From Coleofasciculus chthonoplastes F2-STO-03 (GTDB lineage: Bacteria; Cyanobacteriota; Cyanobacteriia; Cyanobacteriales; Coleofasciculaceae): DNA of 26,594 nt. The DNA lies in NCBI GenBank assembly GCA_040222015.1, contig JAVJWO010000050.1, positions 1 to 26,594 of the forward strand, given 5' to 3'. A program made the position numbers and the translations under genes. The notes under the pieces are model-generated. The model made no database searches, was not told the origin of the DNA, and saw only the letters and a program-made list of their open reading frames with translations. Below are positions 1 through 26,594 of this stretch, in pieces. Each line of letters starts with the position of its first letter. Position 1 is the stretch's first letter.

Positions 1-1044
1 GTCAAAATGCAGATCGCCTTCGGAGAGCCCACCGAAATACAGGTCAACGTCCGTTTCACTGACCCCCTCCAAGGTATCGGGCCGCCATGACGGAGACTGA
101 TCCTTGTCGATCAGGACCGCACGGATGCCTTCGTAGAAATCATGGCCGGCCATGAAATGCTGGCTCATCCGGAATTCCAGCTTCAGGCATGCGTCGAGGT
201 CGAGGTTGCGCGTCCGCTTGAGCTGCTCCAGCGTGACCTTGCAACTGGTTGGCGACATCTTGGACAGGGTTTCCGCAAACGCCTTCGCCCGGTCTCCGCC
301 GTCACGGATAAGCGTCTCGAGGATGGCCTCGACGCTCGGTGCGCCGAAGGTTGCCTTGATGATACTCAGATCGGCCATCAGGGTGGTTACCGGTGCCGAC
401 GTTCCGAAGCGGTCGAGGGTCTCGCGGACCGGAACCTCGGCTTCCACCAGCGCCGTCTTCAGCGCCTCCAGACTGTCGCTGGGTACGAAATGCGTAGCGA
501 GGCCCAGGTGCAACAGATCGTCGGCACCGAGCCGGCGGCCGGTCAGGGCGAGATGGGCAGCCATCGCCGGATCCAGCCGGTTCAGCACATGGCTGGCGCC
601 GACATCCGGAAAGAATCCGATCGCGGTCTCCGGCATCGCCCAAAGAGTGCGTTCGGTGGCGACCTGAAAGCTGCCATGGGCCGACAACCCGACTCCGCCC
701 CCCATGGTGATGCCGTCCATCAACGCGACATAGGGCTTTCCCAATGTGCCGATCAATCGATTGAGGCGGTATTCGTGCCAGAAGAACTGACGGGTCAGGC
801 TGCGGTCCTGAGCACGGCCGGCCTGCGCCACCGCACGCACATCGCCGCCGGCGCAGAAGGCCCTTTCCCCCGCGCCTTCGATGACGACACACGCGATCTC
901 GGAATCGTCCCTCCACGCAACGAGTTGAGGGTGGATCAGTTCGATCATTTCCAGGGTCAACGCGTTGAGGGCGCGCTCATTGCGGAGTGTGATCAGGCCG
1001 CACGTGCCCAGACGCTGGAAAGTGACCGGGTTATTTTCACTCAT
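1..1044 (-). CDS. Enoyl-CoA hydratase/isomerase family protein (3-hydroxyisobutyryl-CoA hydrolase-like); stop codon lies beyond the left edge
   Basis: Manual translation from ATG at 1044: MSENNPVTFQRLG...RALNALTLEMI...AFCAGGDVR...GKPYVALMDGITMGGGVGLS...AMPETAIGFFPDVG...DFYEGIRAVLIDKDQSPSW...GDLHFD. These are crotonase/HIBCH motifs. Absent from the ORF track because no stop falls inside the window. Confidence 0.92.
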   Translation of the reverse strand, partial: MSENNPVTFQRLGTCGLITLRNERALNALTLEMIELIHPQLVAWRDDSEIACVVIEGAGERAFCAGGDVRAVAQAGRAQDRSLTRQFFWHEYRLNRLIGTLGKPYVALMDGITMGGGVGLSAHGSFQVATERTLWAMPETAIGFFPDVGASHVLNRLDPAMAAHLALTGRRLGADDLLHLGLATHFVPSDSLEALKTALVEAEVPVRETLDRFGTSAPVTTLMADLSIIKATFGAPSVEAILETLIRDGGDRAKAFAETLSKMSPTSCKVTLEQLKRTRNLDLDACLKLEFRMSQHFMAGHDFYEGIRAVLIDKDQSPSWRPDTLEGVSETDVDLYFGGLSEGDLHFD

Positions 1045-1248
1045 GGATCCTCGCTCGCGGTCCGAAAAGGGAATTGACGCCGCACTGTAGCGCAGCACAC
1101 CGCAATCACCAGTGTAAGGGAGCGGACATCCGGCTCAGCGTGCGGCCCTCATATCGGTACTTCCGCTGCCCCGAGTGAGCCGGCAGGCTCTGCCGCAGAT
1201 GCCCCAAACCGCACCCATATAAAGAGATCATTATGTATGCAAATAGCA

Positions 1249-1277
1249 TTGACAGCAGCAGCCACAGTGCCTAGTTC
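1249..1277 (+). promoter_or_regulatory. Putative sigma70 promoter for the metY leader
   Basis: Perfect TTGACA at 1249-1254 and a CTAGTTC -10-like element at 1271-1277, which puts the predicted start just before the first riboswitch. Confidence 0.6.
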
Positions 1278-1283
1278 ATGTGT

Positions 1284-1338
1284 CAGCGCCGATTTGAGCC
1301 ACAGCTTGCGGGCGCTTGAGAAATGCAGCTAAAGCGGG
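1284..1338 (+). promoter_or_regulatory. SAM-II (SAM-alpha) riboswitch aptamer 1
   Basis: P1 AGCGCC(1285-1290)/GGCGCT(1311-1316), loop GATTTGAG...AGCTTGC, 3' tail AAATGCAGCTAAAGCGGG. This fits the SAM-II H-type pseudoknot core (AUUU..UUGC..GCUAAA) and lies upstream of a methionine biosynthesis gene. Confidence 0.9.
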
Positions 1339-1361
1339 AGCACGAACAGGCTATCTGATGT

Positions 1362-1398
1362 GCCGCCCAGCTTCCCCCCGCTGCGGCGGCTTTTTTTT
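1362..1398 (+). terminator. Intrinsic terminator (attenuator) in the metY leader
   Basis: Stem GCCGCC-CAGC (1362-1371) / GCTG-c-GGCGGC (1380-1390), followed by T8 (1391-1398). Confidence 0.88.
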
Positions 1399-1457
1399 GT
1401 GCCCGCAAGCGATACGAGAGCCGATCTGCGCCGGTTTGATCCAGCCCACGCCGGATC

Positions 1458-1510
1458 CGCGGCCATTTGAGGGGTAGCTTGCTCCGCGTCATCAACAGCT
1501 AAAGCACTCC
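1458..1510 (+). promoter_or_regulatory. Second SAM-II-like riboswitch aptamer, probably controlling translation
   Basis: P1 CGCGG(1458-1462)/CCGCG(1484-1488). Same core words as aptamer 1: ATTTGAG (1465-1471), AGCTTGC (1476-1482), AGCTAAAGC (1497-1505). Pseudoknot extension GGGGT(1471-1475)/ACTCC(1506-1510). Confidence 0.75.
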
Positions 1511-1561
1511 CGGCAACGGGCCCCCTCGCAGGTTTCAACCGGGCAGCAGGAGGCCCCGAAT

Positions 1562-2896
1562 ATGACCGACCAGACGCAACACCCGCAAAAGCCGCATCCC
1601 GAAACCCTTGTGCTGCATGCCGGACACCGCAGCGACCCGAGCACCGGCTCGGTCGCAGTTCCGATCCACCAGACAACATCCTACCAGTTCGAGAACACCG
1701 AGCACGCCGCCAACCTTTTCTCGCTCAACGAGCTCGGCAACATCTACACCCGGATCATGAACCCGACGACCGCCGTGCTCGAGGAACGCGTCGCCGCGTT
1801 GGAGGGCGGCGCGGCGGCCCTGGCCGTCAGTTCCGGCCAGGCCGCAACCGCGATTGCGGTGCAGAATATCGCGCGCGCCGGCGACAACATCGTCAGTTCC
1901 ACCGATCTGTATGGCGGAACCTGGAACCTGTTCGCCAATACCCTCAACACATTGGGGATCGAGGTCCGTTTCGTCGATCCCGCCGACCCGGAAGCGTTCC
2001 GCGCCGCAACCGATGACAGAACACGCGCCTATTACGGCGAATCGTTGCCCAACCCCAAGCTGCGGGTCTTCCCGATCGGCGAAGTCGCCACAATCGGCCG
2101 GCAGCTTGGCATCCCGCTGATCATCGACAACACGGCGGCCCCGATCATCTGCCGTCCGCTCGACCACGGCGCCGCCATCGTGGTCCATTCCACGACCAAG
2201 TATATCGGCGGCCACGGCACCGCGATCGGCGGCATTGTCGTCGATGGCGGCACCTTCGACTGGACCGCCCATGCCGAGCGCTTCCCGTTGCTCAATGAGC
2301 CCGACCCCAGTTATCACGGCGCGATCTGGACCGAAGCGGCAGCCCCGCTGGGTCCGATCGCATATATCCTGAAGGCACGGGTCACGCTGCAACGCGATCT
2401 GGGTTATGCGCTGAGCCCGTTCAACGCATTCCAATTGATCCAGGGCCTGGAAACCCTGCCGCTTCGCATCCGCGAGCATTGTCGAAATGCTGCTGCCGTT
2501 GCCGATTATCTGAACCACCACCCCGCCGTTGACCGCGTGATCTATCCCGGGCTGCCGGACGACGGCGAAGCCCGGCGACGCGCCGAGACCTATCTGGATG
2601 GTGGCCATGGCGGTCTGGTCGGCTTTGAACTGCGCGGCGGCAAGGAGGCCGGCCAGCGCTTCATCGACGCCCTACGATTGTTCTATCACGTCGCCAATAT
2701 CGGCGATGCACGATCGCTGGCGATCCACCCGGCAAGCACGACCCACTCCCAATTGTCTCCGGAGGAGCAACAGTCAGCCGGCGTGTCCGACGGTTACGTG
2801 CGGCTTTCGATCGGCATAGAGCACATCGACGACATCCTCGGCGACCTCGCACAAGCGCTCACGGCGGCAATCGACACCGGCCGGGCTGCAGCCTGA
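1562..2896 (+). CDS. metY: O-acetylhomoserine aminocarboxypropyltransferase (sulfhydrylase), PLP-dependent
   Basis: Motifs PIHQTTSY, GNIYTRIMNPT, SSGQAA, HSTTKYIGGHG (PLP lysine), VANIGDARSLAIHPASTTHSQL, VRLSIGIE. SD AGGAGG at 1548-1553. SAM riboswitch leader. Confidence 0.96.
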   Translation: MTDQTQHPQKPHPETLVLHAGHRSDPSTGSVAVPIHQTTSYQFENTEHAANLFSLNELGNIYTRIMNPTTAVLEERVAALEGGAAALAVSSGQAATAIAVQNIARAGDNIVSSTDLYGGTWNLFANTLNTLGIEVRFVDPADPEAFRAATDDRTRAYYGESLPNPKLRVFPIGEVATIGRQLGIPLIIDNTAAPIICRPLDHGAAIVVHSTTKYIGGHGTAIGGIVVDGGTFDWTAHAERFPLLNEPDPSYHGAIWTEAAAPLGPIAYILKARVTLQRDLGYALSPFNAFQLIQGLETLPLRIREHCRNAAAVADYLNHHPAVDRVIYPGLPDDGEARRRAETYLDGGHGGLVGFELRGGKEAGQRFIDALRLFYHVANIGDARSLAIHPASTTHSQLSPEEQQSAGVSDGYVRLSIGIEHIDDILGDLAQALTAAIDTGRAAA

Positions 2897-3128
2897 CCCC
2901 TGCACCGCGCCAAAGAGCTCCGAGGGAATACGCTTGCATTCAATGCATGGTCGAACTTGACCGTGTTGAGGACTCTAACTAGTTGATGAGATGAGACCCG
3001 AGCTCTACGGAGAAAACGCGACACGAGAGAAAAATCGTTTCGGATCAGCCCTTCCTTCTTTTGAGCTTCTCGCGAAACAATTGTTCTTGTGGATCGAATG
3101 ACTGTACAGATGTAGAGAATGTGACAGG

Positions 3129-3281
3129 TTACTGGATAGCAATTTTGTTGGTCAGCTTAGGGTTTGTGTTTTCGTTCACGTAGTTACAAGCGTCCGCAAA
3201 CGCCTGAAGAGTTGCCTCTAAGAAGGCAACTTGTTCAGGAGAAGGTTGGAGCTTTACAACTATTGTGAGAACTTGTTTCAT
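3129..3281 (-). mobile_element. tnpB: Truncated 5' end of an IS200/IS605-family tnpB gene (50 aa)
   Basis: Translates as MKQVLTIVVKLQPSPEQVAFLEATLQAFADACNYVNENTNPKLTNKIAIQ*, resembling cyanobacterial TnpB N-termini. Similarity stops abruptly at ~3131. Extended -10 (TG-n-TATAGT) 6 nt before the ATG, and a small GGGG/CCCC hairpin at 3346-3358. Confidence 0.75.
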
Positions 3282-3385
3282 GGCTAAACTATACCACCTC
3301 ATGGGATAGATAGATAGAAAGAAAGAGAGAGATTGAAAATACTTCGGGGATTGACCCCTCGCATTTTCCGCTATCCCCCTACCCC

Positions 3386-4345
3386 TTACTTCGTTGAAGG
3401 GGTAGCCCCTTGCGATTCGGGTGGCAAGGTTCGGCGTAGGGCAGTCTTTTGGGCAAAGTCTTTGCCTTCGGTGAGCAAATAATCGAGAAAGGTGCGAGCG
3501 ACAACGGAGAGTTGTTTGCCGTTGGGGTACACCGCATACCAGTATCGTTCAATCGGGAATTCTTCCACATCTAATATCGTCAGTTGGTTACAGATGCCCT
3601 CTAAGGCTAAGGTATGACGGGATAAAACCGAAATGCCTAACCCTCCCGCGATCGCTTGTTTAATGGCTTCATTGCTGCCTAAGTCAAGCTGCACTTTTAA
3701 CTCAATATCACGGGCGTCGAAGAGTTCTTGCACCGCCTTGCGCGTTCCTGACCCCGGTTCTCTCATAATAAAGGGTTCCTCTGCCAAGCGCTCCATGGGA
3801 ATATTGGTTTCATTCACCAACGGATGATCCGCCGGGGCAATGACGACGAGGGGATTGTCAAGAATGGCTTCGTAGGTAATATCCAGATCCGGGAGTTGAC
3901 TCATTACATACAAGTCATCGGCATTGTCATTCAGACGACCCAGAATATATTCATGATTGGTCACCTGAAGCGACACATCGATTCCTGGATAACGCCGACA
4001 AAATGGACCGAGTAACCGGGGAATAAAATATTTGGCGGTTGTGATCACCGACACCCGCAAGCGTCCCTGTTTCAGACCTTGCAAATCAGCGATGGTCATC
4101 TCAAACTGGTCTAAATTCTCAAATATGGCACGGCAGGTCTTGACGAGTTCCTCTCCGGCTTGGGTAAGATAAAGACGTTTGCCTACTTGGTCAAATAAGG
4201 GAACACCAACCGCTCGGGTAAGCTGTTTCACCTGCATTGACACGGTGGGTTGGGTGAGAAATAGTTCTTCGGCTGCACGAGTAAAACTATTATGTCGAGC
4301 AACGGCTTCAAAGACTTTGAGCTGATGCAGCGTGGCTTGCTTCAA
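3386..4345 (-). CDS. cmpR: LysR-type regulator, CbbR subfamily (CmpR-like)
   Basis: HTH TLHQLKVFEAVARHNSFTRAAEELFLTQPTVSMQVKQL, ITTAKYFIPRLLGPFC, MREPGSGTR, LGSNEAIKQAIAGGLGISVLS. TTG start with SD GGAGGAG. Lies downstream of ccmO. CmpR versus NdhR is judged from motif recall and context. Confidence 0.8.
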   Translation of the reverse strand: MKQATLHQLKVFEAVARHNSFTRAAEELFLTQPTVSMQVKQLTRAVGVPLFDQVGKRLYLTQAGEELVKTCRAIFENLDQFEMTIADLQGLKQGRLRVSVITTAKYFIPRLLGPFCRRYPGIDVSLQVTNHEYILGRLNDNADDLYVMSQLPDLDITYEAILDNPLVVIAPADHPLVNETNIPMERLAEEPFIMREPGSGTRKAVQELFDARDIELKVQLDLGSNEAIKQAIAGGLGISVLSRHTLALEGICNQLTILDVEEFPIERYWYAVYPNGKQLSVVARTFLDYLLTEGKDFAQKTALRRTLPPESQGATPSTK

Positions 4346-4360
4346 CGATACTCCTCCTTG

Positions 4361-4398
4361 ATAGGAATAATTTATAGATTATAGTCTATGATTTCTAT
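4361..4398 (-). promoter_or_regulatory. CbbR-family LysR operator-like motifs (possible autoregulation)
   Basis: ATAG-N8-CTAT at 4374-4389 with overlapping ATAG/CTAT half-sites, directly upstream of the regulator's start. Confidence 0.55.
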
Positions 4399-4673
4399 CA
4401 GAACAATGTATTTTTTCTATGGTAACTCTGAGTTAAGATTTCAGATAACACCAAACAAGTGACAGTCTTCCTTCCAGCTCGCGTTGCCCCCTAACCAATT
4501 TGTATGTTCTGGAATAAGCGGTTTGGTTTTAGCCTGTACCTACAGGAAAGCTTAATCCGGTCATCGCTGGAATTGGGTGCAACGCCTTTTTTGTTAAAGG
4601 CAGGAGGCAGGAGGATTATTACATGAATTTACATGATTTTTTTGAGCTTTTAATTTTGTCTCCCCCAGCTTCC

Positions 4674-4697
4674 AGACGTAGCATGCTACGTCTCTAC
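4674..4697. repeat. REP-like perfect palindrome
   Basis: AGACGTAGCATGCTACGTCT (20-bp palindrome) plus CTAC tail, a GTAG-family REP type, between ccmO and cmpR. Confidence 0.7.
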
Positions 4698-4732
4698 ATG
4701 CTTCCTCAGCTCTGCTAATCGGCAATGTAATA

Positions 4733-5512
4733 TCAGAAGTCAATTTCCTTAGTCGGCGCGGGCAATTTATCTAAATCAGGGAGTTCGACTAATTCTTTCT
4801 CTGTTTCCTTGACCTCGACAGGTAATCTTAGGGGTTCAGGGGTTTCTTCCTCTTCAATGAAGTAACTTGCCAAGGGTAGGGCTTGTTCGAGATCCTCTAA
4901 CGGTCGAGTAATCACGGTAACAGCAACCAGTTCCCCAATCCGTTGTGCTTCTGCCATACCCACTTGCAGCGCCATGGCAACTTCTGCTACCCGACCCCGG
5001 ATAATAACTGTACATAAGCCCGCGCCAATGGTTTCGTAACCCGTCAGTTCCACATTTGCTGCTTTGAGCATAGCATCCGCTGCACCGACGATCGCGGGAA
5101 AGCCACGAGTTTCTAGAAGTCCGAGGGCTTGGGAACTATGGCGCGATCGCAGTTGCTGTTGCGCCTCTTCTAGCAAATGAGAACCCAGAGGTAAAACAAC
5201 CTCCAAGTTGGGAAACGGTCGAGGAATTACCAAGGAGGACAATAACCGACCTTCTCGTTTAGCATGTTCAACCCCAGCTTGCACCGCAATCCGCACTTCT
5301 GCTGTAGCGCCGCGCACAATTGCCGTACAGTGACCACTACCAATTTTTTCAAATCCTATCAATGTCACTCCAGACGCCTTGAGCATCGCATCAGCCGTAC
5401 TCACAATCACGGGAAAACTGAGCGTAGACACCAAACCCAAAGAGGAGTGACGAAAGCGATTCCGTTGAGTAGAGGGGGCGTGGGGGATAATTCCAGGGTT
5501 GTATGACTCCAT
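4733..5512 (-). CDS. ccmO: Carboxysome tandem BMC-domain shell protein CcmO
   Basis: Two BMC domains (LGLVSTLSFP..ADAMLKA; LGLLETRGFPA..ADAMLKAA), last gene of ccmKKLMN. Confidence 0.95.
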   Translation of the reverse strand: MESYNPGIIPHAPSTQRNRFRHSSLGLVSTLSFPVIVSTADAMLKASGVTLIGFEKIGSGHCTAIVRGATAEVRIAVQAGVEHAKREGRLLSSLVIPRPFPNLEVVLPLGSHLLEEAQQQLRSRHSSQALGLLETRGFPAIVGAADAMLKAANVELTGYETIGAGLCTVIIRGRVAEVAMALQVGMAEAQRIGELVAVTVITRPLEDLEQALPLASYFIEEEETPEPLRLPVEVKETEKELVELPDLDKLPAPTKEIDF

Positions 5513-5675
5513 AGCTCAGCTCTCCATGTCGTTGTTGGCAGTTAAGTGTTGCCTCTAATCCAGTCTAAGAAACCCAACACCTCAACGCTAACAACTTATC
5601 GGTATAACCTATCTCAGCGCTGATCTTAACACTACAGGAAGCGGCTAAATAACTCCCCTGCATCAGTAGCCAAAA

Positions 5676-6311
5676 TTATTGATGATAGGGAAATAGAGTT
5701 TTGAGAATCCGGTCTACACTCCCTTGCCCATAGACGGAGTTTTCCGCCGGGGAGGTGGCAGATTCAGGTTCCTCTTCCGCCGTAGACTCACTGGAACGTC
5801 TCTGGGAATCAACAGGTGGGTTGACATACTGCTGTTCTGGCTGTTCAGGAGATGGAGATGGAGGAGAGGCGATCGGCTTAGGTGCATGATTCACCGCTTC
5901 TGGGGGATTAGAGCTATCAACCGGAGGAGTCGCTGGTGCACAAACCTCGGCAACTTGACGCCCCACATCACCCACAACAGACCCCGCAGGCACAACGGTT
6001 AATCGCTCAATCGAAGCATTCCAAATCGTGGTCAGTGAACCGATACAAGCATTTGCCCCAATTGTCCCGTGACCCACGATCAATACACCTGTACCCAGAT
6101 TGACACCGGCTTCTATCTTTAACGTCCCTTGGTCAGCGTGCAGAATTGAACCTGCACCAATACAAACACCTGCCGCGATAATCATTTGACTCTCAGGATT
6201 AGCCCGCAAAATTACTCCCGATGAAATCACAGCACTCGGATCAATGGTTACATCACCTTGCACGTAGACATGAGAGTAACTGCTCAATGGTAGTGGCAGG
6301 GGCAAATGCAT
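5676..6311 (-). CDS. ccmN: Carboxysome assembly protein CcmN
   Basis: Hexapeptide beta-helix N-terminus, Pro/Ser-rich linker, C-terminal encapsulation peptide VYGQGSVDRILKTLFP. Confidence 0.95.
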   Translation of the reverse strand: MHLPLPLPLSSYSHVYVQGDVTIDPSAVISSGVILRANPESQMIIAAGVCIGAGSILHADQGTLKIEAGVNLGTGVLIVGHGTIGANACIGSLTTIWNASIERLTVVPAGSVVGDVGRQVAEVCAPATPPVDSSNPPEAVNHAPKPIASPPSPSPEQPEQQYVNPPVDSQRRSSESTAEEEPESATSPAENSVYGQGSVDRILKTLFPYHQ

Positions 6312-6565
6312 TTTATAGTTATAGACGTTATAAACGTGAAGATAATTAGGTTAATTGAATCAGAAGTCCCGCGATGTTGAAGTCAGTAATTTCGGATTAC
6401 CTCTGTGGGAAAGGAAAGGGATTGAGGATTAAAAATTGTCAAGTCTTTGTTGAGCAATTCCGGAGAAAGAATTGAGTTCTTGCTCTAACTCCATCACCAA
6501 TCCCCAATCAACGATCACCCTTTCCCTTACAGCGGACTTCTAACGGTTCCTGAGTTAAGGGTTGC

Positions 6566-8275
6566 TCAACTTGGCTTTTGAATCAGGGTTTCCAAGACAC
6601 GCCGCTTGGCTTTTGGATCAATGCCAATCAGACGAACATATTCCTCACTATGTTCAGCCATACAGCCTTCTAATCCCTCAATGACCTCAGAAACCTGATT
6701 TGATTCGATGGGAGTGCAGCTTTGCCAGGAACTGGTGCGGAAGCGGCGCTTGTCGGCATGTTCGGTACCAATTTTGTAGCCTTGAGCTAACAAACCCCGG
6801 ACTTGATCAATCGCCTCTTGGCTCAAAGACGTATCCGCAGGTGATACAGAATCCGCTTTTGATGGTGCGGATACCGTGCTGTAGCTGCTGCTGGTGCGCC
6901 GACCATTTGAGGAGACCGATGTCCCTGTTGTCAAGGCTTTACTATTAGGTCGTTGAATAATTTCTTGCAGCACCCGCCGTTTCGCATTGGGGTCAATCCC
7001 AATCAAGCGCACGTACTCGCCCTCATGGTCAACTAAACAGTCGGTAATCGCGTCCATCACATCCGATTCCCGATTGGATTGAATCGACATCGCGCTCTTC
7101 CAGGAACTGGTGCGGAAGCGCCGCTCATTGGCATATTCTAAGCCAATCCCATAACCTTCACCGAGCAGTCCCACCACCGTTTGCTGAAGATCAGACTCGA
7201 GTTGGGGTTGTGAATGGGAAACCTGACGGTTGTTGCTCGCCGCAGGTTGACTGTAACGATAACTCGAAGACGCTTTGGCTGGGGTAGACTTGGACGGTTG
7301 ATCACCGGGTCTTTGGATAATTTCTTCCATCACCCGCCGTTTGGCTTTCGGGTCAATCCCAATCAGGCGGACATATTCACCTTGATGGTCTTGCAAACAA
7401 TTGTTAAGAGCATCAAGTACCTCGGATTCTCGGTCTGAGTGAATCGCGATCGCACTCTTCCAAGAACTCGTCCGGAAGCGTCGCTCATCTGCATATTCGG
7501 CACCAATCCGATATCCTTGAGCTAATAGTTGACGAATTTGTTTCTGCAGGTCTGAATTTATGGCTGTAAATGAAGGCATGGAACTATAAGAATAAGAAGA
7601 ACGACGAGAAGTTTGATTTCCATTTTCCTGATCAGAGTCAGATTGTTGAAGCCTCTCCTTGCGGATTGGCGCAATACAAGCTTCATCCTCTGCACACTGA
7701 TACCCTGATCGCAATGCATCGTTGCAGGCGATCAGATTATGAGCAAACGTGAGATCCTCCTCTTGGACATCGGGCAATCTATCCGCTTGCTGCTGGTTAT
7801 TAATCACTGCTCCAGAGGGTACATATTTCCCCGGCGGAATTTCCACATCTTGCACCAAGGCGTGCATCATGATGATACAGCCATGACCGATGCGAGCATT
7901 AAACACGGTGGAGCGAAAGCCAATAAAGCAATCATCTCCAATGTAGGCAGGACCGTGAATCAGGCATAGATGAGTAATAGAGGTATTCTGACCAATCCAG
8001 ACGGAGTAAGCTTTTTGGTCATCCCCCATCACTCGCCCATCTTCTAAGCCATGAATCACCACTCCATCTTGAATATTCGAGCCAGCGGCAATATAAAACG
8101 GTCCACCTTCGTCTGCTCGAATGGAAGTCCCCGGAGAAATCAGGACATTTTCGGCGATTATGACATCTCCGATAATGTTAGAAAAGGAGTGGACGTAGGC
8201 ACTTTCGTGAATTTTGGGTTCCGCCAAACTTTTTGACCAAGGGGTCGGGGGTGCCGCGTAGCTACGAACTACCAT
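6566..8275 (-). CDS. ccmM: Carboxysome protein CcmM (gamma-carbonic anhydrase domain plus three RbcS-like SSUL domains)
   Basis: Start moved to [14 protein letters not shown] at 8275. Gamma-CA motifs [24 protein letters not shown]. Three E(Y/H)A(D/N)xRRFRTSSW...[10 protein letters not shown] repeats. Confidence 0.96.
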
Positions 8276-8614
8276 GATAATATTTTCCTGCCTTGCACAA
8301 CGTATATCAACGTGTTGTTTTTTTTGATTAAACCAAGAGCATTTCATCCATAAGCCTTGGATGTTTATCCCTATCTATAGGGATATCAAGATCTTTGTTT
8401 AAGCTGGATCTTAAAACATCAGCAATTCTAGATTGTCGGGTTTTGAGCGAGAAGCTTTTCGTTAAAACCCGGGTATTGAGCCGAGGGATATTGGGTTGAC
8501 TCCCCTCCCGCCAGCAGAATAAATATTGGCTTTAATACGCCAAATTAGGGTATAAATTCTTGGTCTGGCGGTCAGTCATCTTAGACCGATAAGGGAGTCA
8601 GAATCAGGGCTTGC

Positions 8615-8701
8615 TCATCGTTAATGTAGACCGCGTAGGTCTTATGCTGGTCAGGTATGGCTTTATTTCAAGCCCCCGCCTTTAGGCGTGGGGTTCCTGA
8701 C
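8615..8701 (-). mobile_element. 5' fragment of a HEARO / IscB omega-RNA-like element (IS200/IS605 superfamily end)
   Basis: Minus strand reads GTCAGG-AACCCCACGCCTAAAGGCGGGGGCTTGAAATAAAGCC-ATA-CCTGAC-CAGCATAAGACCTACGCGGTCTACATTAACG. It has a closing GTCAGG/CCTGAC stem, a GCCTAAAGGC hairpin, a GGCTT/AAGCC hairpin, then TGACCAG and CTAC(A)TT. No iscB ORF follows. Confidence 0.7.
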
Positions 8702-8742
8702 GATTCGTGTTAACGATTTCGGATGACTTTTTCCACCCCAGA

Positions 8743-9045
8743 CTATCGATATTGATCTTTTTTACTGTAGAGAATGTGATTATCTACACTAACAGTGTCG
8801 ATAATCCCCACTACCATAGCATCAATAGGGCGCTTATCATTTTCACCCACCTGGCGGGCTGCGCTGCCGCAACTCACCAAAACCCACTCATCCACACCCG
8901 CACCGACGACATCTGCTGCCACTTCGTAGTTAGGTAGAGGTTTACCCTCATCATCCATAAACTGTACTAAGAGAAATTTTACACCTCTCAGGCTGGGTTC
9001 TTTACAAGTACTAACGACTGTCCCCCGCACTCTGGCAATTTGCAT
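8743..9045 (-). CDS. ccmL: Carboxysome vertex pentamer CcmL
   Basis: MQIARVRGTVVST, YEVAADVVGAG, GSAAR, PIDAMVVGIIDTV (EutN/CcmL family). Confidence 0.97.
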   Translation of the reverse strand: MQIARVRGTVVSTCKEPSLRGVKFLLVQFMDDEGKPLPNYEVAADVVGAGVDEWVLVSCGSAARQVGENDKRPIDAMVVGIIDTVSVDNHILYSKKDQYR

Positions 9046-9183
9046 TTATCCTCCACGGTTGGGATGTTGGATCGTCGGTTCTGGGCGGACTGAGTTGCCG
9101 TTTTTTTTAACGAGCAAGTCTTGCCTTTGTCTCAATCCCCAATTAACCTTTCCCATAATCATTTAAGGATAAGGGTATTGGTC

Positions 9184-9525
9184 TTAGGGACGGTTAAGCG
9201 GGCGGATGGCATTCGTGCTTTCTCGGAACTGTTCTACGTCTTCAGTGTACCGAATCGGCAGCACGTACTCTAGGTTTTCATGGGGACGGGCGATAATGTG
9301 AGTGGATAGAACCTGACCCCCATTGACGCGCTTGACGTTCTCCACACCAGCGGCTACGGAGGCTTGGACTTCCGACACATCGCCCCGGACGATAACCGTA
9401 ACTCGACCACTGCCGATTTTTTCATACCCGACCAACGTGACGCGGGCGGCTTTCACCATGGCGTCAGCGGCTTCGACGACAGCCGGAAAGCCGAGGGTTT
9501 CTACCATTCCAACGGCGATTGACAT
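9184..9525 (-). CDS. ccmK1: Carboxysome shell hexamer CcmK1 (C-terminally extended paralog)
   Basis: [27 protein letters not shown]...KIGS...[14 protein letters not shown] with a ~10-aa extension ([12 protein letters not shown]). Confidence 0.92.
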
Positions 9526-9611
9526 AAATGTTTCTCCAAAATCTAGGGGTTTGTCTGTTTTGACACCTTGGGAGCGCCAGGATTTAGCCCAATCTAAGCG
9601 TAGAGGTTCCG

Positions 9612-9923
9612 CTAATATGAGCGGAATTGCTCCACGGCTTCGCTATATCGAATCGGTAGAACGTATTCCAAGTTTTCGTGGGGACGGGCAATGATGTGGG
9701 TGGATACGACTTCACCCCCATTGACCCGATTGGCAGATTCTATACCAGCAGCGACGGAGGCTTGAACTTCTGATACATCGCCCCGAACAATCACCGTGAC
9801 CCGCGCGCTACCAATTTTTTCATACCCGACCAAGGTGACACGGGCAGCTTTCACCATGGCATCGGCGGCTTCGACGACAGCCGGAAAGCCTTTGGTTTCA
9901 ATCATTCCTACAGCAATTGGCAC
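9612..9923 (-). CDS. ccmK2: Carboxysome shell hexamer CcmK2
   Basis: GTG start at 9923 ([14 protein letters not shown]) preceded by SD AAGGAG; 103-aa BMC-H protein. Confidence 0.92.
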
Positions 9924-10536
9924 GTTGATTTTCTCCTTGTGAATACGTTGACTATGAGTCAGCCCATCCCCGTTGGGCAAAAATTTGGACGGGAATGCCG
10001 AAGTTTAGACTAATAAATTACTAGCCAAAACCAAGCATAGAGAAGCTTGGCACAATTGACAATATAAATTATTATGATAATTCTTAATCGAACTGTTTAA
10101 CAAAACTTAACTTTAGAGCGATAATAATCGAGAGGTTGGGCAAAATTCTCAGCTTTTGCGAAATGTTGGCTTTGTTTTATAATTTTTGGGTAACGTTTTT
10201 ATAAGTTAAAGTGACTCGACTCCAGACGCCGGGACAATCACCTCAAAATCAAGCAGGGGCAACGGGTAGGAGAAACGCCTGATACCGAGTTGCGCTCTTT
10301 CCATAGTAGATAGGAAAAGCAGGGGGAGCAGAGGGAGCGGAGGAAGCTGGGGGAGAGGTTAGCGGTTAGCGTTATTTCTACCTTCTTGCACTATTGTTAA
10401 GTATAAGCTCAGATTATCACTTTGATTAAGCTGACGTTCAAATAGGGGGATTCAAACGGCGGGCGATCGCACTGGAGAGTTCCTAGGTCAATACGCCAAC
10501 TATTCATCGGATCAACCAACGAGGTAGGCGAGGGGG

Positions 10537-12420
10537 ATGACAGAGTTTCTGAATCAGACAATTTGGTTAGTGCCGTTTTATGGGTTAATTGGTGCCATCT
10601 TCAGCTTACCTTGGGCAACGGGTATGATTCGCCGTACCGGTCCTCGTCCGGCTGCCTATTTTAACATATTAATGACAATTTTTGCCTGTATTCACGGTTG
10701 GGTAATCTTCCGGTCTGCCGTGAATCAGCCGATGGTGAACGAGTTTGTATTTGACTGGCTGCAAGTTGGCGGCGTCAATTTCTCCTTCGCCCTAGAAGTT
10801 TCGCCTGTGAGTACAGGTGCGGCAGAGGTGGTGACCAGCCTCTGCCTGTTAGCGCAACTGTATGCCCTAGGATACATGGAAAAAGACTGGGCATTAGCCC
10901 GCTTTTTTGCCTTAATGGGATTCTTTGAAGGGGCGATGAGTGGAATTGCCTTGAGTAATTCCCTACTATTGAGCTATGCCCTGTTGGAAATGCTCACCCT
11001 CTCCACCTATTTACTCGTTGGTTTTTGGTATGCTCAACCCTTAGTGGTTACCGCTGCACGAGATGCCTTTTTAACCAAGCGAGTGGGTGACCTGTTGCTG
11101 TTAATGGGGGTTGTCACCCTGGGAAGCCTCGCCGGTAGCTTAAACTTTAATAACCTATACGATTGGGCAGGAACAGCAAACCTTTCCCCCATCCTCGCCA
11201 CATTACTGGGATTAGCCCTAATTGCCGGACCCCTGGGAAAATGCGCTCAATTTCCCCTGCATTTGTGGTTAGACGAAGCCATGGAAGGACCCAACCCCGC
11301 CTCCGTGTTGCGGAATTCGCTAGTCGTCTGCTGTGGGGCGTATGTGTTGATTAAACTGCTGCCGATTTTAGCCCTATCCCCAGTCACCTTATCTGTGTTA
11401 GTGGTAATTGGCACGATCACCGCGATTGGTGCATCCTTAGTCGCCATTGCCCAAATTGATATTAAGCGATCGCTCTCCCATACCACCAGTGCGTATTTAG
11501 GGTTGGTGTTTATCGCCGTGGGAACCGGACGCGCCGATATTGCCGTGGCATTACTCCTCGCCCACGCCTTTGCCAAAGCCCTATTATTTATGAGTACCGG
11601 TTCGATTATTCTCACCACCAGTAACCAAAATCTCACCGAGATGGGCGGCTTATGGTCACGAATGCCCGCCACAACCAGTGCTTTTGTTGTCGGAACAGCG
11701 GGGATGATTGGACTATTGCCCCTAGGAGGCTATTGGGCGATAAGTAAAGGCATTAATTCACTGTGGGCGGATTCGCCCGGATTAGTCGCAACCTTTATCG
11801 TGGTGAATGGGATTACAGCTTTAGGATTAACCCGCGTCTTTCGCCTAGTATTTTTAGGCAATCCCCAGCCCAAAACCCGCCGCGCCCCGGAAGTGGCGTG
11901 GCCCATGGCGTTACCTATGGTGGGGTTAACTCTGATTAATTTGGGGATGCCTTTGTTGCTGCAACAATTAAACCTGTTACCTGTTGCCAAGTATGAGTAC
12001 CTGATTGAAGTACCCCAACTGGTATTATTGGGTTCCAGTGTAGTGGGTTGTGCGATTGGGGGTTTAATGGACTTACACAGAACTGGATTGCGATCGATTC
12101 TCTTACCTGTGAGATTTTTGCAAGACCTTTTAGCTTATGATTTTTACGTCAATCGACTCTACAACCTGACTGTGGTCTTTGCTATTGACCTGTTTTCTAA
12201 ACTGACCGACTGGATTGACTGTCATATTGTCGATGGTGCGGTGAATTTAGTCGGTCTTGCGACTGTGGTTGGGGGTCAATCCTTGAAATATAGTGTTTCG
12301 GGGAAATCCCAGTTTTACCTGTTAACGATTCTGATTGGTGTCAGCTTATTGGCACTGTTGATGAGTTGGCCCCTCAGTCAGTGGGACTGGGAACGGTGGT
12401 TGTTTCTGAATGGGCAATAA
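10537..12420 (+). CDS. ndhF4: NDH-1 CO2-uptake subunit NdhF4
   Basis: RRTGPRPAAYFN, ALGYMEKDWALARFF, AQFPLHLWLDEAMEGPNP, KTRRAPEVAWPMA. First gene of an F-D-cup cluster. Confidence 0.9.
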   Translation: MTEFLNQTIWLVPFYGLIGAIFSLPWATGMIRRTGPRPAAYFNILMTIFACIHGWVIFRSAVNQPMVNEFVFDWLQVGGVNFSFALEVSPVSTGAAEVVTSLCLLAQLYALGYMEKDWALARFFALMGFFEGAMSGIALSNSLLLSYALLEMLTLSTYLLVGFWYAQPLVVTAARDAFLTKRVGDLLLLMGVVTLGSLAGSLNFNNLYDWAGTANLSPILATLLGLALIAGPLGKCAQFPLHLWLDEAMEGPNPASVLRNSLVVCCGAYVLIKLLPILALSPVTLSVLVVIGTITAIGASLVAIAQIDIKRSLSHTTSAYLGLVFIAVGTGRADIAVALLLAHAFAKALLFMSTGSIILTTSNQNLTEMGGLWSRMPATTSAFVVGTAGMIGLLPLGGYWAISKGINSLWADSPGLVATFIVVNGITALGLTRVFRLVFLGNPQPKTRRAPEVAWPMALPMVGLTLINLGMPLLLQQLNLLPVAKYEYLIEVPQLVLLGSSVVGCAIGGLMDLHRTGLRSILLPVRFLQDLLAYDFYVNRLYNLTVVFAIDLFSKLTDWIDCHIVDGAVNLVGLATVVGGQSLKYSVSGKSQFYLLTILIGVSLLALLMSWPLSQWDWERWLFLNGQ

Positions 12421-12427
12421 AAATTTT

Positions 12428-12648
12428 GTCGGGGTGGGTTGAACTATTATTGTTTATGAGTTAACCCTAATGTGGCTCAACCTGCCATGATTGATTTGTT
12501 GGCATCGAAATTATATTTTTTTAACGCAGAGGGACGCAGAGGTTAACGCAGAGGGACGCAGAGGAGCATAAGCAATGAGAAATGAGTTGGTTTGCTTTTT
12601 TTCGGGAAGCGAGTATGACTAATGACTAATGACATAAGACGAATGACA
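12428..12648. repeat. Repeat-rich spacer: degenerate GGGCGGGTT-type inverted repeat, 2 x 22-bp direct repeat and AATGAC(T/A) heptamers
   Basis: GGGGTGGGTTGA...TCAACCTGCC (12431-12486); TTAACGCAGAGGGACGCAGAGG twice (12521-12564); heptamers at 12614-12648. Confidence 0.7.
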
Positions 12649-12652
12649 AATT

Positions 12653-14137
12653 ATGCTAAGTGCTTTAATTTTAGTTCCGCTGTTAACAGCCCTAGTTGTA
12701 GGATTTTTGCCCACGACGCTGATGGGAAAAGGGGCGCGTCAAGTCACACTAATTGTTACGAGTGGTCTGTTTATTTGGTCACTGGTACTGCTAGCGCAGT
12801 TTAATCCCGGTCAGATGAGTCTTCAATTTCAAGAAAAACTATCTTGGATTGAGTCAATTGGGTTAACTTACAGTTTAGGTATCGATGGGTTGTCAATACC
12901 TTTAGTGGTATTAAATGGCTTACTCACCGTGCTGGCGGTTTACGCGACTGATGAGGAGTTAGAACGCCCTCGATTTTATTACACGCTAATTCTGGTATTA
13001 AATGCTGGGGTGGCAGGGGCATTTTTGGCGCAAGACTTATTGCTGTTTTTCCTATTCTATGAACTGGAATTAATTCCCTTATATTTGTTAATTGCTATCT
13101 GGGGCGGAAAACGGCGTGGCTATGCGGCGACTAAGTTTCTTTTATATACAGCGGCGTCTGGGGCGCTGGTTTTAGCGGTCTTTTTAGGTTTGGTCTTTTT
13201 GAGTGGGGCAAATACCTTTGCGTACAGCAATGTGCAGAACTTAGCTTCATTATTGCCTGTAGGTCGTCAATTGCTGTTATTAGGCGGAATTCTGATCGCT
13301 TTTGGGATTAAAATTCCTTTAGTACCCTTTCATACCTGGTTACCCGATGCCCACGTTGAAGCATCCACACCGATTTCTATGCTGTTGGCGGGGGTGTTGC
13401 TGAAGTTAGGAACCTATGGATTATTGCGCTTTGGTTTAGGATTATTCCCAGAAGCTTGGACAGTCGTTGCGCCTTGGTTAGCGATATGGGCGGTTGTCAG
13501 TGTGCTTTATGGGGCGTTTAATGCGATCGCGCAACGGGATATGAAGAAGATGGTGGCGTTTAGTTCAGTGGCGCACATGGGGTATATTTTACTGGCTGCG
13601 GCGGCGGCGACATCCATTTCTCTGGTGGCGGCGGTGATGCAAATGGTGAGTCATGGGTTAATCTCGGCGTTACTGTTTTTCCTGGTGGGGGTGGTTTATA
13701 AGAAGACGGGTTCGCGGGATTTAGATGTTCTTAATGGATTATTGAATCGGGAACGGGGATTACCGTTGATTGGTAGCTTTATGGTATTGGCGGTAATGGC
13801 AAGTGCGGGAATTCCGGGAATGGTGGGATTTATCTCCGAATTTCTGGTATTTCGGGGGAGTTTCCCGGTGTTTCCGGTGCAAACGCTTCTGTGTATGATT
13901 GGTACAGTTTTAACGGCGGTTTATTTCTTAATTCTGTTGGATCGCACCTTTTTTGGTCGTCTCTCGGCGCAGGTGATTGATTTACCCCGTGTTTACTGGA
14001 GTGAACGGATACCGGCGATTGTGTTAGCGGTGTTGATTGTTATTTTTGGCATTCAACCGGGATGGTTGGTGCGTTTGAGTGAAACCACTACAGCGACGAT
14101 GGTGACGAATTCACCGACAATGGCTTTAGGGAAATAA
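12653..14137 (+). CDS. ndhD4: NDH-1 CO2-uptake subunit NdhD4
   Basis: NuoM motifs LGIDGLS, FFLFYELELIP, PFHTWLPDAHVEA, LLAGVLLKLGTYG, SSVAHMGY; lies between ndhF4 and cupB. Confidence 0.9.
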   Translation: MLSALILVPLLTALVVGFLPTTLMGKGARQVTLIVTSGLFIWSLVLLAQFNPGQMSLQFQEKLSWIESIGLTYSLGIDGLSIPLVVLNGLLTVLAVYATDEELERPRFYYTLILVLNAGVAGAFLAQDLLLFFLFYELELIPLYLLIAIWGGKRRGYAATKFLLYTAASGALVLAVFLGLVFLSGANTFAYSNVQNLASLLPVGRQLLLLGGILIAFGIKIPLVPFHTWLPDAHVEASTPISMLLAGVLLKLGTYGLLRFGLGLFPEAWTVVAPWLAIWAVVSVLYGAFNAIAQRDMKKMVAFSSVAHMGYILLAAAAATSISLVAAVMQMVSHGLISALLFFLVGVVYKKTGSRDLDVLNGLLNRERGLPLIGSFMVLAVMASAGIPGMVGFISEFLVFRGSFPVFPVQTLLCMIGTVLTAVYFLILLDRTFFGRLSAQVIDLPRVYWSERIPAIVLAVLIVIFGIQPGWLVRLSETTTATMVTNSPTMALGK

Positions 14138-14184
14138 GGCAGATTGCAGATGGTAGATGGTAGAAGGGACGTTAATACTAAGTC

Positions 14185-14248
14185 AGGGCGGGTTTTGGAT
14201 AAACGTTACTATCAATAGCGAAAAGGAAGTTTCATTACCCGCCCCTAC
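14185..14248. repeat. REP/MITE-like inverted repeat element
   Basis: AGGGCGGGT ... ACCCGCCCCTAC; same family as 17874-17937. Confidence 0.7.
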
Positions 14249-14267
14249 ACACTCAAACCTAATTGCT

Positions 14268-15398
14268 ATGGTCATTAGTCAAAAAACCTCTAAAAATCAT
14301 CCCCTAGAACCTTACATTAAACGCCTTCACTCAGGGGAAGCGTTGCTGGTGGATTCACCAGAGAATGTACTAGAAGTTGTGGGCATTTTACATAGTTATG
14401 GCATTGTCCTGGATGCCTATTCCCGCAATCTAATTTATATTGCTGAGAATCAGTTTTTAGTCTTTTTTCCCTTCTTTAAATACTTCAACGGGGAGGTTTC
14501 TCTCCAGAAGCTAATACAGCACTGGTGGCATGATCGGATTAATTTTGAATATGCCGAATACTGTATGAAATCCATGTTTTGGCATGGGGGTGGAGGATTA
14601 GATGCTTATCTAGATACGCCAGAATTTAAACAACGCTGTGCCGCTGCGATTCAGGCAAAGTTTAAGGGGAATCCTTTTGTTAGAGGATTAAATGGGTTAT
14701 TTCCCGATTTTCTCACTGAACAAGCGCGTCAGATGGCATATTACAGTGGCTTGGGTCAATTCTGGCGGGTGATGAGTGATATTTTTATGGAGTTATCCAG
14801 TCGCTATGACAAGGGGGAAATTAAGACGATTCCCCAAGTGGTGGAACATATTTTAAATGGATTAGTGGCGGCGGCGAATAAACCGATTACGTATAGCGTG
14901 AAAATTCGCGATCGCGAGTTTGAGATTCTTCCCAAATCCGCTGGGTTAACCTTTCTCATGGATACAGGGGTACCCTATGTCGAAGCGATTTTCTTTCGGG
15001 GAACGCCGTTTTTGGGGACGGTTTCCTATAACGCCCAAGCCAATCAGATTCCGCCAGAACAAGGTAAGTTTACTTATGGGGCATTATATGCAGATCCGTT
15101 ACCGATTGGAGGATCGGGGATTCCGCCAACATTATTGATGCAGGATATGCGTCATTATTTACCGGATTATCTGCATCAAGTTTATCAGCGATCGCGTCGG
15201 GGAGAGGATGATTTGCGAGTGCAGATTTGCCAAACGTTTCAGAAGTCGATGTTTTGTGTAACAACGGCGGCAATTTTGGGATTAGCGCCTCATCCATTGG
15301 ATACGACGGAACCGGAACAACAGGCGGAAAATCGGGCGTATTTGGAAAGTTGGATGGATCGATTTGTCACATCGCGGATCAATGATGTTAATCAGTGA
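14268..15398 (+). CDS. cupB: CO2 hydration protein CupB (ChpX)
   Basis: LEVVGILHSYGIVLDAYS, HWWHDRINFEYAEYC, FFRGTPF, YGALYADPLPIGGSGIPPTLLMQDMRH. 376 aa from ATG 14268, the shorter CupB size. The track's upstream extension runs through a REP element. Confidence 0.9.
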   Translation: MVISQKTSKNHPLEPYIKRLHSGEALLVDSPENVLEVVGILHSYGIVLDAYSRNLIYIAENQFLVFFPFFKYFNGEVSLQKLIQHWWHDRINFEYAEYCMKSMFWHGGGGLDAYLDTPEFKQRCAAAIQAKFKGNPFVRGLNGLFPDFLTEQARQMAYYSGLGQFWRVMSDIFMELSSRYDKGEIKTIPQVVEHILNGLVAAANKPITYSVKIRDREFEILPKSAGLTFLMDTGVPYVEAIFFRGTPFLGTVSYNAQANQIPPEQGKFTYGALYADPLPIGGSGIPPTLLMQDMRHYLPDYLHQVYQRSRRGEDDLRVQICQTFQKSMFCVTTAAILGLAPHPLDTTEPEQQAENRAYLESWMDRFVTSRINDVNQ

Positions 15399-15409
15399 GT
15401 TATTGGTTA

Positions 15410-15450
15410 TTTGTCATTTGTCCTTTGTCCTTTGTCCTTTGTCCTTTGTG
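15410..15450. repeat. STRR-type heptamer tandem repeat TTTGTC(C/A)
   Basis: Five full copies plus a partial copy immediately after the cupB stop. Confidence 0.9.
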
Positions 15451-15489
15451 CTATCACTCATTCATAGGAAATAATTCTTATCTATTATT

Positions 15490-16131
15490 ATGACTCAAAC
15501 TCTTGCAGCTAGAGAAATTACTCTCCATGAATTAGAAACAAAATTTGGCATCCAGTTGGTTGAAGATGACCAATTCTTCCGAGAATGGCAGGACAACTTA
15601 CCGGAAATTACCGACGCAGAGAAAGAAAGGTTGGACAGAGTAAAACTCAGTTATCAGAATTTAACGAAATACCCACCTCTGTTGGAAAATACTGTAAAAA
15701 TGGTTGTTCTCTCTCCCTTGCTAGACTTAGCGGACTTCTACCTCCACCCTTTCCACATCAAATCCGAGAAGTCTGTGGCAATAGCGGCAGAAGATGAGGG
15801 AGTTATTGTCAGAGGAGAGATCGATGTATTGGCTTTATTAGAACAAATTTGGCTAGTCGTCATTGAATCAAAAAAAGCCGCATTTTCTTTAGACGTTGGC
15901 AAACCACAACTTCTTGCTTATATGCTGTCAAATCCCGATCGGGAAAAACCTGCCTACGGACTAATTACGAATGGGAGTAGCTTTAGATTTATAAAATTAG
16001 TCAAAGGAGAAACAACTCGATACGCTGTATCTAAACTGTTTGATATTTTCAATCCAGGAAATGAACTGTATATCGTTTTGAGTGTACTGAAGCGTTTAGG
16101 TCAATTAGCAATGAGTAACCAACTAGGATAG
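15490..16131 (+). CDS. Stand-alone PD-(D/E)XK nuclease-fold protein (HsdR N-terminal-like cyanobacterial family)
   Basis: GEIDVLAL...LVVIESKK, QLLAYM, YGLITNGSSFRFIK. Confidence 0.75.
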   Translation: MTQTLAAREITLHELETKFGIQLVEDDQFFREWQDNLPEITDAEKERLDRVKLSYQNLTKYPPLLENTVKMVVLSPLLDLADFYLHPFHIKSEKSVAIAAEDEGVIVRGEIDVLALLEQIWLVVIESKKAAFSLDVGKPQLLAYMLSNPDREKPAYGLITNGSSFRFIKLVKGETTRYAVSKLFDIFNPGNELYIVLSVLKRLGQLAMSNQLG

Positions 16132-16679
16132 GCGTAAGACTGGTGATTTTTTAATGGTAATCCCTGATACGTCGAACTTATTTCCCTAACACCCTGCTCA
16201 AATTCCTCCAGATTAATAGTGTCAACATCAATAAGTGCCTCAAATGCAATTGTCCACCAATTCTCATTATTAACCGTAAGCTGGGTTAACTCGTAGGTAA
16301 TCTCTTGGTAAAAACGTTGCGATCGCGCTTTGTTCACCGACACCCATGATCCTTGTCTCAAGCCGCCTTTGGGAATTAGATTCTCGGAGGTTGAGTCTTG
16401 GCAACTCCACTTAATCCATTGTTCAATCCCGCCTTCCCAATGGCGACTAAATTGTCGGATACCCAATTCCGCCTTACGCCACTTAACCTCTAAACTGCCT
16501 TGCCGAAATTTAATATTCAGATACGGACAATCTGGGATATAAAGATAGATATCCTCTCTGGTTTCTGGCAATCCTAATGTCTCGCCTGGACAATCTGTAG
16601 TAAACCAATCATTCACCTGTTTAGGTAAATTACCGCGATTGAACCAGCGCAGTTCTAACGTGATGAAGTCATTTGTCAT
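16101..16679 (-). CDS. Hypothetical protein, CYTH/triphosphate-tunnel-like
   Basis: N-terminal LELRWF, REDIYL, KFRQGSLEVK, V-x-K-x-R, ELT and terminal AFE resemble the CYTH layout. Overlaps the convergent gene by 31 bp. Confidence 0.55.
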   Translation of the reverse strand: MTNDFITLELRWFNRGNLPKQVNDWFTTDCPGETLGLPETREDIYLYIPDCPYLNIKFRQGSLEVKWRKAELGIRQFSRHWEGGIEQWIKWSCQDSTSENLIPKGGLRQGSWVSVNKARSQRFYQEITYELTQLTVNNENWWTIAFEALIDVDTINLEEFEQGVREISSTYQGLPLKNHQSYAYPSWLLIAN

Positions 16680-16717
16680 GTTTGAGGGAACAGGGAATAG
16701 GGAATTAAAATTCAGAC

Positions 16718-17545
16718 TTAATCCTGTTGGTGGGCAAATTTATAAGCCCCAACAAAGGAGAGTGCGATCGCGAAGGCTAATAACACTGGGATAGAATACC
16801 AGGGAAACTGGGATAGAGGTAAATAGGCAGCCGCCCGGAGTCCGGTACTGGCATAGCTGAGGGGTAACAAGTAGACGATAACTTTTAATGCCAAGGGTAA
16901 CGTTCTCGGATCAAAAAACGTTGCGCCTAAAAACGACATTGGTACAATCAAGAAATTGTTGTACAGTCCCACGGATTCTAAGGAATTGACATTCAATCCC
17001 ACAAGGACTCCTAACCCCGCAAATACGGCACAATTCAATAGCAACACTAGCAAAAATAAGGGATTGATAAAGCTGAAAACTTTGCCTGTAAACAGAATCG
17101 CTACCACAATCACTGAACCGGATGTCATCAACCCGCGCACGATTCCCGCTAGAATTTTACCCAAATACAGCGCTAACGGGTGTACAGGCATTAGTAGTGT
17201 TTCCGCAAAGGTTTTGGTATACAGCCGTTCACCGCATATCGAAAAGGTTGTCCCACTGAAGCTAATTGTCATCGATGAGAGGGCAATCATCCCTGGTAGG
17301 ATAAACTCTAAATAGCTGTCACCCGCCGCAGGTTCCATGGCTGAATCGAGGGCGCTACCTAATCCCAACCCAAATCCGATAATGTAAATTAGTGGGGAGA
17401 TGAGTCCAGCTGCCGCGACTTGCAGGATTCTCACCCGCAGCTTTAACCACTCACCCCAGAATACGGTGAGACTATCGGCGATGATGGTTTGCCATTGACT
17501 GCCTTTGAGAGTTTTGCTGAAGGGGAATACGAGATTAGACTTCAC
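16718..17545 (-). CDS. ABC-2 type transporter permease
   Basis: About six hydrophobic segments, SYLEFILPGMIA, GER...FAETLLMPV, FLGATFF, LLPLSY. Start uncertain; GTG at 17545 chosen. Confidence 0.85.
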   Translation of the reverse strand: MKSNLVFPFSKTLKGSQWQTIIADSLTVFWGEWLKLRVRILQVAAAGLISPLIYIIGFGLGLGSALDSAMEPAAGDSYLEFILPGMIALSSMTISFSGTTFSICGERLYTKTFAETLLMPVHPLALYLGKILAGIVRGLMTSGSVIVVAILFTGKVFSFINPLFLLVLLLNCAVFAGLGVLVGLNVNSLESVGLYNNFLIVPMSFLGATFFDPRTLPLALKVIVYLLPLSYASTGLRAAAYLPLSQFPWYSIPVLLAFAIALSFVGAYKFAHQQD

Positions 17546-17754
17546 AATATCGATATCGTTAACACCTTTTCTTAATATTACTTCATAATTCCCGGCATCT
17601 GGCTTATGGTGTGGGGGAGATGGGGATAAAGTGAGGAGGGCGGCGGAATGTTTGGTCCCAATCATGACCATTGTGTGGTAAAACATCTGCATCCTCAGTC
17701 AGGCGAATCCGGTGGTGGTGGGGTTGGGTTTGTTTCGCGATGTTTCGGTTAGGT

Positions 17755-17807
17755 ATGAGGGAGATGAGGGAGATGAGGGAGATGAGGGAGATGAGGGAGA
17801 TGGGGAG
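17755..17807 (+). repeat. 9-bp tandem repeat ATGAGGGAG, five copies plus a partial copy
   Basis: Directly visible; reads EGD repeats in the CHASE2 frame. Confidence 0.95.
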
Positions 17808-17873
17808 TTTAGTCAAAAGCTTACCCTCGAACCTCGTGAAGGGTCAATTGTCAGGGCGGCTTTAGCCATACTT

Positions 17874-17937
17874 GTAGGGGCGGGTTTAGCCACTCAATTC
17901 AGACATTCACCGATAACTTCTCAACAAAACCCGCCCT
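17874..17937. repeat. REP/MITE-like inverted repeat element
   Basis: GTAGGGGCGGGTTT ... AAACCCGCCCT, with a partial extra left arm at 17850-17868. Confidence 0.75.
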
Positions 17938-18896
17938 CCCCACTGAAGTTGGCGTATCGGTATTTATCGGAATCGGGAATTACACCGGAAGCGACGCCAC
18001 GGGGGTGGTTAGGGTTAGGGGAGGCGGTGTTTCCTCCCTTAGAAGAGAATCATGGCGGTTATGTGAATACCGATGACCGAGGCTATCAAATTTTACTCGA
18101 TTGGCGAGAGTTTCCGGAAGCCGGATTTGACCGGGTTTCGCTGATGGATGTGCTACGGGGACGGGTTTCTGGGCAACGGTTTCAGGATAAGGTGGTGTTG
18201 ATTGGGGCATACTCGCCGTCGTTACGGGATAGGTTTTATACCCCCTTTTCTCACTATCAGGGAACTACACCGAAACATAAGTATGGGGTGGAGATTCAGG
18301 CACTGTTGACGAGTCAGATAATTCAGGCGGCGCTTTTGGAGGATGGGGGAATTCGGGGTGTGGCGCAACCCTGGGAATATGGCTGGATTTGGCTGTGGGT
18401 GAGTTTGGAGTATATCTTTCTACGACGCTGGCGACGGGGGCGTTATCCGGGGTTGACGTTGATTATGGCGTTAATCGGGGGGATGGGTTTAAGTGGTGTC
18501 TTGGTGGGGGTGACGTATGCGGCGTTTTTACTGGATATCTGGATACCTTCCGGTGCGGCGTTAGTGGGTTGAGGAAAATGAGTCGGTGATTTGGCGGGTT
18601 TGGGACAATGGGATAGGGATAAGTGAGTCGGTGCAGAAGCGGTTGTTTGAACCGTTGGTGACGACGAAGCCGATGGGGGAGGGTTCGGGGTTGGGATTGT
18701 ATATTGTCTATGAGTTAGTGGAGAAGCATCAGGGGGCGATTGGGGTGAGGTCTCAGGTGGGAGAGTATACGGAGTTTGAGATTGTTTTTCCCAAGAGTCA
18801 GTTGGTGTTTGAGGGGGAGAGGGAGTGAGGAATAGCTTTGTCGAGCTAGAAAAGTAATATTGGATAGAGTTGAATGTCTCTATAGAGAAAATTTTA

Positions 18897-18930
18897 CCGG
18901 ATTTAGGCTTTCGTAAAAGCTCAAATCCGG
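18897..18930. terminator. Hairpin between convergent genes, possible terminator
   Basis: CCGGATTT-ag-GCTTT-cgta-AAAGC-tc-AAATCCGG. Confidence 0.5.
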
Positions 18931-19026
18931 CTGGGTTCCATTCCGTTTTTTTTTCTAACAGTTGGCTTTCCCATCCCCCACCCTAGCCATGAGACTTGGT
19001 AGCGGGGGAGAAAAGTTCAACGCCAT

Positions 19027-22000
19027 CTAGATAACGGCAAAATCCCAAAAAGTGAGACTGTTGGCTTGCACATCAATGAGTGAGGCTAAGAGTTCATCAC
19101 TCTCGGTAATGCTAATTAGGGTATTGTTAGCATTAGTGTCTGTGCCTTGGGTAATGGTGAGATTATCAAAGGTCAAACCATCTAATCCCAGATAATCCGT
19201 ACCAGCGACAAAGTTGAAAATAGTATCGCTTCCAGCACCAGGCGCCAGTACGAACATATCACGACCACTGTTACCGTACAGTGTGTCAGAACCTGTTCCG
19301 CCGTCTAGGACATTATCACCCTCACCTGCGTAAAGCTGGTCGTTGCCAGTACCACCCTTTAACTCATTGTTACCAGCACCACCATAGAGCAGGTCATCCC
19401 CGTTACCACCGATAAGGTAATCATCTCCGGCTTCTCCTAGCAAGGTATCGTTACCATTACCGCCCCACAGGGCATCATTGCCAGCGCCTGCATCAAGGAT
19501 GTCATTGCCGTCGTCTCCGTAAAGCTGGTCAACACCGTCACCCCCCTTGAGCTGGTCATCGCCCAAGCCACCTTCGAGGTAGTCATTACCAGCCCCGGCA
19601 TCAAGGATATCGTTACCGTCTTGACCGTAAACCTGGTCATTACCATTACCTGCGGTAAGCTGGTCATCACCTGACCCACCTTCGAGGTAATCATCGCCAG
19701 CACCTGCATCAAGGGTATCGTTACCGTCTTGACCGTAAAGGAGATCGTTACCATCACCTCCGATTAGCTGGTCATCGCTGTCTCCACCTTTGAGGTTATC
19801 ATTACCGTTACCTCCATCGAGGGTGTCGCTACCGTCTTGACCATAGAGGAAATCATTTCCATCTTCCCCGGTTAACTGGTCATTGCCAATACCCCCTTCC
19901 AGGTAGTCATTCCCAGCATTTCCATTCAGGATGTCATTCCCGTCACTGCCATAGAGTTGGTCATTGCCGTCACCTCCCTTGAGCTGGTCATCACCGGATT
20001 CTCCATCCAGGTAATCATTGCCTGCTTGCCCTAAGAGCAAATCAGCATCAGCACCACCCCAGAGTTGGTCATCGCCTGTGCCACCATCTAAATAGTCGCG
20101 ACCTGTCTGACCGTAGAGTTGGTCATCGCCACTATTACCCTCAAGTCGGTCATCCCCTGTGCCACCATCTAAGTAGTCTTGACCTGCCTGACCGTAGAGG
20201 CGATCGCTACCATCCTGACCATAGATGAAGTCATCACCTGTGCCACCATCAAGAAAGTCGTGACCTGCACCGCCATCGAGTATATCATAGCCTTGTTGAC
20301 CGTAGAGTCGGTCATTCCCGTCATTGCCTTCTAGCCAATCATCTCCTGTGCCGCCATCAAGGTAGTCATTACCCGCGTTACCCGCCAGCATATCATCACC
20401 TTGTTGACCGTAGAGGCGGTCATTATCGTCACCGCCGGAGAGCATATCATTTCCTGACCCACCCTCTAGGTAGTCATCACCTGCTTGTCCATTGAGGGTA
20501 TCTTCCCCGCTACCGCCGAAGAGGGCATCATTTCCGGAGTCGCCATTGAGGGTATCTTGACCGCTTTGACCATAGAGTTGGTCGTTACCGTCGCCACCAT
20601 TGAGCAGGTCATTTCTTGACCCACCATCAAGGAGGTCATTTCCGGCTTCTCCATTGAGGGTATCTTGACCGCTTTGACCATAGAGTCGATCGTTCCCATC
20701 GCCACCATCAAGCAGGTCATCACCTGACCCACCTTCAGAAAGGTCATTACCTGCCTCTCCATCAAGGGTGTCATTACCGTTTTTACCATAAAGTTGGTCA
20801 TCCCCGTCACCACCAGTGAGGAGGTCATTATCGGTTCCGCCATCAAGGAGATCGTCCCCTGTTCCGCCATCAAGGGTATCAACACCTTTTTTACCATAGA
20901 GTTGGTCATTACCTTCACTACCTGCTAGCTGGTCATCACCTGACCCACCGTCGAGGTAGTCATTGCCAGCCTCTCCATTGAGGGTATCGTTACCTTTTTG
21001 ACCGTAGAGTTGGTCATTACCGTCCCCGCCAAAGAGTTGGTCATCGCCCAACCCACCTTTAAGTAGGTCAACACCTGCTTGACCAAAGAGTTGGTCATTA
21101 CCTTTTCCGGCGTAGAGGCGATCATTCCCTGTGCCACCATCGAGCAAGTCGTCGCCAGCTTTTGCGTAAATCAGGTCATTGCCACCCAATCCACTCAGGA
21201 TATTATTTAAGTTATCACCAATGAGCAGATCCTCGAATTCTGAGCCTTCTAGGTTTTCAATGTCACTCAGGCGATCGCCTTTAGCATCTCCCGCCCAGCC
21301 TTTACCTGCGGTGAGACTGACAGCGACGCGGGTGGCGGAAGTGAAATAGGAAGCGGTGTCATTACCGGCACCACCATTGAGGCGATCGGCATCCGTACCG
21401 CCAACGAGGAAATCGTCACCGTTTTCGCCAAAGAGAGTGTCTTTGCCTGCTTCGCCAAAGATGATGTCGTTGCCATTTCTGGCGTTAACAACGTCATCCC
21501 CATCTCCGGCGTGGATGATATTGGCATTGGCATCGCCGATAATTTCATCATTGAAGGTGGAGCCGATAACATTTTCAATGTTATGAATTTGGTCGGTGTT
21601 GTCAAAGCCGTCATTAGCTTGGTTTTGCTCTAAGTTAACCTTGACCGAGCCTGGGTCGCGGCGGTAGCTGACAGTATCAATACCATTGCCTCCGTCAAGG
21701 TGGTCATTTCCTGCATTACCGACTAGCAGGTCATTTCCTGACTTACTTTCGATGCGGTTATCTAAGCTGTTGCCAATCAGAACATCATCATACTCAGAAC
21801 CAATGATATTTTCTAGATTCTGTAGGGTGTCTGTGGTGCCGAAGCCATCTTTAGCCGTGCCTGGGTTGATGGTAAAGTTGGGTTCTGTGTCGGTAGGAAT
21901 GAGGCGGGTAGAAACTATAGTTGTGTGGAAAGAGCCGCCGAGATTTTGATAGTTCTGTGCTTCGTCTATATTAACGACTACACCGCTGGGCGAGTTATCG

Positions 22001-25000
22001 TAGCTGACGGTATCGATTTCAGTACCACCGTCAATTAGGTCGTCGCCTGCTTCTCCCATCAGGAAGTCATCGCCAGCTTCTCCATATAAGGTGTCATTGC
22101 CAGCATTGCCATTTAGGTTATCAGCGCCAGTACCACCTGCTAGTTCGTCATTGCCAGCATCACCTTTGAGAATGTCATCACCATCTTCCCCGAAGAGTTT
22201 GTCATTCCCCTCACCGCCATTGAGAGTATCATTGCCTAGACCCCCATAGAGTTGGTCAATGCCAGTACCACCTGCTAGTTCGTCATCGCCAGCATCACCT
22301 TTGAGAATATCATCGCCTTCTTCTCCGAAGAGTTTGTCATTACCCTCATTGCCATTGAGGGAGTCATTACCTGTACCACCGTAGAGTTGGTCGTTGTCAG
22401 TACCACCTGCTAGTTCGTCATCGCCAGCATCACCCTTGAGAATGTCATCGCCATCTTCACCGAAGAGTTTGTCATTGTCCTCATCACCATTGAGAATGTC
22501 ATCGCCCGAACCTCCATAGAGTTGGTCGCTGCCAGCATCACCTGTTAACTCATCATTACCAGCATCGCCTTTGAGAATGTCATCACCATCTTCTCCGAAG
22601 AGTTTGTCATTGCCCTCACCGCCATTGAGAGAATCATTGCCCGAACCTCCATAGAGTTGGTCGCTGCCAGCATCACCTGTTAACTCATCATTACCAGCAT
22701 CACCTTTGAGAATGTCATCGCCTTCTTCACCAAAGAGTTTGTCATTGCCCTCACCGCCATTGAGAGAATCATTGCCCTCACCGCCATTGAGGGAATCATT
22801 GTCCTCGCCACCAGCAAGGATATCATCATCGATGCCGCCAGAGATGGTATCCGCCCCAGCTTCACCGCCTAGCGAGTCATTACCCTCATTGCCAAAGAGA
22901 ATATCATTGCCTTCTCCCGCTACGATAAGGTCATTCCCAGCCTTCCCATAAAGTTCGTCACTACCATCACCGCCAAATAGTCGGTCATTGCCTGAGCCGC
23001 CGTCGAGGAAGTCCTGTCCTGAACTACCATAGAGTTCGTCATTGTCGTCACCACCGAATAGTTGATCATCTCCTAAACCTCCATCGAGAAGATCATCTCC
23101 CGCTTCACCCTGTAAGGAATCATTTCCTTGGTCGCCATACAGCCTATCGTTGCTACTACCGCCGTTGAGAGTATCGTCGCCGCCACGACCAATAAGTCTA
23201 TCTGCACCCTCGTCTCCAAATAAGCGATCATCTTTAAAACCTCCATAAAGGTTATCGTCACCAGAACCGCCATGAAGTTCTGCAACAGCATCGGCTTCAA
23301 TAGAAATTAAGTCATTTCCTGTATCGGCGTAAGCGATAATCTTGCTAACACCGGAGTAAGTCTCCTGTTCTCCAAATGCCGAGACTATTACATCAGAGGT
23401 GATATTGAAGTTTTCATCAATAATATCTTTGCTGACATTCCGCTCATTGGCAAAAAGCCCCATATTGAGCCGAAGTTCGCCATTGCCCAGAGCTGTTGCT
23501 AGATTAGGTGGCAAATCGCTAATACTATCGCAGTTATGGGCGAAATTGAAAAGTTCTATCGTGGCAATGTTCCATTCTTCTCGATCAACGACCTTGTCGA
23601 AATCGCCAGTTAAAATTCCAAAAAAACCTTTAATCGGATTTAAAGTAATGTGTTCGATGTAGAGGTCAGCTCCCGCATAGATTCCGCCTTCAATATCAAA
23701 GATACAATCGGCTCCATTGCTGATGTTAGTCGCAATGTCTTGAGGTCTAACCTTGCCATCGGGAGTCGGGTCGTGAAGGTCAAAGTTAGCGATACCTTCA
23801 ATGCGAACTCGACCACCACCATTAAAAAAAACCGGAAGACCCACATTACCATCGGCGAACAAACCAGCGTTTAAAGTAAACTCAGGTTGATTGTTGCGAT
23901 TGTCTACAAAAAAACCTTCAAAAGGCTGACCCTTGACTAATCCCTCTGTATCGTAACCAAATGAGAGTCCGGGAACATTAAACCCCGCGTGTCCTCCAAA
24001 GCTAATCGTGACTGGCGGAACTGCCCATACGGGAATCGTGGCAAATATTTGATCACCCGTATTAGCTGACATTCCAGGCAACTGAAATTGGAAAAGGTCT
24101 ACGTCTGTCTTCCCAAAAAATAGGCTGAATGCTTGAGTTGGGTTTTCCAAAATTGGAAACTTTAGTCCGCCTCCTAATAGGCTTCCGGCTTCTGTAAAGA
24201 AGTTGTCACCACCACTATTTTTTGCCTGAGCGAGTGGGCTAGTTTTTGGACTAATAAGCGTATTAAGTTCTACTTCGGCTAGATTAGAAACAGTTCGGAT
24301 GTCTACTCCATTGTCTTGAAGGTTAAAGGCACCCAAGTCAATAAAGAGGTTTTCACCTATATTGGTAGTGTCGGCAGCGTTAACAACATTAGAAAAATCA
24401 GCTAGTGCCTCAATAAAATCCGTATTGGCACCATACAATTTAGCTATATTTAACAGATTGAGATGAACATCAAATTGATCTAGAACTGGCAAGTCAGTCG
24501 TTAAAACATCGAGCAGCGGATCGAACGGCTTGGTTACTTTTTGAATTTCTTCGACAATCGGCTTGGCAAAATCACTAAAGAACGATCCCAGATCTAGCTG
24601 TACCTTCTCGAAGGCGACTGTGGGTAAGCTTCCCGTTAGAGGCTTAGTTGGATCGATCGTTTCATTAAATCCCCAACCTAGATTGAAATCAGAAAGAATT
24701 CTTGGCAACCCTTTTTCTCCATTGATGCTTGTAGTCAAGCCAAGCTTGATATTGGCGTTGGCATTAAGCTTGATGTCAAGACCAAGAGATGTAAGTTCTG
24801 AAAGCGTCAGTTTAGTATCTAAATCATCTGAGTCTTTCAGGTCAATCCCAAAAGAACCATTGAAGCTAGTGCCTTTGTCAGCAAGGTCAAGCTGTAGAAA
24901 ACCTAACTTACCTGTGCCGTCAAACTTAATTGAAGATGTTGTTAAACCCAGATTGAAATTATCAGAAGAGGTGTCAACAAAAAATTCTCCATTGTTTTTG

Positions 25001-25989
25001 CTAACACCAAAGGTAAATCCTAAACCATAACCTAAACTGACATTGGCTTGACCCTTGATATCGAATTGAAGCCCAGGAAGACCTAAGTCAGCTTCTAAGG
25101 AAGGATTAAATGAATCTTGAGCATTAGCTGGGTCGAGGGTTAAGTTGAACGTAATATCATTACCACTCGTATCAACTGGAATAATTCCTTGGATTAAGTT
25201 TCCCAGCTTAGTATTGAGAGCCTCACTGATATCCTGAGCTGTTGGATTAGGTAGAGTTCTCAGTGGGTCGAGGGCTGATTTGATGGAGGTTCGCAAATCA
25301 CCTAAAAACTCTACTGCATCGTCAGTGTTGAGATTGTCACCCACTACTGGCAGTTTCCCACTCAACACACGGAGCTTGAGGTCATTCTGGAGAGTAGATA
25401 AAAACTGCTCAAGCCCATCACCTACCTGAACCGCTAGATTCTCAGCCTGCTCTATTTGAAGAGCCTTGCCATCCAGCACAACTGTCGCCCGGTCATCCTC
25501 AGCTTTTAATGCCTGAAGTGCAGATTCATTCAACTGCACACCTTGAGCCAAAGCTGAAAAAATAGCTCCTTCATCCCCAGGAGCATCTAATACGTTAATT
25601 TTTGAATCTATAGAGTGACCAATTTCCTCCAAAATAACATCCGTGATCGCCTGAATATTCGACCCATTCTCTGCCATATATTCTTGCGACAAATAAATGG
25701 TATTGGTATCAGCGGAAAAAGCTCCGTTCGCACCATTTATTTCTGCTGCTGAACGAATTTCAATCCCTGGAAAGTCCTCAAACTCACTAGCCGCCCATTG
25801 CTGACGCAAGCCTTCTAGCTTATCAGTATCAAAGCTATCCCCGAAGGCAAGAGTCGCTTTGCTTAAAAAATCTTCATCAGTCGCGATCGCATTCAGCAAC
25901 CTCCGTACTGATGCAGTCGCTTCATACCAAGCAAATTGCGTAGAATTATCTAGGAACTCAGCACCGATTAGATCAAAATTATTGTTCAT
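19027..25989 (-). CDS. Very large RTX (hemolysin-type Ca2+-binding nonapeptide repeat) secreted or surface protein, 2320 aa
   Basis: Two long blocks of GGxGxDxLx repeats separated by D-T-(V/A)-S-Y...IEN(I/V/L)xGS modules. N-terminal GAFS..NTIYLS..LEEIGH domain. C-terminus GSDTIFNF...LTFWDFAVI resembles a T1SS signal. Confidence 0.92.
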   Translation of the reverse strand: MNNNFDLIGAEFLDNSTQFAWYEATASVRRLLNAIATDEDFLSKATLAFGDSFDTDKLEGLRQQWAASEFEDFPGIEIRSAAEINGANGAFSADTNTIYLSQEYMAENGSNIQAITDVILEEIGHSIDSKINVLDAPGDEGAIFSALAQGVQLNESALQALKAEDDRATVVLDGKALQIEQAENLAVQVGDGLEQFLSTLQNDLKLRVLSGKLPVVGDNLNTDDAVEFLGDLRTSIKSALDPLRTLPNPTAQDISEALNTKLGNLIQGIIPVDTSGNDITFNLTLDPANAQDSFNPSLEADLGLPGLQFDIKGQANVSLGYGLGFTFGVSKNNGEFFVDTSSDNFNLGLTTSSIKFDGTGKLGFLQLDLADKGTSFNGSFGIDLKDSDDLDTKLTLSELTSLGLDIKLNANANIKLGLTTSINGEKGLPRILSDFNLGWGFNETIDPTKPLTGSLPTVAFEKVQLDLGSFFSDFAKPIVEEIQKVTKPFDPLLDVLTTDLPVLDQFDVHLNLLNIAKLYGANTDFIEALADFSNVVNAADTTNIGENLFIDLGAFNLQDNGVDIRTVSNLAEVELNTLISPKTSPLAQAKNSGGDNFFTEAGSLLGGGLKFPILENPTQAFSLFFGKTDVDLFQFQLPGMSANTGDQIFATIPVWAVPPVTISFGGHAGFNVPGLSFGYDTEGLVKGQPFEGFFVDNRNNQPEFTLNAGLFADGNVGLPVFFNGGGRVRIEGIANFDLHDPTPDGKVRPQDIATNISNGADCIFDIEGGIYAGADLYIEHITLNPIKGFFGILTGDFDKVVDREEWNIATIELFNFAHNCDSISDLPPNLATALGNGELRLNMGLFANERNVSKDIIDENFNITSDVIVSAFGEQETYSGVSKIIAYADTGNDLISIEADAVAELHGGSGDDNLYGGFKDDRLFGDEGADRLIGRGGDDTLNGGSSNDRLYGDQGNDSLQGEAGDDLLDGGLGDDQLFGGDDNDELYGSSGQDFLDGGSGNDRLFGGDGSDELYGKAGNDLIVAGEGNDILFGNEGNDSLGGEAGADTISGGIDDDILAGGEDNDSLNGGEGNDSLNGGEGNDKLFGEEGDDILKGDAGNDELTGDAGSDQLYGGSGNDSLNGGEGNDKLFGEDGDDILKGDAGNDELTGDAGSDQLYGGSGDDILNGDEDNDKLFGEDGDDILKGDAGDDELAGGTDNDQLYGGTGNDSLNGNEGNDKLFGEEGDDILKGDAGDDELAGGTGIDQLYGGLGNDTLNGGEGNDKLFGEDGDDILKGDAGNDELAGGTGADNLNGNAGNDTLYGEAGDDFLMGEAGDDLIDGGTEIDTVSYDNSPSGVVVNIDEAQNYQNLGGSFHTTIVSTRLIPTDTEPNFTINPGTAKDGFGTTDTLQNLENIIGSEYDDVLIGNSLDNRIESKSGNDLLVGNAGNDHLDGGNGIDTVSYRRDPGSVKVNLEQNQANDGFDNTDQIHNIENVIGSTFNDEIIGDANANIIHAGDGDDVVNARNGNDIIFGEAGKDTLFGENGDDFLVGGTDADRLNGGAGNDTASYFTSATRVAVSLTAGKGWAGDAKGDRLSDIENLEGSEFEDLLIGDNLNNILSGLGGNDLIYAKAGDDLLDGGTGNDRLYAGKGNDQLFGQAGVDLLKGGLGDDQLFGGDGNDQLYGQKGNDTLNGEAGNDYLDGGSGDDQLAGSEGNDQLYGKKGVDTLDGGTGDDLLDGGTDNDLLTGGDGDDQLYGKNGNDTLDGEAGNDLSEGGSGDDLLDGGDGNDRLYGQSGQDTLNGEAGNDLLDGGSRNDLLNGGDGNDQLYGQSGQDTLNGDSGNDALFGGSGEDTLNGQAGDDYLEGGSGNDMLSGGDDNDRLYGQQGDDMLAGNAGNDYLDGGTGDDWLEGNDGNDRLYGQQGYDILDGGAGHDFLDGGTGDDFIYGQDGSDRLYGQAGQDYLDGGTGDDRLEGNSGDDQLYGQTGRDYLDGGTGDDQLWGGADADLLLGQAGNDYLDGESGDDQLKGGDGNDQLYGSDGNDILNGNAGNDYLEGGIGNDQLTGEDGNDFLYGQDGSDTLDGGNGNDNLKGGDSDDQLIGGDGNDLLYGQDGNDTLDAGAGDDYLEGGSGDDQLTAGNGNDQVYGQDGNDILDAGAGNDYLEGGLGDDQLKGGDGVDQLYGDDGNDILDAGAGNDALWGGNGNDTLLGEAGDDYLIGGNGDDLLYGGAGNNELKGGTGNDQLYAGEGDNVLDGGTGSDTLYGNSGRDMFVLAPGAGSDTIFNFVAGTDYLGLDGLTFDNLTITQGTDTNANNTLISITESDELLASLIDVQANSLTFWDFAVI

Positions 25990-26468
25990 TACACCCTCTG
26001 AATATTATCAGAAATTGATTACTCTGCTCAGTAGTAGTCATACTACAAGCTAATCCAGAGATAAAAACCATCTTCATCAATTCTTTAAACTATTTATTTT
26101 TGTAAAATATTATAGATGTAACTAATCATTAATATGCAATATTAAGTAACAATTCACGAAAGTCTCTGACAGTGAAGAACAATTAAAACCGAGCTGAATT
26201 TATTAAAAAATGTATAGATACGAGGCTGTCAATGCTCAAAGAGCCATCACCCTACAACCCCGCAGATTCGTTCTAATGGATAAAATAAACTTATTAATTG
26301 TCCCCCAGTCAGCAGACAACTGAACTTCACACAAGCTTCACAAAAGGGGACACTCCCACAAAGATGATATTTGATTGACCAACAACAGGAGTAAGCGCTT
26401 GATTTTTTGCGTCGAGTCAACCCCAAACCCTAATACCCCATCGCTTCCCCCGCCACTCGCCGCCGATC

Positions 26469-26594
26469 ATTCACAGCATTGAAGATCTGAAGGGCAAACA
26501 AGTCAGCGCCGGTCAACCTGGCCAGACATCCTGGAATGCATTCAACAATCTCCTCGCCGTTCACGGCATGACGACGGATGATATCGAAGCTGAT
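26469..26594 (+). CDS. Internal fragment of a probable TAXI-family TRAP (PBP2-type) solute-binding protein
   Basis: IHSIEDLKGKQVSAGQPGQTSWNAFNNLLAVHGMTTDDIEAD matches the I-x-S-I-x-DLKGK-x-V-S-x-G-x-PG pattern. No start codon for this part; runs off the window. Confidence 0.55.
   Translation, partial: MHSIEDLKGKQVSAGQPGQTSWNAFNNLLAVHGMTTDDIEAD

Follow-up and report, generated by a model that had tools for sequence, protein, structure and literature searches.

The leader of a metY-type gene near one end of a contig assigned to Coleofasciculus chthonoplastes F2-STO-03 contains two SAM-II-type aptamers in tandem, which we think probably form a two-tier OFF switch, with a SAM-II terminator in front and a strand-swapping SAM-II-type aptamer behind it that would mask the ribosome site. 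The window, by which we mean the whole stretch of 26,594 nt that was analyzed, is the entire contig. The tandem is real and conserved, and the architecture itself is already catalogued: an earlier, sequence-only reading of this DNA had raised the possibility of novelty, but the accessible text of Sherlock et al. 2022 (PMC9481103) describes 44 tandem SAM-II riboswitches, in some of which a terminator comes first and RBS control follows. What is added here is the subtype of the second copy with its strand-swap platform, a candidate operator, and a warning about a probably chimeric contig.

A pattern for the shared core matched the window exactly twice, at 1292-1335 and 1465-1505 (173 nt apart), and gave no match in 100 shuffles. 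The sequence-only reading had reported two cores about 170 nt apart, each closed by a different P1 helix, and both points held. Aptamer 1 (1285..1338, plus strand) has P1 at 1285-1290/1311-1316, UUGC at 1306-1309, GCUAA at 1328-1332 and a weak P2a. Aptamer 2 (1458..1510, plus strand) has P1 at 1458-1462/1484-1488, a loop G-run at 1469-1475, UUGC at 1479-1482, GCUAA at 1498-1502 and a proximal P2a strand at 1506-1510. In both copies UUGC and GCUAA form the pseudoknot core with AUUU as third strand, an arrangement invariant in homologs, though it was part of the search pattern. P1 occurs as several compensatory types in copy 1 across tandem loci and shows double changes at 3 of 5 pairs in the copy-2 family. 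Complementary pseudoknot extensions had been claimed for both copies. The claim stands for copy 2, where 1471-1475/1506-1510 is a clean 5-bp helix with covariation at the level of the family, and less clearly for copy 1, where the extension is weak (three pairs and a bulged A). Of these three pairs, only the first is shared by all 29 tandem loci, and the second is kept in 16 of them. Judged from these sequences, both aptamers would be expected to bind SAM.

At the gathering threshold (36 bits for SAM_alpha), Rfam gave no match in the window. The check with the SAM_alpha and SAM_V models that had been proposed came out in part: SAM_alpha (RF00521) found both copies below its cut-off, copy 1 at 30.6 bits (E 7.5e-5) and copy 2 at 13.8 bits (E 2.8), and SAM_V was absent from the Rfam listing of the window at E up to 10. 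Matches to Bp2_287, MIR1437 and SNORD57 in the window lay far under cut-off and were rejected. When Rfam was run on 20 loci, 8 of 17 first copies and 0 of 20 copies of the second type reached the cut-off, which bears out the suspicion that standard models miss copy 2. By sequence, copy 2 belongs to a SAM-II subtype that never reached the Rfam cut-off among the 20 examined. A model built from 54 homologs with the window left out (R1) scored copy 2, as did its pair counts, in favor of an aptamer: it was the top match in both window and genome at 63 bits (E 3.3e-15), a score that is partly circular because the core motif was in the homolog search pattern. A loose core scanner gave 56 matches genome-wide and was therefore applied only beside genes. 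The fold of the whole leader gave an uninformative z of -0.28 against shuffles.

Homologs were found with a pattern taken from the window's own core, so invariance of the core is partly built in. The scan for copy-2 cores matched at least 123 stretches, 80 of which were analyzed. A canonical core lay 113-162 nt upstream of the copy-2 core in 28 of these 80 loci, and the copy-2-type subtype stood alone, without a first copy, in the remaining 52. Among the 80 best metY loci, four of which had too little upstream DNA, the three best carried both aptamers within about 250 nt. The family layout 3' of the core is a hairpin, a C-run, a spacer and a ribosome site, with the start codon typically 46-62 nt on. 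Downstream ORFs were scanned at 40 loci and had a Pfam match in 28: 18 in methionine, cysteine or sulfur assimilation, 7 OsmC-like and 3 others. The 18 comprised 7 Cys/Met PLP enzymes, 6 CysG, 2 tetrapyrrole methylases, and one each of sulfite reductase, PAPS reductase and homoserine succinyltransferase. Through the copy-2 subtype, siroheme synthase, sulfite reductase, OsmC-like and metZ/metY genes would come under SAM control in lineages (Rhodospirillales) for which the accessible part of a 2014 survey that used the Rfam model lists no SAM_alpha regulon (PMC4239095). Two canonical-type SAM-II cores in tandem were also seen in gammaproteobacterial records, one from Halomonas (L144:444-640) and one from a MAG (L158, minus strand).

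The gene behind the leader encodes a metY-type O-acetylhomoserine aminocarboxypropyltransferase of 444 aa (1562..2896, plus strand; TIGR01326, 613.6 bits against a cut-off of 495.1). Its start codon lies 56 nt past core 2, close to the roughly 50 nt given before, and the Shine-Dalgarno sequence AGGAGG (1548..1553, plus strand) lies 8 nt 5' of it. A divergent 3-hydroxyisobutyryl-CoA hydrolase gene (1..1044, minus strand; PRK05617, 400.5 bits against a cut-off of 274) reaches the contig end. The putative promoter (1249..1277, plus strand) has a -35 box TTGACA at 1249-1254 and a weak candidate -10 box at 1272-1277. A strict-consensus promoter scan of the window returned nothing; in every one of the 29 tandem loci, the window included, TTGAC lies 40-44 nt 5' of the loop of the first aptamer. 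Between the two cores is an intrinsic terminator (1362..1398, plus strand) with a stem at 1362-1371/1380-1390, a hairpin (1362-1390) of -20.0 kcal/mol and eight U at 1391-1398, so the strong terminator described earlier is present; a simple terminator scan missed it. A hairpin and a U-rich run lie between the cores in all 29 tandem loci, and are weak in one.

In the first tier we propose, transcription would start directly 5' of aptamer 1. Without SAM, the 3' strand of aptamer 1 would pair into the terminator arms during synthesis and polymerase would read through; with SAM, the pseudoknot would keep that strand and the terminator would form. The terminator arms are able to pair with the aptamer-1 3' strand as an antiterminator, and for a transcript ending at 1385 this antiterminator is the best fold. 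At equilibrium, imposing the aptamer constraint left terminator formation almost unchanged (0.98 vs 0.99). The modeled tier-1 switch would have to be kinetic because the completed terminator wins in either case. One further element was considered and rejected: a 12-bp helix behind the U-run (1304-1315/1399-1410, -27 kcal/mol) could lock aptamer 1 open after read-through, but its equivalents in 28 homologs range from -4.6 to -19.4 kcal/mol, and it was excluded from the mechanism because homologs show no match.

In the second tier, aptamer 2 on the read-through RNA would act at a distance by a strand swap. Behind core 2, constrained folding places a small hairpin with a GCAA loop (1509..1520, plus strand), which overlaps both the proximal P2a strand and the anti-Shine-Dalgarno strand. 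It is followed by a switching strand (1518..1529, plus strand) whose distal C-run at 1522-1527 can pair with either the loop G-run (-12.9 kcal/mol) or the Shine-Dalgarno region (-18.6 kcal/mol). Without SAM, the small hairpin would form and the loop G-run would pair with the distal C-run, an arrangement that would keep the anti-Shine-Dalgarno strand occupied and leave the ribosome site open. With SAM, the loop G-run would take the proximal strand as its partner, in the register usual for SAM-II, and the hairpin would lose its 5' arm; its opening would free the anti-Shine-Dalgarno strand to pair over the Shine-Dalgarno sequence. We infer from alignments and folding which pseudoknot register is SAM-bound, and likewise all of the regulation.

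Covariation is the main evidence for this tier, and it is in this form that translational control by the second copy, as originally proposed, finds support. In an alignment of 54 sequences, the core and P1 were paired in 99.5% of cells, with double changes at 4 pairs, a result as high in 0 of 500 shuffles. On the same alignment, the alternative structure (hairpin plus distal helix) was paired in 92.7%, with double changes at 9 pairs. In homologs of the 1509-1520 hairpin, 5 of 6 pairs were changed on both sides, and the duplexes of the switching strand show three-way covariation in the family. Across 91 distinct cores, a C as the last loop base was accompanied by a proximal G in 76 of 76 cases, and a U by a proximal A in 14 of 15 and a distal A in 13 of 15; both 3' positions lay outside the homolog search pattern. 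The U-A cases span perhaps 3-4 lineages rather than 15 independent events, and the window's own distal base is G. The automatic choice of distal base was wrong in at least 5 of 7 C-G-A rows, where it took a loop match instead. This covariation around the loop G-run suggests that SAM shifts the pseudoknot helix, opens the small hairpin and frees the anti-Shine-Dalgarno strand.

We also compared duplexes between each anti-Shine-Dalgarno strand and its own or a swapped Shine-Dalgarno sequence, using 67 of 81 loci (start codons were set by rule, 12 loci had no start and 2 duplicates were removed). Own pairs were stronger than swapped ones at 44 loci (-19.0 vs -15.5 kcal/mol; 0 of 10000 permutations) and at the 23 loci of the window's branch (-12.9 vs -11.6 kcal/mol, p 0.013), and a coding control gave no difference between own and swapped duplexes. 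The window's own duplex ranked only in the best 21% of swapped pairs. At 58 of 67 loci the distal state left the Shine-Dalgarno sequence more accessible than the proximal state did (0.83 vs 0.18 in the window); in these folds, blocking the proximal strand closed the site, and blocking the distal run opened it. Because swapped tails retained part of the opening effect (0.15 of 0.23; 0.08 of 0.22), this test is partly generic. Unconstrained folds, made by a method that cannot handle pseudoknots, kept most of the Shine-Dalgarno sequence paired even in the free state (0.22-0.32 vs 0.18). Family covariation favors control of RBS access by the second copy through an anti-RBS strand; the window's own duplex is unremarkable, and the free folds are ambiguous on this point.

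A different use of the same platform was seen in Micavibrio-type genomes (L354, L356, L359, L363, L367), in which the second-type aptamer appears to drive a terminator rather than an anti-Shine-Dalgarno helix. With the proximal strand blocked, the switching strand of these loci built a hairpin before a U-run in 3 of the 4 folded, and the freed strand would therefore be an OFF element.

Three other accounts of copy 2 were weighed against the strand swap. Both aptamers could be OFF switches with the ON state of copy 2 formed by the 5' flank and the P1 5' strand pairing the switching strand, with P1 opened and the distal match secondary. A GGAC/GGAU-type 5' flank is common, and flank-to-strand duplexes averaged -15.4 kcal/mol against -14.8 for swapped pairs (p 0.008); but the two averages differ little, the duplex in the window reaches a weak -10.7, and the joint change of distal and loop base is left without explanation, which makes this account unlikely. 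Still less probable, in our estimate, is that SAM is bound by copy 2 in its distal register, the hairpin then being inserted into the pseudoknot, and that SAM in this way keeps the site open. This would place an ON switch behind an OFF terminator and give a band-pass response. The distal helix is indeed the longer one, with 4-6 pairs in 79 of 79 sequences against 3 proximal pairs in 69 of 79; its geometry is compatible with the pseudoknot, and by estimate the two states differ little in energy. However, single SAM-II aptamers use the proximal register, in which pairs one to three are conserved in 79, 78 and 78 of 79 sequences, and an ON switch makes little sense at the 52 of 80 loci where the subtype alone precedes biosynthetic genes.

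The window's copy 2 might also be a decaying or non-regulatory relic, with metY controlled by aptamer 1 (and SahR) alone, an account to which we give equally little credence. Its low Rfam score, the shortest platform hairpin, a C where AUUU is usually preceded by G, and unconstrained folding without a clear switch would all fit decay. Yet all pocket bases are intact, the U-A change in copy 2 restores pairing, the subtype model recognizes it well, and 25 of 79 homologs likewise have C or A before AUUU. The simplest reading remains an OFF switch that works by strand swap; the ON-switch and 5'-flank accounts are less likely.

Among known systems, the leader most resembles the "bi-mechanism" doublets of Sherlock et al. 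2022, in which a terminator follows the first of two SAM-II aptamers and the second is predicted to act on RBS access; for the second unit, the accessible part of that paper (PMC9481103) supplies neither organisms and sequences nor a mechanism. The catalogued tandem is only predicted there, and the present leader is a concrete instance in which predictions at the level of single bases can be tested for both tiers. As had been pointed out, the SAM-II/SAM-V tandem of Ca. Pelagibacter ubique is likewise described as a transcription tier followed by a translation tier with the same ligand pocket (PMC9481103, PMC6061858, PMC11508383), and its linker is reported to inactivate one aptamer (PMC11508383). 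Pelagibacter SAM-V has a P3 hairpin and holds the Shine-Dalgarno sequence inside a 2-bp P2a, whereas copy 2 lacks P3 and uses a separate strand. We rejected a SAM-V identity for copy 2: its 9-nt linker (1489-1497) has no hairpin, SAM_V was unlisted, and its P2a strand is at 1506-1510 but the Shine-Dalgarno sequence at 1548-1553. Because the site is some 40 nt further on, copy 2 could not cover it inside its own pseudoknot in the manner of SAM-V.

The leader shares with the SAM-II class RF00521 (Corbino et al. 2005, PMC1273637) P1 and a pseudoknot, a promoter just before P1, a terminator and methionine genes; it differs in that the copy-2 group falls under the cut-off and has a conserved hairpin and a second partner strand behind the core. 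The Sinorhizobium meliloti metA SAM-II (Scheuer et al. 2022, PMC9373788) also combines translation control with a terminator in the leader, but is described there as one aptamer with the Shine-Dalgarno sequence directly behind and a terminator not predicted to be switched. The sequence-only reading held that SAM-II usually acts on translation; the accessible text of two sources runs the other way, calling most SAM-II riboswitches transcriptional (PMC6061858, PMC2258182). What was accessible of PMC12452182 and PMC8877191 held nothing decisive for this comparison. We found no description of the strand-swap platform in the literature searched, most subscription papers and the supplement of PMC9481103 being outside its scope.

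Upstream of the promoter, 12 bp before the -35 box, lies a 20-bp imperfect palindrome (1217..1236) that is a candidate SahR-type operator. It is identical at 18 of 20 positions to a palindrome directly before a gene encoding an ArsR-type HTH and a methyltransferase, a match seen in 0 of 100 shuffles, and this reference palindrome stands directly 5' of such a gene in 4 of 5 alphaproteobacterial genomes. No similar palindrome was found before the other 28 tandem loci. No model named SahR matched the ArsR-HTH and methyltransferase gene, which we take to be SahR from its domain make-up and motif letters. The assembly contains no full-length SahR-like regulator gene, only single-domain matches. According to PMC4239095, SahR belongs to the ArsR family and responds to SAH; its site is a 20-bp palindrome, and the core regulon includes the regulator's gene. 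A comparable combination is SahR with SAM_alpha at hom-metXC of Oceanicaulis alexandrii, where a regulator with a 20-bp palindrome is known to overlap in control with a SAM-II riboswitch (Leyn et al. 2014, PMC4239095); unlike in that regulon, the present site would precede two riboswitches, and the SahR targets that the accessible part of the paper names do not include metY. Here the candidate operator probably supplies a further tier of control, at the level of DNA, but it could serve the divergent gene instead. With some hesitation, at rather less than even odds, we propose that copy 2 represents an undescribed SAM-II subtype, widespread in Rhodospirillales/Kiloniellales-type alphaproteobacteria and under the Rfam cut-off, that swaps its P2a partner, and that here it would be part of three-tier control (SahR, termination, translation) reading SAH and SAM. 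The same proposal holds that one loop G-run with two covarying partners would lead to an anti-Shine-Dalgarno helix or to a terminator.

The DNA that carries this leader appears to be foreign to the contig. The earlier assignment to a GC-rich alphaproteobacterium is right for the first 3.1 kb or so but not for the rest of the window, which is cyanobacterial: bases 1-3000 have 62-63% GC, and the remaining window has 41-52%, with the beta-carboxysome and CO2-uptake genes of a cyanobacterium. In the 7.7 Mb assembly, 5 of 15127 one-kb windows exceed 0.60 GC, all in the first 3 kb of this contig, and these 3 kb are the most deviant of 2559 pieces in tetranucleotide use (3.81; mean 0.98, sd 0.19). 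No match to 1-3120 was found in 51 genomes of the family. The closest metY relatives, at 78-82%, are in Kiloniellaceae/Rhodospirillales-type genomes. The alphaproteobacterial segment (1..3088) is followed at the junction by a multi-copy cyanobacterial repeat (3131..3427) with many copies in the genome, several at contig ends, and copies in same-genus genomes. Pieces of 1-3088 occur with 0-1 differences in three public runs from two studies, one possibly related to the source sample. Since a public-run contig covers 1235-1649 with no difference, the leader sequence is not an assembly error.

The segment is very probably a chimeric join, most likely made in assembly, of DNA from a co-cultured alphaproteobacterium to the cyanobacterial contig. 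A true and very recent insertion into the cyanobacterial chromosome beside a mobile repeat is improbable by comparison. The segment is contiguous in the assembly, the adjoining repeat could be a mobile element, and stated contamination is 0.16%; against these stand the lack of amelioration (GC 0.63 vs 0.45), the position at a contig end, a junction repeat that ends many other contigs, identical pieces in other public runs, one of which extends past base 1, and the missing full-length SahR-like gene. Some searches were not counted as evidence: positions 3200-6000 were uncovered in public runs X1, X2 and X4, gaps that prove nothing, and no contig bridging 3088-3131 was among the matches listed for the public runs. 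Run X3 had no near-identical piece of 1-3088 among its matches listed. Separately, a plasmid search with 2900-3430 gave no match. The segment is not to be read as a cyanobacterial riboswitch, and it is a warning that an assembly rated so low in contamination probably holds a chimeric contig.

Several features of the cyanobacterial part were noted in passing. In a LysR (CbbR-like) gene at 3386-4345 (minus strand), the conserved 3' tail is replaced by the junction repeat. The ABC permease gene that follows LysR in L090, within a flank common to 8 same-genus genomes, has no close match in the assembly, a gap or a deletion. At 19027-25989 (minus strand) lies a gene for a 2320-aa protein with many RTX-type calcium-binding repeats, under the cut-off of every family matched. 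Between 4733 and 15398, ccmK-like, L, M, N and O beta-carboxysome genes diverge from ndhF3, ndhD-type and chp CO2-uptake genes, an ordinary cyanobacterial layout.
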